Below are positions 1 to 60,865 of a stretch of 60,865 bases of DNA, piece after piece. The DNA is taken from NCBI GenBank assembly GCA_030740155.1, contig JASLXV010000093.1:1-60865 (forward strand), given 5' to 3'. The stretch comes from Dehalococcoidia bacterium (GTDB lineage: Bacteria; Chloroflexota; Dehalococcoidia; Lucifugimonadales; UBA3495). Below the pieces are notes generated by a model. It had not been told where the DNA came from, made no database searches, and worked only from the letters and a program-made list of their open reading frames with translations. The translations under genes and the position numbers were made by a program. The number at the start of each line of letters is the position of its first letter. The first letter of the stretch is position 1.

Positions 1-10
1 CTATCGCTTC

Positions 11-1174
11 GTGATTGCGGGGCTTCTCCTGGCGGCCCACCTGGCGGTGGGTATGAATGCCTTCGTCGTCGCCCCCCTCTTGCCTCTAATAATCGAGGAA
101 TACGAGATAAGCCGCGCTACGGCGAGTCTGCTGGTAGCTCTGCCGCTGCTCGTCACCGCCGGTTTTGGCCTGCCCGGGGGGGTGATAATCGCCCGGCTAG
201 GGGTCCGGAAGAGCATCCTCGCCGGGTGGTGCTTGGTGGCGCCGCTGGCGCTGGCGGCGGTAGCTCCCAACTTCGCCACGCTGCTGGCGTCGCGGCTGGC
301 CTTCGGGGCCGGCGTCGCGTTCCTTCTGACGGCCTCCGGGCCATTGCTGATGCGCTGGTTCAGCCCCAAGGAGCTTCTCGTCATAAACGGCCTGGACACG
401 GCTGTCTTGAGCCTGGGTATTGCCCTGTCCGTGACCACGGCGGCGCCCCTGGCCGACGTGCTGGGGTGGCAGAACACCCTCGGCGTTTTCGGGACCGCCG
501 GGGTGATGGGCGCCGTGGCCTGGGTTGTCTTGGGCCGGACTCCCAACGATGGCAGCCACCGGGCGCCCATGGTCAGCCGGAAAGAGCTGTGGGCGGTCCT
601 GTCGAACCGGTGGGTAGTCCTGCTGGTAGCCGCCGACGCAGGCGTCTTGACTCAGTACACCGCCCTCAGCAGCTGGCTTCCCACCTTTTACAACGAGGTG
701 CGGGGAATATCCCTGGCCCGGGCCGGCTTCCTCACGGGTCTTCTGCCCTTCGTGGGGGTTTTCGGGGTGCTGGCCGGTGGAATCCTGGCGACCCGAACCC
801 GCTCCAAAAGGGTGTTCTTCACGGTGCCCGGAGTAATGGTGGTGGTGGGCGGGATCGGCACCTTCATTTCAGGGAACATGCCCGCAATTTATGCGTCGGT
901 GATAATCCTCGGCATCGGGTCTTGGCTGTACGTTCCCACCCTGCTGTCGCTGCCCATGGAGATGCCTGGTATGACGCCGGAGCGGGTCGCGATAGTTTGG
1001 GGCTCCTATCTTACGGCGTCCGGCTTCGGCATGTTCCTGGCTCCGATTGTGGTGGGCGGTCTGCGGGACATTACGGGCAGCTTCCTGCCGGGGTTCGCGG
1101 TCTGCGCCGTGGCCGCCGGGTCCCTTCTTATCGCCGGTATCCTCCTGCCCAGGAGTGACACCGGGCCGGGGTAG
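11..1174 (+). CDS. MFS transporter (CynX/cyanate-permease-like); the N-terminus may extend beyond the window edge
   Basis: Many hydrophobic helices; MFS-like motif GVIIARLGVRKS; the frame is open back to base 2. Confidence 0.85.
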   Translation: MIAGLLLAAHLAVGMNAFVVAPLLPLIIEEYEISRATASLLVALPLLVTAGFGLPGGVIIARLGVRKSILAGWCLVAPLALAAVAPNFATLLASRLAFGAGVAFLLTASGPLLMRWFSPKELLVINGLDTAVLSLGIALSVTTAAPLADVLGWQNTLGVFGTAGVMGAVAWVVLGRTPNDGSHRAPMVSRKELWAVLSNRWVVLLVAADAGVLTQYTALSSWLPTFYNEVRGISLARAGFLTGLLPFVGVFGVLAGGILATRTRSKRVFFTVPGVMVVVGGIGTFISGNMPAIYASVIILGIGSWLYVPTLLSLPMEMPGMTPERVAIVWGSYLTASGFGMFLAPIVVGGLRDITGSFLPGFAVCAVAAGSLLIAGILLPRSDTGPG

Positions 1175-1190
1175 GCGTCCTGCATCAGGA

Positions 1191-1219
1191 TTGACAACAA
1201 ATACGGCGGCGAGTACCTT
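1191..1219 (+). promoter_or_regulatory. Sigma70-type promoter upstream of the catabolic cluster
   Basis: TTGACA (1191-1196), 17 nt spacer, TACCTT (1214-1219). Confidence 0.55.
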
Positions 1220-1485
1220 TAGATTCGGCGCTTGCGGGCCGAGGGAAGCTGTCGCGCTGGCGATCTGGCCACCGCGTCCGCCTCCGGGCAGACCTCACCT
1301 ATCCGTCTCGATCCTGTCCCCCGCGGAACTCGCATTTCTTGGGCCAGGCTGCTCTTTACGAGCGACGGGGATTGCTTGTGCGGTAACAAAGGTACTGTGT
1401 GGGTGGCGCCATACGCCTGGCGAATAGATTGGCTGGGGACGGCCTCGCCGGACGCGACCTTTTGGGTTGGTTGTGGAAGAAGCTT

Positions 1486-2905
1486 ATGCATCAAGAAATG
1501 AAAGTGGTGGCCGAGCCCAGGCGAGAGATACCGGTGGCGGCGGAGTGTGACGTGTTGGTCGCCGGGGGCGGCCCCGCCGGGTTTGGGGCCGCGCTGGCCG
1601 CCAGGCGCACGGGCGCTGAGACCTTGTTGATCGAAAGGAATGGGGTCCTCGGCGGCGCTTCGACCGCGGTCCTGATGAATGCCTGGAACTGCCCGGCGGA
1701 GGGTATGACCGGTGTCGCCAAAGAGGTGACCGACACGCTGCTGGTGAACGGAGATGCCTACGCCGGCCCGCTGGTGAACTTCGACTCCGAGGCGCTGCTG
1801 GACCTGGAGATGGAAATGCTCTTGGCGGCCGGCACCCGGGTGCTTCTCTATACGTGGGTGACGGAACCGTTGATGGAGGACGGCCGCGTCCGGGGCGCGA
1901 TCATCCAGAGCAAGTCGGGAAGGCAGGCCATCCTGGCCAAAACCGTGGTGGATACCACGGGAGACGCCGACCTGGCCTTCGCGGCGGGTTGTCCCACGGT
2001 GAAAGGAAGAGAAGAGGACAATAAGATGCGCCCGGTGAACACCATGTTCCGCATGGCCGGGATCGACATCGAGCAGCTCCTCGCCTACTGCCGGGAACGC
2101 CCGGACCAGTATCAACAGGACCCATCGTCCCACATGGCGGGAGCTGGCGCCACGGTCATCAGGCTTTCGGGCTTTTTTGACTTGGTGGAGGAAGGCCGGA
2201 AGAGCGGCGAACTGCCCCAAGAGGTCTTCTACTTGCGCTTTGAGGGGGTGGACTCCAAGCGGGGCATCATCACCCTGAACTCGGCTCGGGTCTACGGTGT
2301 GGACGGCACCGACATGTGGGATATCACCAGGGGTGACATCGAATCGCGGAAACAGAACCGGCAGCTGTTCGAGTTCGTGAAGAAACACATCCCCGGCTGC
2401 CAGGACGCCCACGTGATCTCTTCCTCCACCAATCTGGGGGTCCGGGAGACGCGCCGCATCCGCGGGGAGTACCTCCTGACCGATGGGGACATGGACAGCG
2501 GCAAGACTTACTCCACCAGCATCGCGAAAATCCACCGGTACATTAAAAAGGGTTACAAGGGGCACAGCCCCGACGGAAGGGAGGGAGCGCCCGAGGATAG
2601 CGAGCACCACGAGATGGAGACCCCCCCTCCGTTGGTTCGAAGTGCCCTACGGGGTCCTGGTACCCCGGAATATTGACGGCCTGACGGTGGGGGGCCGGAT
2701 CATTTCCCAGATCCACATGGCGGATATGTGGACCCGGGGCCAGTACGCTTGCATGGTCACCGGCCAGGCGGCGGGAGCCGCGGCTGCCCTCTCCGCCATC
2801 ACCGGCGCCGCTCCCCGAAACCTCGACGTGGCGATGCTGTAGAAGGAGCTGATCCGGCAGGGAGTGGATATCGGCGCCGTGGGAGCGGAGTACGCGAGGG
2901 CCTAG
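1486..2905 (+). pseudogene. FAD-dependent oxidoreductase (FAD_oxidored family), interrupted by a frameshift and an in-frame amber stop
   Basis: DVLVAGGGPAG, VDTTGDAD and GVRETRRIRGEYLLT motifs; the conserved C-terminus (FEVPYGVLVPRNIDGLTVGGR...TGQAAG) lies in another frame after a C7 run at 2621-2627; TAG at 2840-2842 interrupts LDVAML*KELIRQG. Confidence 0.8.
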
Positions 2906-2936
2906 TACCTGATATCGAAAATTTGGGTCATGAAAT

Positions 2937-2999
2937 CCGTTCACCTTGAGTCTGCCAAAGGGCGCGAGACCGGTGGTTCGACAAGCTCACCACGAACGG
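2937..2999. repeat. REP-like palindromic doublet (GGTTCGACAAGCTCACCACGAACGG family)
   Basis: The 18 nt at 2975-2992 are the exact reverse complement of 54438-54455; a degenerate inverted partner lies at 2937-2962. Confidence 0.65.
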
Positions 3000-3101
3000 T
3001 AGATGAATCGCCGAGAATCGAAAGGAAAGGAAATACTAGGCCCGAGGGCAACCGAGAGTTGCCTGCCGCTTTTCAACAGATTCTGTTTGGAGGGTTCAAC
3101 G

Positions 3102-3653
3102 ATGGAAGAAAACGAGAAGAGCCTGATTACCGACGAGGTGCGGGCGATAGTCGGCAAAGGGACGAAGCCGGCGACCTCAACGGACAAGGTCACCCTGACC
3201 GAGATACGGCGCTTCAGCCAGGCGGTGATGGACGAGAGCCCGATCTACCACGACGAAGGGTTTGCCGCCAAGACCAAGTTCGGCGGTGTGGTGGCCCCCG
3301 GCCCGTTCACCTACCACTACATCCGCCGTCGTGCCCCCGGGACCGAAGACCCGATGCTCACCGAACCCGACGACTGGGACGGCGAGGATAGCCGTGGCGT
3401 GGGCGGCGGCGCTCTTACCGTACCCTGGCCCCCGAACATGCGAACTTTTCACGGGGGTAACGAGCTGGAGGTGTTGCAACTGGCGAAGCCAGGCGACATC
3501 ATCACCTCCAAGACGCAGATCACCGAGGTCTACGAGAAGACGGGCCGCAGCGGCCGGTTGGGGCTCTCGGTCCGGGAGACGGTCTTCACCAACCAGAAGG
3601 GTGAAATCCTGTGCATCGACCGGTACACCGGCGTCGCGCGAGAAATGAAGTAG
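3102..3653 (+). CDS. MaoC/hot-dog fold dehydratase subunit (MaoC_dehydrat_N type)
   Basis: EIRRFSQAVMDESPIYHDE, VVAPGPF, HGGNELE...PGDII, EKTGRSG; GGAGG RBS before ATG 3102. Confidence 0.85.
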   Translation: MEENEKSLITDEVRAIVGKGTKPATSTDKVTLTEIRRFSQAVMDESPIYHDEGFAAKTKFGGVVAPGPFTYHYIRRRAPGTEDPMLTEPDDWDGEDSRGVGGGALTVPWPPNMRTFHGGNELEVLQLAKPGDIITSKTQITEVYEKTGRSGRLGLSVRETVFTNQKGEILCIDRYTGVAREMK

Positions 3654-3656
3654 GGG

Positions 3657-4151
3657 GTGACATCCGTGGTAGCGCAAGAGCAGAAGACCGTTAAATATGA
3701 AGACCTCGAGGTTGGCACGGAGATGCCTTCCGTCTCCCTGAAGCTGAGTGTGCCCATCATGATGCGCTGGTGCGCCGCGACTGAAATTTGGCGGCGGGAC
3801 CACTACGACAAAGACTACGCCACCGAAATCGGATTGCCGGACATCATCGGTTCCGGTTCCTGGTCCCGCTCCTATCTCTTCGGGTTGGCGAGCCAATGGG
3901 TGGGCGTGGACGGCTGGGTTTGGAAGCTGTCCCATCAGAACCGGGCCATGCTCCTTCCGCACAAGACCTACACCGCCTGGGGCCGGGTCACGAGCAAAGA
4001 GATGAAGGATGGCTTGGGCTACGTGGTGATGGACATGGGCTTCCGCCGGGACGAGGACGGCGTGGAGACGGTGCCGTCCTCCTGCACGATCGTTCTTCCC
4101 CTGCAAGGCGGTAAGCCCGTACCGTACCCGTTCCAGCCGCCGAAAGAGTAA
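3657..4151 (+). CDS. MaoC-like dehydratase partner subunit
   Basis: YEDLEVGTEMP, HYDKDYATEIGLPDII and GRVTSK hot-dog fold pattern; starts 3 nt after the previous stop. Confidence 0.75.
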   Translation: MTSVVAQEQKTVKYEDLEVGTEMPSVSLKLSVPIMMRWCAATEIWRRDHYDKDYATEIGLPDIIGSGSWSRSYLFGLASQWVGVDGWVWKLSHQNRAMLLPHKTYTAWGRVTSKEMKDGLGYVVMDMGFRRDEDGVETVPSSCTIVLPLQGGKPVPYPFQPPKE

Positions 4152-4158
4152 GTGGCTG

Positions 4159-5349
4159 ATGCTCCTGGATGACCTGAAGGTGCTGGACCTGACCCACTAC
4201 GTCGCCGGCCCGTACTGCACCAAGCTGTTTGCCGACCTGGGCGCCGAGGTCTGGAAGATCGAACCGCCAGGACGGGGTGACCCGTGCCGTGGTATCGGCC
4301 CTTTCCCTGGCGACCAGAGTCACCCGGAGCGCAGCGGCCTTTTCCTGTACCTCAATACGGGCAAGAAGAGCGTCACCCTTGACCTGAGAAGCGAGCAGGG
4401 CAAAGAACTGCTCCTGGAGTTGGCCCGGCAGGCCGACGTGGTGGCGGAAAGCTTCAAGCCCGGTGTCATGGGCCGAATGGGCCTCGATTATGAGACCCTG
4501 AAGGGGCTGAATCCCAGCCTGGTGATGACCTCGATATCCAGCTTCGGCCAGTTGGGTCCCTACCGGGACTACGAGGTCACCGAGATCGGCCTACACGCCC
4601 TGAGCGGCCTGATGCACGTGGCGGGCGAGCCGGGCCGGGAGCCGTTGAAGAAAGGCGGCAACTTCGCCCAGTACCACGGCTCCCTGAACGGCTTCGTCGC
4701 CACCATGTCGGCTCTGTTCTACCGGAACATGACCGGAGAGGGCCAGCATGTGGACGTGTCGATCGCCGAATCTTTCGTCGCCATCAACGGCCGGCCTCTG
4801 AAGATCTACGCCTACACCGGGGAGATAGCGTCCCGGGAAGGGGTGCAGACCAGGGCCTGGCCTTCCGGCTTTTACCTTTGTCAGGACGGCTACGTCGCCT
4901 TCTCTCCCAGCCAGGGACGTGACTGGTGGACCGATTTCGTGGAGATGGTGGACATGCCGGAGATGCGGGATGAGCGTTTCACCACCAAGGAAGGCCGGGC
5001 CGAGAATGCCGAGGAGTTGGACGCCTATTTCACCGTCTGGCTGGTGGAGCACACCAAGGCAGAGGTCTACCGACTCTCCCAGGAGCATAGGATACCGAGC
5101 GGTTATCTCTGCGATGCTCAGGACTTGCTGGACTCACCCCAGTTCCTGGCCCGCGGGTTCTATTCCGAGGTGGACCACCCCGAGGCGGGCGGCCAGATGC
5201 TCCCCGGTTTACCCTTCAAGGTGAGCAGCCATCAGGGGAACGGGAGCCGCGCGCCCCTGCTAGGAGAGCACAACGAGGATGTGCTGTGCGGAGTATTGGG
5301 CCTGTCGAAATTAGACCTGGGCGCCCTTAAAGACGTGGGTACCGTGTGA
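4159..5349 (+). CDS. Family III (CaiB/BaiF) CoA-transferase subunit lacking the catalytic Asp
   Basis: LKVLDLTHYVAGPYCT..ADLGAEV.KIEPP, NTGKKSVTLDL, APLLGEHN; AQYHG at the Asp position. Confidence 0.9.
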   Translation: MLLDDLKVLDLTHYVAGPYCTKLFADLGAEVWKIEPPGRGDPCRGIGPFPGDQSHPERSGLFLYLNTGKKSVTLDLRSEQGKELLLELARQADVVAESFKPGVMGRMGLDYETLKGLNPSLVMTSISSFGQLGPYRDYEVTEIGLHALSGLMHVAGEPGREPLKKGGNFAQYHGSLNGFVATMSALFYRNMTGEGQHVDVSIAESFVAINGRPLKIYAYTGEIASREGVQTRAWPSGFYLCQDGYVAFSPSQGRDWWTDFVEMVDMPEMRDERFTTKEGRAENAEELDAYFTVWLVEHTKAEVYRLSQEHRIPSGYLCDAQDLLDSPQFLARGFYSEVDHPEAGGQMLPGLPFKVSSHQGNGSRAPLLGEHNEDVLCGVLGLSKLDLGALKDVGTV

Positions 5350-5369
5350 CCGGAGGGACGTAGCCGACC

Positions 5370-6632
5370 GTGCGACTGCCATTAGAACGCATCAGAGTTC
5401 TCGACGTCACCCAGATATGGGCCGGGCCCTACGCCACCCGTTTGTTGGGTGATATGGGCGCCGAGGTTATCAAGGTTGAGTCCATTCAGCGGCCGGACCC
5501 GGAGCGCATGGCCGTGGGACCCCGCCGGTCGTGGCTCTACCCCGGTTTCGAGCCCGCCGATCGCTACTTCGACCGCAAGGCCGAGTTCGTGGAGTACAAC
5601 CGTAACAAATACGGGATGACGCTGAGTCTGGTGGACCCCCGGGGGGTTGCGGCCTTCAAGGAGCTGGTGAAGATCAGCGACGTGGTCATCGAAAACTTCG
5701 CGGTCGGCGTGATGAAACGCTTTGGGCTGGACTATGAAGACCTCAGGAAGATCCGGCCCGATATCGTCATGGTCTCCGTGGCGGCCTTCGGCCGGACGGG
5801 CCCCGAGTCCGCCTACCGTGGCTACGGGCCCCTCCAGGAGGCTCTGGCGGGTCTCGCCAGTATCACGGGCTATACCGATGGCGTCCCCCTGGAACTGAGG
5901 GAATACTATGGTGACCCGACGGCCGGCCTGTTCGCGGCCTCGGCGGTCCTGGCGGCCCTCTGGCACCGGTCGCGCACGGGCCAGGGCGCGCTGGTGGACA
6001 TATCGCAGCGGGAGTGCGTGGCTGCCATGCTGCCCGAACTCATGCTGGAGCACACCATGAACCAGCGCACTCTTCAGCCCATCGGCAACCTGCACCGAGG
6101 CATGGCGCCCCATAATTGCTACCCCTGTAAGGGTGAGGATAACTGGATCACCATCGCGGTCCGGTCCGATGCGGAGTGGCGGGCGTTGTGCGATGTCATG
6201 GGCGCCCCTGAGCATGCCGAAGACCCTAGATTCGCGACGCGGGCCCAGAGGCTGGAGCATCGGGACGCGCTGGAGGCCCTCGTCGGTGAGTGGACCATCA
6301 CCCAAGAGAACCAGGCGCTGATGCACCAATTGCAGGGCAAGAAGATCGCGGCGGCCGCGGTGCTGACGCCTCCGGACGTTCTGCAGAACCCCCAATACAA
6401 AGCGCGGGAGTTCTTACCCATGGTTCCGCATGCGGAGGCGGGCACCTACCCGCAAACGGGCATGCCCTGGAAATTCTCCGGAATCCCCAACGATATCCGC
6501 ATGCCGTCTCCGCTCCTTGGCGAACACAACCGGCTCATCCTGGGAGACTTTCTGGGTAAGAGTGCAGAGGAGATAGCCGAGCTGGAGGGGGCCGGGGTTA
6601 TCGGCGACCGTCCGGCGCACGGTCCGGCGTAA
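5370..6632 (+). CDS. Family III (CaiB/BaiF) CoA-transferase, catalytic subunit
   Basis: IRVLDVTQIWAGP..GDMGAEVIKVES, NRNK, YYGDPTAG (catalytic Asp), PLLGEHN. Confidence 0.9.
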   Translation: MRLPLERIRVLDVTQIWAGPYATRLLGDMGAEVIKVESIQRPDPERMAVGPRRSWLYPGFEPADRYFDRKAEFVEYNRNKYGMTLSLVDPRGVAAFKELVKISDVVIENFAVGVMKRFGLDYEDLRKIRPDIVMVSVAAFGRTGPESAYRGYGPLQEALAGLASITGYTDGVPLELREYYGDPTAGLFAASAVLAALWHRSRTGQGALVDISQRECVAAMLPELMLEHTMNQRTLQPIGNLHRGMAPHNCYPCKGEDNWITIAVRSDAEWRALCDVMGAPEHAEDPRFATRAQRLEHRDALEALVGEWTITQENQALMHQLQGKKIAAAAVLTPPDVLQNPQYKAREFLPMVPHAEAGTYPQTGMPWKFSGIPNDIRMPSPLLGEHNRLILGDFLGKSAEEIAELEGAGVIGDRPAHGPA

Positions 6633-6645
6633 AGGCCGCGGCCCT

Positions 6646-7920
6646 TTGAGAGAGTCGAAGCTAGCTCACCTGACCCCGGAGTGGCTGCTGACTTACGCCG
6701 GCGTAATCCTCATCATGGCCGTCCTGATCAACCTGTTCGCCAGCTTCGCCCAGCACAGCTACAGCCTCACCATACCGTCGATGCGGGACCACGAGCACGG
6801 TCTGGGCCTGTCGTATACCGAGGTGACGCTCCTGGTAACCGTGGTGAGCGCCGCCAAGATGGGAGCCTCGTTCGCCTCGGGCACGTTGGGCCCCCGCTAC
6901 GGCATCCGGGCCATGATCGGTATAGGAACCATCGTCTCGGCATTGGCCATGATTCTGCTCGGGCTCGCTCCCAACTTCTACCTCGCCCTGGCCGCCACGG
7001 CCCTGATGGGCGCCGGCAGCGGCGCCTCCCTGACCCCAATGATGGGGCTTCTCGCCCCCTGGTTCTCGGGCCGGAACCGGGGCGTCGCCGCGGGGTTGGC
7101 CTCGACCGGCGCCAGCATTGGGTTCGTGATGACCGGCCTGATGGTCCCGTGGCTGGTCGAGCAGAGCCCTGATACAGGGTGGCGCCTCACCTGGTTTATC
7201 TTCGGCGGCTTGACCCTGGCCATCGGCGTCCTGTCGCTGGTTTTCGTTCACGACCGGCCGCCGAACCCTTCAGAAGCTTCTTCCGCGGCAGCCACGGGCG
7301 GGAAAGCGGGTGGGACCTGGCCCCTCGTAGCGCTCAAGAGCCCGTTTGTCTGGCTGGCAACCCTCCTCGCCTTCTGCGCGGGTTGGTCCCTGGGCATCTT
7401 TACCAGCCTGTTTGGGGCCTACCTGTCGGCGGAGAATGGCATCGATCTGGTGGTTGCGGGGCGGCTCCTGGTGCTGATCGGGGTGTTGAGCGTGGTCAGC
7501 GGCGCCCTGTGGGGCGGTGTATCCGACCGGGCGGGCCGGGGCCCCGCCTTCCTGATGGTCGGCGTGGTCCAGGCAATAGCCTTCGCCCTGTTCTGGCTCA
7601 TGCCCGGGATGGTGATCTTCGTGGTCTCGTCGGTGCTGATTGGGCTCACCTTGCGGGCCGCCTATGTCATCTGCGCCGCCTCCGCCGGTGACTACGTGCC
7701 GGTGCATTTCGCCGGGGCGGCCTTTGGCGTCATGTCAACCGGAGCCGGCCTCGGCCTCACCATATCCCCGGTAGTCGGTGGGCTGATGGCCGATACGGTC
7801 GGGATGAGTTGGGCCTTTTCCCTGGCTCTGGCGGCGTCGGTTGTCGCCATCGGGGCGGGGGCGCTGCTGCACCATATGACCGGCTCGCGACATTCCGTGA
7901 TGAAGGAGCCGGGCCGCTAG
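6646..7920 (+). CDS. MFS transporter
   Basis: About 12 hydrophobic segments; GTLGPRYGIR and GGVSDRAGR motif A copies. Confidence 0.85.
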   Translation: MRESKLAHLTPEWLLTYAGVILIMAVLINLFASFAQHSYSLTIPSMRDHEHGLGLSYTEVTLLVTVVSAAKMGASFASGTLGPRYGIRAMIGIGTIVSALAMILLGLAPNFYLALAATALMGAGSGASLTPMMGLLAPWFSGRNRGVAAGLASTGASIGFVMTGLMVPWLVEQSPDTGWRLTWFIFGGLTLAIGVLSLVFVHDRPPNPSEASSAAATGGKAGGTWPLVALKSPFVWLATLLAFCAGWSLGIFTSLFGAYLSAENGIDLVVAGRLLVLIGVLSVVSGALWGGVSDRAGRGPAFLMVGVVQAIAFALFWLMPGMVIFVVSSVLIGLTLRAAYVICAASAGDYVPVHFAGAAFGVMSTGAGLGLTISPVVGGLMADTVGMSWAFSLALAASVVAIGAGALLHHMTGSRHSVMKEPGR

Positions 7921-8210
7921 GCGGCACGCTTCGCCCGCCGGAGCGCGGCTGGCGTCCGGGTCGCGGCCTGGTACTCCGTCAACCTACTGACCTTGATCAG
8001 ACACGTAAACTTGATCGGTATCCAGATGGACGGGTGAAATCTCCCTATGTCCCCCTTTAACAAAGGTGACAGCCCTGTTTTGAAGCTAAATGAAAGGGTG
8101 TCAGTGTGTCAAGCCCGGTTGCGGCACAATTTCCGGCGCGATTTCGGCCCACTGCCAGCTACGACCGATGGTAGGAGCCCAGCTACGAAGTTGCCCCAGA
8201 ATCACGCCAC

Positions 8211-8466
8211 TGTAGACCGTCAGCGATAATGGGACACATTGGGAGGTAAGAAAACCCGAGAAAAGGGGAGGTGGCGTGAGCTCCTGGAACGAAGGTAGAT
8301 TATTTCCAGAAAGGAGCAGATGTGTCCCAGTCAGAAAACATCAAGTCCATGGCAGCAGAAGCCCGGATCGAGGAGACCCGCTCTTTCGTTCGCACGGTTA
8401 AGGGTGCCACTCGGTGTAAGTACCCCACAGAAGAGAAGATACGTATCGTACTGGAAGGCTTCCGCC
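8211..8466 (+). mobile_element. Remnant of an IS3-family-like element (left end plus truncated OrfA transposase)
   Basis: The ORF from GTG 8322 contains TRCKYPTEEKIRIVLEGFR, the start of an HTH_Tnp_1-type OrfA, then loses similarity; putative 5'-TG terminal repeat tgtagaccgtcagcgataatgggacac at 8211. Confidence 0.65.
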
Positions 8467-9250
8467 TCGGAGGCCGGGATCAACCTTTTTGGGCAAGGCG
8501 ATATTTAAGGTCCGTTCTGAGGTACAGGCAATTTGCACCTTTCTTGACAGTTGTTCTACGATCATCGTTCGAGAATTCTTAACTCTTTCCATATCTCCAG
8601 AAATTTGCTGACATGAGCATACGGCGCTCGAACGAGGGGGTCAATGCCCTTTGCTGTCAACCAGCACAATTGGGACCCACGAGGTCAGGGATATGGAATC
8701 GCTTGGATGAACTCTCTGATGGTTCAATTATTCGGTGCACCCCACCAGTTGGGCAGGCTCCGGGCGGGTTTAGGTTAAGGCCTCCGTGCGAGTTCACTGT
8801 AGGCGCAGCCAAATCGTTTGACACGGTCCGGAGCCGACCCAAAATGAATGCGGCGCCCACCTCTTAGACTGCCTCCCCACTTGCCGCTCCCAGTGCAAGT
8901 TTGGCTCAGAGCAGCGCGCCCTGCTTCCTCCGTTGGTTTGATTCGTCCCATTTTTTCTTCAAGTCTGCTCCGGTAGTAGGCGGAGGACCCTCGCTTGGCG
9001 ACCTGTTCGAATCGTCGGGTCCACCTCCCGCGCTCAATATCAGTCATTACCAGCCATGAGACCCTGTCAAGGAGAGCCACGGATAGAAGTAACAATATCT
9101 CCCGGCGCCGCAAGCCGGAGCGCCAGAACATCCGCTTTGGCGGCACTATCAAAAAGCGGAGCCGAATGTTGAATATCAAGATGCGGCAGGGTTCATTCGA
9201 TGCGGGTTCGAGAGGTAACCAGGTCGAGCCGTTCACCAGGAGGTGACGCG

Positions 9251-9475
9251 ATGCCCAAGTACCGCTACTATCTGGTTAAAGACACCTACGTGGTGCGTTG
9301 GGAGGGCGATAAAACACCGGAGTTCGTGAGACCGGACGGCACCTGGCACCCGTACCGGGACGAATGGGACGTGATGACGAACGGCCGTTACTCCGGCGAG
9401 GACGATGAAAAGGCGATGGAGATTGCCCAGGAACTTTTCGATGAGGCCGAGGAAGATGGCTTCGAATACCCGTGA
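9251..9475 (+). CDS. Small acidic hypothetical protein (74 aa)
   Basis: Strong RBS AGGAGGTG 5 nt before the ATG; host-like codon pattern; protein-like composition. Confidence 0.7.
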   Translation: MPKYRYYLVKDTYVVRWEGDKTPEFVRPDGTWHPYRDEWDVMTNGRYSGEDDEKAMEIAQELFDEAEEDGFEYP

Positions 9476-9519
9476 GCGGTCGCCGGGTATCTGATTTCCC
9501 CAGGTTTCTCACTCCCGGC

Positions 9520-10338
9520 TCAGCCTCCTGGGCGCCACCACACCAGTCCCGGCGCCTGGGGCGGTGCGCCCCGGATGTAGAGGGTGCCGTCCACCTCTTC
9601 CAGCAGCTCCGGCAGCAGGACCTCGAGCCTCGCCGTCTGAGGGCTGCCCGGCGCCAGATATAGCCGGCGGGACAGCTGCTCCAGCGCCTGCCGGTGATCA
9701 TCGTAGCCCCTGGGCAGCCGCTGGGGCAGGGTCTCCACGTGAGGGTGTATGCCAAGCTGCGACAGAACCTCGCGATACTCGGAGAGACCGGGCAAAGGGA
9801 TACGCTCTTCGCCGTGGATTTGCTTCCAGAGGGGGTAAATCTGGGACTGGGGAGGCGCCTGGTACAAGACCACCAGCACGCGCTCCCTGGCGTGGGCCTC
9901 CAGCTTCCTCACGAAGAGTTCAACGTCGCGCACTATGTACATGACGTGGGCGCAGAGAACGATGTCGGCGGCATCCACATCCGCGTCCTCCCAGGTCCCT
10001 TCCACCACCGAGAGGTTCCGGATCGAGTAGTCGGAGGCTTGCCGGCGCAGCACGGCGACCATGCTCGCCGAGGGTTCCACGGCGGTCACCTGGCGGCACC
10101 GGAGGGCCAAGGGTAAGGCCAGCCTGCCTCCGCCGGCCCCAACGTCGATAACCGTGTTGTGAGGCGCGACCTCCTGCAGCAGCCGGTTCACCAGGGGGTC
10201 CTCGGTACGCCGGGGGTCGGCCTTGAACTGCTGGGCGTAGGGCCGCCAGTGGTCCTCCGGCGGGACCGTGCCGCGCATCCTCTCGGACTGGGCGTGCTCT
10301 TCCTCGATCATGGTCTTCCACCGTTGGGTTGCCAGCAT
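9520..10338 (-). CDS. Class I SAM-dependent methyltransferase
   Basis: VIDVGAGGG motif I, VTAVEPS, ADIVLCAHVMY; GGAGGG RBS before ATG 10338. Confidence 0.85.
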   Translation of the reverse strand: MLATQRWKTMIEEEHAQSERMRGTVPPEDHWRPYAQQFKADPRRTEDPLVNRLLQEVAPHNTVIDVGAGGGRLALPLALRCRQVTAVEPSASMVAVLRRQASDYSIRNLSVVEGTWEDADVDAADIVLCAHVMYIVRDVELFVRKLEAHARERVLVVLYQAPPQSQIYPLWKQIHGEERIPLPGLSEYREVLSQLGIHPHVETLPQRLPRGYDDHRQALEQLSRRLYLAPGSPQTARLEVLLPELLEEVDGTLYIRGAPPQAPGLVWWRPGG

Positions 10339-10420
10339 ATTTCCCTCCAGGCAACATACTCTCCGGAATACAGCCCGCTGCATCAGGTCCATTGTACTTG
10401 GCCTGAGATTTCCCCTCAAT

Positions 10421-10812
10421 CCGGCGGCGGCAAGCTGTACACTGGATTCGCCGCCCGCGCCGCGACCCGTATGGGAGACCCATCAAAGGTAAACCCCCGC
10501 GGTTACTTCATGTTTGGCCTGAGCTATGGCACCGCGTTCCTGAGTTGCACGCTGCCCATCTTCCTGGCCGTCGTAGGCACCAGCCTGACGATTACCAATA
10601 TCCTCTCTTCACTGGGGCAGTTCCTGCTCTACGCCCTGGGAATGGGATTTGTCATAATGCTGCTGACCCTGGGAATGGCATTTTTCAAAGGCGCCATGGT
10701 TCGTACCCTGCGCAAAGTCCTTCCTTACGTTCAGCCGGTGGGTTCCTGGCTGATGGTGGTGGCCGGCGCCTACATCGTCTTCTACTGGCTGACCATCGGC
10801 GGCCTGCTTTAG
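10421..10812 (+). pseudogene. ccdA: C-terminal half of a CcdA/DsbD-type cytochrome c biogenesis protein
   Basis: FGLSYGTAFLSCTLPIFLAVV, LLYALGMG and G.LMVVAGAYIVFYW motifs; no room for the N-terminal half containing the first Cys. Confidence 0.65.
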
Positions 10813-11400
10813 GGCTCCATCCACGGGGCTGCTGCTTACAAGTGCCCTACCCGTATCCGCCGTGGGTGCGGGGCCCGAGCGACCCCCGTGAGAGTCATGG
10901 GCGTCAGCCAAGAAGCGTAGGTGGGTGATTTCGTTTGCTGCCTGAAGTGCGGGTGGCGGCGACCGCCACGGCCACGACTCGGCAGTCTTCTTCAAGCCGG
11001 CACCGTCTGGAACACCCTGGACCAGGCCAGCGAGCACCCCCTGGCGGGCCGGCAACTGACTCCCATCGTCCACGGCAACCACTTCCGGATTACGGTGGGC
11101 GCCTGCCAGCCGGACGCCATCATTATTCACCAGGGGGCAGACTAGCCTGCCGGCCTGCTTCGAGACCCCTCGCCCTCGGCCGGCTCACATCTCCGGGTAG
11201 CCCGTGCTTCGATCCTTGCCGCCCGTCGGTTTCACTCGCTTGCCCCCCTCTTCGGCCCCGAGGCAGAATCGGCCAGCTCGGCAGGTGGGAACGATTATCA
11301 TGTAGGATAAGCAGGTGGGGAGCCGGACCCGCCCCGGCCGAACGCGGTTCCCGTACACCGCGTTGAGTCTTGAATGACCCGTTCGAGGAGGTATGACGAT

Positions 11401-12432
11401 ATGCCTTTTGAATCTGGCAAGATCCAGACGGTGGTGGGCACCGGACAGCGGGGCTACGCCGGTGATGGGAGCCCGGCCGTCGACGCCCTGCTCAGCGAGC
11501 CCTTTATGTGTGCCTTCGACCCCCAGGGTAACCTGTACCTGTCGGAGGCGACGAACCATTGCGTGCGCCGGGTGGACCGGGAGACCGGGGTCATCACGAC
11601 GGTGGCCGGGAACGGAAGCGAAGGCTACTCCGGGGACGGCGGACCGGCGATCCAGGCCACCCTCAATCAGCCGTACTCGTTGCAGGTCGACGCCAACGGC
11701 GACATCTATATAGTGGACCGTTTCAACGCCGCCATCCGCCGGGTGGACGCCGCCACCGGGGTCATCACGACGGTGGCCGGCACGGGCACGCCGGGTTACT
11801 CTGGTGATGGCGGACCGGGGAACCGGGCCGAGTTGCGAGAACCCAACGACTGTTTTCTTGACGGCCGGGGCGGGCTGCTGATAGCCGATATCCAGGACCA
11901 GAGGGTCCGCCGGCTTGACCTCAAAACCGGTATCATCACGACCTTCGCGGGGAACGGCGAGAAGGTCCGCTCCGGAGATGGCAGGCCGGCCACCGAGGCC
12001 AGCCTTCTGGGCGCCAGGGCCGTCTGCACCGACGGCAAGGGCAACACATATATCAGCGAGCGGGAAGGCAACGGTGTCCGCGTCGTGGACGCTGCGGGGA
12101 CGATGTCCACCTACGCCGGAACCGGCGAGCGGGGGTATAGCGGCGATGGGGGACCGGCCCGGTCCGCCACCTGGGGAGCACCCAAGGCTATCCGCTGCGA
12201 CCGGCAGGGCAACCTTCTGGTGGTGGACACTGAGAACCACGCTATCCGGAAAATCGACGCGGCCACCGGCATCGTGACAACCGTGGCCGGTGGCCGCCTG
12301 GGTGGTGAAGGCGACGGCACCGAGGCCGTCGCCGCTGGGCTGGACCGCCCCCACGGCTGCGATATGGACGAGCGGGGCAACCTATTCATTGCCGACAGCA
12401 ACAACCACCGGGTGAGGGTGGTTGGAGCGTAA
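11401..12432 (+). CDS. NHL-repeat beta-propeller protein (teneurin-like NHL)
   Basis: Six repeats of ITTVAG.G..GYSGDGGPA..A.L..P....D..GNLYIAD..N..IR; GAGGAGG RBS. Confidence 0.9.
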   Translation: MPFESGKIQTVVGTGQRGYAGDGSPAVDALLSEPFMCAFDPQGNLYLSEATNHCVRRVDRETGVITTVAGNGSEGYSGDGGPAIQATLNQPYSLQVDANGDIYIVDRFNAAIRRVDAATGVITTVAGTGTPGYSGDGGPGNRAELREPNDCFLDGRGGLLIADIQDQRVRRLDLKTGIITTFAGNGEKVRSGDGRPATEASLLGARAVCTDGKGNTYISEREGNGVRVVDAAGTMSTYAGTGERGYSGDGGPARSATWGAPKAIRCDRQGNLLVVDTENHAIRKIDAATGIVTTVAGGRLGGEGDGTEAVAAGLDRPHGCDMDERGNLFIADSNNHRVRVVGA

Positions 12433-12521
12433 CCGCCGGATATCCCAAACGTATGAGGTGTTTGGTCGAGGGGTTGGCGGAGGCGCTTTGCCCGGACCGG
12501 TTGGCCCCGGCTCCCCGGCTG

Positions 12522-13640
12522 TCAGTGGGCCGACCGGGTGGCCATCAACCGGTCCCGGGAATCGTCGGGCACCTGGCGGAGCCGCCGCTGGAAGCCCGTA
12601 TCATCTCGCTCTGGTAGCTGGTGGGCCGCCTCGACCATCAGGCGGACCCCCGCGACGTAGTCGGCGATGTGGATGTACTCGGCCTCGATGCGCCCCTCGG
12701 GTGCGCCGTTGTGATAGTTGCCCAGGGGGAACGCCAGCCCCGTGGCGAGGTAGCCGTGGCGGGCGAAGGCGCTGGCCTCGCAGACGCCGCCGCTCATTAG
12801 CTGCCGTTGCGCCTTGAACCCCTCCGGCCTCGCTTGAAGCGTCTCCAGTGCCCGGCGCAGGGCAGCTTCGGCGTCGGCGCTAAAGGTCAGGCCCGCGTCA
12901 CCCACCCGGATGACCGGCCCGCCGCCGATCTCCGCGCCGGGAAGGGTTCGGCTGGACTCGACGGAAACTATCAGGGTCTCTTGGGGCAGGGTCCCGGCAT
13001 CGGCCAGCAGTCGCGCACCGATCAGCCCCACCTCTTCGGCCCGGGTGAAGACCCCGAAAACATCTCCCGGCGGCGGGTTGCTGGCCAGCTGGGACAGGGC
13101 CGCCAGAATGGCCCCGCAGCCGGCCAGGTCGTCCGCCGCCCGCATGCGTATCAACTCCCCGTCGATCTGGAAGTCCGGCAGGTCGAAGACCACCGGGCGG
13201 GGCAGATTCAAGTGTTGCAGGTGTTGTAGCTCCGCCAATTGGGCCAACGTCTGCCTCTGGTCTTGTTCGCCATGCCGCCCGGCGGTAACGGCCCGGAGCC
13301 GCTCCCCGCCGGCTAGTACCACCAAGAGGGGCACGCCGGCTTCAAAGCTGGCCGGTGGAATTCCGCCCGATGCCTCGCAGACCAGGTAGCCTTCATGGGT
13401 GTCGACAGCCTCGAACCCCGGGTGGTCCGTATGGGCCACCAGCGCCAGCGGAGCGCAATCAGGCTGACTCCCGGGCACCTTGGCGATGATGTTTCCGTAG
13501 AGATCCTCCCGATAGCCCAACTCCAATTCCTCCAAGATGTTTCCCACGGCTGAGGCCACGCCACCTTCGTGAAAGGCCACCGCCGGCTGCGCCGCCAGCC
13601 GGGCCAGGAAATCCAACGCCTGCCGTCTTTCTTCGTCCAT
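12522..13640 (-). CDS. M20/M42-family metallo-hydrolase (peptidase)
   Basis: GNII, LVAHTDH, AADDLAG, FTRAEEVGLIGA, GGVCEA, YH metal ligands. Confidence 0.8.
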   Translation of the reverse strand: MDEERRQALDFLARLAAQPAVAFHEGGVASAVGNILEELELGYREDLYGNIIAKVPGSQPDCAPLALVAHTDHPGFEAVDTHEGYLVCEASGGIPPASFEAGVPLLVVLAGGERLRAVTAGRHGEQDQRQTLAQLAELQHLQHLNLPRPVVFDLPDFQIDGELIRMRAADDLAGCGAILAALSQLASNPPPGDVFGVFTRAEEVGLIGARLLADAGTLPQETLIVSVESSRTLPGAEIGGGPVIRVGDAGLTFSADAEAALRRALETLQARPEGFKAQRQLMSGGVCEASAFARHGYLATGLAFPLGNYHNGAPEGRIEAEYIHIADYVAGVRLMVEAAHQLPERDDTGFQRRLRQVPDDSRDRLMATRSAH

Positions 13641-13819
13641 GGTCCCAGAGTCCCCTTAGAGATTGCTAGAAATTGTTGCCGCGATTATAGCAGCGCGCTG
13701 GAATTCCGGCACCGGAGGGGTGGGCACGGGAGAAACAGGCGCCGGGGCGTAGGGAGTCGAGAGGCTGGCGGCCCAAAGTTGCCCATGACGGAGCTTATTG
13801 GACTTTGACCGGAGGCAAT

Positions 13820-14314
13820 CTAGGTGCAATCGAAGTAGTTCGAGTCGGAGACTCCCTGGGGGGTGGCCAACAGGACAGTACCGTTCGCGGTAGCTTTCAT
13901 GGCGGGGGGTAGCGTGAAATCGATCGTAGCCGTCTCTGCAGGGTTCCAATCGTTGGGGTCCCGGGTGTCCGGCGAGATGCCGGTGACTGACCAATCGGTG
14001 CCGTGGGTCAGCCAGGCGGCAATCTTGGCGCTGGACGTATCGGTATACTCGACGACCAGGTCCATCTCGGAAAGAGCATGAACAGGAACCCTTCCGGTGT
14101 TGCCGACCTGGGCCGTGAAACTGGTGCAGGTCCCGCCGTCTTCCACGGCGGAGGTGATGGCGATGGCGGACCTAACCCGAGATGTCTGGCGTTCGATAGC
14201 TTCGGTGTTGTTAATACTGTGTTCGACCCAATTGCCGGTCAAGTACGCAAATGTGAAGACCGTCAGCATCAGGAAGAGGGAGAATACGACGGGCGGGGCA
14301 ATCCCTTGGTGCAC
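13820..14314 (-). CDS. Archaellum accessory protein FlaF/FlaG (ArlF/G)-like
   Basis: N-terminal TM helix, then VGNTG..., MDLVVEY, W.V..I.PD..DPNDWNPAET, and ATPQGVS before the C-terminus. Confidence 0.6.
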   Translation of the reverse strand: MHQGIAPPVVFSLFLMLTVFTFAYLTGNWVEHSINNTEAIERQTSRVRSAIAITSAVEDGGTCTSFTAQVGNTGRVPVHALSEMDLVVEYTDTSSAKIAAWLTHGTDWSVTGISPDTRDPNDWNPAETATIDFTLPPAMKATANGTVLLATPQGVSDSNYFDCT

Positions 14315-14381
14315 CTAGACCAGCTCCTGCGACCAGATCGGTTCAATTTCCAGGCCCCGCGACCTCCGCCCGTAGAGGAGG

Positions 14382-14804
14382 TCAATGGGAGAGGATCGCT
14401 TGGTCCGATGTAACTTGGGCCACCGCTGGCGAACGACCGCGGCTTGCCTGGACTAACGGCGCGAGGCCCAGGCGATGCCTCCGCGCCCGCAGCATGGCGA
14501 AGCCGGCGACTGCAAAGACCGCGGCGCTACCCAGCGTCAGCATCGTCAGGTTATCGCCGGAAGCTCCCGGCGATGCCGGCACCGCCGCGATACTTGTTCC
14601 CGGTGGAGTTGCCAAAGCCGGCATCGTGAAATAGGAGACACTGCTCCCGGCCGGCGATACTGCGGTCGCCGAGGCCACGCTGCCTCTACCCCCATCCATT
14701 GCCAGCCAGGGGAATCCCGCTGTCATGATCGCCGCCACGACGCCAAGGCTCCACCAGGCGGAGTGCCGAGGTTCCGTCCGAACTGCCGTCATCATTCGCT
14801 CCAA
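14382..14804 (-). CDS. Hypothetical two-helix membrane/secreted protein with a Ser/Ala/Pro linker
   Basis: AGGAG RBS; N-terminal hydrophobic helix, low-complexity middle, second TM followed by RARRHR. Confidence 0.5.
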   Translation of the reverse strand: MERMMTAVRTEPRHSAWWSLGVVAAIMTAGFPWLAMDGGRGSVASATAVSPAGSSVSYFTMPALATPPGTSIAAVPASPGASGDNLTMLTLGSAAVFAVAGFAMLRARRHRLGLAPLVQASRGRSPAVAQVTSDQAILSH

Positions 14805-15138
14805 GGGGATCTCCTACACGGTAGCAATCCCGAATCCAGGGCCTGGTTTGCGCCAGCTACATCCATGAGATAACTGGAAATAACCGACCTAACTACATCT
14901 TAGGGAGGGCGCCCCCTGTCTACTAATGGCCTAGCACCCCGATTTCCCGGTACCCTTGACACGCTGGGACGTTCATATTTCGGCTTGCCCGGGCCGTTTA
15001 CGGCAAATGGATACGTGCAACGAATCCGGCGAGGGCGGTAACCCGAATTCGGGTGACCCAGTGCACTGTCTCGTAAATAACCTTATTCGGGCGAAATTGT
15101 GCGACATTCTCAATGCGCATTTGTCCCCGACAGCATCG

Positions 15139-15190
15139 GGGCCGGAACCCAGAGAAGCGCTGGCTGGATCCCGGCCTTCGCCGGGATGAC
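15139..15190. repeat. REP-like palindrome (GTCATTCCGGCGAAGGCCGGAATCC family), degenerate copy
   Basis: gccggaacccag...ctggatcccggccttcgccgggatgac matches the copy at 21522-21622. Confidence 0.7.
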
Positions 15191-15463
15191 GGGCGGGGGA
15201 TCAAGCCATACGCGAGACACCGGACTGGCTTCATTCCTCTCCGCCTCGAATCGATTCTCCGGGGCGGACCGCGTTATGCGAACCGGCTATCTTGAAGGGT
15301 GCGCCCTTGGGGCTGTGCCGCCATGCCGGTGCTTCGGTGGTTAGGGGAGAGGCCCAGTGTTATACTGCGCTGAGAGACGGCGACCCCCATCTTGGCCGGG
15401 CCGGCCGAGGCCACCACACGGGGCCGCTCCTGGCTAAACCAGGGTACCTGAAGGAGGTCGATT

Positions 15464-16543
15464 TTGCTGGAGATTTTCCGGGTAAACCGTGAAGAGGCCG
15501 AGTATGTGCAGGGTGACGACCTCAGAGGCATCGTGGCGTCCATCTTCGAGAAGATGGGAGTTGGGGCAGCCGATGCCCGCCTGGCTGCTGATGTGCTGGT
15601 GGTAGCGGACCTGCGCGGCGTCGATACCCACGGCGTGTCCAACATGCTGCGGTCGTACATGGATGGATATAAGAGCGGCCAGATCAACCCGCGTCCCAAT
15701 TGGAAGGTGATCCGGGAATCGCCCAGCACCGCCAACATAGATTCCGACCGGGGCCTGGGCATCATCGTTACGCCCAAGGCGATGGAAATAGCCATCCGGA
15801 AAGCCAAAGCGGTGGGCGTGGGCATGGTGACCATCGGCAACGCGCGCCATCTTGGCATGGCCTCCTATCACGCCATGATGGCCCTGGAACACGATATGAT
15901 CGGCATCTGCATGACCAGTTGCCCGCCTTCGGTGGTCCCGACCTTCGGCGCCGAGCCCCGGCTTGGGACCAACCCCATCGCCGTCGCCGCGCCTGCCAAG
16001 GATGAGCCTCCCTTCGTCTTCGACGCGGCCACCAGCACCGTGGCCGGGAACAAGATCGGCATCGCGCGCCGCCTTGGCGTCAAGCTCGAAGCGGGCTGGT
16101 TGGCCGGCGAAGACGGCACCCCCATCATGGAGGAGGTGGACCCCCCGGATCAGAACTACGTCTTGCTGCCCTTGGGAAGCACCAGAGAGCTGGGTTCCCA
16201 CAAGGGGTACGGCTTCTCCTGCATCGTGGACATCCTGGGCGGGATCCTCACCGGGGTTGGGTACGGCGCCGTTCCCGGCCGCCCCAACTTCGGCCACTAC
16301 GTGGCTGCCTACAGCATCGACGCCTTCACCGACGTGGAGCGCTTCAAAGAGATGATGGACGAGTGGATGCGGATGATGAAGAGCACCAAGCCGGCGCCGG
16401 GCCAAGAGCGGGTGATGGTGGCCGGGCAGCCGGAAGCGGAGGTGGCGGCGGTCCGCGAGGTTGAAGGCATACCGCTGCACCCCGAGGTGGTCCAGTGGCT
16501 GAAAGATACCTGCGCCGAACTGTCGGTGCCCTGCCGGTTATAG
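15464..16543 (+). CDS. Ldh_2-family oxidoreductase (malate/L-lactate/sulfolactate/ureidoglycolate dehydrogenase-like)
   Basis: ADLRGVDTHGV, NARHLG, GTNPIA, FDAATS, HKGYG. Confidence 0.9.
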   Translation: MLEIFRVNREEAEYVQGDDLRGIVASIFEKMGVGAADARLAADVLVVADLRGVDTHGVSNMLRSYMDGYKSGQINPRPNWKVIRESPSTANIDSDRGLGIIVTPKAMEIAIRKAKAVGVGMVTIGNARHLGMASYHAMMALEHDMIGICMTSCPPSVVPTFGAEPRLGTNPIAVAAPAKDEPPFVFDAATSTVAGNKIGIARRLGVKLEAGWLAGEDGTPIMEEVDPPDQNYVLLPLGSTRELGSHKGYGFSCIVDILGGILTGVGYGAVPGRPNFGHYVAAYSIDAFTDVERFKEMMDEWMRMMKSTKPAPGQERVMVAGQPEAEVAAVREVEGIPLHPEVVQWLKDTCAELSVPCRL

Positions 16544-16677
16544 CCTCCGAGCATCAGGCTCGGAACAGCCATGGCGGATCCCAAGGAGTCACCGGGAAGG
16601 GTTTCGCGGGGGGGCCCCTGTTTACTCCGCGGAGACCGGGAGGCGGCCTGTCCAACCAGTAACCAGGATATGAATCT

Positions 16678-18255
16678 ATGCCCAAGATATTGATCGCGGA
16701 CCCGATAGCAGACGAGGGCGTGGAGCTGCTGCGACACCGGGCCGACGTGGACGTTAAGGTCGGATTGAAGCTGCCAGAGCTGCTCGACACCGTGGGCGAC
16801 TATGATGCCCTCGTCGTCCGCAGCGAAACCAAGGTGACCGCGGAGGTCATCAAGGCGGGTAACCGCCTCCGTGTCATCGCCAGGGCCGGTATCGGCGTCG
16901 ACAACATCGACCTGGACGCCGCCACCACCGCCGGCATCGCGGTGGTCAACGCCCCCACGGGCAACACGGTGGCCGCGGCGGAACACACCCTGGCCTTGAT
17001 GCTGGCTCTGTCCCGCAACATCCCCAACGCTCACCGGTCCTTGAAGGACGGCGAGTGGCGCCGCAGTGCCTTCATGGGCACCGAAGTGCGCAACAAGACG
17101 CTGGGCATCGTGGGCCTGGGCCGGGTCGGCTCCGAGGTGGCCCGGAGGGCCCTGAGTTTCGGCATGCGCCTGGTGGCCTGCGACCCCTTTGTGGCCCTCG
17201 ACTACGCTCGCCGGCTGGGAGTGGAGTTGCTGTCTCTGGACGAGCTGCTGAGCCAGTCCGACTTCGTAACCCTCCACACCCCGTTGACCGAAGGCAGCCA
17301 CAACCTGATTGGCGCCAATGAACTGGCCCGGATAAAGCCGGGCGCCCGTCTGATCAACGTGGCCCGGGGCGAACTCATCGATGAAACCGCCTTGCTGGAG
17401 GCGCTGGAGTCGAACCGGCTCACCGGCGCGGCCCTGGACGTTTTCGCCAAGGAGCCGCCCGGCTCGAGCCCCCTGGTGGAACATCCCAAGGTCGTTGCCA
17501 CCCCGCATCTCGGGGCATCCACCCAGGAAGCCCAGCGGGAGGTGGCCATCGAAGCTGCCGAGCAGGTGCTGGCCGTCCTGGATGGTACGCCGGCCAGCAA
17601 CACGGTCAATGCCCCCTTCGTGCCCCCAGAGGTGCACGCTGTGCTGGCGCCGTACATCCGCGTGGCATCAGTGGTGGGAAGGCTCCTGACCTCCCTGGCG
17701 GAAGGCCAAGTAGTGGGAGTCACCATCCGGTACGAGGGAGAGATAACACAGCACGATACGGCCGTCCTCGAAGCCGCCATGCTGGCCGGGCTGCTGGAGT
17801 CCGTGGTTAGCGGACCGGTAAACCTGATAAATGCGCCCCTGCTGGCCAAGGAGCGGGGCCTGAGGGTTACCGAGCAGCGGAGCGCGGTGTCCAACGAATA
17901 TGCCAGCCTGGTGAGTGCCACCCTTGAAACCACGGAGGGCGGATTGACTGTCGCCGGGACGTCGATGCGGGACGAGTCCCACATCGTGAAGGTCAACGAT
18001 TACTGGTTGGACATCGTGCCCTCGGTGCCCTACATGCTCTTCGTGGACAACCTGGACCAACCCGGCTCCATCGGCGCGGTGGGGACCGTCGCCGGGCGCC
18101 ACAACATCAACATCTCCTTCATGGAGGTGGGCCGGCTCAATCTCCGAGGCCTGGCGATGATGGTCCTGGGGTTGGACGATCCGGTGCCACCCAACGTGCT
18201 GGAGGAGATCAGGGCTCTGCCTCAAATCCATCATGCCAGGCTGGTCAGACTCTAG
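16678..18255 (+). CDS. serA: D-3-phosphoglycerate dehydrogenase (with ASB and ACT domains)
   Basis: RAGIGVDNID, GLGRVG, INVARG, TPHLGAST.EAQ, C-terminal ACT domain (DQPGSIG..G.HNINIS.M). Confidence 0.95.
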   Translation: MPKILIADPIADEGVELLRHRADVDVKVGLKLPELLDTVGDYDALVVRSETKVTAEVIKAGNRLRVIARAGIGVDNIDLDAATTAGIAVVNAPTGNTVAAAEHTLALMLALSRNIPNAHRSLKDGEWRRSAFMGTEVRNKTLGIVGLGRVGSEVARRALSFGMRLVACDPFVALDYARRLGVELLSLDELLSQSDFVTLHTPLTEGSHNLIGANELARIKPGARLINVARGELIDETALLEALESNRLTGAALDVFAKEPPGSSPLVEHPKVVATPHLGASTQEAQREVAIEAAEQVLAVLDGTPASNTVNAPFVPPEVHAVLAPYIRVASVVGRLLTSLAEGQVVGVTIRYEGEITQHDTAVLEAAMLAGLLESVVSGPVNLINAPLLAKERGLRVTEQRSAVSNEYASLVSATLETTEGGLTVAGTSMRDESHIVKVNDYWLDIVPSVPYMLFVDNLDQPGSIGAVGTVAGRHNINISFMEVGRLNLRGLAMMVLGLDDPVPPNVLEEIRALPQIHHARLVRL

Positions 18256-18484
18256 GGTCTTCCAGCCGCCCCGCGGCTATCGGGCTGCTTGGACTCGCCT
18301 TCGGTAGAGCCGCAAGCCGCCCACCCAGGAAGCCGTCGCTGGGGAACATCGCAAGCCCGCCCCGGTGCCAACGGGGCATCTTGAGATCGTGCGGCGTTCG
18401 TCCTTCGAGCCGCCCTGGGAAGAAGGCAGGCGAGAATGGTGGAGTTATGAACCGAGCGACCGGCGGGGGAGGTCCCTAGCCACC

Positions 18485-19723
18485 ATGGCAGATGGGCCAG
18501 CGGCACAGCCGCGGCTGGAGGCCCGGAGGGTGTTCTTGTTGGGGGCCCTGACCTTGGGTCACTCGGCAATACACTGGTACCAGCAGCTTTTCCCGGTGAT
18601 CCTGCCTGCGATCAAGACCAGCATGGGCCTCAACGACGTGCAGGTTGGCGGCCTGTCAACGGCGCGGGAGGCGGTGGGTGGGCTATTGATGCTGCCGGCA
18701 GGGTTTTTGGCGGACTCTTTCGCCAAGCATCGGCCCCTGATTCTAGCCTTTGCCTTGGCCTGCGGCGGTCTGGCCTACTTCCTGGTGGGACTAGCTCCCA
18801 GCTACATCTGGGCCCTTCCGGCCATCGGCCTGGTGGGGGTGGCCTCGGCAGCGTGGCACCCCGCTTCTGTTGGGTCCCTGTCTTCTCGCTTCCCCGAGCG
18901 CCGCGGTACCGCCCTGGCCGTCCATGGGGTCGGCGCCAGCGTGGGCGACACCGTCGGCCCCGTTTGTGTGGGGGCGTTGCTGGTGGTGATCGGGTGGAGG
19001 CGCCTCCTGGAGTTGCACCTGATTCCAGCGCTGCTGCTGGCGTTGGTCCTCTGGAAGAGCCTGGGACCCATCTACACCGAAGAAGGCCCCGGGCCGAACC
19101 TGCGTTCATACCTCAGCGGCGTCAAGGGAATGTTGCGGCAGCGGAGCGTCATCGCCATCATGGTCGCCAGTAGCCTGATGGGCATGGGCCGGATCAGCGT
19201 TCTGACCTTTTTGCCGATCTACCTCACGGAGGATCTGGGGTACTCCTCCTTCGCGCTGGGCTTTTACGTCATGCTGCTGTACCTGATGGGGATGGTCTCC
19301 CAGCCGGTGATGGGAATTGTCTCCGACAGATTTGGGCGCAAGGCGGTGCTGCTGCCCGCCTTCACCGCTCTGGGCTTGCTGTACCTGGTCGTGCCCGCAG
19401 CCGGAGCGGGCATCCAGCTTGGCCTGGTGATCGGAGCCATCGGCCTTTTCTTCTACGGCACGGGCAACATCGCCACGGCCGCCGTAATGGACGTGTCCGC
19501 GGCCGGGGTGCAAGGCACCACCATGAGCGTGATGAGCGTCTTTCGACAGATCTTCACCATCCCTTCGCCCGTCATCGCCGGATATATCGTCACCGTGTTT
19601 GGCGCAAAAGCCTCTTTCTATTACGATTCGGCCCTCTTATTGCTTGGCGCTTTGGTCCTGCTGGCGGTCCCCACCCCCCGGCATTCCGCCGTGCCCAGGA
19701 CAGAACCTCCCGGACGAAACTGA
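18485..19723 (+). CDS. MFS transporter (Fsr-like)
   Basis: GFLADSF, AAWHP, GIVSDRFGRK; about 12 TM segments. Confidence 0.85.
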   Translation: MADGPAAQPRLEARRVFLLGALTLGHSAIHWYQQLFPVILPAIKTSMGLNDVQVGGLSTAREAVGGLLMLPAGFLADSFAKHRPLILAFALACGGLAYFLVGLAPSYIWALPAIGLVGVASAAWHPASVGSLSSRFPERRGTALAVHGVGASVGDTVGPVCVGALLVVIGWRRLLELHLIPALLLALVLWKSLGPIYTEEGPGPNLRSYLSGVKGMLRQRSVIAIMVASSLMGMGRISVLTFLPIYLTEDLGYSSFALGFYVMLLYLMGMVSQPVMGIVSDRFGRKAVLLPAFTALGLLYLVVPAAGAGIQLGLVIGAIGLFFYGTGNIATAAVMDVSAAGVQGTTMSVMSVFRQIFTIPSPVIAGYIVTVFGAKASFYYDSALLLLGALVLLAVPTPRHSAVPRTEPPGRN

Positions 19724-20006
19724 TCCCCCCGGAGTTCCGCCCTACCCGTCTCCCAGAAACCAATCTCGATCCAGTTCGGTCATCCCGGGTAGATTACAAA
19801 CCGGGTAGCTGCCGGTCCTCGCCCCGAGCCTGGTTGCGAAGCCGGCGGACCGAAGCATCCACGCTTGCGGTGTTGTCCTAGCTGCACTAGTATTGTTACC
19901 GTCCGGCGGAACGCGTTCCGGTAGTCACCAAGAAAAGCGACGGTCCGGCGGCCCATTCCCGGCGGAGGGGAAGCCGGCCAACCGTTCGACGCAGGAGGTA
20001 TCACCG

Positions 20007-21056
20007 GTGGGAGACAAGATAGGAATGATCGGAGTCGGCGCCGTGGGGAGCTACGTGGGCGCCATCTTGACCAAAGAGGGCCACGACCTGACCCTCATCG
20101 ACATGTGGCCCGAGCATGTTGAAACAATGCGGCAGCAGGGCCTCCGGGTTAGCAGCGAAGAGATCAACTTCACCACTCCGGTCAACGCGATGCAATTGAG
20201 CGACGCCCAGGGGATTCGGGAACTCTTCGATTTCGCCATCATCTCGGTCAAGTCATACGATACCGAGTGGGCAACCCACTTCATCAAGCGGTACGTCAAG
20301 CCCGAGGGGTTCTTCCTTTCGATACAGAACTGTTGGAACGACCCGGTCATCGGCGAAATCGTGGGCGCCGACCGGGAAATGGGCAGCGTGGCTTCCTCGA
20401 TCGAGGTGGCATTATGGGAGCCCGGCCACGTGGTGAGGGGAGGCCCGTTGGGCCGGCTTCACGGCCACACTGTGTTCCGGGTTGGGGAGCAGAGCGAGCG
20501 GATAACTCCCCGGTCGGAGAAGGTAGCGAAGCTGCTGGACCAGGTCGACGCGGCCTACGCCTCCGATAATCTGTGGGGCGAACGCTGGGGCAAGCTGTGC
20601 CAGAACTCGATGGGCAACGCCATCTCCGCCATGTCTCAGCTCGGGTCGCAAGATATGGCCCAGGACCCCCGCTGCCGTTTGATACGCATAAACCTGGCCA
20701 AGGAGACGGCCCAGGTGGGCCTGGCCATGGGCCTGAAGGTGGTGGATGCCGGAGGCAAGACGGCCCAGATGTGGTCCGAGGCCGACAAAGGTGACGTGTT
20801 CGAGGAGCTTGACGACCACATGAGCACCCGGGGGGGCCGGACCAATTGGCTGGCCTCCATGGCCCAGGACGTGAAGAAGGGTCGCCGGTCCGAGATCGAC
20901 CAGATGAACGGCCTCGTGGCCCGGAAAGGGCGGGAGCTGTCGATACCCACGCCCTTCACCGACGCCGTGATCGATGCCATGCACGGCATCGACGACGGGT
21001 CGCTCACCCCTGGTCCGTCCAACGTGGACCGGGTCCTCAAGGCAGCCGGCCGGTAG
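20007..21056 (+). CDS. Ketopantoate reductase (ApbA/PanE) family oxidoreductase
   Basis: GVGAVG, VKSYDT, QN, WGKL, SMAQDV..GRRSEID..NG; AGGAGG RBS before GTG 20007. Confidence 0.85.
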   Translation: MGDKIGMIGVGAVGSYVGAILTKEGHDLTLIDMWPEHVETMRQQGLRVSSEEINFTTPVNAMQLSDAQGIRELFDFAIISVKSYDTEWATHFIKRYVKPEGFFLSIQNCWNDPVIGEIVGADREMGSVASSIEVALWEPGHVVRGGPLGRLHGHTVFRVGEQSERITPRSEKVAKLLDQVDAAYASDNLWGERWGKLCQNSMGNAISAMSQLGSQDMAQDPRCRLIRINLAKETAQVGLAMGLKVVDAGGKTAQMWSEADKGDVFEELDDHMSTRGGRTNWLASMAQDVKKGRRSEIDQMNGLVARKGRELSIPTPFTDAVIDAMHGIDDGSLTPGPSNVDRVLKAAGR

Positions 21057-21249
21057 GGGCCGGCACGCCATCTTCCGAGGCTGGTGAATCTGGCGGACCG
21101 GAGGGGTTGCCCGGCGTTGACGAGGCCCACCCAGCCGGCTCTCCGTCGGGTGATGGGGATTGAATCTGCTCCTCCGTCCTGCCGAGCCGGCTCTCGTAGC
21201 TTCTGGGACCGGAGTCCCCTTTGGTGATTGGGGATGACGGCGAGTTAAG

Positions 21250-21323
21250 TGGAGCGGGCGATGGGAATCGAACCCACATGACCAGCTTGGAAGGCTGGAG
21301 CTCTACCACTGAGCTACGCCCGC
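21250..21323 (-). tRNA. tRNA-Gly(TCC)
   Basis: Reverse complement GCGGGCGTAGCTCAGTGGTAGAGC...CCAGC-CTTCCAA-GCTGG...GGTTCGATTCC...GCTCCA with encoded CCA. Confidence 0.97.
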
Positions 21324-21344
21324 TTGTGCGGAAGGTACCGCCCA

Positions 21345-21374
21345 ATTATAGACCGTAGCGGAACCCCTTGTCAG
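21345..21374 (-). promoter_or_regulatory. Sigma70-type promoter of tRNA-Gly
   Basis: Minus strand CTGACA, 18 nt spacer, TATAAT, ending about 20 nt before the tRNA. Confidence 0.6.
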
Positions 21375-21426
21375 CCGGGCTGCAAAACCGGTTAGGCCTC
21401 ACCCGGCCCAGGCTGCGCCAGGGCAT

Positions 21427-21460
21427 CCCTCTCCATTGGGAGAGGGAACGAGGGTGAGGG
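21427..21460. repeat. REP-like palindrome (CCCTCTCC..GGGAGAGGG...GGGTGAGGG family)
   Basis: ccctctccattgggagagggaacgagggtgaggg. Confidence 0.55.
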
Positions 21461-21521
21461 CAACCGTGTCCAATTCTTCGTCTTTTAGGACAGGGGACGC
21501 CACGAAAGTGGTGTCCCCTCG

Positions 21522-21622
21522 GTCTTTCCGGCGAAGGCCGGAACCCAGGGATGCAGGATTCTCCGTGACGTTCGCCCTGGTGAGGCAGGGTGCGCCTGGA
21601 TTCCGGCCTTCGCCGGAATGAC
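21522..21622. repeat. REP-like inverted doublet (GTCATTCCGGCGAAGGCCGGAATCC family)
   Basis: gtctttccggcgaaggccggaacccagg (21522-21549) is inverted against cctggattccggccttcgccggaatgac (21595-21622). Confidence 0.8.
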
Positions 21623-21774
21623 GGGGTGAATGGAGGGAACGGGCTCCTGTATTCAGGAAATGCTCCGCCGGTTGACGCCGGGAGTTGACTTTCAGAGCTT
21701 CAGGGCCAACATTGTCGGGGGGACATGCCTCCGATGCGTCAGCGCGGCCCAGCCATATCAAAGTATGGAGGAAT

Positions 21775-22167
21775 ATGATGGATGTCATCAGACGAGACCA
21801 CTCGAACATAGCTCTTGCCGGCCCCACCTATAGTAGAAGCGTCCGTACCGGGAGTTGGCTGTTCATCTCCGGCTGTACCGCCCGGGGCACCGAGGCTCAA
21901 GGCAAACCGTTGATGGAGCAGCTGCGGGTCACCATCGACCGGATCACGCGCATCGTCGCCGCAGAAGGGGGCACACCCTCCGGCATCGTCAAGACCACCA
22001 CCTTCGTGACCAGCATCGCGGACTGGCGCGCCAATGCCGCGGAACAGCAAGCCCTGTTCGAAGAGTTTTTCAAGGGAGAGTATCCCGCCAACACCCTGGT
22101 GGAGATTACGGCGCTGGCGCAGCCGGGGCTTGACGTGGAGATAGAGGCAACGGTGGTCCTGGACTGA
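21775..22167 (+). CDS. RidA/YjgF-family protein (lacks the catalytic Arg)
   Basis: YSRSVR.G..LFISG, YPANTLVE..LA.PGLDVEIEA; GGAGG RBS. Confidence 0.85.
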   Translation: MMDVIRRDHSNIALAGPTYSRSVRTGSWLFISGCTARGTEAQGKPLMEQLRVTIDRITRIVAAEGGTPSGIVKTTTFVTSIADWRANAAEQQALFEEFFKGEYPANTLVEITALAQPGLDVEIEATVVLD

Positions 22168-22252
22168 TACGCGCGCCGGCGCACCTTGCGCCCCGCGGCC
22201 GCATCATAATAGTTGTTCCACACATTCTCACCACCTTGGATGTCGCGGGCGG

Positions 22253-23380
22253 GTGTCGCTCTTGGGAAAATTGGCTGGCAGATCAGGTTTCGTTATCGTC
22301 GTCCTGTTGGCGGGATTGCTGATGGCGGTGGGGTTCGTGCCGCAGGTACGGCAACTCTGGTTGCAGCTGCGGGCCGACGAGGTGACGGTATCCCAGCCTT
22401 CCGTCCATGGGGGACAAAGCGGGACGGACACGTTGGACCTGAAAATAATCTCGATCCTGGGGAAAGACGGGATACCGGCCATCCTGGACCCGGAGTTCGT
22501 GAGCGTGCGAGCGGGCGATGTTCAGATGCTGCCCAACGAGCGGGTCATCGGAGTATCCATCAACGGGGACCACCGGGCCTATCCGCTGAACCTGCTGAGC
22601 CGGCATGAAATCGTTAACGATACGGTCGGGGGCGCGCCCGTCGCGGTGACCTGGTGACCCCTCTGCTTCACGGGCATTGTATATGCCCGAGAGATAGGAG
22701 ACAGAACCCACACCTTCGGCGTTTCCGGCAAGCTCATCATGAACGCGCTGGTGATGTACGACCACCAGACGGACACCCTGTGGAGCCAGTTCCTGAGCCG
22801 GGGCGTCAAAGGGCCTCTGGTCGGCACGGAATTGGAGATCGTTCCCGCCGTTCAGACCACCTGGCTCCAGTGGCTCCAGTTGCATCCCGACACCGTGGTC
22901 CTGGACAAGAGGGGCCGGTACCAATCGGACACCTACGAAGGGTATTACCGGGGTGGCTCCGCCGGAATCCTGGGCGAGTCCAACAAGGACAAACGCTTGC
23001 CCCGGAAGGACCTGGTGTTGGGAGTGGCCGTGGCCGGCGCCGCCAAGGCCTATCCCTTCACCGCAATCGCCAAAGAGATGGTGATCAACGACTTCTTCTC
23101 CGGCAGGAACGTTCTGGTGACCTTCGATCCGGTCTCGGAGACGGGGGCGATATTCGACCGGAAGGCCGGAGACCGCACCCTGACCTTCAGTTTCCTGTCG
23201 GAAAACGACGACGGCGTGTCATTGATGCGGGACCAAGAAACTAAAAGCACCTGGCAGGTCGTTACAGGGAGGGCTGTCGAGGGCCCCCTGGCGGGATCGT
23301 CGCTGGAGCGGTTGCCGTCCCATTACTCCTTCTGGTTCGCCTGGGGCGACTTCCATCCGGACACGGAGCTGTATGGGTGA
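22253..23380 (+). CDS. DUF3179-family selenoprotein (Sec at the in-frame TGA 22655-22657; UxxC motif)
   Basis: ORFs 22253-22657 and 22739-23380 are in the same frame; read-through gives HEIVND..GG.PVAVTW-U-PLCFTG...FGVSGKL..NALVMYD..T.TLWSQ...FWFAW.DFHPDT. Confidence 0.85.
22658..22693 (+). promoter_or_regulatory. Bacterial SECIS-like hairpin
   Basis: CGGGCAT/ATGCCCG 7-bp stem (22671-22689) with a UGUAU loop starting 20 nt after the UGA. Confidence 0.65.
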
Positions 23381-23463
23381 GTTACCTGCAAAGCGAGGCC
23401 TGGCTAATCGACGGCTATCCGCCAATATCCGAGCAATAAATCAAGGCCCTAGGAGGTTTAACG

Positions 23464-24240
23464 ATGCCTGATGCCGCCCATACCGAAGACTTTTCGAACG
23501 TCGGACGACAGTACAGATTTGAGCATCTAGCTTTGCCAGTGATCATGAAAGACATGTACTTCAGCAAAGATGATCCCAGTCCGGGCGACCGAGTGCCGAG
23601 TTTCGACCTACCGACCCTGGAGGGAGGCCGCTTTCGGTCCACCGATCTCGGCGAAACCGGTCCGGCATTGCTGATTTTTGGCTCCTATACCTGTCCGGTG
23701 ACCGACGGCGCGGCCCCCGGGCTGAGAGAGCTTCACGGGCGCTTTGGCGACCGCGTTCGCTTCGTGATGGTGGATGTCCGTGAAGCGCACCCCGGGAAGG
23801 AAGTGCCGCAGCCTCAAACCTTCGACCAGAAAATGGTGCACGCTCAACTGCTGCGCGACTTCCATGGCTTCAGCTTCGAGGTGGCGGTTGACGACATCGA
23901 CGGCACTTTCCACCGGGCCATGAGCCCAAAGCCCAACTCCGCCTACGTTCTGGGAAAGGATGGAACAGTCCTATTTCGCGCTCAATGGGCCAATGACACG
24001 GAAGCATTGGCCTCGGTGCTAACTGCTATCGCGGCCGGCCAGTCTCCGAGCCGCACCCGGAGCGGCGGTTTGGTTCGACCCATACTTCGATTCATGCGTT
24101 ACATAGCTCCGGTTCTCGACCGGGCGGGAGGCGGCGCCTGGCGCGAGATGTGGCGCGTGGCGCCCCCCATGGCCGCTTTGGCGTTTGTACTCAAGTCTTT
24201 CCGGGTCCGCGCGAAGAAGCTCGACGCACGGGAGGCCTGA
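23464..24240 (+). CDS. Iodothyronine-deiodinase-like thioredoxin-fold protein (Cys form)
   Basis: PGDRVPSFDL, LLIFGSYTCP, VDVREAHP, VDDIDG, PNSAY; AGGAGG RBS. Confidence 0.7.
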   Translation: MPDAAHTEDFSNVGRQYRFEHLALPVIMKDMYFSKDDPSPGDRVPSFDLPTLEGGRFRSTDLGETGPALLIFGSYTCPVTDGAAPGLRELHGRFGDRVRFVMVDVREAHPGKEVPQPQTFDQKMVHAQLLRDFHGFSFEVAVDDIDGTFHRAMSPKPNSAYVLGKDGTVLFRAQWANDTEALASVLTAIAAGQSPSRTRSGGLVRPILRFMRYIAPVLDRAGGGAWREMWRVAPPMAALAFVLKSFRVRAKKLDAREA

Positions 24241-24345
24241 GGTTGTGGTTCGCCACGATGGTTCGAGGGACGCTGCCCCTCGGCGACCGCGTCGCGGGTG
24301 ATAACTCTACCGTGGGCGACATCCTCTAGACCGAACTTCCCAAGG

Positions 24346-25047
24346 CTATCTCCGATACAACCCAAAAGACGAGCAGTCCCTTTCACGATCTTCGTAGCAT
24401 ATGAGTGGCATCCCCGTAGCATTGGCGATGGCGATTGCAAGCTTGCGGCTGTAATACTCGGAGCCGTCGTACACATGGAAGGTCGTTCCATCTTTTTTCA
24501 TTATCTCGACGCGTGTGGAAACAATAGGACTTGTAGCGTCAGTGCCTCCCTCGTGGTATTGATATTCGATGTGTCCAATCTGATCCAACTTAACCATCCT
24601 GACTTCAGAACGCCTCAGCAGGAAATGTTCTTCTTTACTCAAGACCCCGGCGGTGTTATCTACGATGTACTGTGTATTACGCGGCATGAAATAGGATACA
24701 GCACCTACACCACCCATGGAGAGCAGAATAAAACACAAACAAGCGCCTACCAATAATGGTCTGAGGGGAGCCTGACCCTTTTCCCTTAGTATTGTGCAAT
24801 AGAGCAGGTAAGCCATAAGCCAAAACAATGAACCAAATACAAGGGTAATGGCGAACGCCCCGTAAATCGTCGCCCATGTATAACCGCGCGCGTGTAATAA
24901 TTCGATTGCCCCCGGAGGTGGATTAGTAGTGTGGATGAACCACCACGGTGCGGAAATCCAGAACACCAACGCTCCCAAATACAGCACGGCGCTCACAAGA
25001 ACCACGGCGTATACCCAAAAGGGGGGGAAGGCTTCAGGCTTCTGCAT
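24346..25047 (-). CDS. Hypothetical membrane protein (3 TM plus soluble C-terminal domain), AT-richer than its neighbours
   Basis: Uninterrupted ORF with three hydrophobic helices; no recognised motif. Confidence 0.6.
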   Translation of the reverse strand: MQKPEAFPPFWVYAVVLVSAVLYLGALVFWISAPWWFIHTTNPPPGAIELLHARGYTWATIYGAFAITLVFGSLFWLMAYLLYCTILREKGQAPLRPLLVGACLCFILLSMGGVGAVSYFMPRNTQYIVDNTAGVLSKEEHFLLRRSEVRMVKLDQIGHIEYQYHEGGTDATSPIVSTRVEIMKKDGTTFHVYDGSEYYSRKLAIAIANATGMPLICYEDRERDCSSFGLYRR

Positions 25048-25307
25048 AATCCATCGATTCCCCAGTTGCAACTAGCATTCCCTGGTCAAACCAGCAACCG
25101 CAGGCGTTGACGCACGCCCGGTCTGTTCACAAGCGGGCCTCTCGAATGTGCCCATTCTAGCGACACCCTAGCCACGTCGCAACCAGCATCTTTCACCGCG
25201 CTTGAGCGCCTCCCCTCCACGGCGTACAATTGGTTGAGGCTTCAGGCTGTACCCTACCAACCGGTACCCCTCCAGCCGGTGGAAGGACGCCTGTCCGGGA
25301 GATGCCG

Positions 25308-26969
25308 ATGCCAAGCAACAGTAAGAAGCAGTGGCTCGAGAAAACCCTCGGCCCCGCAATCAAGAAGTTCCCGGAGCGACAGGAGGAGTTCCTCACCGAC
25401 AGCGGGCTCTCGATCGATCCCCTGTATGCCCCGGAGGACCTGGCCGCCCAAGACCTCGACTATAACCGGGAGTTGGGCTACCCGGGGGAGTACCCGTACA
25501 CTCGGGGCGTGCAGCCGAACACCTACCGGGGCCGAGTCTGGACCATGCGCCAGTATGCCGGCTACGCCACCGCCGCCGATACCAACCAGCGGTACCGCTA
25601 CCTGTTGGAGCAAGGGCAGACCGGGCTTTCGGTGGCCTTCGACCTGCCGACCCAGATCGGCTACGACTCGGACCACCCTCTGGCCAAGGGCGAAGCGGGC
25701 AAGGTGGGCGTGCCGATTTGCAGCGTTGAAGATATGGAGGTCATGTTCGAGGGCATCCCGTTGGACCGGGTCAGCACCTCCATGACCATCAATGCCACGG
25801 CCTCCATCCTCCTGTGCTTCTATATCGCCGCAGCCAAGCGGCAGGGGGTTTCCCCGGAAAAGCTGAGCGGCACCATCCAGAACGACATTCTCAAGGAATA
25901 CATCGCCCGCGGGACCTATGCCTACCCGCCGCGGCCCTCGATGCGGCTGGTGGTGGACGTGTTCAAGTACTGCGCGGAAAATGTTCCCCGCTGGAACACC
26001 ATCAGCATCAGCGGGTACCACATGCGGGAGGCCGGCGCCACCGCCGTCCAGGAGCTGGCCTTCACCTTCGCCAATGCCATCGCCTACGTTCAGGCCGCCC
26101 TCGATGCCGGTTTGGACGTGGATGGGTTCGCCCCTCGGGTTTCCTTCTTTTTCGTGGCCCAGAACAACCTGTTCGAGGAGGTGGCCAAGTTCCGCGCCGC
26201 CCGCCGGATGTGGGCCAAGATCATGAAGGAGCGCTTCGGCGCCAAGGACCCCCGGTCGATGATGCTCCGGTTCCACACCCAGACCGCCGGGGTGAGCCTC
26301 ACCGCCCAGCAGCCGGACAACAACCTGATCCGCTGCACCATCCAGGCCCTGGCCGCCGTCCTGGGAGGCTCCCAGTCGCTGCACGTGAACTCTCGAGACG
26401 AGGCGCTGGCCCTGCCCTCGGAGGAGTCGGTGCAGCTCTCCCTGCGGACCCAGCAGATTCTGGCCCACGAAAGCGGCACGGCGGACGTCGTGGACCCGCT
26501 GGGCGGTTCCTACTACGTTGAGAGTTTGACTAACCAGTTGGGAAAAGAGGCCCTTCATTACATCGACCGGATCGAGCAGTTGGGCGGCGCCGTCTCCGCC
26601 ATCGAGGAGGGGTTCCAAGTCCAGGAGATCGGAGAGGCTGCCTACCGGCACCGCCAAGAAGTGGAGTCCGGCTCACGCACCATTGTCGGAGTCAACCGGT
26701 TTGTCACCGACGAGCCACCCGTGGCGGGACTGCTGCGGGTGGACGCGGCGGCGGCCCTGCAGCAGACGCAGCGGTTGCAGCGCCTCCGCGAAGAGCGGGA
26801 CGGCGCCCAGGTGAAAGCAGCGCTCGCCCGGCTGGACGAGGTAGCCAGAGGCACCGGCAACACGGTGCCGGTGATTCTGGAATGCGTGGAGAGCTACTGC
26901 ACCCTGGGCGAGATTTGCCAGGTCTTCCGAGACGTGTTCGGCGAGCAGCAGGAGATTGTGGCCTTCTGA
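25308..26969 (+). CDS. Methylmalonyl-CoA mutase, large (substrate-binding) subunit
   Basis: [51 protein letters not shown]; Tyr and Arg specificity residues of MCM type. Confidence 0.93.
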
Positions 26970-27050
26970 TGGGGAAGTAGCTGGATTGGGGATGGCCCTT
27001 CTCCGGGTGAATTACATTTAGTTCTGTCTGGACAATAGGAGGCGTGGATC

Positions 27051-28205
27051 GTGGCAGATCTGATACTTTCCGAAGCGGAGCAGATGCTCCAGACCATGGT
27101 GCGGGATTTCGCCGACCGGGAGTTGGCGCCCCGGGCCCGCGAGGCGGACGAGAAGGAAGAGTTCTCCTGGGAGAACTGGAAGGGAATGGCCCAGCTGGGG
27201 CTGACCGGCATCGGTATCGACCCGAAGTACGGCGGCAGCGGCGGCGCCTACCGGAACATGGTCATTGTCGCCGGCGAGGTGGCCAGGGGCGATGCCTCCG
27301 CCGGCGTAACCCTGATCTCTCACCTCTCCCTGGGCACCACCACCATATTTCGCTTCGCCAACGAAGAGCAGCGCCAGCGTCTGGTCCCGTCCCTGGCTTC
27401 GGGGAAAGGTGTCGCGGCCTGGGCCCTCACCGAACCCGGCGGTGGCTCCGACGCCGCCGCGTTGCAGACCACGGCCGTCAAGCGAGACGGCACCTACTTC
27501 CTCACCGGCAGCAAGATGTTTATCACCAACGCCGCCGAGGCCGAATCCATTGTGGTCTTCGCCACTCAGGACCCCGCCATGGGTCACAAGGGCATCAGCG
27601 CCTTCGTGGTCCCGGGGAATGCCCCGGGCCTGGAGATCAATCCCTTGCACGGGAAGATGGGGATGCGGGGCTCCAGCACCAACGAGGTTGTGATGCGGGA
27701 CACCCCGGTGCCGGCGGAGAACCTGTTGGGCGAAGAGGGACGGGGGTTTCGCTACGCCATGGAGATTCTGGACTCCAGCAGGATCATCATCGCCGCCCAA
27801 TGCGTTGGCATCGGCCAGTCGGCCCTGGAAGCCGCGTTGCGTTACGCCCAGCAACGGGAGGCCTTCGGGCGTCCCATCGCCAAGCTCCAGGCCATCCAGT
27901 TCATGCTGGCGGATATGGCCACCGAGGTACACGCCTCCCGGGTTGTCACGATGAACGCGGCTACGTTGAAAGACGACGGCCTTCCCTTCGCGGACCAAGC
28001 GTCGATGGCCAAACTCATGGCCTCGGAAATGTGCGTTAAGGTGTCTTCGCAAGCTCTGCAGGTGCACGGCGGCTACGGCTACTTCAAGGACTCGCCCGTG
28101 GAGCGCATTTTCCGGGATGCTCGAGTCACCACCATTTACGAGGGGACGTCGGAGATCCAGCGGCTGGTGATTGCCCGGCAGGTGCTGGCTAAATATCCCC
28201 TGTAG
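27051..28205 (+). CDS. Acyl-CoA dehydrogenase
   Basis: ALTEPGGGSD, GSKMFITN, KMGMRGS, REAFGRPI, QVHGGYGY, IYEGTSEIQR. Confidence 0.93.
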   Translation: MADLILSEAEQMLQTMVRDFADRELAPRAREADEKEEFSWENWKGMAQLGLTGIGIDPKYGGSGGAYRNMVIVAGEVARGDASAGVTLISHLSLGTTTIFRFANEEQRQRLVPSLASGKGVAAWALTEPGGGSDAAALQTTAVKRDGTYFLTGSKMFITNAAEAESIVVFATQDPAMGHKGISAFVVPGNAPGLEINPLHGKMGMRGSSTNEVVMRDTPVPAENLLGEEGRGFRYAMEILDSSRIIIAAQCVGIGQSALEAALRYAQQREAFGRPIAKLQAIQFMLADMATEVHASRVVTMNAATLKDDGLPFADQASMAKLMASEMCVKVSSQALQVHGGYGYFKDSPVERIFRDARVTTIYEGTSEIQRLVIARQVLAKYPL

Positions 28206-28423
28206 ACGGCAGCGGCGGAATGCCGGTGTTAGAATCTGCCACAGCCTATGGCTCGAATCTAGTAAACTGAGCGCGGCCTCCCACGCTGGGCGGGGGTGGA
28301 GAACGGGTTGAGGTTGATCCTCCCGAACCAGACCAACCCAGCCGGCATGTTAGGTCATCCTGGGATTCGAGTGAGCCATCACGGGGAAGCTGCTGGGCCT
28401 GTGCCCGAGGAGGCGACCGGAAA

Positions 28424-28840
28424 GTGACCGAGATTTGCAGCGTGAAATACATTGATCACGTGGGCGTGGCCGTCAAGAACATCGGAGCGGCCTTGGCCCT
28501 TTTCCAGGAGGTCTTCGGCGCTCCTCCCGCCACGGTGAAAGAACTGCCCGATCAAGGAGCCAGGGGCACCCTGATTCAGATCGGGCAGACCCGGCTGGAG
28601 CTACTGGAGCCTCTGGGCCGTGACACGCCGATCGGGCGCTTCATCGAGCGCCGGGGCGAAGGGTTGCACCACCTGGCCTTTAACGTGTCTGATCTGGCGG
28701 GCAAGCTTGCGGCCCTGGAGGGTCTGGGCATCCGTCTCGTGGACCGGGAACCCCGGGAAGGGTTGTCCGGCGACATCGCCTTCATCCATCCCCGGTCGGT
28801 CTTCGGAATCCTCACCGAATTGGTGGAAAACCGCGAATAG
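28424..28840 (+). CDS. mce: Methylmalonyl-CoA epimerase
   Basis: IDHVGVAV, LELLEP, GEGLHHLAF, IAFIHP..FGILTELVE; located in the mutase cluster. Confidence 0.9.
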   Translation: MTEICSVKYIDHVGVAVKNIGAALALFQEVFGAPPATVKELPDQGARGTLIQIGQTRLELLEPLGRDTPIGRFIERRGEGLHHLAFNVSDLAGKLAALEGLGIRLVDREPREGLSGDIAFIHPRSVFGILTELVENRE

Positions 28841-29041
28841 CCACGCCGGGAAAGACCGGGAATCGAGCCTGCCTCCCGGCATTTTCTCCTCTCACCTGGC
28901 GGTCCGGGTCCCGGTGGGGAATGTTGGCCCCTCGCGGGGGCCGTGGCTGAACCGCTGAACTGGGAAACCGGCGCCGATGGCCCTCTGTGCCGGGGGCTTG
29001 TGTTAGATGAACAGACATGATACTAATTATCGGGGCATTTA

Positions 29042-29458
29042 ATGACGAGCAAGAGCCGAACCATCCGAGTTCTGGTGGCCAAGCCGGGCTTGGACGGCCA
29101 CGACAGGGGCGCCAAGGTGGTTGCCCGGGCACTGAGAGACGCTGGGATGGAGGTGATTTACACCGGTATCCGTCAGACGTCTCAGATGATAGTGCAGGCC
29201 GCCGCCCAAGAGGACGCCGATGTGGTCGGCATGAGCATTCTGTCCGGCGCCCATCTGGAAATCCTGCCCGAGATCATGCGTCTGCTGAAGGAAAGAGGGA
29301 TGGAAGATGTGGTGGTGGTGGTGGGCGGCATTATCCCGGAGGCCGACCGGCAGGCCCTCACCGATCTGGGCGTGGCGGGCATGTTTGGGCCTGGCACATC
29401 CACCAGCACGATAGTAGAATTCATCGAAGGCGCCGTGGGGGAGCGCGCTAGTTTGTAG
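29042..29458 (+). CDS. Methylmalonyl-CoA mutase small, cobalamin-binding subunit
   Basis: KPGLDGHDRG (DxHxxG), SILSGAH, VGGIIP, FGPGT. Confidence 0.93.
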   Translation: MTSKSRTIRVLVAKPGLDGHDRGAKVVARALRDAGMEVIYTGIRQTSQMIVQAAAQEDADVVGMSILSGAHLEILPEIMRLLKERGMEDVVVVVGGIIPEADRQALTDLGVAGMFGPGTSTSTIVEFIEGAVGERASL

Positions 29459-29528
29459 CCCGCCGGTTTCCGTCATCAAGGATTCCACGAATCCATAAAT
29501 TGCGGAAATCCACGGGTGTCTTCCGCTT

Positions 29529-29580
29529 TAGGCCTTGACATTGTAGGCCTTGACATTGTAGGTATAAACACTCATATAAT
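29529..29580 (+). promoter_or_regulatory. Promoter of yceD-rpmF with a 15-bp tandem duplication carrying TTGACA
   Basis: taggccttgacattg occurs twice (29529-29558); TATAAT at 29575-29580. Confidence 0.6.
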
Positions 29581-29616
29581 TACCACCGGTCTATGAAATT
29601 AGTAGGCTGAGAATTT

Positions 29617-30138
29617 ATGCGCTTTAATGTCGCCCAACTGCTAGAAGAGCCGATTGGCTCAGAACGTGGTTATCGAGTGGACGAAAACTACACCGGATCA
29701 CAACGGATTACCGAAATGGCCCGCGGTCCGGTTCAGATGTTGCGCACCCACCAGGGGGTATTGGTGAGAGCCGCCCTGGAAATCCGGTGTGCCTTGACCT
29801 GCAGCCGGTGCCTGGGCGCTTTCAGCCGTTCCTCCACTCTTTCCCTCGAAGAGGAGTTCTTCCCCTTGGTGGATATTCAAAGCGGTCGAAGCGTGTTTCA
29901 GCCGGATGAGCCGGAGGGCAGGAGGGTCATCGATAGCAGGCATAACCTGGACCTTACCGAGGCAGTCCGAGAGTACGCCGTGACCGACCTTCCGATGAAA
30001 CCGCTGTGCCGTCCAGGATGTTTGGGTCTGTGTCAGGTGTGCGGCGCCGAGCGGAATCTCAATCGGTGCGGCTGTAGTGCCCTCCCCCGGGATTCCCGGC
30101 GGGGAGCCTTGGCCGGACTGCTATACCAATACGAGTAG
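29617..30138 (+). CDS. yceD: DUF177/YceD 23S rRNA accumulation protein
   Basis: CSRCL, LDL...RE, PMKPLCRPGCLGLCQVCG; directly upstream of rpmF. Confidence 0.88.
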   Translation: MRFNVAQLLEEPIGSERGYRVDENYTGSQRITEMARGPVQMLRTHQGVLVRAALEIRCALTCSRCLGAFSRSSTLSLEEEFFPLVDIQSGRSVFQPDEPEGRRVIDSRHNLDLTEAVREYAVTDLPMKPLCRPGCLGLCQVCGAERNLNRCGCSALPRDSRRGALAGLLYQYE

Positions 30139-30208
30139 AGACGAGAAGATTTCTTGAAGACCGGGACGGGTCGTGGAGAGCCGTATCCAGTAGGAGTGAA
30201 TTCAGCGA

Positions 30209-30391
30209 ATGGGTGCAGTACCGAACAAGAAACTAACCAGGGCACGGAAGGGCCGGCGGTTCAGCTCATACCGGCTGAAGTCTATCAACCCGGCTTTCTG
30301 TCCTCGCTGTCGCAATGCCAAACTGCCGCACACGGTGTGCCGGCAGTGTGGATTTTACCGGGGACGTCAGGTGATCGAAACCTCGAACTAA
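30209..30391 (+). CDS. rpmF: 50S ribosomal protein L32 (zinc-ribbon form)
   Basis: MGAVP.KK..RAR..RR, CPRC...LPHTVC..CGFYRGRQVI. Confidence 0.93.
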   Translation: MGAVPNKKLTRARKGRRFSSYRLKSINPAFCPRCRNAKLPHTVCRQCGFYRGRQVIETSN

Positions 30392-30548
30392 CGGGAATTT
30401 GCCCAGCCGTTGGGCTAGAGAACCGGCAGGCCCGTGGCATCGAAAGACGGCGCCGGCCTGCGGTGATCGCGGACCATGCTGGTAGAAGAATGGGGAGCGA
30501 ATCTGGTGCCCCAACATCCGGGTTCCGGATGCGGGCCGAGAACATGAG

Positions 30549-31505
30549 ATGAATGTGAGTACGGACAGTCGCGTTGCCAACAAAGCTTATGTGTTCCCGG
30601 GACAGGGTTCTCAGAGTGTGGGGATGGGCGCCGAACTGTATGCCGCGTCTCCATCCGCCCGGGCGGTGTTCGAGGAAGCCGACGACAGCTTGGGGTTCTC
30701 CCTGTCCAACTTGATGTTCCACGGGGACGACACCGATCTTCGGGACACCGTTAACTCGCAGCCAGCCATTATGACCGTCAGCATCGCCTGCTGGAAGGCT
30801 CTGGAAGAGAGCGTGGGGCCTGGTTCGGTCCTGCCCAGCATGGTGGCCGGGCACAGCCTGGGCGAGTACACTTCGATGGTCGTCGCCGATGTCATCGGCT
30901 TCGGTGAGGCGGTCAAGCTCGTGCGGGAACGGGGCCGGCTGATGCAACAGGCCTCGGTAAACCGGCCCGGCGGCATGGCGGCCATCATCGGTCTCGAAGA
31001 GCTGGCCCTGGAGCAAATATGCGCTGAAACCGGGGTGGAGTTGGCCAACATCAACGCCGATGGCCAGATAGTCGTCAGCGGAGATAAGATCGCCGTGGCC
31101 CGGGCGATGGACTTGGCTTCGGCCCGGGGGGCCCGAAGGGCCATACCCCTGCCGGTTAGCGGAGCGTTCCATTCCTCTTGCATGTTGGAGGCCCGGGAAG
31201 GCCTGGTTGGTGCGGTCAGCGCCCTGAACTTCCGCGATCCCAAACATCCAATTATCGCCAATTCCACCAGCCTGCCCCTTACCACGGGCGCCGAAGTGCG
31301 GGAGGAGTTGGTCGAGGGTCTCTGCCGCTGCGTCCAGTGGAAAGACTCCGTTAAGTACATGATTGACTCGGGAGTATCCCAGTTCGTCGAGTTCGGGCCG
31401 GCGGCCGTTCTGACCAGCCTGATTCGGCGCATCGACCGAAATGTCGAGGCGGTGACCCTGTCCGATCCGGCGTCCATACAAAAGTTAACCGGAGATGCCA
31501 ACTAG
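30549..31505 (+). CDS. fabD: Malonyl-CoA:ACP transacylase
   Basis: FPGQGSQ, QPAI, GHSLGEY, VSGAFHS, EFGP. Confidence 0.95.
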   Translation: MNVSTDSRVANKAYVFPGQGSQSVGMGAELYAASPSARAVFEEADDSLGFSLSNLMFHGDDTDLRDTVNSQPAIMTVSIACWKALEESVGPGSVLPSMVAGHSLGEYTSMVVADVIGFGEAVKLVRERGRLMQQASVNRPGGMAAIIGLEELALEQICAETGVELANINADGQIVVSGDKIAVARAMDLASARGARRAIPLPVSGAFHSSCMLEAREGLVGAVSALNFRDPKHPIIANSTSLPLTTGAEVREELVEGLCRCVQWKDSVKYMIDSGVSQFVEFGPAAVLTSLIRRIDRNVEAVTLSDPASIQKLTGDAN

Positions 31506-31532
31506 GCCCGTTGGCGGGGCTCTTGGTGACCC

Positions 31533-31997
31533 ATGCCTACCCTGAAATCCACGGACCTGAGACGAAAGGCGAGGGAAGGAGCCCTTCAAACGCTGTTCGC
31601 GGCCGACATCAAAGCTTCTCCGGACGAGGATTCGCTGGAATGGCTGGTTGACGAAAACTCTTTGCCGGCCAAATCGGTTGATTTCGCTCAAGTTTTGATG
31701 CGAGGGGTCTCGAACAATAGGCCCTCATTGGACGGCGTGATCGAACGGTATGCCCCCGCGTGGCCGGTGGACCAACTATCTCTGGTGGACCGAAACATCC
31801 TTCGAATTGCTCTGTATGAGTTGTTGTTCACCCCTCAAATACCGCGGAAAACCGCGATCAATGAGGCGGTAGAACTAGCAAAAGTGTTCGGAAGCGAAAG
31901 CTCTGCCCGGTTTGTCAATGGAGTCCTGGGATCGGTGATGGCCGGGTTGGAGACGGGGGAGCTTGCTCCCCACGATACTGCGAACGAAGGGAGATGA
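31533..31997 (+). CDS. nusB: Transcription antitermination factor NusB
   Basis: [39 protein letters not shown]. Confidence 0.95.
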
Positions 31998-32001
31998 CAG
32001 T

Positions 32002-32262
32002 TTGCCCACTGTCTACGAGAGAGTAAAAGCCATCGTTGTCGATAAACTAGGGGTCGATGAGGCGGACGTAACGGAAACATCTTCGTTCGTGGAAAACCTC
32101 AACGCCGACTCTCTGGACCTGGTAGAGCTGATTATGGCCTTTGAGGAGGAGTTTTCCACCGACGATATGCCGGTGGAGATTTCCGACGAGGACGCCGGCA
32201 AGATCTTTACGATTGAAGATGCTGTAACCCACCTGAAAGGCCACGGAGTACAAGACTCTTAA
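32002..32262 (+). CDS. acpP: Acyl carrier protein
   Basis: [19 protein letters not shown] phosphopantetheine site; TTG start after GGGAG. Confidence 0.95.
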
Positions 32263-32603
32263 CTGTTGCCGGCCGGAACCGTGTTGCCGGACCTGTATTG
32301 ATGGAACGCCCGGAAGCGCCCTCCTCCCGCCCAGCCGTCGAAACGGCGGTGGCCGTCGCGGCGGGGCCTCCGCGCCAGCCTCATCTCAACCGGTGAGGAA
32401 ACCGGCCGATGGCGCCCAACGTCCGAAGCGGGTTGGGGAGTATTCCCTGGGCATTCATCCGGCGTGCTGAACCAGGGTGCGGGAAACGCAAATCCCGCCG
32501 CTAGATTCCGGGTGAAAACTTCTCCATCGCCCCTCGCCTGGGTTACCTGGAAGCAACTGCGATACGGCGGGTTGCCACCGGGTCAATGGGAGGTTGTGAC
32601 GCC

Positions 32604-33224
32604 ATGAACAGCCTGGAGGAGATCGCCGACCTGGTCAGGCACTGCACCGGCTGTGCACTCTGGCAGGGGCGCACTAATGCCGTGCCCGGAGAAGGGTCCG
32701 CCGACGCGGAGTTGATGTTCATCGGTGAAGGCCCGGGCTTCCACGAGGACCGCCTCGGCCGGCCCTTCGTCGGCGCGGCCGGACAGCTCTTGGAGGGCCT
32801 GCTGGCGTCGATCGGGACCAGTCGCGAGCGGGTGTTCATCGCCAACATGCTTAAATGCCGGCCTCCCCAGAACCGTGACCCGTTGCCGGCCGAGATGGCC
32901 GCCTGCAGTCAGTACCTGAACCGCCAGATCGAGTTGGTCAACCCCAAGCTCATCATTACCCTTGGACGATTTTCCATGGCCCGGTTCTTCCCCGGAGAGA
33001 GCATAAGCCGGATGCGGGGAATGGTCCGGGAGAAAGACGGCCGCTCGATCTACCCGGTAATGCATCCCGCGGCGGCCCTGCGGCGACAGGAGTTCCGCAC
33101 CACATTAATCGAGGACTTCAAGGCTATTCCGGACATCCTGGCGGGATTGAGCCAAGCCGCCCCACCGGGCGCCGAGGCAGATCAGCAAGAAGCTCCGCCT
33201 CCGGAACAACTGAACCTCTTCTAG
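32604..33224 (+). CDS. udg: Family 4 uracil-DNA glycosylase (Fe-S)
   Basis: C..C.L, GEGPG..ED..GRPFVGAAG, KCRPP.NR, HPAA.LR. Confidence 0.92.
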   Translation: MNSLEEIADLVRHCTGCALWQGRTNAVPGEGSADAELMFIGEGPGFHEDRLGRPFVGAAGQLLEGLLASIGTSRERVFIANMLKCRPPQNRDPLPAEMAACSQYLNRQIELVNPKLIITLGRFSMARFFPGESISRMRGMVREKDGRSIYPVMHPAAALRRQEFRTTLIEDFKAIPDILAGLSQAAPPGAEADQQEAPPPEQLNLF

Positions 33225-33238
33225 GAAGTGCCATTAAT

Positions 33239-34897
33239 TTGAATCCACAATTACGCGTCATCCCGCTGGGCGGGCTGGGTGAAATCGGCAAGAACATGAT
33301 GGTCGTGGAATGCGGCGAGGACATAATCGTCGTGGACTGCGGGGTCCAGTTTCCCGAAGAGGACATGTTGGGGGTGGACCTCATCATCCCCGACATATCC
33401 TACCTGTTGGAACGGGCCGATCGGGTTCGGGCCGTTCTCATCACCCACGGGCATGAGGACCACATCGGGGCACTGCCCTTCGTGCTGGCCCAACTCAAGG
33501 TCCCGGTGTACGCGCCCAAGCTGGCCCACGGCCTCATCTCCGTGAAACTCAAGCAGCGCCGGGCGACTCGCGATGCCGTCCTCGAGGCCATTGAGCCGGG
33601 AATCGCCTACCAGTTCGGGGACAACCTGCGGGCGACCTGGTTCCGGGTTTGCCACAGTATTCCCGACGCCATGGGGATCGCCATCGAAACCCCGGCGGGT
33701 ACACTTATCCATACCGGCGATTTCAAGATCGACCATACCCCCGTCGACGGCCGGAAGATTGACCTGGCGGCCCTGGCCCAGTACGGCTCCCAGGGAGTCC
33801 TGCTGATGATGTCCGATTCCACCTACGCCGAGGTCCCCGGCTACACCCCTTCCGAGCAGGTGGTTGGAGAGGCCTTGGATCAGGCCATTCGGGAGGCCCC
33901 CGGCCGGGTGATGGTGACCACCTTCGCTTCCCTCATCTCACGGGTCCAGCAGGTGATGGACGCCGCCGAACGGTACGGCCGAAAGGTAATCATCGTCGGC
34001 CGCAGCATGGTGGACAACGTGAATGTGGCATCGGAGACAGGGTATCTGAGAATCCCTCCAGGGATACTGCGTCCCCTGAATGAGGCCCGGGAATTGCCTC
34101 CGGAACAAGTGGTGCTGGTGACCACCGGCAGTCAAGGGGAGCCGATGTCGGCCCTGGTGAGGATCGCCAAAGGCGACCATCGGGACGTGCGGATTGTACC
34201 CGGGGACACGGTTATCATCTCCGCCAGCCCGATTCCAGGCAACGAGCTTCCCATCAGCCGGACCATCGACAACCTGTTCCGCCTAGGGGCCAGGGTCCTC
34301 TACGACCGGATTGCTCTGGTCCACGTCCACGGCCACGCCAGCCAAGAAGAGCTGAAACTGGTCTTGAGCCTGGTCCGACCCCGCTACTTCGTGCCGGTCC
34401 ACGGAGAGTATCGCCACCTTGTGGCCCACGCCCGGCTGGCCTGGGACTTGGGCATCGCCGAGGCGGGCATCTTCGTTCTGGAAGACGGCGACGTGTTGGA
34501 ACTGTCCGAGGAGTCGGCGAAGGTGGTTGAGAAGGTGTCGGCGGGCCCCATCTTCATCGACGGCCTGAGCACCAGGGACACTCGGAGCCAGGTGCTCAGC
34601 CAGCGGCGGTCTCTGTCCAAGGACGGCGTGGTGGTGTTAATCCTCACTCCGGATAAGGCAACTGGCGGGGCACCGGTACGCGTCAAGGTGGTGAGCAGCG
34701 GGTTCATGGACGCGGTGGAGACCGAAGAGTTGTTCGAGGGTTTGACCGGCGAGGTGGGGCAACTCTTGAACGGCGGGGGCGATCTGAGGGAGGAAACGGA
34801 GAAAACCAGGGCAAAAGTGCAGAAAACTGCCCGTAGTTTCCTAGCTAAAGCCTCAGGGCGAAGCCCTATGATTATTCCAGTGGTGCTTGATTCGTAA
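33239..34897 (+). CDS. rnj: Ribonuclease J
   Basis: PLGGLGEIGKN, THGHEDHIG, HSIPD, HTGDFK, TGSQGEP, HVHGH, PVHGE. Confidence 0.95.
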   Translation: MNPQLRVIPLGGLGEIGKNMMVVECGEDIIVVDCGVQFPEEDMLGVDLIIPDISYLLERADRVRAVLITHGHEDHIGALPFVLAQLKVPVYAPKLAHGLISVKLKQRRATRDAVLEAIEPGIAYQFGDNLRATWFRVCHSIPDAMGIAIETPAGTLIHTGDFKIDHTPVDGRKIDLAALAQYGSQGVLLMMSDSTYAEVPGYTPSEQVVGEALDQAIREAPGRVMVTTFASLISRVQQVMDAAERYGRKVIIVGRSMVDNVNVASETGYLRIPPGILRPLNEARELPPEQVVLVTTGSQGEPMSALVRIAKGDHRDVRIVPGDTVIISASPIPGNELPISRTIDNLFRLGARVLYDRIALVHVHGHASQEELKLVLSLVRPRYFVPVHGEYRHLVAHARLAWDLGIAEAGIFVLEDGDVLELSEESAKVVEKVSAGPIFIDGLSTRDTRSQVLSQRRSLSKDGVVVLILTPDKATGGAPVRVKVVSSGFMDAVETEELFEGLTGEVGQLLNGGGDLREETEKTRAKVQKTARSFLAKASGRSPMIIPVVLDS

Positions 34898-34950
34898 GTC
34901 AGCTCCGGCTGATATCTGTCTGCCTCCCTCGGACACCACTGGAGGTTTCA

Positions 34951-37206
34951 ATGGCACAGTCCGCTCGCCGGCGGCGCCCGGTCGCCCCGTCCCCAAAGTT
35001 AAGAGACCTTATTCGGGCCGGGCCCAGCCCCGCGATAGAGGGACTGGTTTTCGTGGTCCTCGGACTGGGCCTGGGTCTGGGTCTCGGGCTGTCACCAGCG
35101 GCCCGCCATTGGACTTTTGAAGCCCTGGGCTACGGCTGGATCCCGGTCGGACTCTGGATTGTCGCGGCTCTTGCCGCCCTCCGGTACCATCCCCGGTCTC
35201 TGAAATTCCACTGGCGATGGTGGATTGTCGCGGCCGGCGTAGCGACGGTGTCCATCGGCGCGTTATCATTATTCTCCAGAGGAGACGGGTTCTACACCGA
35301 GACCACCCTCAGCGGGCGCTGGGGGGAAGCCGTCGGCGGGACACCTCTGGGGCTGGCGGTGGGAAAGCTGGCCGCCATCTCCTTCATCCTGCCCCTGCTG
35401 CTCTTCCCGCGCCGGGTGGGGCCCGCCTATCTCAGACTTCTCCGGTACCTGGTGTTGGGCTTGCAATTCGTGCCGGTCTACCTGTATCTGGGGCTGTACC
35501 ACGGGGTCTATTACCTGGACCGGGGCCTGCGCACCTTGTTTCACGTCCGTTACCGGCGGCGGTGGATGGCCCGGGTGTGGGCGCCCGTTGGTCGGCGGTT
35601 GCCGGCTAAGCTAGCGGATCGCTTACCGGCGCCGGAGGCTGCCCACCCGGCGGCGGCCTCCGTGCCAGAGCCGGCCGACATGACCGGCCTGTGGGCCGCC
35701 AGCGAGCCTGGGGTTATCCCCAGTTGGTCCCCCATCGAGGAGGGCCCTCAAGAGGCCGCGTTGAAGGAGAAGAGAGTGGGGGCGGTCAACGGGAAAGGTT
35801 CCAAGTGGCAGCTTCCCACCGCCGACCAACTCACGCCTTCGGACCCCCGCGATCTCTCCGAGGCCCCGCTGCTGCAGATGGCGCGGCACGTGGAAACCAC
35901 CCTGGCCGACCACGGAGTTGCCGTTGAGGTGACGGACATAAAATCGGGGCCCCGGATTGTTCGCTTTGGATTGGTTCCCGGCTGGGTATCCAAGAGGGGC
36001 GAAGTCATCAAGACGGAGCCTCCGGAGGGGAAATTCGAGGGGAGCCGGGTCAAGGTGCAGAGTATCCTGATGCGGGAGAAAGACCTGGCCTTGGCGCTCA
36101 AGACGCCCTTCCTGCGCATCGAAGCGCCGGTGCCCGGAGAAGCGTTGGTGGGACTGGAGGTGCCGGCCCCCACCCCGAGCAAGGTGCATCTGAGGGAGGT
36201 GATTGAAACCCCGGCCTTCGCGAAGATCGCCGCCAAAGGTGGTCTTCCCATCGCCTTGGGGCAGGATACGGGTGGCGCCCCGGTGGTGGTGGACCTGGCC
36301 TCACTGCCCCATGCCCTGATCGCCGGGGCCACCGGCAGTGGCAAGAGCGTCTGCATCAACTCCATCGTTGCCAGCTTGCTGCTGACCAAGACGCCCGACC
36401 AGATGCGATTCCTGATGGTAGACCCCAAGAGGGTGGAGTTGACCCCCTTCAATGGCATCCCCCACCTCATCGCGCCCGTGATTGTGGATGCGGACGAGGT
36501 CAACGTTGCCCTGCGGGGCCTGATGCGGGAGATGCTGCGCCGCTACAAGCGGATGGAAGAGGCCGGCACCCGCAACATTGCTGGATACAACGCCCGGGCC
36601 GAGGACCGCATGCCCTACCTGGTGCTCATCGTCGACGAGTTGGCCGACCTGATGATAGTCGGCGGCTTCGAGGTGGAGCAGAACCTGGTCCGCCTGGCCC
36701 AGCTCGGACGGGCCACCGGGATACACCTGGTGCTGGCCACCCAGCGGCCTTCCGTCAACGTGGTGACCGGACTCCTCAAGGCCAACATTCCGGCCCGCGC
36801 CGCCTTCGCCGTCGCCTCACAGGTGGACTCCAGAGTGATACTGGACACCATCGGCGCGGAGAAGCTGCTGGGAAAGGGGGACATGCTGCTTCTGCACAAC
36901 GAAAACCCCAAACCCAGGAGGGTCCAGGGTACCCTGGTTTACGATGAGGAGATCGACCAACTCGTGGAGCACTGGACCAGCCAAAAAGGGCCCCCTCTGC
37001 CCGTCATCAACTTGGGGGAGATCGGCGAAGACGGAGAGGACGAAGACGAGGCGGAGGAACGGTTGCTGGATGAAGCCCGCGAGTTGGCCCTCCGCAATCC
37101 CCATCTTTCGAACTCCTTCCTGGAGCGGCGGTTGAAGGTGGGTGGCCGGCGGGCTGCCCAGATCATCGAGGTGTTGGTCGAGGAAGGGCTACTGGCCCCC
37201 CGCTAG
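34951..37206 (+). CDS. ftsK: DNA translocase FtsK/SpoIIIE
   Basis: N-terminal TMs, PH.LIAGATGSGKS, DPKRVEL, IVDELADLM, LATQRPSV, GAEKLLGKGDML, C-terminal gamma domain. Confidence 0.95.
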   Translation: MAQSARRRRPVAPSPKLRDLIRAGPSPAIEGLVFVVLGLGLGLGLGLSPAARHWTFEALGYGWIPVGLWIVAALAALRYHPRSLKFHWRWWIVAAGVATVSIGALSLFSRGDGFYTETTLSGRWGEAVGGTPLGLAVGKLAAISFILPLLLFPRRVGPAYLRLLRYLVLGLQFVPVYLYLGLYHGVYYLDRGLRTLFHVRYRRRWMARVWAPVGRRLPAKLADRLPAPEAAHPAAASVPEPADMTGLWAASEPGVIPSWSPIEEGPQEAALKEKRVGAVNGKGSKWQLPTADQLTPSDPRDLSEAPLLQMARHVETTLADHGVAVEVTDIKSGPRIVRFGLVPGWVSKRGEVIKTEPPEGKFEGSRVKVQSILMREKDLALALKTPFLRIEAPVPGEALVGLEVPAPTPSKVHLREVIETPAFAKIAAKGGLPIALGQDTGGAPVVVDLASLPHALIAGATGSGKSVCINSIVASLLLTKTPDQMRFLMVDPKRVELTPFNGIPHLIAPVIVDADEVNVALRGLMREMLRRYKRMEEAGTRNIAGYNARAEDRMPYLVLIVDELADLMIVGGFEVEQNLVRLAQLGRATGIHLVLATQRPSVNVVTGLLKANIPARAAFAVASQVDSRVILDTIGAEKLLGKGDMLLLHNENPKPRRVQGTLVYDEEIDQLVEHWTSQKGPPLPVINLGEIGEDGEDEDEAEERLLDEARELALRNPHLSNSFLERRLKVGGRRAAQIIEVLVEEGLLAPR

Positions 37207-37448
37207 CCCGGGATTCCCCCGCAGCTTTGGGGAACCCCCGCCAGCCGGGGCCGCCCCTTCCGATGTCCAGGGCGCCAGTCGCTCCGGCCCGCGCTACCGG
37301 TCGGCCGCCAGGTACCGTACCCGGCTTCGGCCGGGTCAATCCCGGATATCCTCTCGCGGCCCTTCCCCTTTCGTTTGCTCCTTTGGTATCATGGGCGGTG
37401 GCCCGGTATTCGAAGAGTCCAAGCACTGGCGATGAATCGTAATACAAA

Positions 37449-38096
37449 GTGTTAATTGACCTCCACACCCATACCTATCCGATGTCGGACGACAGTTTCA
37501 TGGGCGTCGAGGAGCTTATAGAATCGGCCAAGGCTATGGGCCTGGACGGAATCTGCCTAACCGAGCATGACAACTTCTGGTCCGTCGATGAAGTCACAGC
37601 CTTATCACGGAAGCACGACTTCTTGGTGGTGCCCGGCTGCGAGATAAATACCGATACCGGGCATGTCCTGGTGTTCGGCCTGGACCAGTACGAATTCGGC
37701 CTGCACAAACCCTCCTTTCTGCACTCGGTGGTTGAGCGCAAAGGAGCGGCGGTCGTCGCTGCTCATCCGTACCGCCGCCGGTTCCTTGAGGACCCCGGCC
37801 GAAAACCCGAGGCCCGGGCCGAGATGCTGGCCAGGGCCGGTTCCGACGGCCTCTTTCAGATTTGCGACGCCATAGAGGCGGTTAACGGGCGGGGCTCCAC
37901 CATGGAGAACAGCTTCTCCCAAGACCTGGGAGAGCTGCTGAGAACCAACACGACCGGCGGCAGCGACGCCCATCGCCTGGAACAGTTGGGCACCGCCGCC
38001 ACCCGGTTCCAGTGTCCCATCGATGGTCTGGACGACCTGATACGGGAGCTGCGAGCCGGACGGGTCCAAGCAGTTGACCTGCGGAACGGCCACTGA
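37449..38096 (+). CDS. PHP-domain metallophosphoesterase
   Basis: IDLHTHT, LTEHD, GCEI, AHP, IE..NGR, GGSDAH. Confidence 0.88.
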   Translation: MLIDLHTHTYPMSDDSFMGVEELIESAKAMGLDGICLTEHDNFWSVDEVTALSRKHDFLVVPGCEINTDTGHVLVFGLDQYEFGLHKPSFLHSVVERKGAAVVAAHPYRRRFLEDPGRKPEARAEMLARAGSDGLFQICDAIEAVNGRGSTMENSFSQDLGELLRTNTTGGSDAHRLEQLGTAATRFQCPIDGLDDLIRELRAGRVQAVDLRNGH

Positions 38097-38191
38097 GGTA
38101 TCCCGTTCCTCCGTTCAGTGCGGGGAAGCCGGCGGGGGCGCCATACCGGAGATCTTAAGGGCCACACCGTATAGCGAGGGAAGGGCCACCG

Positions 38192-39169
38192 ATGGTCGAA
38201 GCGCTGAAGGTTGACAACCTGTTCGTGCGCTTTGGGACGCCACTGGGTGACGTGAAAGCTCTCAACGGGGTCAGTCTCGTCCAAGAAGAGGGGCAGGTCT
38301 TCTGCTTGGTGGGCGAGAGTGGGGCCGGTAAGAGCACCCTGGCTCTGGCAATCATGGGGCTGCTGCCTCCCTCGGCCACAGTGGGCGGGGGCCGCATCTT
38401 CTTCGATGGCGTGGACTTGCTCCGGGCCGGCTCCGAGTACGTGCGCCGCCTCAGGGGCAAGGAGATCTCCATGGTCTTCCAAGACGCCCAAACGGCATTG
38501 AACCCGGTCCAACTGGTTGGGGAGCAGCTGGAAGAGGTCATTCTGGAGCACACCGCCGTGGGCGCCCGGGCCGCCAACTCGATGGCCCAGGAGATCCTGC
38601 GGGAGATGGGGCTTCCGGATCCCAGACGGATCATGGGCCAGTACCCCTTCAGCCTGAGCGGCGGGATGTGCCAGCGGATCATGCTGGCCATTGGTCTTGT
38701 GCTGGGACCGCGCCTGCTGGTCGCCGATGAACCAACCTCCGGGTTGGATGTGACGTTGCAGGCGGAGATTCTGGACCTGCTGAAGCGGCTCTGCCGGGAG
38801 CAAATCGCGTCGATCCTGCTAATTACCCACGACATGGGCGTCGTGGCCACCATGGCCAATCAGGTAGGGGTAATCTACGGAGGCACCATGGTGGAGATGG
38901 CGAGTGTCATTCCCCTGTTCCAGCGGCCGCGGCACCCGTACACCTGGGCTCTTTTGCAATCGCTGCCCCGGCTGGACGAGCCGGGCAAGCGGCTGCAACC
39001 CTTGCCGGGCTCCCCCCCTGACATGATCGGCCTGCCCGAGGAGTGCCCCTTCCTGCCCCGGTGCAATAAGGCCCTCGCCCGTTGCCGGTCGGAGCGGCGG
39101 CCGCCCCTGGTGGAGGCGGAACCCGGCCACTGGGTCGCCTGCTATAACCCCGTCGTGCCGTTGGAATAG
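38192..39169 (+). CDS. Peptide/nickel ABC transporter ATP-binding subunit (OppD/DppD-like)
   Basis: GESGAGKS, LSGGMCQR, LVADEPT, ITHD, HPYT, C-terminal CPF.PRC...C...WVAC. Confidence 0.92.
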   Translation: MVEALKVDNLFVRFGTPLGDVKALNGVSLVQEEGQVFCLVGESGAGKSTLALAIMGLLPPSATVGGGRIFFDGVDLLRAGSEYVRRLRGKEISMVFQDAQTALNPVQLVGEQLEEVILEHTAVGARAANSMAQEILREMGLPDPRRIMGQYPFSLSGGMCQRIMLAIGLVLGPRLLVADEPTSGLDVTLQAEILDLLKRLCREQIASILLITHDMGVVATMANQVGVIYGGTMVEMASVIPLFQRPRHPYTWALLQSLPRLDEPGKRLQPLPGSPPDMIGLPEECPFLPRCNKALARCRSERRPPLVEAEPGHWVACYNPVVPLE

Positions 39170-39213
39170 AGGCGCGGCCAGCGTCTCGTCAACGGCTTGA
39201 CGCCTGGCCGCCC

Positions 39214-39264
39214 GTCATCCCGCGAAGGCCGCGATCCAGCTAACTCTCCTCTGGATACCGGCCC
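39214..39264. repeat. Degenerate REP-like palindrome (GTCATTCCGGCGAAGGCC family) between convergent genes
   Basis: gtcatcccgcgaaggccgcgatccag...ctggataccggccc. Confidence 0.55.
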
Positions 39265-39339
39265 GATGCCGTCAGGGACAATCGTGGGCCGGAATGTCCC
39301 ACACTTTCGCCGATGTAAAGCTATTTTCCAGACAGTGCG

Positions 39340-40353
39340 CTAGGCCCTGGTCCGGGCGCCCTGGCCGACCACCATCAATTCAATGGCCAGGTCAGGTTCC
39401 AGGCGGCCTTGCTTGACCGCCAGGTCCGCCTCCAGCAAACGGCGGTAACGGGCGGCGATATCCCGTGAGGAGTGGCGGCGGGCCTGTTCGAGGGTTTTCT
39501 GAAGGGCGTACGGTGGGAAGATGCCGGTCTGCGCGCCCATGTCTCTCGTCGCAACCCGCCGGTCCAAGGCATCACGGGCCAAGGCCAGATTGCGTAGCTG
39601 GCGCTCGACCATCGTGAAGATGTTGGACGCATCGCGTCCATCCTGGCGGAGCCGGTGCAGCAGGCGGAGGGCCTGGCCGGGCCGGCCATCGATCATCGCG
39701 TCCACCGCGGCGAATATATTGGCCTCCCGCACCTGGGATACCAACTCCATAACGTCGGACTGCTCGATAGCCCGTCCCGACGCGTACAGGGTCAGCTTCT
39801 CGATCTCCCGGTCCATGGTCCAAAGATCGTTCCCCACCAGGTCGGTCAGGCACCTGATTGCGGCCGGGTTGATGCTGCTGCCGCGTTCCTGGGCCGACTC
39901 TTTGATCCAGCGGGACAACGCCTCCTTTTCGGGCGCCAGCAGCTCTTGGACCTGGGCGAGCGGGCTCAGCAGACGCAGGAGAGGGTTGCCCTTGGAAAGG
40001 GGTCCGTCCAGGAAGACCAGCACCGTCGTCTCCGGCATGACCGGCACAGCCTGGGCCAACTCTTTCCAACCGCCGAGGGGAGGGGATGATTTGCCACCGT
40101 CTCCCTTCCGTCTCCAGCCCCGGCCGGTGCGCCGTTCCAGGGTGGTCAGCAAACCGTCCACGAGCACCAACCGCCGGTCGTCCATGAAAGGGAGGGCGTT
40201 GCAGATGCTGGTCAGCTCCGCCGGCTTGAGCTGGTTTCCTCGGAGGGAGTGGCGGTTTGCGTCCAGCAACTCCCCGACGCCGATATCCGCCTCCAGACGT
40301 TTTAACTCCCGAGGCACCAGGAAACTATCGCCGTAGAACACGTGGGTCGACAA
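39340..40353 (-). CDS. holA: DNA polymerase III subunit delta
   Basis: FYG.SF, LPFMDDRRLVLV, G.DL...REIEKL.LY, IFAAVDA, AD.AVKQG. Confidence 0.88.
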   Translation of the reverse strand: MSTHVFYGDSFLVPRELKRLEADIGVGELLDANRHSLRGNQLKPAELTSICNALPFMDDRRLVLVDGLLTTLERRTGRGWRRKGDGGKSSPPLGGWKELAQAVPVMPETTVLVFLDGPLSKGNPLLRLLSPLAQVQELLAPEKEALSRWIKESAQERGSSINPAAIRCLTDLVGNDLWTMDREIEKLTLYASGRAIEQSDVMELVSQVREANIFAAVDAMIDGRPGQALRLLHRLRQDGRDASNIFTMVERQLRNLALARDALDRRVATRDMGAQTGIFPPYALQKTLEQARRHSSRDIAARYRRLLEADLAVKQGRLEPDLAIELMVVGQGARTRA

Positions 40354-40612
40354 CTATCCGCTCCAAGCGGGTGACTCCGCGGACTCCGAGGGGTACCGGA
40401 CCAGCCCCGCGGCGGGCCCCCGCACCCCGCTCCGGAATCATATTATCATGTCGGGGCCAACTGCCGCCGGGCCTTGGACCGGTCCGGCGAAACGGAGACT
40501 CTCTCCCTGGTTCGCCGGCTGCCCTCCCCGGCTGGAGTGGGGTGGCCGGAGGTCCTGCATTGCCTGGTCCCGGCCTTACGCCGGCCCCTCCTCCGGGTGG
40601 AAACCGGAGTGA

Positions 40613-40927
40613 TCTTCGAAGGCCCCCAACGGCGGGTCGGCCGGCGGCGCTCCAGCAGCCGGGGCGGGCGGGCAGCCAGCGGCGGCGGCGGCGTCTGGGG
40701 CGCCAACTCCGGAGAAGGCCGCCGGTTCCGACGATGCGCCGGCTGAAAAAGAAGAAGAAAGCGGCAGCGGGGGCGGAACTGGCCTCGACCTGTCCCTCAA
40801 GGACATTTTCGAGGAAGAGTCGAGCGTGGACGAGAACCTCAAGGATTTGGCGGATTCACAGAATGACGAGCTTGCCCAAGATCTGGCCACCGACCTGATC
40901 AATTTTCTGGCGGATTTGCAAAGGTGA
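40613..40927 (+). pseudogene. Start-less reading frame encoding an Ala/Gly linker and an acidic helical C-terminus (probable 5'-truncated gene)
   Basis: Read by hand: ...EKEEESGSGGGTGLDLSLKDIFEEESSVDENLKDLADSQNDELAQDLATDLINFLADLQR*; in-frame TGA upstream at 40610-40612. Confidence 0.45.
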
Positions 40928-41085
40928 CCAGGTTTTACTGATGGGCTCAAGGTCCGGGGCCCGGCCCGGCCCCAAAATCTTGCCCTGGGATTTGCCCGAA
41001 TATTCGCCTAAAAGTTTGAAGCAAAGGAATGAGGGGTCCGGCTGGCTCCTTGACCCAGCATCGCGGACCCCGGCGCTGCGGCGCG

Positions 41086-41115
41086 TTGACATGGGATGAT
41101 GGCCGTCAATATACT
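41086..41115 (+). promoter_or_regulatory. Sigma70-type promoter of glmS
   Basis: TTGACA (41086-41091), 18 nt spacer, TATACT (41110-41115). Confidence 0.65.
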
Positions 41116-41152
41116 GCTGACAGCTATCGCTCGACGTTTACAAGGGGGAGCC

Positions 41153-43015
41153 TTGTGCGGAATAGTCGGATATGTAGGAGATAAGGACGCTTGGCCCATC
41201 ATCTTCGAAGGGCTGCGGCGTCTGGAGTACCGGGGCTACGATAGCGCCGGTATCGCCATTTTAGACCCTGCCGGGGAACTCCAGTTCCGCAGGGCCGTGG
41301 GCAAGGTAGGCGGCCTGGCGGCGGCCAATCAGCGTGACTTGCCCCAGGGCTCCGTGGGTCTGGGCCACACCCGCTGGGCTACCCACGGCAGACCGTCGGA
41401 CGCCAACGCCCATCCCCATACCGACTGTCAGGGCCGGATTGCCGTGGTGCATAACGGCATCGTGGAAAACTTCGTGGAACTCAAGTCCCGCCTGCAGGCT
41501 GAGGGGCACCACTTTTCCTCCGAGACAGATACGGAGGTCATCACTCACCTCGTCGAAGAGGGTGTGGACCAAGGCCTGAGCTTCGAGGACGCTTTCCGGC
41601 GGATGGGAAAGTTACTTCAGGGGTCGCAAGCCGTTACCGCCACCCATCAGGGCCACAGCGGAATAATTTGCGCCCTACGGCTGGGATACGCCGGCGGGAT
41701 CGTGGTGGCGCACCGGGATGGGCAGGGCATCATCTGCAGCGACCTTCCTGCCCTGGTGCCGCTGTTCCGGCACGATCCCGTGATAGACGGGGTGGGGTTC
41801 CTCGATTCAGGCGAGATGGCGGTGGTCACGCGAGAGGGCACCACCTATTCGGACCTGGAAGGCCGTTCCATCGAGAAAGAAGTCCGCACGGTGTCTCAGG
41901 AGGACATCCTCATCGACAAGGGCGGCTTCCGGCACTTCATGCTCAAGGAGATCATGGAGCAGCCCCAGGCCGTTGCCAGCGCAATGCGGCAGCGGGTGGA
42001 CTTCCAAACGGGCCGGGTCGACCTGGCGGAGCTGCCCCTGTCCAACGAGGAAATAAAAGCCTTGACGCGGGTGGTGCTGATTGGCTGCGGCACCAGCCTT
42101 CATGCGGCCCAGGTGGGCCGCCACCTGGTGGAACGCCTGGCAGGCCTGCCCGCCGAGGCGGAGAGCGCCTCGGAGTTCCGCCACCGTGACCCGTATATCG
42201 ATGAGCGCACCCTGGTCGTTGCCATCGGCCAATCGGGAGAAACGGCGGATACGGTGGCGGCAATGCATTTGGTGCGGGAAAAGGGCAGCAGGCTCATCAC
42301 TATCTGCAATGTCGAAGGCAGCCAAGCGACCCGCATGGCCGAAGGCACCCTCTACATGCGCTCCGGAATTGAGATTGGGGTGGCCAGCACCAAAACGTTC
42401 ATCGCGTCTCTCACCACGCTGAACCTCTTGGCGGTGTACCTGGGCCGGGAACGCGGCTTCATCGATCCGGACCGGTCCCGGCAACTGGTTGACGACCTCT
42501 CACAATGCCCCCGGCTGGTCGGTGAAATGCTGGCCGATACCGACGTCTACCGGCAAATGGCCCGGCGGTATTCCACCTACGATAATTTCCTGTTCCTGGG
42601 CCGCGGCATGAATGCCCCCATTGCCCTGGAGGGCGCCCTCAAGCTGAAGGAGATCAGCTACATCCATGCCGAAGGGCTCCCGGCTGGTGAGATGAAGCAC
42701 GGGCCCATCGCCCTGATCGACCGGAATATGGCGATCGTGGCGCTGGCGCCCCGGGACGGGCCGTACGATAAAGTGGTGAACAACATCAAAGAGGTGAAGG
42801 CCCGAGACGGGGTGGTGCTGGCCATCGTGACCGAGGGAGACCAGGACCTTCCCTCCCAGGTGGATGACGTCCTCTACATTCCCCAGGCGCCGGAAAACCT
42901 GGTTCCCCTGCTGGCCGCGGTGCCGCTGCAATTGCTGGCCTACCACATCGCGGTGGTTCGGGGCTGTGACGTGGACCAACCCCGCAATCTGGCCAAATCC
43001 GTCACCGTTGAGTAG
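41153..43015 (+). CDS. glmS: Glutamine--fructose-6-phosphate aminotransferase
   Basis: (M)CGIVG, LEYRGYDSAG, GHTRWATHG, QSGETADT, ALKLKE, EMKHGP, PRNLAKSVTVE; TTG start after GGGGGAG. Confidence 0.97.
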   Translation: MCGIVGYVGDKDAWPIIFEGLRRLEYRGYDSAGIAILDPAGELQFRRAVGKVGGLAAANQRDLPQGSVGLGHTRWATHGRPSDANAHPHTDCQGRIAVVHNGIVENFVELKSRLQAEGHHFSSETDTEVITHLVEEGVDQGLSFEDAFRRMGKLLQGSQAVTATHQGHSGIICALRLGYAGGIVVAHRDGQGIICSDLPALVPLFRHDPVIDGVGFLDSGEMAVVTREGTTYSDLEGRSIEKEVRTVSQEDILIDKGGFRHFMLKEIMEQPQAVASAMRQRVDFQTGRVDLAELPLSNEEIKALTRVVLIGCGTSLHAAQVGRHLVERLAGLPAEAESASEFRHRDPYIDERTLVVAIGQSGETADTVAAMHLVREKGSRLITICNVEGSQATRMAEGTLYMRSGIEIGVASTKTFIASLTTLNLLAVYLGRERGFIDPDRSRQLVDDLSQCPRLVGEMLADTDVYRQMARRYSTYDNFLFLGRGMNAPIALEGALKLKEISYIHAEGLPAGEMKHGPIALIDRNMAIVALAPRDGPYDKVVNNIKEVKARDGVVLAIVTEGDQDLPSQVDDVLYIPQAPENLVPLLAAVPLQLLAYHIAVVRGCDVDQPRNLAKSVTVE

Positions 43016-43231
43016 TGGGGGCTTGGGGCCGATTTCCTTGCCGGCGAAAACGTGATATAAGTGAGGCCGCTTGGTTGGTAGAACTCGTCATAAGCTGTTC
43101 GATTTCTGCTTGAACTAGCGCCATACGGGTGAAATGATAAGTACCTGGAAATGAACCTATATCTGCCCGCGTCTACAACGGTGTTAAAGATGAGCACACT
43201 CCGAACAAATTAACCGGGAGTATACAGCCGA

Positions 43232-44542
43232 ATGTATCTGAAGCTAGCGCAACCCGTGGTTCCATTTGAAAACTACCTTCCACTCATAACATCCCAGCTG
43301 GCGGACGATCTGAAGGCGGTGGCCCGTGACCTGAGCCACCTGCGAGTCGTTCACATCAACAGCACCGCCTTTGGCGGGGGCGTAGCCGAAATACTTCAGT
43401 CCCTGGTCCCACTCATGACCTCGTTGGGCATAGCCACCGAGAGGGTGGTTATCGACCCGGAGCCGGAGTTTTTCAAGGTCACGAAGCGCATTCACAACCT
43501 GCTGCAGGGAGCCGAAGGCACCCTGTCGGCCGGTGAGTTGGATACATACTTCGGGAATATTCAGCGGGTAGCTGATGAGATTAACCGGAATCAGCTGGCG
43601 GCCGACGTTTGGTTTCTCCATGACCCACAACTACTGCCGCTGGCCAGTTTGCTGCCCCGGCCGGCGGATCAGACCTGGCTCTGGGTGTGCCACATAGACC
43701 TGACCTCACCGAACCGATCAGTGCTTGATACACTCATGCCCCTGGCCCGGAACTACGACCAGGTAATCGTGTCTTTGCCCCAATACGCGCCCAAGGGGCT
43801 GGATACCCCACCGGTCAGCGTCGTGCCGCCCGCCATCGATCCTCTGACCGCGAAGAACGACCCTCTTGGCGAGTCCGAGGCCCTCAGTTTGGTCGCCGCC
43901 ATGGGAATTGACCCGGACCGGCCTCTGATGACCCAGGTGTCGCGCTTCGACCCCTGGAAAGACCCCAAGGGTGTCATCGACGCCTTCCGCCTGGCCCGCC
44001 GCGACATTCCCGGACTGCAATTGGCCCTGCTGGGCCTGACGCTGGCCAACGACGACCCGGAGGCCCTGGAAGTGCTGGCCAGCGTCACGGAGCATGCCGC
44101 CGGCGACCCCGACATCCACCTATATTTCGACCCCAACGGACTGCCTTGCACCGTGGACTGTATCGTCAACGCTTTCCAGGTGGCCTCGAAAGTGATCCTT
44201 CAGAAATCTACCCGTGAGGGCTTTGGGCTGACCGTCTCCGAGGCCATGTGGAAGGGCGCGCCTGTCATCGGTGGCAACGTCGGGGGGATACGCGTCCAGA
44301 TCGAGGACGGTGTCAACGGCTTCCTGGTGGACTCACCGGAGGAGTGTGGCCGTCGGGTTGTCCAGCTTATCCAAGACCCCGCCTTGCGCGCTCGGATGGG
44401 CGAAGAGGCCCGGAAGCGAGTCCGCGAGCGGTTCCTCCTGCCCCGGCTAGCGTTGGATTACCTTCGGATAGTTAGATCCCAGATCGAGAGGCCGGGCCAT
44501 GGTCCAGAGCACCAATGGGCAAAGCCACAACGGCTTGGGTAG
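43232..44542 (+). CDS. treT: GT4 glycosyltransferase, trehalose synthase TreT-like
   Basis: HINSTAFGGGVAEIL, HDPQ, W.CHID, PAIDPL..KN, QVSRFDPWKDP.GV, QKS.REGFGLTVSEA. Confidence 0.85.
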   Translation: MYLKLAQPVVPFENYLPLITSQLADDLKAVARDLSHLRVVHINSTAFGGGVAEILQSLVPLMTSLGIATERVVIDPEPEFFKVTKRIHNLLQGAEGTLSAGELDTYFGNIQRVADEINRNQLAADVWFLHDPQLLPLASLLPRPADQTWLWVCHIDLTSPNRSVLDTLMPLARNYDQVIVSLPQYAPKGLDTPPVSVVPPAIDPLTAKNDPLGESEALSLVAAMGIDPDRPLMTQVSRFDPWKDPKGVIDAFRLARRDIPGLQLALLGLTLANDDPEALEVLASVTEHAAGDPDIHLYFDPNGLPCTVDCIVNAFQVASKVILQKSTREGFGLTVSEAMWKGAPVIGGNVGGIRVQIEDGVNGFLVDSPEECGRRVVQLIQDPALRARMGEEARKRVRERFLLPRLALDYLRIVRSQIERPGHGPEHQWAKPQRLG

Positions 44543-45042
44543 TCCCGGCAGCTTGCCCGAGGGGGCGCCGGCTGAGGCCCTGGTCCGCGCGGTCGAGCCT
44601 CGCAAGAAGGTGAACCCGGACCGGTAATCGCGGACGGTGGAGGGGCCGCCAGCCGGGGAAGAGCAGCTCCGGTTTGGTCCCAAGCGGAGGACCGCTTCGA
44701 TTCCATAGGCCCCCGCTGCCTCGAGGGCGGCCGGCCCATTCCAGTGGTTTGGCCGCGCTTTGCCCACGCCTTGAGCCCCCTCGGGTGGCCCGGTTCTTGC
44801 CAAATGCCCTCCCGGCCCCCTCATCCAAGCCCCGTCGGTCTGAGCGTCCGCCGTTCTTTCCAGGTAGACCGCCCGGCTCCGCATTTTAGCCGCAAAGACC
44901 CGCGCCTCCGCATCAGCATCCCTTGCTGCCGTGGGCAAGATGGGTTAGAGTCTAATCACCGGACTGCCGGGCCGGAGGTGCCCACGCGTTTCCACCTTTG
45001 GGCCGGTCCCACGGCCCAGGCTGAGAATTGCAGGAGGCAGGA

Positions 45043-46143
45043 GTGCCCTTAACGACTGTCTTGATCATGGTGGACGGTCTGGACCCGCGATATCTGGAGT
45101 CCTGCCCGACGCCCCGAATCCAGGAGCTGGCCAGCCAGGGGTTCACGTTGGAGGCGAAGGCGATAATGCCCACCGTGACCAACGTGAATAACGTGTCGCT
45201 GGTGACCGCGAGCTATCCCCAGATCCACGGGATCACCACCAACTACTGGTTCAACCGGCAGAGTTCTGAGGAATTCTACATGGAGTCCGGGGATTTTATT
45301 CAGGCCGAGACCATGTTCCAGCGAGCCAGGAACCTGGGAGCCCGGTCTTTGCTGGTGACGGCCAAGGACAAGCTGCGGCGATTGCTGGGCGACGGGGCCA
45401 CCCTCAGCGTGTCCTCGGAGCAGCCTCCTGATTGGGTGGTGAGCGGCGTCGGCGAGCCTCCACCCATCTACTCCCTGGAAGTCAACCAGTGGGTCATCGA
45501 CGCCGGCCGGTACATTCTGTCGCAAGAGCATTACGACTTGGTGTACCTGACCACCACCGACTATGCCATGCACACCTATGCTCCTGAGCAGCCCGAGTCC
45601 TTCCGGCACCTGGCGATGCTCGACGGGGCCATCGGCAAGCTGCTGGACGGCATGCCGGAGTTCCAGATATTGATCACCGCCGACCACGGGATGTCGCCCA
45701 AGAGCCGGATGATACACCTGCCGGCGGAGCTGGCCCGGAACGGCATCCAATCCCGGGCGGTTCCCATCATCAAGGACCGGTACACGGTGCACCATTCCAA
45801 CCTCGGAGGCTGCATCTACGTCTACCTGGAGGATGGGGACGTGGAACCGGCGCTGGAGGTATTGAACGGTATCGATGGGGTCGACGAGGCCTTGCCGAGG
45901 GGGGTCGCGGCGGAAAGATTCCGGCTGATGCCCGACCGGATCGGGGATATCGTGGTGCTGGGGTCCGCCGACACGGTCTTCGGCGATCCGAATGAGGTGG
46001 ACCTGCCCGGTGGCCTCCGCTCCCACGGCTCACTGTACGAGCAGCGGGTGCCGGTCATCGGCTACGGCGGCGCCTTTGACGGGTTTGAGTTCAAAGAGAA
46101 TAAGGACCTGGGCCGCTACGTCTTCGAGCGAGTGCTGGTTTAA
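45043..46143 (+). CDS. phnA: Phosphonoacetate hydrolase-like alkaline phosphatase superfamily enzyme
   Basis: DGLD, PTVTNVNN.S, YLTTTDY.MH..AP, TADHGM, HHSNLGG, DRIGD, LRSHGS. Confidence 0.7.
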   Translation: MPLTTVLIMVDGLDPRYLESCPTPRIQELASQGFTLEAKAIMPTVTNVNNVSLVTASYPQIHGITTNYWFNRQSSEEFYMESGDFIQAETMFQRARNLGARSLLVTAKDKLRRLLGDGATLSVSSEQPPDWVVSGVGEPPPIYSLEVNQWVIDAGRYILSQEHYDLVYLTTTDYAMHTYAPEQPESFRHLAMLDGAIGKLLDGMPEFQILITADHGMSPKSRMIHLPAELARNGIQSRAVPIIKDRYTVHHSNLGGCIYVYLEDGDVEPALEVLNGIDGVDEALPRGVAAERFRLMPDRIGDIVVLGSADTVFGDPNEVDLPGGLRSHGSLYEQRVPVIGYGGAFDGFEFKENKDLGRYVFERVLV

Positions 46144-46193
46144 GCGATCGTGCACCGGCTGGTTTGGCGTCGCCCGTTTATGCTGGAACAGAG

Positions 46194-47108
46194 ATGAAAC
46201 CGATCCAGGTTTTGGCCCCCGCCACCACGGCTAATCTGGGACCGGGCTACGATTGCCTGGGCCTTGCCCTGGACCTCTGGAACCGGTTGGAGGTGCTGGA
46301 AGGTTCGCCGGGCCCCGGCGGGCCGCTGGTGGATATTACCGGGGAAGGCGCCGGGGAACTGGCCACCGGCCCGGAAAACCTGGTCTACCGGGCCGTGGTC
46401 TTCCTCTTCCGGGAGGCTGGACGGGAGATGCCCCCGCTGCACCTGCGCTGTCACAACGAGATTCCTCTGGCCCGGGGCCTGGGCAGCAGCGCCGCTGCTA
46501 TCGCCAGCGGGCTGGTGGCGGCCAACAGGCTGTGCGACGGCGCTTTTTCCTCCAACGACTTGCTGGAGATGGCCGCCACCATCGAAGGCCACCCGGACAA
46601 CGTCGCCGCCGCCGTCCTCGGCGGCCTGCAACTGGTGCTTACCGAGCAAGACCAGCTCTACACCGCGGCGATAGCCGTGCCCGCGGACCTGACTGCCGTG
46701 CTGTTCATACCTGAGGTCAGAATAGCCACCTCCGACGCCCGGGCCGTGCTTCCGGAAAAGGTCACCGTGGCCGACGCCGTATACAACATGGGCCGCGCCG
46801 CCCTGCTCCTCGCGGGCCTGGCCACCAACCACCTCGAATACCTGGGAGTGGCGACCCAGGACCGGCTGCATCAACCCTACCGGCAGCCCCTGTTCCCGGC
46901 AATGAAGCTGCTTTTCAAAGCGGCGCGAGATGCGGGAGCCCTGGGAGTCTTTCTCTCCGGCAGCGGCTCCACGGTCCTCGCCTTCGCCCAGGGGCGGGAG
47001 ATGACCGTGGCCTATGAAATGGCTGAAGCCGCCAGGCAAGCGGGCGTGGAAGGCCGGGTGCAGGTAACCCGGCCGACGACTCAGGGCGCCCATCTGCTGG
47101 ATGGCTGA
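46194..47108 (+). CDS. thrB: Homoserine kinase
   Basis: PATTANLGPGYDCLG, IPLARGLGSSAAA, EGHPDN, DRLHQPYR, LSGSG. Confidence 0.95.
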   Translation: MKPIQVLAPATTANLGPGYDCLGLALDLWNRLEVLEGSPGPGGPLVDITGEGAGELATGPENLVYRAVVFLFREAGREMPPLHLRCHNEIPLARGLGSSAAAIASGLVAANRLCDGAFSSNDLLEMAATIEGHPDNVAAAVLGGLQLVLTEQDQLYTAAIAVPADLTAVLFIPEVRIATSDARAVLPEKVTVADAVYNMGRAALLLAGLATNHLEYLGVATQDRLHQPYRQPLFPAMKLLFKAARDAGALGVFLSGSGSTVLAFAQGREMTVAYEMAEAARQAGVEGRVQVTRPTTQGAHLLDG

Positions 47109-47216
47109 GATGGGTTGCTTCCCGGCAAACCGGACCCGGCTTTCGATGACCGTAGACCGTTCGGCGGCTGACCGCCGGTAGCTCATTGATCCAATGCTCC
47201 AGCGGGGAAAGTGCAC

Positions 47217-48455
47217 TTGACCCTGATTGTCCAGAAATACGGCGGGTCCTCGGTGGCGGATGCCGAAAAAATAGTCAACGTGGCCCGCCGCATCGGCAAG
47301 GCCAAGAGTGAGGGCGCCGACGTGGTTGCCGTCGTTTCCGCGATGGGCGACACCACCGACGAGCTTATCCGGCTGGCCCAGACGGTCGCCAAACAACCGG
47401 ACCTCCGGGAGCTGGACCTGCTCCTGTCTACCGGCGAGCTGGTATCCAGTACCCTCCTGACCATGGCCCTGCGCACCTTGGGTCTGGACGCCATCAGCTT
47501 GAGTGGTTTCCAGGCCGGGATTCACACCGACACAACCCACGGCCGGGCCCGTATCGACCGAATTGACACCGGCCGGGTCAAGACCGAGCTTAAGAAAGGC
47601 TGGGTGGTGGTGGTGGCCGGGTTTCAGGGCGTCACCGAGGACCAGGACGTAACCACCTTGGGACGGGGTGGCTCCGATACCACCGCCGTGGCCTTGGCGG
47701 CCGCCTTGAAGGCCGACCGCTGCGAGATTTACACTGATGTGGATGGCATCTACACCGCCGACCCGCGAGTGGTGCCCAAGGCCCGCAAGCTGGACGAGAT
47801 CAGCTATGATGAGATGCTGGAGTTGGCCAGCTACGGGGCCAAGATGCATCCCCGGTCTATTGAGGTGGGCGCCGTTTTCAAGGTGCCCATCTACGTGGCG
47901 TCCAGCTTCGGCGACGCCGGAGGTACCCTTATTCACAGCGGAAAAGAAGAAACTCCAATGGACCAGAAGATTGAAGGAAGAATCAAGGTTACCGGGATCG
48001 CCTACCACACCAATGTGGCCAAGATCACCGTGCGCTCCGTACCGGACCAACCCGGAGTGGCCGCCGCCCTGTTCGAACCGCTGGCCCGCATGGGGGTCAG
48101 CGTCGACACCATCGTTCAAAACACTAGCGTGGAGCGGACCACCGACATCAGCTTCACGGTGAGCCGGACGGACCTGCCCAGGGCGGTGGCGGAGGTGGAG
48201 AGTGCGATGAGAAGTATCGGCGCCTCCGAGGTGATAACCGATCCCTCCTTGGCCTCGGTCAGCATCGTAGGCTCGGGAATGCAGAACACGCCGGGTTACG
48301 CCGCCAGGATGTTTCGGATCCTGGCCGACGGGAACATCAACATAGACATGATCACCACTTCCGAAATCCGGATATCCTGCATCATCAGTGAGGAGCAGAC
48401 CAAACAAGCCGTGCGGCTGTTGCATCGCCACTTCAAGTTGGACGAGGGGCCATAG
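47217..48455 (+). CDS. lysC: Aspartate kinase
   Basis: VQKYGGSSV, VVSAMGDTTD, TLGRGGSDTTA, YTDVDG, two ACT domains. Confidence 0.95.
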   Translation: MTLIVQKYGGSSVADAEKIVNVARRIGKAKSEGADVVAVVSAMGDTTDELIRLAQTVAKQPDLRELDLLLSTGELVSSTLLTMALRTLGLDAISLSGFQAGIHTDTTHGRARIDRIDTGRVKTELKKGWVVVVAGFQGVTEDQDVTTLGRGGSDTTAVALAAALKADRCEIYTDVDGIYTADPRVVPKARKLDEISYDEMLELASYGAKMHPRSIEVGAVFKVPIYVASSFGDAGGTLIHSGKEETPMDQKIEGRIKVTGIAYHTNVAKITVRSVPDQPGVAAALFEPLARMGVSVDTIVQNTSVERTTDISFTVSRTDLPRAVAEVESAMRSIGASEVITDPSLASVSIVGSGMQNTPGYAARMFRILADGNINIDMITTSEIRISCIISEEQTKQAVRLLHRHFKLDEGP

Positions 48456-48473
48456 GGCCGAGGCCGCCTGCAC

Positions 48474-49259
48474 ATGGCTTCAGTAAGAGAATGCCCCTCA
48501 CCTCGGCCCTTTCTTTCCATCGTGATCCCGGCCTACAACGAGGAGCCCCGCATCGGCGACACCTTGGAGCGGGTAATCGGGTTCCTCAATACCCGGCCGT
48601 ATTCCTGGGAGGTGCTGGTGGCCGACGACGGCAGTACCGACGGCACCGGCAGGCTGGTCGGCGGCCTGGCCGAGTCGCAGCCAAATCTACACCTGATCAA
48701 GCTGGCCCACCGGGGTAAGGGGTCGGCGGTAAAAAATGCCATGCTGGCGGCTTCCGGCCAGTACCGTTTCCTGTGCGATGCGGACCTGTCGGTGCCCATC
48801 GAACAGGTGGAGCGGTTTCTTCCTCCCCAGATCGAGGGTGTCGACATCGCCATCGGCTCCAGAGAGGCGCCCGGCGCCCGGCGCATCGGCGAGCCAAACC
48901 GCAGGCGCCTCATGGGGCGGGTCTTCAACACTCTGGTCCGTGTCCTGGCGGTGCCCCGTCTGCAGGATACCCAATGCGGGTTCAAGTGCTTTCGAGGGGA
49001 GATCGCGCCGGACCTGTTCAAGCGCCAGACCATGAACGGCTTTGCTTTCGATGTGGAGATACTGTTCCTGGCCCGTAGGACGGGACTGGCGATGCAGGAA
49101 ATCGCCGTGGATTGGTACTATCGGGAGCAAAGCAAGGTGCGCCCCGTCCGTGACTCCCTCCTCATGACCCTCGACCTGCTGAAGATTCGATGGCGTTACC
49201 GCTGGGGGCGTCACCGCCGGCCCGCGGCCCGGGAACGAGTGGAGTCGAATCTGCCCTGA
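48474..49259 (+). CDS. GT2 polyprenyl-phosphate glycosyltransferase (dolichyl-P beta-glucosyltransferase-like)
   Basis: SIVIPAYNE, DDGSTDGT, GKG.AV, DADLS, DTQCGFK, FAFDVE. Confidence 0.88.
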   Translation: MASVRECPSPRPFLSIVIPAYNEEPRIGDTLERVIGFLNTRPYSWEVLVADDGSTDGTGRLVGGLAESQPNLHLIKLAHRGKGSAVKNAMLAASGQYRFLCDADLSVPIEQVERFLPPQIEGVDIAIGSREAPGARRIGEPNRRRLMGRVFNTLVRVLAVPRLQDTQCGFKCFRGEIAPDLFKRQTMNGFAFDVEILFLARRTGLAMQEIAVDWYYREQSKVRPVRDSLLMTLDLLKIRWRYRWGRHRRPAARERVESNLP

Positions 49260-49760
49260 TCGCCGCCGCCGGCCCCGCTACTCCTCGCGTCTCCCGCTGC
49301 ATCGGAAGGCTCGGAGGAGTCTGCTTCTTTCCCGTTACCCGGCGCTCCATACCCGAGATGGCGGGCATCGGCCCCACGCGTCCTTCAAGCTCTGGGGGAA
49401 GCCGGTTGCCCAAAGATGGATGTCTCAGGCAACCCGCCGGAGGCTGAAGGGCCGGTCCCTTTTCACGTTTCCCGGCCCGGACGCCCTGGCTCGCCATTTT
49501 CGCGGTAATGACGCTTCGTAGCCGGGAAACCGCCGGGCAGTTAGCGGCGCGGGCGACCGCGCCGGAATCAGCCCCCAATGGGCAGAAAGTGACTTTTCTC
49601 CCCAGGTCAAAGCCGGAATGACGGGAGGGAAAGGTTCTTGCATCCCACCCACGAGCGTCCGGAAGCGCGAGCCGTCCCTGGAAAATGATCGGGAAACTGC
49701 CCGGTGAAGGCTTGACCATAAGCGTGGTTTTGTTGTAACTACTAGATATAATCTTTTTTT

Positions 49761-49950
49761 GGTTAGGCTTGCGGACTGGGTGAAGGTGCTTTGCGAAGGA
49801 GCCTACCGCCGCCGCATCACAGCAGGCCGGGCGGCCATCCGGGCAAGAACCCGGACCTGGCAAAGCATCTCATCTGGAACGGCTTTTGGTTCCGGAGTGG
49901 TGACACCGAAAGGGGGGCATCCAGGGGGTCGCATTTAGAAGAGCCTGCCC
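49761..49950 (+). ncRNA. Candidate structured RNA or 5' leader of unassigned family
   Basis: Begins 8 nt after TATAAT (49747-49752); nested helices close at about 49950, just before the RBS of the next gene. Confidence 0.4.
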
Positions 49951-49966
49951 CTACACTGGAGATGGG

Positions 49967-50761
49967 ATGGATACGGGACTGACACAACCTACGCACGGGA
50001 CCCGGCTGAAGCGTGAATTGAGCCGGGAGGCTGTCTCTCTTGCCCTGAACGGCGAGTGGGAACGCGCCACCGAGGTGAACCGGGCCATCCTGGAGCTGTT
50101 CGCCGACGACGTTGAGGCGATGAACCGGCTGGGCAAGGCGTTGATGGAGTTGGGCCGTTATGGCGAGGCCAGGGATGTGTTGGGCCGGGTGGCGCAGGTC
50201 GCACCTTACAACGCCATCGCCAAGAAGAATCTGGCCCGCCTGTCCAGCCTGGAGAGCAGCCCGGTTGCCAACCGGCAGGTCCGCAAAGCGGGCGGGGCGC
50301 CCCAACTGTTCATCGAGGAAAGCGGCAAATCGGGGACCACGGTGCTGCGCAAGATGGCCAAGGGGCCGACGGTGGCTCGCATTGCACCAAGCGACCCGGC
50401 CACTCTGGTGGTGGAAAACAACGCCGTGAACGTCCACTCCAAGCACGGAGATTATCTGGGCCAGATCGAGCCGAAGCTGGGACAGCGGCTGGCCCGGCTG
50501 ATATGCGGCGGCAACAAGTACGACGCCGCCATTGTTCGAGTCAACGACCAGGGGATCGCCGTAATAATTCGCGAAACCTACCGCCACCGCAGCCTGCAAA
50601 GCGTTTGCTCCTTCCCATCCAGGACCAAAGAGGAACACCGGGTTTACCTGGGAGAGAGCCTCGTTCGCTACATCAGGGACGAGGACCTGGACGATGATGA
50701 CGAGGAAGAGAGCATCATCGACGAAGAAGAGATAGAAACGGAGTGGGGCGACAACGAGTAG
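49967..50761 (+). CDS. TPR-repeat protein with an acidic C-terminal tail
   Basis: EA.NRLGKAL.ELG.Y.EA.......PYN.IA.KNL TPR, FIEESGK motif, D/E-rich tail; GGAG RBS. Confidence 0.85.
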   Translation: MDTGLTQPTHGTRLKRELSREAVSLALNGEWERATEVNRAILELFADDVEAMNRLGKALMELGRYGEARDVLGRVAQVAPYNAIAKKNLARLSSLESSPVANRQVRKAGGAPQLFIEESGKSGTTVLRKMAKGPTVARIAPSDPATLVVENNAVNVHSKHGDYLGQIEPKLGQRLARLICGGNKYDAAIVRVNDQGIAVIIRETYRHRSLQSVCSFPSRTKEEHRVYLGESLVRYIRDEDLDDDDEEESIIDEEEIETEWGDNE

Positions 50762-51149
50762 GCTGCCTCCGTTAACCCGTGGCGTCCAGAATCCCCGCCG
50801 GTGCGGCCCCGCCGGCCGATTTCCGGCCACGGGCCCTTCCACCTGCAAGCAGGTTCCTGCTTCAACACCCCCTCTCTGAACCAATACCCGATGCCCGTTG
50901 CCGGCGGCGCCACGAAGCACGAGAAATGGAAGGGCGCAGGTCACCGGGACTCCCTCCGAAAAACGATGAAGGGTTGACTGGGTTGGCCCAGCCTATTCGC
51001 TGCGCCTGTTCAAGGTGGAAGGGCGCGCCCAGCACCCTGTTCCCGGAGGATGTCGCCCAACAGCGGGGATAAGCGCCAGCGATCGATTGACCTCCCAACC
51101 GTCGATGTTGCCGGAGTCGGCGGAGCGAAGTTTCGGGGACACGGGGTGC

Positions 51150-51425
51150 GCTCAGGTTGGCCAGATCTCGCGATAGGACCAGACCGTCGCGCACCAAGAC
51201 GTGCCCCAAGGGCTGGCGTTCCTTCCAGGCTGTCTCCTGGGCCTTGGCCACTTCGTCGGCGGGTATTATGCTGGCGTCCAGCAGCATCTGGGCCAGGGAG
51301 AATCTGCGGCCCCGAGCCCACTGTTCCGCCACGTCTTGCACCGTTCCCACGGCGCCCGAGTCGGCCTGCTGGGCATCCAGGAGGCTGTTTCCGTCGGTTT
51401 CGGGCCGGCCACTCTCAATGTCCAT
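51150..51425 (-). pseudogene. N-terminal (MshEN-like) fragment of a PilB/GspE secretion ATPase
   Basis: SLAQMLLDASII..DEV.KAQ...KERQPLGHVLVRDGLV..RDL two-repeat pattern, then non-protein-like sequence; no Walker motifs. Confidence 0.55.
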
Positions 51426-51490
51426 GTCGTTCCATGTCCTTCATGAGCATGTGGGCGAGGATTGCGCTGGAGCCAGGTTAACCGGCACCC

Positions 51491-52306
51491 CTATCCGCCG
51501 AGGGAAACGTGGAGCAGTCGCTCTTCGTCGGGTGTGGGCGGTTCCTTCGGTGTTTCCACTTGGGAGACCTCTTTCATTTGCAGGAGCGTCGGCTTCACCC
51601 GCATGGGCTCTTCGAGCCTCAGCAGGATGTCCATGCCCCCATTGCGCTGATTGGACACCAGGCGCAGCAGTTGAAATTGGGGGTTTTGCCTCAGTTCGCC
51701 CACGAAAGAAATCATTCTTCGGATGCTTCCGGTGGTTTTCACCATGAGCCGGATGTTGCCTTCGTAGACATCGATATCGGGAGGCGGCAGCGGAAAGGAA
51801 GAGGGATCGCCCGCGCCGAGGTCATCACCCGGGCTTGTATCGTCCAGAGGGACGGGTTCGGTGTCCGTGATCCTAGGGGCGGGTGGCTGGGTGGCGAATT
51901 CGGACCGCCGGAGCACGGCTTTCACCCGGGCGGCCAACTCAGTCGTGGAGAACGGTTTGGTCACGTAGTCGTCGGCTCCAGCCTCCAGCCCGCGGACCTT
52001 GTCTTCATCGCGGTCTTCGGCGGTGACCATGATGATCGGCACCACGGAAAACTCCCGGATCCGCTGACATACGGTAAATCCGTCTATGCCCGGTAGTCTG
52101 ACGTCCAACAAGACCAGGTCCGCGCCCTTATCCCCAAAGGTTTGCAAGCCCTTCTCTCCGGATTGGGCGCAGATTACCTCGAACCCTTCTTCCTCCAAAA
52201 CGAACTGTTCCAACCGAGGGGTCCGCGTGTCGTCTTCGACCAAGAGGATACGATGGCTCCTACGCTCGGTACTGCTGGATGCGTCGGAGGACCCCATTTG
52301 CGTCAA
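51491..52306 (-). CDS. Response regulator (OmpR-like receiver) with an atypical C-terminal domain
   Basis: ILLVEDD, LLDVRLP..DG, PIIMVTA, GADDYVTKPF...EL.ARV; no winged-helix signature downstream. Confidence 0.88.
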   Translation of the reverse strand: MTQMGSSDASSSTERRSHRILLVEDDTRTPRLEQFVLEEEGFEVICAQSGEKGLQTFGDKGADLVLLDVRLPGIDGFTVCQRIREFSVVPIIMVTAEDRDEDKVRGLEAGADDYVTKPFSTTELAARVKAVLRRSEFATQPPAPRITDTEPVPLDDTSPGDDLGAGDPSSFPLPPPDIDVYEGNIRLMVKTTGSIRRMISFVGELRQNPQFQLLRLVSNQRNGGMDILLRLEEPMRVKPTLLQMKEVSQVETPKEPPTPDEERLLHVSLGG

Positions 52307-52717
52307 GTGGAAAGCCTCCCGTTGACATCTGTTGACAACATCTTACCAGGTTTGCCGTGGAGGTACATTAGCGCAAGTCGGCATCGAGTTTCATCATCGT
52401 ACAAAGTTTACCCGGCGGTCCAAATGGTTGACTCACGATTGCCCCACCGTGTTTACCGACATTTGGCAGGGGAGCAGCGCCCCGGGTACCCTAATTTCAC
52501 GGTGGATGGGAGTTACGTTTGCCGGGCGAAGCCGATGAAACCGGCCGGCCGCGGATGCGAAACTGGCCCCGCTGAACCTAAGTCCGGCGTGTTGAGGAGC
52601 CAGATTACGGCCGCCGGCCGGAAGTCGGGAGGCCGTAGGTATTGCTAAGTTTGGGCGATGGGCCTAGAATTACTGGTTGCTGCTTGGACGGCAAACTGAT
52701 GGCAGGAGGGCAGGTGA

Positions 52718-53083
52718 TTGAATGTACTAGGACTTCATCTCTTGTTGGAACTCAAGGAGTGCAATCCCGCACTTCTCAACGACCTCGAATACATTCGTGA
52801 GGCGTTGCTGGACACGGCTCGAGACGTGGGGGCCACGGTCGTCGGGGAGTCGTTTCACCGGTTTAGCCCCCAGGGAGTGACCGGCATTCTGGCGATAGCC
52901 GAATCTCACATATCGATCCACACGTGGCCGGAGTACTGCTACGCTGCTGCCGACATTTTCGCGTGTGGGGCCTCATTCCAACCCAAAGATGCCGCCGAGA
53001 TGCTAGTCAGACGGCTGGAGTCACGGGACCCGGAAGTTGTGGAAGTCCAACGGGGGCTGCCCCTCAAGGCAGTGGCCAGCTAA
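52718..53083 (+). CDS. speD: S-adenosylmethionine decarboxylase proenzyme
   Basis: G.HLL.EL..C, F.PQGVT....AESHISIHTWPE..YAA.DIF.CG self-cleavage site. Confidence 0.93.
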   Translation: MNVLGLHLLLELKECNPALLNDLEYIREALLDTARDVGATVVGESFHRFSPQGVTGILAIAESHISIHTWPEYCYAAADIFACGASFQPKDAAEMLVRRLESRDPEVVEVQRGLPLKAVAS

Positions 53084-53104
53084 ACTCCGGGACCCGGCAA
53101 GGGC

Positions 53105-54016
53105 ATGGATATATCAGGAAAATGGTTCCTTGAGACAGTATTTCCGGACCTGGCAATAATGCTCCGGGTCCGGAAAGTTCTCTATTCCGGTGAGACCGCC
53201 TATCAGAAGGTGGAAGTGCTGGAGTCGGAGATTTACGGCCGCAGCCTGGTTTTGGACGGAAAGACCCAGTCCACCGAGCGGGACGAGCACGTCTACCACG
53301 AGGCCCTGGTGCACCCGGCAATGTTGCTGCACCCGGGACCAACTTCAGTGTTCATTGGGGGTGGGGGAGAAGGGGGCACGCTGAGGGAGGTGCTGGCCCA
53401 TAAATCCGTGGAGCGCGTGGCCATGCTGGACCTTGACCGGGAGGTGGTGGAGCTTTGCCGGCGCCACTTGCCGAGCCATCATCAGGGTAGCTTCGACGAT
53501 CCGAGGGTGATGCTTGCCCACCAAGACGCCAGGGGATTCCTGGCCAGTTGCGACGAGACCTTCGACGTGATGATCATGGACCTGGTCGACCCCATGGAGG
53601 GAGGGCCGGCGTATCTCCTCTACACAGAGGAGTACTACCGGATCGCCAAGGCCAAGCTGAGACCGGGAGGAATTCTGGTGACCCAGTCCGGACCTGCCGG
53701 ACTGCTCAGCTACCAGGAGTGCTTTACCACAATCCGCAACACTCTGGCCGGCGTCTTCAAGCACACCGCTCCGGCCCAGGTGCACATTCCAGCTTTCCAG
53801 ACCCTTTGGGGTTTTACACTGGCGTCAGACACGCCGCTGGCTCTACCCACCGATGAGCAGGTAGACCGCTCGCTGGCGGAGCGGGTATCCAAAGAGCTGA
53901 AGTTCTACGACGGAGAAAGCCATCGCGGCATGTTCGCGTTGCCCAAATTTCTCCGGACCGGGTTCCGGCAGGAGACCCGGATGAACCGGGACGCCGACCC
54001 GGTGTTCATGATCTGA
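53105..54016 (+). CDS. speE: Polyamine aminopropyltransferase (spermidine synthase family)
   Basis: LVLDG..QS.E.DE..YHE.LVHP, IGGGEGG.LRE, D..IMDL.DP, LYT.EYY; adjacent to speD. Confidence 0.92.
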   Translation: MDISGKWFLETVFPDLAIMLRVRKVLYSGETAYQKVEVLESEIYGRSLVLDGKTQSTERDEHVYHEALVHPAMLLHPGPTSVFIGGGGEGGTLREVLAHKSVERVAMLDLDREVVELCRRHLPSHHQGSFDDPRVMLAHQDARGFLASCDETFDVMIMDLVDPMEGGPAYLLYTEEYYRIAKAKLRPGGILVTQSGPAGLLSYQECFTTIRNTLAGVFKHTAPAQVHIPAFQTLWGFTLASDTPLALPTDEQVDRSLAERVSKELKFYDGESHRGMFALPKFLRTGFRQETRMNRDADPVFMI

Positions 54017-54146
54017 TTCGGGCCACCCTCCCCTCGGGCGGTTCTTCCGCTACGCCGGCACGATGAAGCCGCAGGGCCCCTCATTCCGAAGACGGCGCCC
54101 AACTGTGGCCCCGATTTGCCCGGCGAAGAACTGAGGCGAAGAATTG

Positions 54147-54200
54147 GAATAGAGACCTGATACCCCACTAAATGGTGGGGCATCAGGTCTCTATTCTTTT
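54147..54200 (+). terminator. Long hairpin with a U-tract between convergent genes
   Basis: gaatagagacctgat/atcaggtctctattc 15-bp perfect stem, inner ccccac/gtgggg, followed by tttt. Confidence 0.7.
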
Positions 54201-54432
54201 GGTCTCGCGGTGACCCCCGTGAGGGGCCGGACGCCTGTGTACTGTCGTGTAAAAAGCTTTAGGCCGGCGAGACTGCGGGACATCCCCGGCCCACGATTGT
54301 CCCCGATTGCATTGGGGCCGGAATCCAGAGAACCTTCTGCCGGTTCCCGGCCTGCGGCGTGAAGATGAACCAGGTACCAAGCCGGTTATGAAACACGGCC
54401 ACTTCCATTCGGCGATCAGCGTTCCAAATACT

Positions 54433-54493
54433 GTTCTTGGTGAGCTTGTCGAACCGTCGGCCCCGCGACCTTCGACAAGCTGTGGGTAAACGG
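54433..54493. repeat. REP-like palindromic doublet (GGTTCGACAAGCTCACCA family)
   Basis: tggtgagcttgtcgaacc then ccttcgacaagct...aaacgg; same family as 2937-2999. Confidence 0.65.
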
Positions 54494-54552
54494 ATGATCA
54501 TAACGGAAATACCCGATTCTAGGCGCTGGACTCAGCCAACCTGGCCGAATAT

Positions 54553-56616
54553 CTAATGCTTGCCGTTGGGCTGGATCAGCACCCGGGTCGTGCCGTCGGT
54601 GTCTTTGCGCTGGGTAAGCAGGTGATGCCCCGCTTTTTCAGCCCACAAGATAACGTCGTAGATGTTAAGGGCGTCGGCCAGGATGGCTTCAACGAAGGCT
54701 CCGTGGTCGGTCTCCATCTGCCGGGTCAGCGCCGCGATTACGCCGGCGCAACTCTTGCCGCGGCCATCTATGATTACCCATCCTCCGTTGGCGCCGTTGG
54801 CGCCGTTAGCCCCGTTGGCGCCGTTGCCCGTTGACGGCCGCGCCGCGGGCTCCGCGTGGACGTTAACCTCTCCGCTCTTCCGCAGCTCCAGCTCCCGCCG
54901 GAATTCAGCGACCGCCTCCCAGTTGACGGCCATGTCCCGCTCTCCTTTGCTGCACACGGCGCCGCGCACGCCCACGATATCCGGGTTGATCCGCGCCAAC
55001 TCGTCCAGGTCATCAACCTTGAGATGGCCCGACAGGGAAGTGCTCAGCCCCAACTCTTTGCCCTGCAGGACCATGTCCTTCAGGTCTGCTTCCGGAATGA
55101 AGTCGAACAGGTTCCGCCCGTCTTTGGTCAGGGTGTCGATCAAGAACCCGTCGCACTCGCCTTCCTTGGCCAGCTGGATCATCAGGTACGGGTCCAGCCC
55201 GTCGTAGAGGGGGTTGTCGGCGAACAGGGAGCCGATCAATTTGGTGTTGAAGCCCTCCATCGCCCGCCGCGCTTGCCGCAGGGTCTCCACCGCAGTGGCG
55301 TAGTCCGTTTTGCAGAAGCCGACCTTAACCGAGGTGGCGTCCAAGACCGCGGCCGCGTAGGCGGCCATTGCCACCGTGCCCGGCTGGCCGGGCACCACGC
55401 CCAGGGTCACGCTCACGTGTTTCTCGACCGGGACCTGGGCGCGCACCTGTTGCACCACCAGGGGGTGACCGGAACCGACCAGCGCTTCCTGCAGGTTTTT
55501 CACGTCGACCACGTCGGCTCCGCCCCGTTCCGCTTCCAGGGCTTCCTCGACGTTCTGGACGCTGACCATCAAGAGCATCCCGGAGAAGAAACTGTTGTTG
55601 CCGGTGAGCCAGGATACCCGGTTGTTGACCGGGGCGGCGGCTACCGGGGGTTGAGGCTTCAACGGCTCCAGCTCCCGGGCCAGGGCGGCCTTTTCCTCGG
55701 GTGCGAGGTTGGCCAGGGGGGGCCTGACCTCGCCGCCGGCCATTCCCATCAGCTCGCTCCAGTACTTCACCACGGAGACCGGCAGCGCCCCATTGTATTT
55801 GGTTACGGTCCGGGTCCACCAGGTGTCGGACAGCTCTTTGATCCGCCGCAAATGGGTTTCGTAGAACTGCTCGTCCAGGTCTCCCTTGGTGGCACGATCG
55901 ATGAACTGGACGTAGTAGTTGCACTCCGGTGTGTCGAAGCGCCAGTCGGAGGTGTTGGCGAACATCACTTGCTGCTGGAACCCCAGCTCCTTGGCTTTCC
56001 AGAAGATCCACTCGTCGGGCGTGCTGATTATCGACTCTTTGCCCAGGGTCAAGTGGGCCTCGATGGACAGCTGCTGATTGAAGCTGGCTTCCTTGACCCC
56101 GACGACGTTGGGTATTTGACACACTCGTTTCAGCGCTTGTGGGCTGAGCACGATGCCGAATTGGGGAGAATTGTAGAACATGATCGCCATCGATGTGTTG
56201 TCCGCCAGCAGCCGCACGTAGTCGATGACCTGCTCCTCCGTCTTGGTCACGAAGTAAGGCGGCGCCACGATAAGCAGGTCGAAGCCCACGGCCTCGGCAT
56301 GGCCGGCCAGTGCCAGCATCTCCGGAGCGGAGGTATGGGTCACGTGGGCGCCGATAGGCCATTGCCCTTTGGCCTCGTCAGCCAGAATGTCCATGACTTG
56401 GACCCGCTCATTGTGGGTGAGGCTCCAAAACTCGCCCATTCCCCAGGTGCAACCCGCGCCCCTGGTGCCCAGCTTCCGGATGTGGCGAATATTGCGCCTC
56501 ATCCCTTCCTCGTCGATGGCGTTATCCGGGGTGAACGGGGTGATGAGCGTGGTCCATTGGGCCCTCAGTGTTTCCCAGGCCCAATCTTGTACCTCGCTTT
56601 TGGTGTATCTTGCCAT
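54553..56616 (-). CDS. Three-domain fusion: DapA/DHDPS-family aldolase + (5-formylfuran-3-yl)methyl phosphate synthase (MfnB/DUF556)-like + TusA-like domain
   Basis: LITPF, GMGEFWSL, FYNSP, GVKEAS; then MLLMVSVQNVEEA.EA..GGADVVDVKN, VKVG, IDT.TKDG, SGHL, PDIVGVRGAVC; then IDGRGKSC...DV..WA...GH..L; AGGGAGG RBS. Confidence 0.8.
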   Translation of the reverse strand: MARYTKSEVQDWAWETLRAQWTTLITPFTPDNAIDEEGMRRNIRHIRKLGTRGAGCTWGMGEFWSLTHNERVQVMDILADEAKGQWPIGAHVTHTSAPEMLALAGHAEAVGFDLLIVAPPYFVTKTEEQVIDYVRLLADNTSMAIMFYNSPQFGIVLSPQALKRVCQIPNVVGVKEASFNQQLSIEAHLTLGKESIISTPDEWIFWKAKELGFQQQVMFANTSDWRFDTPECNYYVQFIDRATKGDLDEQFYETHLRRIKELSDTWWTRTVTKYNGALPVSVVKYWSELMGMAGGEVRPPLANLAPEEKAALARELEPLKPQPPVAAAPVNNRVSWLTGNNSFFSGMLLMVSVQNVEEALEAERGGADVVDVKNLQEALVGSGHPLVVQQVRAQVPVEKHVSVTLGVVPGQPGTVAMAAYAAAVLDATSVKVGFCKTDYATAVETLRQARRAMEGFNTKLIGSLFADNPLYDGLDPYLMIQLAKEGECDGFLIDTLTKDGRNLFDFIPEADLKDMVLQGKELGLSTSLSGHLKVDDLDELARINPDIVGVRGAVCSKGERDMAVNWEAVAEFRRELELRKSGEVNVHAEPAARPSTGNGANGANGANGANGGWVIIDGRGKSCAGVIAALTRQMETDHGAFVEAILADALNIYDVILWAEKAGHHLLTQRKDTDGTTRVLIQPNGKH
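54785..54833. repeat. In-frame 9-bp tandem repeat encoding a GNGANGANGANGANG linker
   Basis: ccgttggcg/ccgttagcc units occur four times, plus shorter ccgttg units. Confidence 0.85.
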
Positions 56617-56951
56617 GTATTCCTCCCTGGCGGCATGTGATGCAGGCCAGCATCGTTGACGCCGTACCTTGCTATTCTACTGTGCGGACAATAGTCCAGT
56701 CCACCATCCCCTGGGTGATGGCAGCGGCGGCCCGCCATGATCCGTTGAGCCCGGCGGGTCTGAGGGAAACGTCAATTCAAGGCGTCTCTGGCCGCAATAA
56801 CCAGTAGGAGAGGCCGAACAGTCGTTGTTTGGGTGGTTAGTTTGCCGATGAATCCATGCAGAAAGGAAACGGAGCATACATGGCGTAAAGCCAAAGTTTG
56901 GCCAATGTCCGTATTGCGAGATTCATGCTGAATGCGGGCCGGCCGCCTCTC

Positions 56952-58904
<1,953 letters not shown>

Positions 58905-59153
58905 ACCCATCCCTCCATCATTGGCGGTAGGCCCTCAGGCCACCGGCATTCGGCTGAAGACTGAACTGGCAAGTCAACCGAGACAAAGCGTCAGTCTTCC
59001 ATTGGTTTCTTGCACAAGGATTCTTGCACAAGCCGGCCCTGTTGTAAACGGTTATCGTTGGCCCGGCCTTCGGTGGATCGAGCCGGGTTGATCGCCTCGG
59101 GTAACCTCGCCCTCGATACCCCCCCTGGGCCGGATAGCGTACAATCGGTAACC

Positions 59154-60623
59154 ATGTCGACGCCGGACGGAAGTAACAACAGGGGATCCCGGCCCACTGC
59201 CGGGCGCGGATGGGGGAGTCGAATGGAGGCCGCCGCCGCCGGGTTGGGGATGTTCCTGGCGGCGTTGGACATCTCGGTGAACGTAGCTCTTCCATCCATT
59301 ACCCGGGATTTCGATACCGATCTCCAGACAGTTCAGTGGATAATTGTGGCATTCATCGCCACCCGGGCCGGTCTGGTGCTGGGCGCCGGCAGCTTCGGCG
59401 ATCGGTTCGGATTGCGGCCGGTTTACCTGTTCGGCGTTTTGGCGTACATGGCGGCTATGGTCCTCATCGCCTTCTCGCCCACTTTGGAGATCGTGGTGGG
59501 TTTCCGGGTGCTTCAGGCCGTGGCCACCGGCTGTCTGTTCGCCGTCTCCCCGGCTCTGGCCGCCAGGGCGTTCCCGGTCCAACGCCGGGGATTGGGAATG
59601 GGATTCACCGCGGCCAGCCAGGCCCTGGGAATGCTGACTGGAACCCTTGGGGCCGGCCTGCTGGTCGGGTGGTTCGGTTGGGAGTCGGTGTTCTTGGGAC
59701 GGTTGCCCTTCGCCCTGCTGGCCCTGTTCCTGGCGGTCAGTTTCCTGAAACGGGAGGAGCGCTCAAGCTCCGGAAGGTCTTTCGACGTGGCCGGGGCGGT
59801 GACGCTGATTGCCGGGGTGCTCTGCCTGGTGGTTGCCCTGAGATTAGGGCGATCGGCGGGGTGGACCTCCCGGGAGGTGCTGGTGTTGCTGGCCTTGGCC
59901 CCGGTGTTCCTCGCCGTATTCTGGCGGGCTGAGGGGCGGGCGGTCTGGCCGGTCCTGCCGCGAGATCTGCTCCGAGTCCGGGGGGTCTTTGTCTCCGGGG
60001 CGAGCATGTTCCTGGCCCATCTGGGCGTATTCGTAATCTGGTTCATTTTCCCCTTTTACATCTCCGGCGGCCTGAGCCGGGGGCCGTTTAGCCTGGGGAT
60101 TATGTTGGCGGCGATGGCGCTTTTCAACGCCGGGTTCTCCGGATTTGGCGGCTGGCTGTGCGACCGGACCGGCGCGCTACCGGTGGGAGTGACCGGACTG
60201 GCCGTCATGGCCGGCGGGCTGGCGGGTATGAGCTTTCTGGACGCCGATTCCAGCCTCCCCCAGGTGGGAGTTCGCATCGCCGTGGTCGGCATGGGGTTGG
60301 GGCTGTTCCAGTCGGCGGCCTACGCCTCGATGATGGGCAGTGTGGCCCCAGACCGGCTGGGCACCGCCTCGGCAGCCCTGTCCCTTTCCCAGGCTTTCGG
60401 GACGGTGCTGTCGGTGGCGGTCATCGGGGGTCTCTTCGCACTGATCGAAGAGCGGCACCTCTCCGATCTTGCCGGGGCTGGACTCACGCTGCCGGAGCAG
60501 GAAGGGCGGGCCTTCATCACGGCGTTCCAGGACATTTTCCGTCTGGGAGCGTCCATCGCCGCTTTGGGGTCCTTCGTGTTCTTGCTGAGCCCGCGGAAAC
60601 GGGCCCGGGTCGCGCTGGAGTAG
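59154..60623 (+). CDS. MFS drug:H+ antiporter (DHA2/EmrB-like, 14 TM)
   Basis: FLAALDISVNVALPSI, GSFGDRFG.R, FRVLQ, FGW..VF, FDVAGA; TACAAT lies 8 nt before ATG 59154 (alternative start 59223). Confidence 0.88.
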   Translation: MSTPDGSNNRGSRPTAGRGWGSRMEAAAAGLGMFLAALDISVNVALPSITRDFDTDLQTVQWIIVAFIATRAGLVLGAGSFGDRFGLRPVYLFGVLAYMAAMVLIAFSPTLEIVVGFRVLQAVATGCLFAVSPALAARAFPVQRRGLGMGFTAASQALGMLTGTLGAGLLVGWFGWESVFLGRLPFALLALFLAVSFLKREERSSSGRSFDVAGAVTLIAGVLCLVVALRLGRSAGWTSREVLVLLALAPVFLAVFWRAEGRAVWPVLPRDLLRVRGVFVSGASMFLAHLGVFVIWFIFPFYISGGLSRGPFSLGIMLAAMALFNAGFSGFGGWLCDRTGALPVGVTGLAVMAGGLAGMSFLDADSSLPQVGVRIAVVGMGLGLFQSAAYASMMGSVAPDRLGTASAALSLSQAFGTVLSVAVIGGLFALIEERHLSDLAGAGLTLPEQEGRAFITAFQDIFRLGASIAALGSFVFLLSPRKRARVALE

Positions 60624-60659
60624 ATTCCCAGGAAACCCCTTCGGAAGGAACCTGCTCCC

Positions 60660-60688
60660 TTGACCTCGCCTCTGGCCGTTGATAGACT
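60660..60688 (+). promoter_or_regulatory. Sigma70-type promoter of tRNA-Val
   Basis: TTGACC, 17 nt spacer, TAGACT, ending 10 nt before the tRNA. Confidence 0.6.
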
Positions 60689-60698
60689 TCGAGTGAGA

Positions 60699-60775
60699 GG
60701 GCGGTTAGCTCAGCTGGTTAGAGCACTTGCTCGACACGCAAGAGGTCACTGGTTCGAGTCCAGTACCGCCCACCA
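60699..60775 (+). tRNA. tRNA-Val(GAC)
   Basis: GGGCGGTTAGCTCAGCTGGTTAGAGCA-CTTGC-TCGACAC-GCAAG-AGGTCACTGGTTCGAGTCCAGTACCGCCCACCA. Confidence 0.95.
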
Positions 60776-60865
60776 CTTTTCTAGACACGCATTTCAGCTT
60801 TTTTCTAAATCTACTCAATTCCTCATTCGGTTTTCACAAGATTCTTCACAAGATTGGCTGAGTTT

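Follow-up and report, generated by a model that had tools for sequence, protein, structure and literature searches.

The 60,865-nucleotide stretch of Dehalococcoidia DNA analysed here (the window) carries on its minus strand, at 54553..56616, a gene whose product joins two aldolase-type barrels to a small cysteine-bearing domain, and the question that it raises is what such a protein makes. An earlier reading of the sequence alone had described one uninterrupted 687-aa frame with three modules and had proposed a furan or thio-cofactor pathway for it. The open frame, Pfam matches, homologues and a structure model agree on this anatomy, i.e. a barrel N, a barrel M and a domain T in a single frame of 687 aa. 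The literature searched, thin on subscription journals, describes no function for the fusion; no publication joining any three of 4-HFC-P, TusA, dihydrodipicolinate and menaquinone was found, and papers on MfnB homologues and furan do not mention the fusion in their accessible parts.

A conserved unit of three domains

N (aa 1-322, 55651..56616) is a barrel of the DHDPS/NAL superfamily, as determined from the Pfam DHDPS match (PF00701, aa 22-317, E 1e-32), 240 homologues and a tree. M (aa 346-588, 54853..55581) is an MfnB-like barrel, recognised by Pfam 4HFCP_synth (PF04476, aa 349-572, E 8e-55), an alignment with MJ1099 and a tree; and T (aa 612-684, 54565..54783) is a domain of TusA/SirA/YeeD fold, assigned by fold match and homologue alignment, with a Pfam TusA score (aa 615-682) of 26.9 bits that is slightly below the 28.6 cut-off. 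Linker 1 (aa 323-345, 55582..55650), which is variable in length and has a pLDDT <50 at aa 325-344, is the point where relatives divide into two genes, and linker 2 (aa 589-611, 54784..54852) consists of Gly/Asn/Ala repeats and is of low confidence as well. The full-length model thus comprises two barrels and a small domain between low-confidence linkers (325-344 and 589-611), and no domain arrangement is derivable from it (pTM 0.48); a complex prediction of T versus N and M scored 0.00, which weighs neither way. A ribosome-binding-like GGGAGGA, read from the sequence, is located at 56621..56627 on the minus strand, 5′ of the start codon, and it precedes the main ATG only; as the sequence-only reading had noted, none is present at the internal ATG 55578, and every motif quoted there was found at its position. 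A promoter scan yielded 2 sites versus 0.9 expected and was given no weight. Contigs from RNA libraries cover the gene in part, a coverage that is no sign of transcription.

Two ways in which the fusion could be spurious had been considered together with that reading, namely an assembly chimera and relatives that encode the domains as separate, unlinked genes. The best 120 of 501 homologues showed 99-100% query coverage with 75-92% identity, and homologue source names, where given, were SAR202/Chloroflexi. The three domains were found in one frame at 37 of 40 genome loci (39 of the 40 titled Dehalococcoidia or Chloroflexota), the remaining three being one frameshifted, one split and one cut by a contig end, and contigs of an independent run (X14) bridged both domain joins with 0 differences; an assembly chimera is excluded by these findings. 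Relatives are either fused or have adjacent genes, with the three domains kept, as exemplified by G274, G191, G206, G016 and G141, in which N and M+T are encoded by neighbouring genes. Among 301 Dehalococcoidia genomes the fusion or trio was identified in 21, from five families, after G076 had been removed from the 22 initial matches because it lacks MfnB and all its N-like proteins are distant ones (38-39%). A single locus is present in 20 of these 21 carriers, and identity across families is 66-92%. Within a phylum sample of 401 genomes, PF04476 matched in two, i.e. the source genome and G354, the latter with one canonical mfnB, and a motif scan of viral contigs gave 0 matches. The fusion is real and conserved in Dehalococcoidia of the SAR202 type.

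Relatives also occur in Archaea. A stand-alone M protein used as query against metagenomes gave 10 loci, and among those long enough to judge, M, T and N are three genes in L105, L106, L107 and L111; in L108, M and T are fused and N is convergent, and in L109, M and T are followed by an aminotransferase. The L105 protein was assigned by one source to a Thermoplasmata archaeon, and L108 and L109 have archaeal housekeeping genes on the same DNA. The M and N trees are alike in shape, and in each the archaeal sequences branch as sister to those of Bacteria; a Cys equivalent to Cys623 of T was found in 5/5 archaeal T domains. The unit is the trio of N, M and T, be it fused, adjacent or three genes; the quinone-gene test described below covers its bacterial carriers only.

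Residues kept and changed in the three domains

In N, Lys175, Tyr148, W58, M60, G61 and E62 are invariant in all 240 homologues, and TPDE and FANTSDWRFD are subfamily motifs. DapA was rejected as its identity, in line with the sequence-only reading: the GXXGE loop is WGMGE instead of GTTGE, the DapA model TIGR00674 gave 84.6 bits versus a cut-off of 206, and the true dapA of the source genome resides on contig C26 (325 bits). Less fortunate was the suggestion of a KD(P)G aldolase supplying glyceraldehyde-3-phosphate (GA3P), given that the archaeal KDG aldolase model scored 50 bits versus 390 and the loop is without Ser/Thr; the NanA and KdgD models reached 66-70 versus 281-382 and 84-100 versus 278-374 bits, respectively. 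N has the barrel fold, Lys175 and Tyr148 in common with the Schiff-base aldolases of the DHDPS/NAL superfamily (DapA, NanA, KDG aldolase and NahE/PhdJ), but differs from them in its WGMGE or WNMGE loop without Ser/Thr, falls under all NCBIfam cut-offs and has ∼22% identity to the solved structures. The wider family in which it falls is uncharacterised, and N presumably bears a likeness to the hydratase-aldolases NahE/PhdJ.

M had been read as an MfnB-like barrel, rightly so: it keeps a complete catalytic core, D371, K373, K431, D494, K498 and R560, corresponding to D25, K27, K85, D151, K155 and R217 of MJ1099 (PDB 4RC1, 4U9P), in which we take D25, K85 and D151 to be numbered in this way, and it matches the MJ1099 fold with a TM of 0.85 by target. 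According to the accessible parts of the MfnB studies, the enzyme cannot do without a pair of lysines and a pair of aspartates, the Schiff base is formed by Lys27, and phosphate is eliminated from two trioses, which are joined by aldol condensation, cyclised and dehydrated (PMC6604932), with K155 and R217 being tied to substrate binding (PMC11365854). Together, the complete core and the fold match speak for a true 4-HFC-P synthase serving a methanofuran-like C1 carrier. Set against this, M differs from MJ1099 by GD to GV at 407, AGS to SGH at 529-531 and PxEGSLG to LQEALVG, so that it no longer has the Asp of GD or the Ser of AGS, and it is tied to N and T. It forms a separate clade (100% SH-aLRT) with Val, Ala or Ser in place of the GD aspartate, which every row outside the clade retains apart from the intermediate P0394, and with SGH or SGA in place of AGS; the equivalog scores were 186.7 bits for NF002573 (cut-off 341) and 179.7 bits for NF002575 (cut-off 304). 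Since M is a clade of its own with altered GD and AGS motifs, it is probably no 4-HFC-P synthase.

The gene content of the carriers points in the same direction. Neither ftr nor mfnF was found in any of 52 carrier genomes (0/52 each, with two methanogen controls positive for both; 12 of the 52 are known to be ≥90% complete and ≤5% contaminated), and mch was absent from the source genome, the only one searched for it. The canonical mfnB of G354, by comparison, sits among mfnF, mfnD-type (ATP-grasp ligase) and pterin genes. A role in methanofuran or H4MPT metabolism was therefore rejected, and the methanofuran-type furan pathway of the sequence-only reading falls with it; no paper on SAR202 and methanofuran was found in a search short on subscription journals. 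We consider 4-HFC-P synthesis highly improbable and, from residues and tree, propose that M probably works like MfnB on the way to another product.

The third module had been described as TusA-like with a cysteine, and T indeed folds alone with a pLDDT of 93.7 and matches SirA-like 3hz7 (Z 12.6), E. coli TusA 3lvj (Z 11.3) and YeeD/TsuB 8j4c (Z 11.2), while a T profile finds the TusA-like Ta1170 (E 0.002). Cys623 (codon 54748-54750) is invariant in 240/240 homologues and sits at the TusA persulfide position. T thus has the fold (Z 11-12.6) and the Cys starting helix 1 in common with the TusA/SirA/YeeD (TsuB) sulfur carriers, but differs from them in having CxG(V/I/L)I instead of CPxP, reading CAG without the CPxP prolines, and in being fused to, or encoded beside, an aldolase pair. 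A cysteine desulfurase search found five PF00266 proteins in the source genome; persulfide acceptance by T is a prediction.

Quinone genes in the genomes that carry the trio

The menaquinone head group can be made by either of two known routes, Men and futalosine. The source genome (93.7% complete) has a run of mqnL-mqnP-ubiX-menG on contig C95, its MqnL scoring 633 bits, above the cut-off, and encodes a heme-copper oxidase. No above-cut-off match for MqnA/D, MenB or MenD was found in it, and its MqnC-like protein is CofH; cytochrome b gave no match either. A 2026 survey, as far as its accessible part goes, counts Chloroflexota with the lineages for which no quinone pathway is known and anticipates quinones still to be discovered, and its per-genome table, within the same limit, holds no matches for Dehalococcoidia/SAR202-type lineages (PMC13386864).

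Across the 301 Dehalococcoidia genomes, MqnL (TIGR03701) was found in 58, namely in 19 of 21 carriers versus 39 of 280 non-carriers, the two carriers without it being 55% and 57% complete; it was also present in 30 of 31 further carriers, i.e. in 49 of 52 overall. The early enzymes showed the reverse. MenB was detected in 105 of 280 non-carriers and 0 of 21 carriers (both counted in the 301-genome class sample), and the MqnA+MqnD pair in 0 of 21 carriers. MqnA and MqnD together with two or three MqnC/E-type matches were found in 13 of the 301 genomes, none of which has any MfnB; G303 excepted, carriers have at most one MqnC/E-type match each, of 337-354 bits and so similar in score to that of the source genome, the one checked to be CofH. 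Divergent MqnA-like genes, one or two each, occur in 25 of 52 carriers, away from the mqn operon where inspected and none of them MqnD-like by score. An Asn is described as absolutely conserved in MqnA in the accessible part of PMC9672406, and the conserved Asn17 is missing in 6 of 7 aligned MqnA-like proteins.

The 58 MqnL genomes can thus be grouped into 13 with futalosine genes, 19 with the trio, 18 whose mqn operon includes an ABC importer and 8 that fit none of these cleanly. Put another way, 18 of the 26 MqnL genomes without trio or futalosine genes (16 of the 18 in family f11) have, within their mqn operon, a gene for an ABC binding protein of the NMT1/THI5 type; of the other eight, one has MenB, one futalosine fragments at contig ends and one a 40% binding-protein homologue elsewhere, and in five no supply was found. 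That importer was not found in 3/3 carrier genomes searched whole, nor near mqnL in 21 carriers, and it also adjoins the mqn genes of one futalosine genome (G007). The alternation is visible within one family, f39, where 10 of 15 genomes have the trio only, 3 futalosine genes only and 2 neither, and where the futalosine genomes nest among the trio genomes on the MqnL tree. The distribution of the trio is complementary to the two known quinone routes and an importer, which is new; the sequence-only reading had not made the connection with quinone synthesis. One genome departs from it, G303, with the trio plus an mqnE-mqnA-mqnC cluster, both frameshifted, which may reflect an assembly error, decay or contamination. 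G034 (97% complete) has mqnL-ubiX-mqnP but neither the trio nor futalosine genes nor an importer match, and no head-group source was found to go with its late genes, indicating that other supplies exist. The association is a correlation among kin, with the carriers drawn from five families, and since kin are not independent, naive Fisher values overstate it.

The late enzymes of carriers were compared with those of futalosine genomes. MqnL and MqnP of both groups are interleaved, and no carrier-specific column was found in either (21 and 20 carriers versus 14 and 13 futalosine genomes, respectively), with one futalosine-specific column in MqnL; the product of the trio should therefore resemble the futalosine product. 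With mqnL co-occurring and the early routes absent, G303 being the one exception, we judge it somewhat more probable than the contrary that the fusion is a housekeeping biosynthetic enzyme that makes a quinone head group, replacing MqnA-E and the Men enzymes. It would occupy the same slot as early futalosine MqnA-E and classical MenFDHCEB, i.e. head-group supply to MqnP, MqnL and MenG, but has no homology to them; the trio combines a Cys carrier with two Schiff-base barrels and is without radical-SAM enzymes, and in the samples here the two sets almost never share a genome.

The gene neighbourhood bears on two other explanations. No conserved operon was found over 40 loci or 15 carrier contexts, where neighbours vary, and speD/speE and acs adjoin the gene in close kin only. 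The product of the trio might instead be a cofactor or some small metabolite unconnected with quinones (a derivative of furan, thiophene or a thio-sugar), with the mqnL match reflecting shared ancestry and the quinone precursor being salvaged, and this we regard as unlikely, although a serious contender. In the carrier loci searched, mqnL, mqnP and ubiX were never found next to the trio; carriers are confined to five families; a MenA-like gene of the source genome (102.5 bits versus a 102.15 cut-off) makes 1,4-dihydroxy-2-naphthoate salvage possible; and an adenylylsulfate kinase gene lies 3′ of the archaeal trio in L105 and L106, all of which speaks for this reading. Salvage and shared ancestry are harder to reconcile with the alternation of trio and futalosine genes inside f39 and inside the order of the source genome, with the failure to find the importer of non-carriers in the carriers searched, and with the neighbours, among which no user enzyme for another cofactor recurs. 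In G236 and G262 (both f39) the trio is flanked on one side by ctaA-ctaB and on the other by oxidase genes headed by coxB, and in G016 it faces a fragment of a UbiE/MenG-family gene.

A catabolic or detoxifying enzyme acting in the cleavage direction was considered as well, in which N would be a NahE/PhdJ-like hydratase-aldolase, M would open a furan or remove a dicarbonyl, and Cys623 would trap an electrophile. Members of the wider N family are located beside UbiD and a flavoprotein in G076, a glyoxalase-family gene lies 3′ of the fusion in genus g87, and SAR202 have expanded sets of catabolic paralogues, according to the accessible part of PMC10444878. A single locus in 20 of 21 carriers, conserved at 66-92% identity across families, argues against such a role, as does the lack of a recurring transporter, oxygenase or regulator among the neighbours, and catabolism leaves the exclusion of mqnA-E and menB unexplained; we find it quite improbable.

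A candidate route to the ring

From the observed anatomy, retained catalytic residues and gene distribution we infer chemical steps for M, T and N, for which we know of no precedent in ring chemistry. The product would be a dihydroxy-aromatic carboxylate, either 1,4-dihydroxy-6-naphthoate itself or a compound closely isosteric with it; prenylation by MqnP, decarboxylation by MqnL/UbiX and methylation by MenG would then give a respiratory quinone. M would bind triose phosphates via Lys373 and eliminate phosphate, joining two C3 units into a reactive C6 dicarbonyl or quinoid rather than a furan, a switch that may be linked to loss of the near-invariant GD-motif Asp; a variant shedding both phosphates could yield benzoquinone as the C6 quinoid (2 GA3P - 2 phosphate - 2 water). 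T, on flexible linkers, would then either carry the intermediate on Cys623 or bring persulfide sulfur. DHDPS-type enzymes use a lysine Schiff base to add pyruvate, whose carboxylate then remains on the newly formed ring; N would likewise add a pyruvate-type 2-oxo acid via Lys175, giving a carboxylate-bearing second ring. Two options could follow, i.e. quinoid + 2 pyruvate - 2 water to a dihydroxynaphthalene dicarboxylate, with Cys623 as covalent carrier, or quinoid + pyruvate + persulfide sulfur - water to 4,7-dihydroxybenzothiophene-2-carboxylate, with Cys623 as sulfur donor, a role that the sequence-only reading had suggested for the Cys domain. Both balance by arithmetic, and other substrates are possible.

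The benzothiophene option would employ all three domains in their family roles. Tentatively, and as a rather doubtful specialisation of the quinone role, the fusion might then, as a single protein, synthesise a quinone ring that contains sulfur, by the reaction 2 glyceraldehyde-3-phosphate + pyruvate + persulfide sulfur to 4,7-dihydroxybenzothiophene-2-carboxylate + 2 phosphate + 3 water, of which atoms and redox balance by arithmetic. Since this compound is isosteric with 1,4-dihydroxy-6-naphthoate, unchanged MqnP, MqnL and MenG would yield a benzothiophene quinone of the sulfolobusquinone type. The ring type would be that of sulfolobusquinone and caldariellaquinone, the benzothiophene quinones of Sulfolobales, and to our knowledge a thiophene quinone has so far come from Sulfolobales only. 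There the ring is made from tyrosine, and PF04476 found no match in the control genome of Sulfolobus acidocaldarius, so the trio would be a separate route. Thiophene-bearing quinone head groups exist and are discussed as biomarkers in the accessible part of PMC13471030.

If the quinone role is true, the trio would constitute a third head-group route, one relying on a pair of aldolase barrels plus a cysteine carrier, and the first non-methanofuran role of an MfnB-type barrel. It would explain the quinone in several Dehalococcoidia/SAR202-type lineages where surveys find no pathway, as far as the accessible part of PMC13386864 tells. It may also be a new source of thiophene quinones, candidate biomarkers according to the part of PMC13471030 that is accessible, and if the sulfur-containing version is true, abundant ocean bacteria would use for respiration a thiophene quinone whose synthesis involves neither chorismate nor radical-SAM chemistry.

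Quinone genes and a candidate head-group importer

The source genome of the window carries a MenA-like prenyltransferase (contig C85:73340-74371, locus L076) and has neither menB nor menD. A heme-copper oxidase was found in the same genome, and for the quinol-oxidising complex cytochrome b (PF00033) gave no match in the whole genome. In genome G034 (97% complete), mqnL and ubiX (L085:68-4227) are separated by a nitroreductase gene, and no head-group source was identified.

An NMT1/THI5-type ABC transporter is encoded within the mqnL-mqnP-ubiX operon in 18 genomes (L083:13498-16089; also L084, L086, L091 and L158-L171), all of which lack any early quinone route. The transporter is a candidate importer, with the quinone head group as its substrate.

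Divergent MqnA-like genes and a frameshifted mqn cluster

Divergent MqnA-like proteins (L082:4558-5481; also L113-L117, L120-L123 and L125) are encoded by one or two copies per genome, often adjoining an MTHFR-like gene, and most of them miss the conserved Asn. Genome G303 carries both a frameshifted fusion and a frameshifted mqnE-mqnA-mqnC cluster (L118:5552-8897).

Neighbours, copy number and relatives of the fusion

The speD-speE pair (window 52718-54016, forward strand) is convergent to the fusion in the window; 8 of the 40 related loci share this arrangement, which looks like synteny among close kin only. An apparently truncated ORF (window 50862-51425, reverse strand) contains two LxxxLxxxxxI/V repeats that resemble the c-di-GMP-binding MshEN motif found at the N-termini of PilB/GspE. 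Two fusion versions, P0083 and P0102, bear tags from a single SAR202 assembly, which means that the fusion is present twice in some assemblies; genome G087 likewise yielded two.

In the archaeal, Thermoplasmata-type trio, an adenylylsulfate kinase gene directly follows the N (DHDPS-like) gene on the same strand (L105/L106, a single lineage). Distant N-family aldolases of genome G076 (L155 and L156), at 38-39% identity, adjoin genes for a fumarate-reductase-type flavoprotein and a 2Fe-2S protein, with a UbiD gene also adjoining in L155 only. This gene group is possibly a catabolic cluster and offers a hint at the chemistry of the wider N family.
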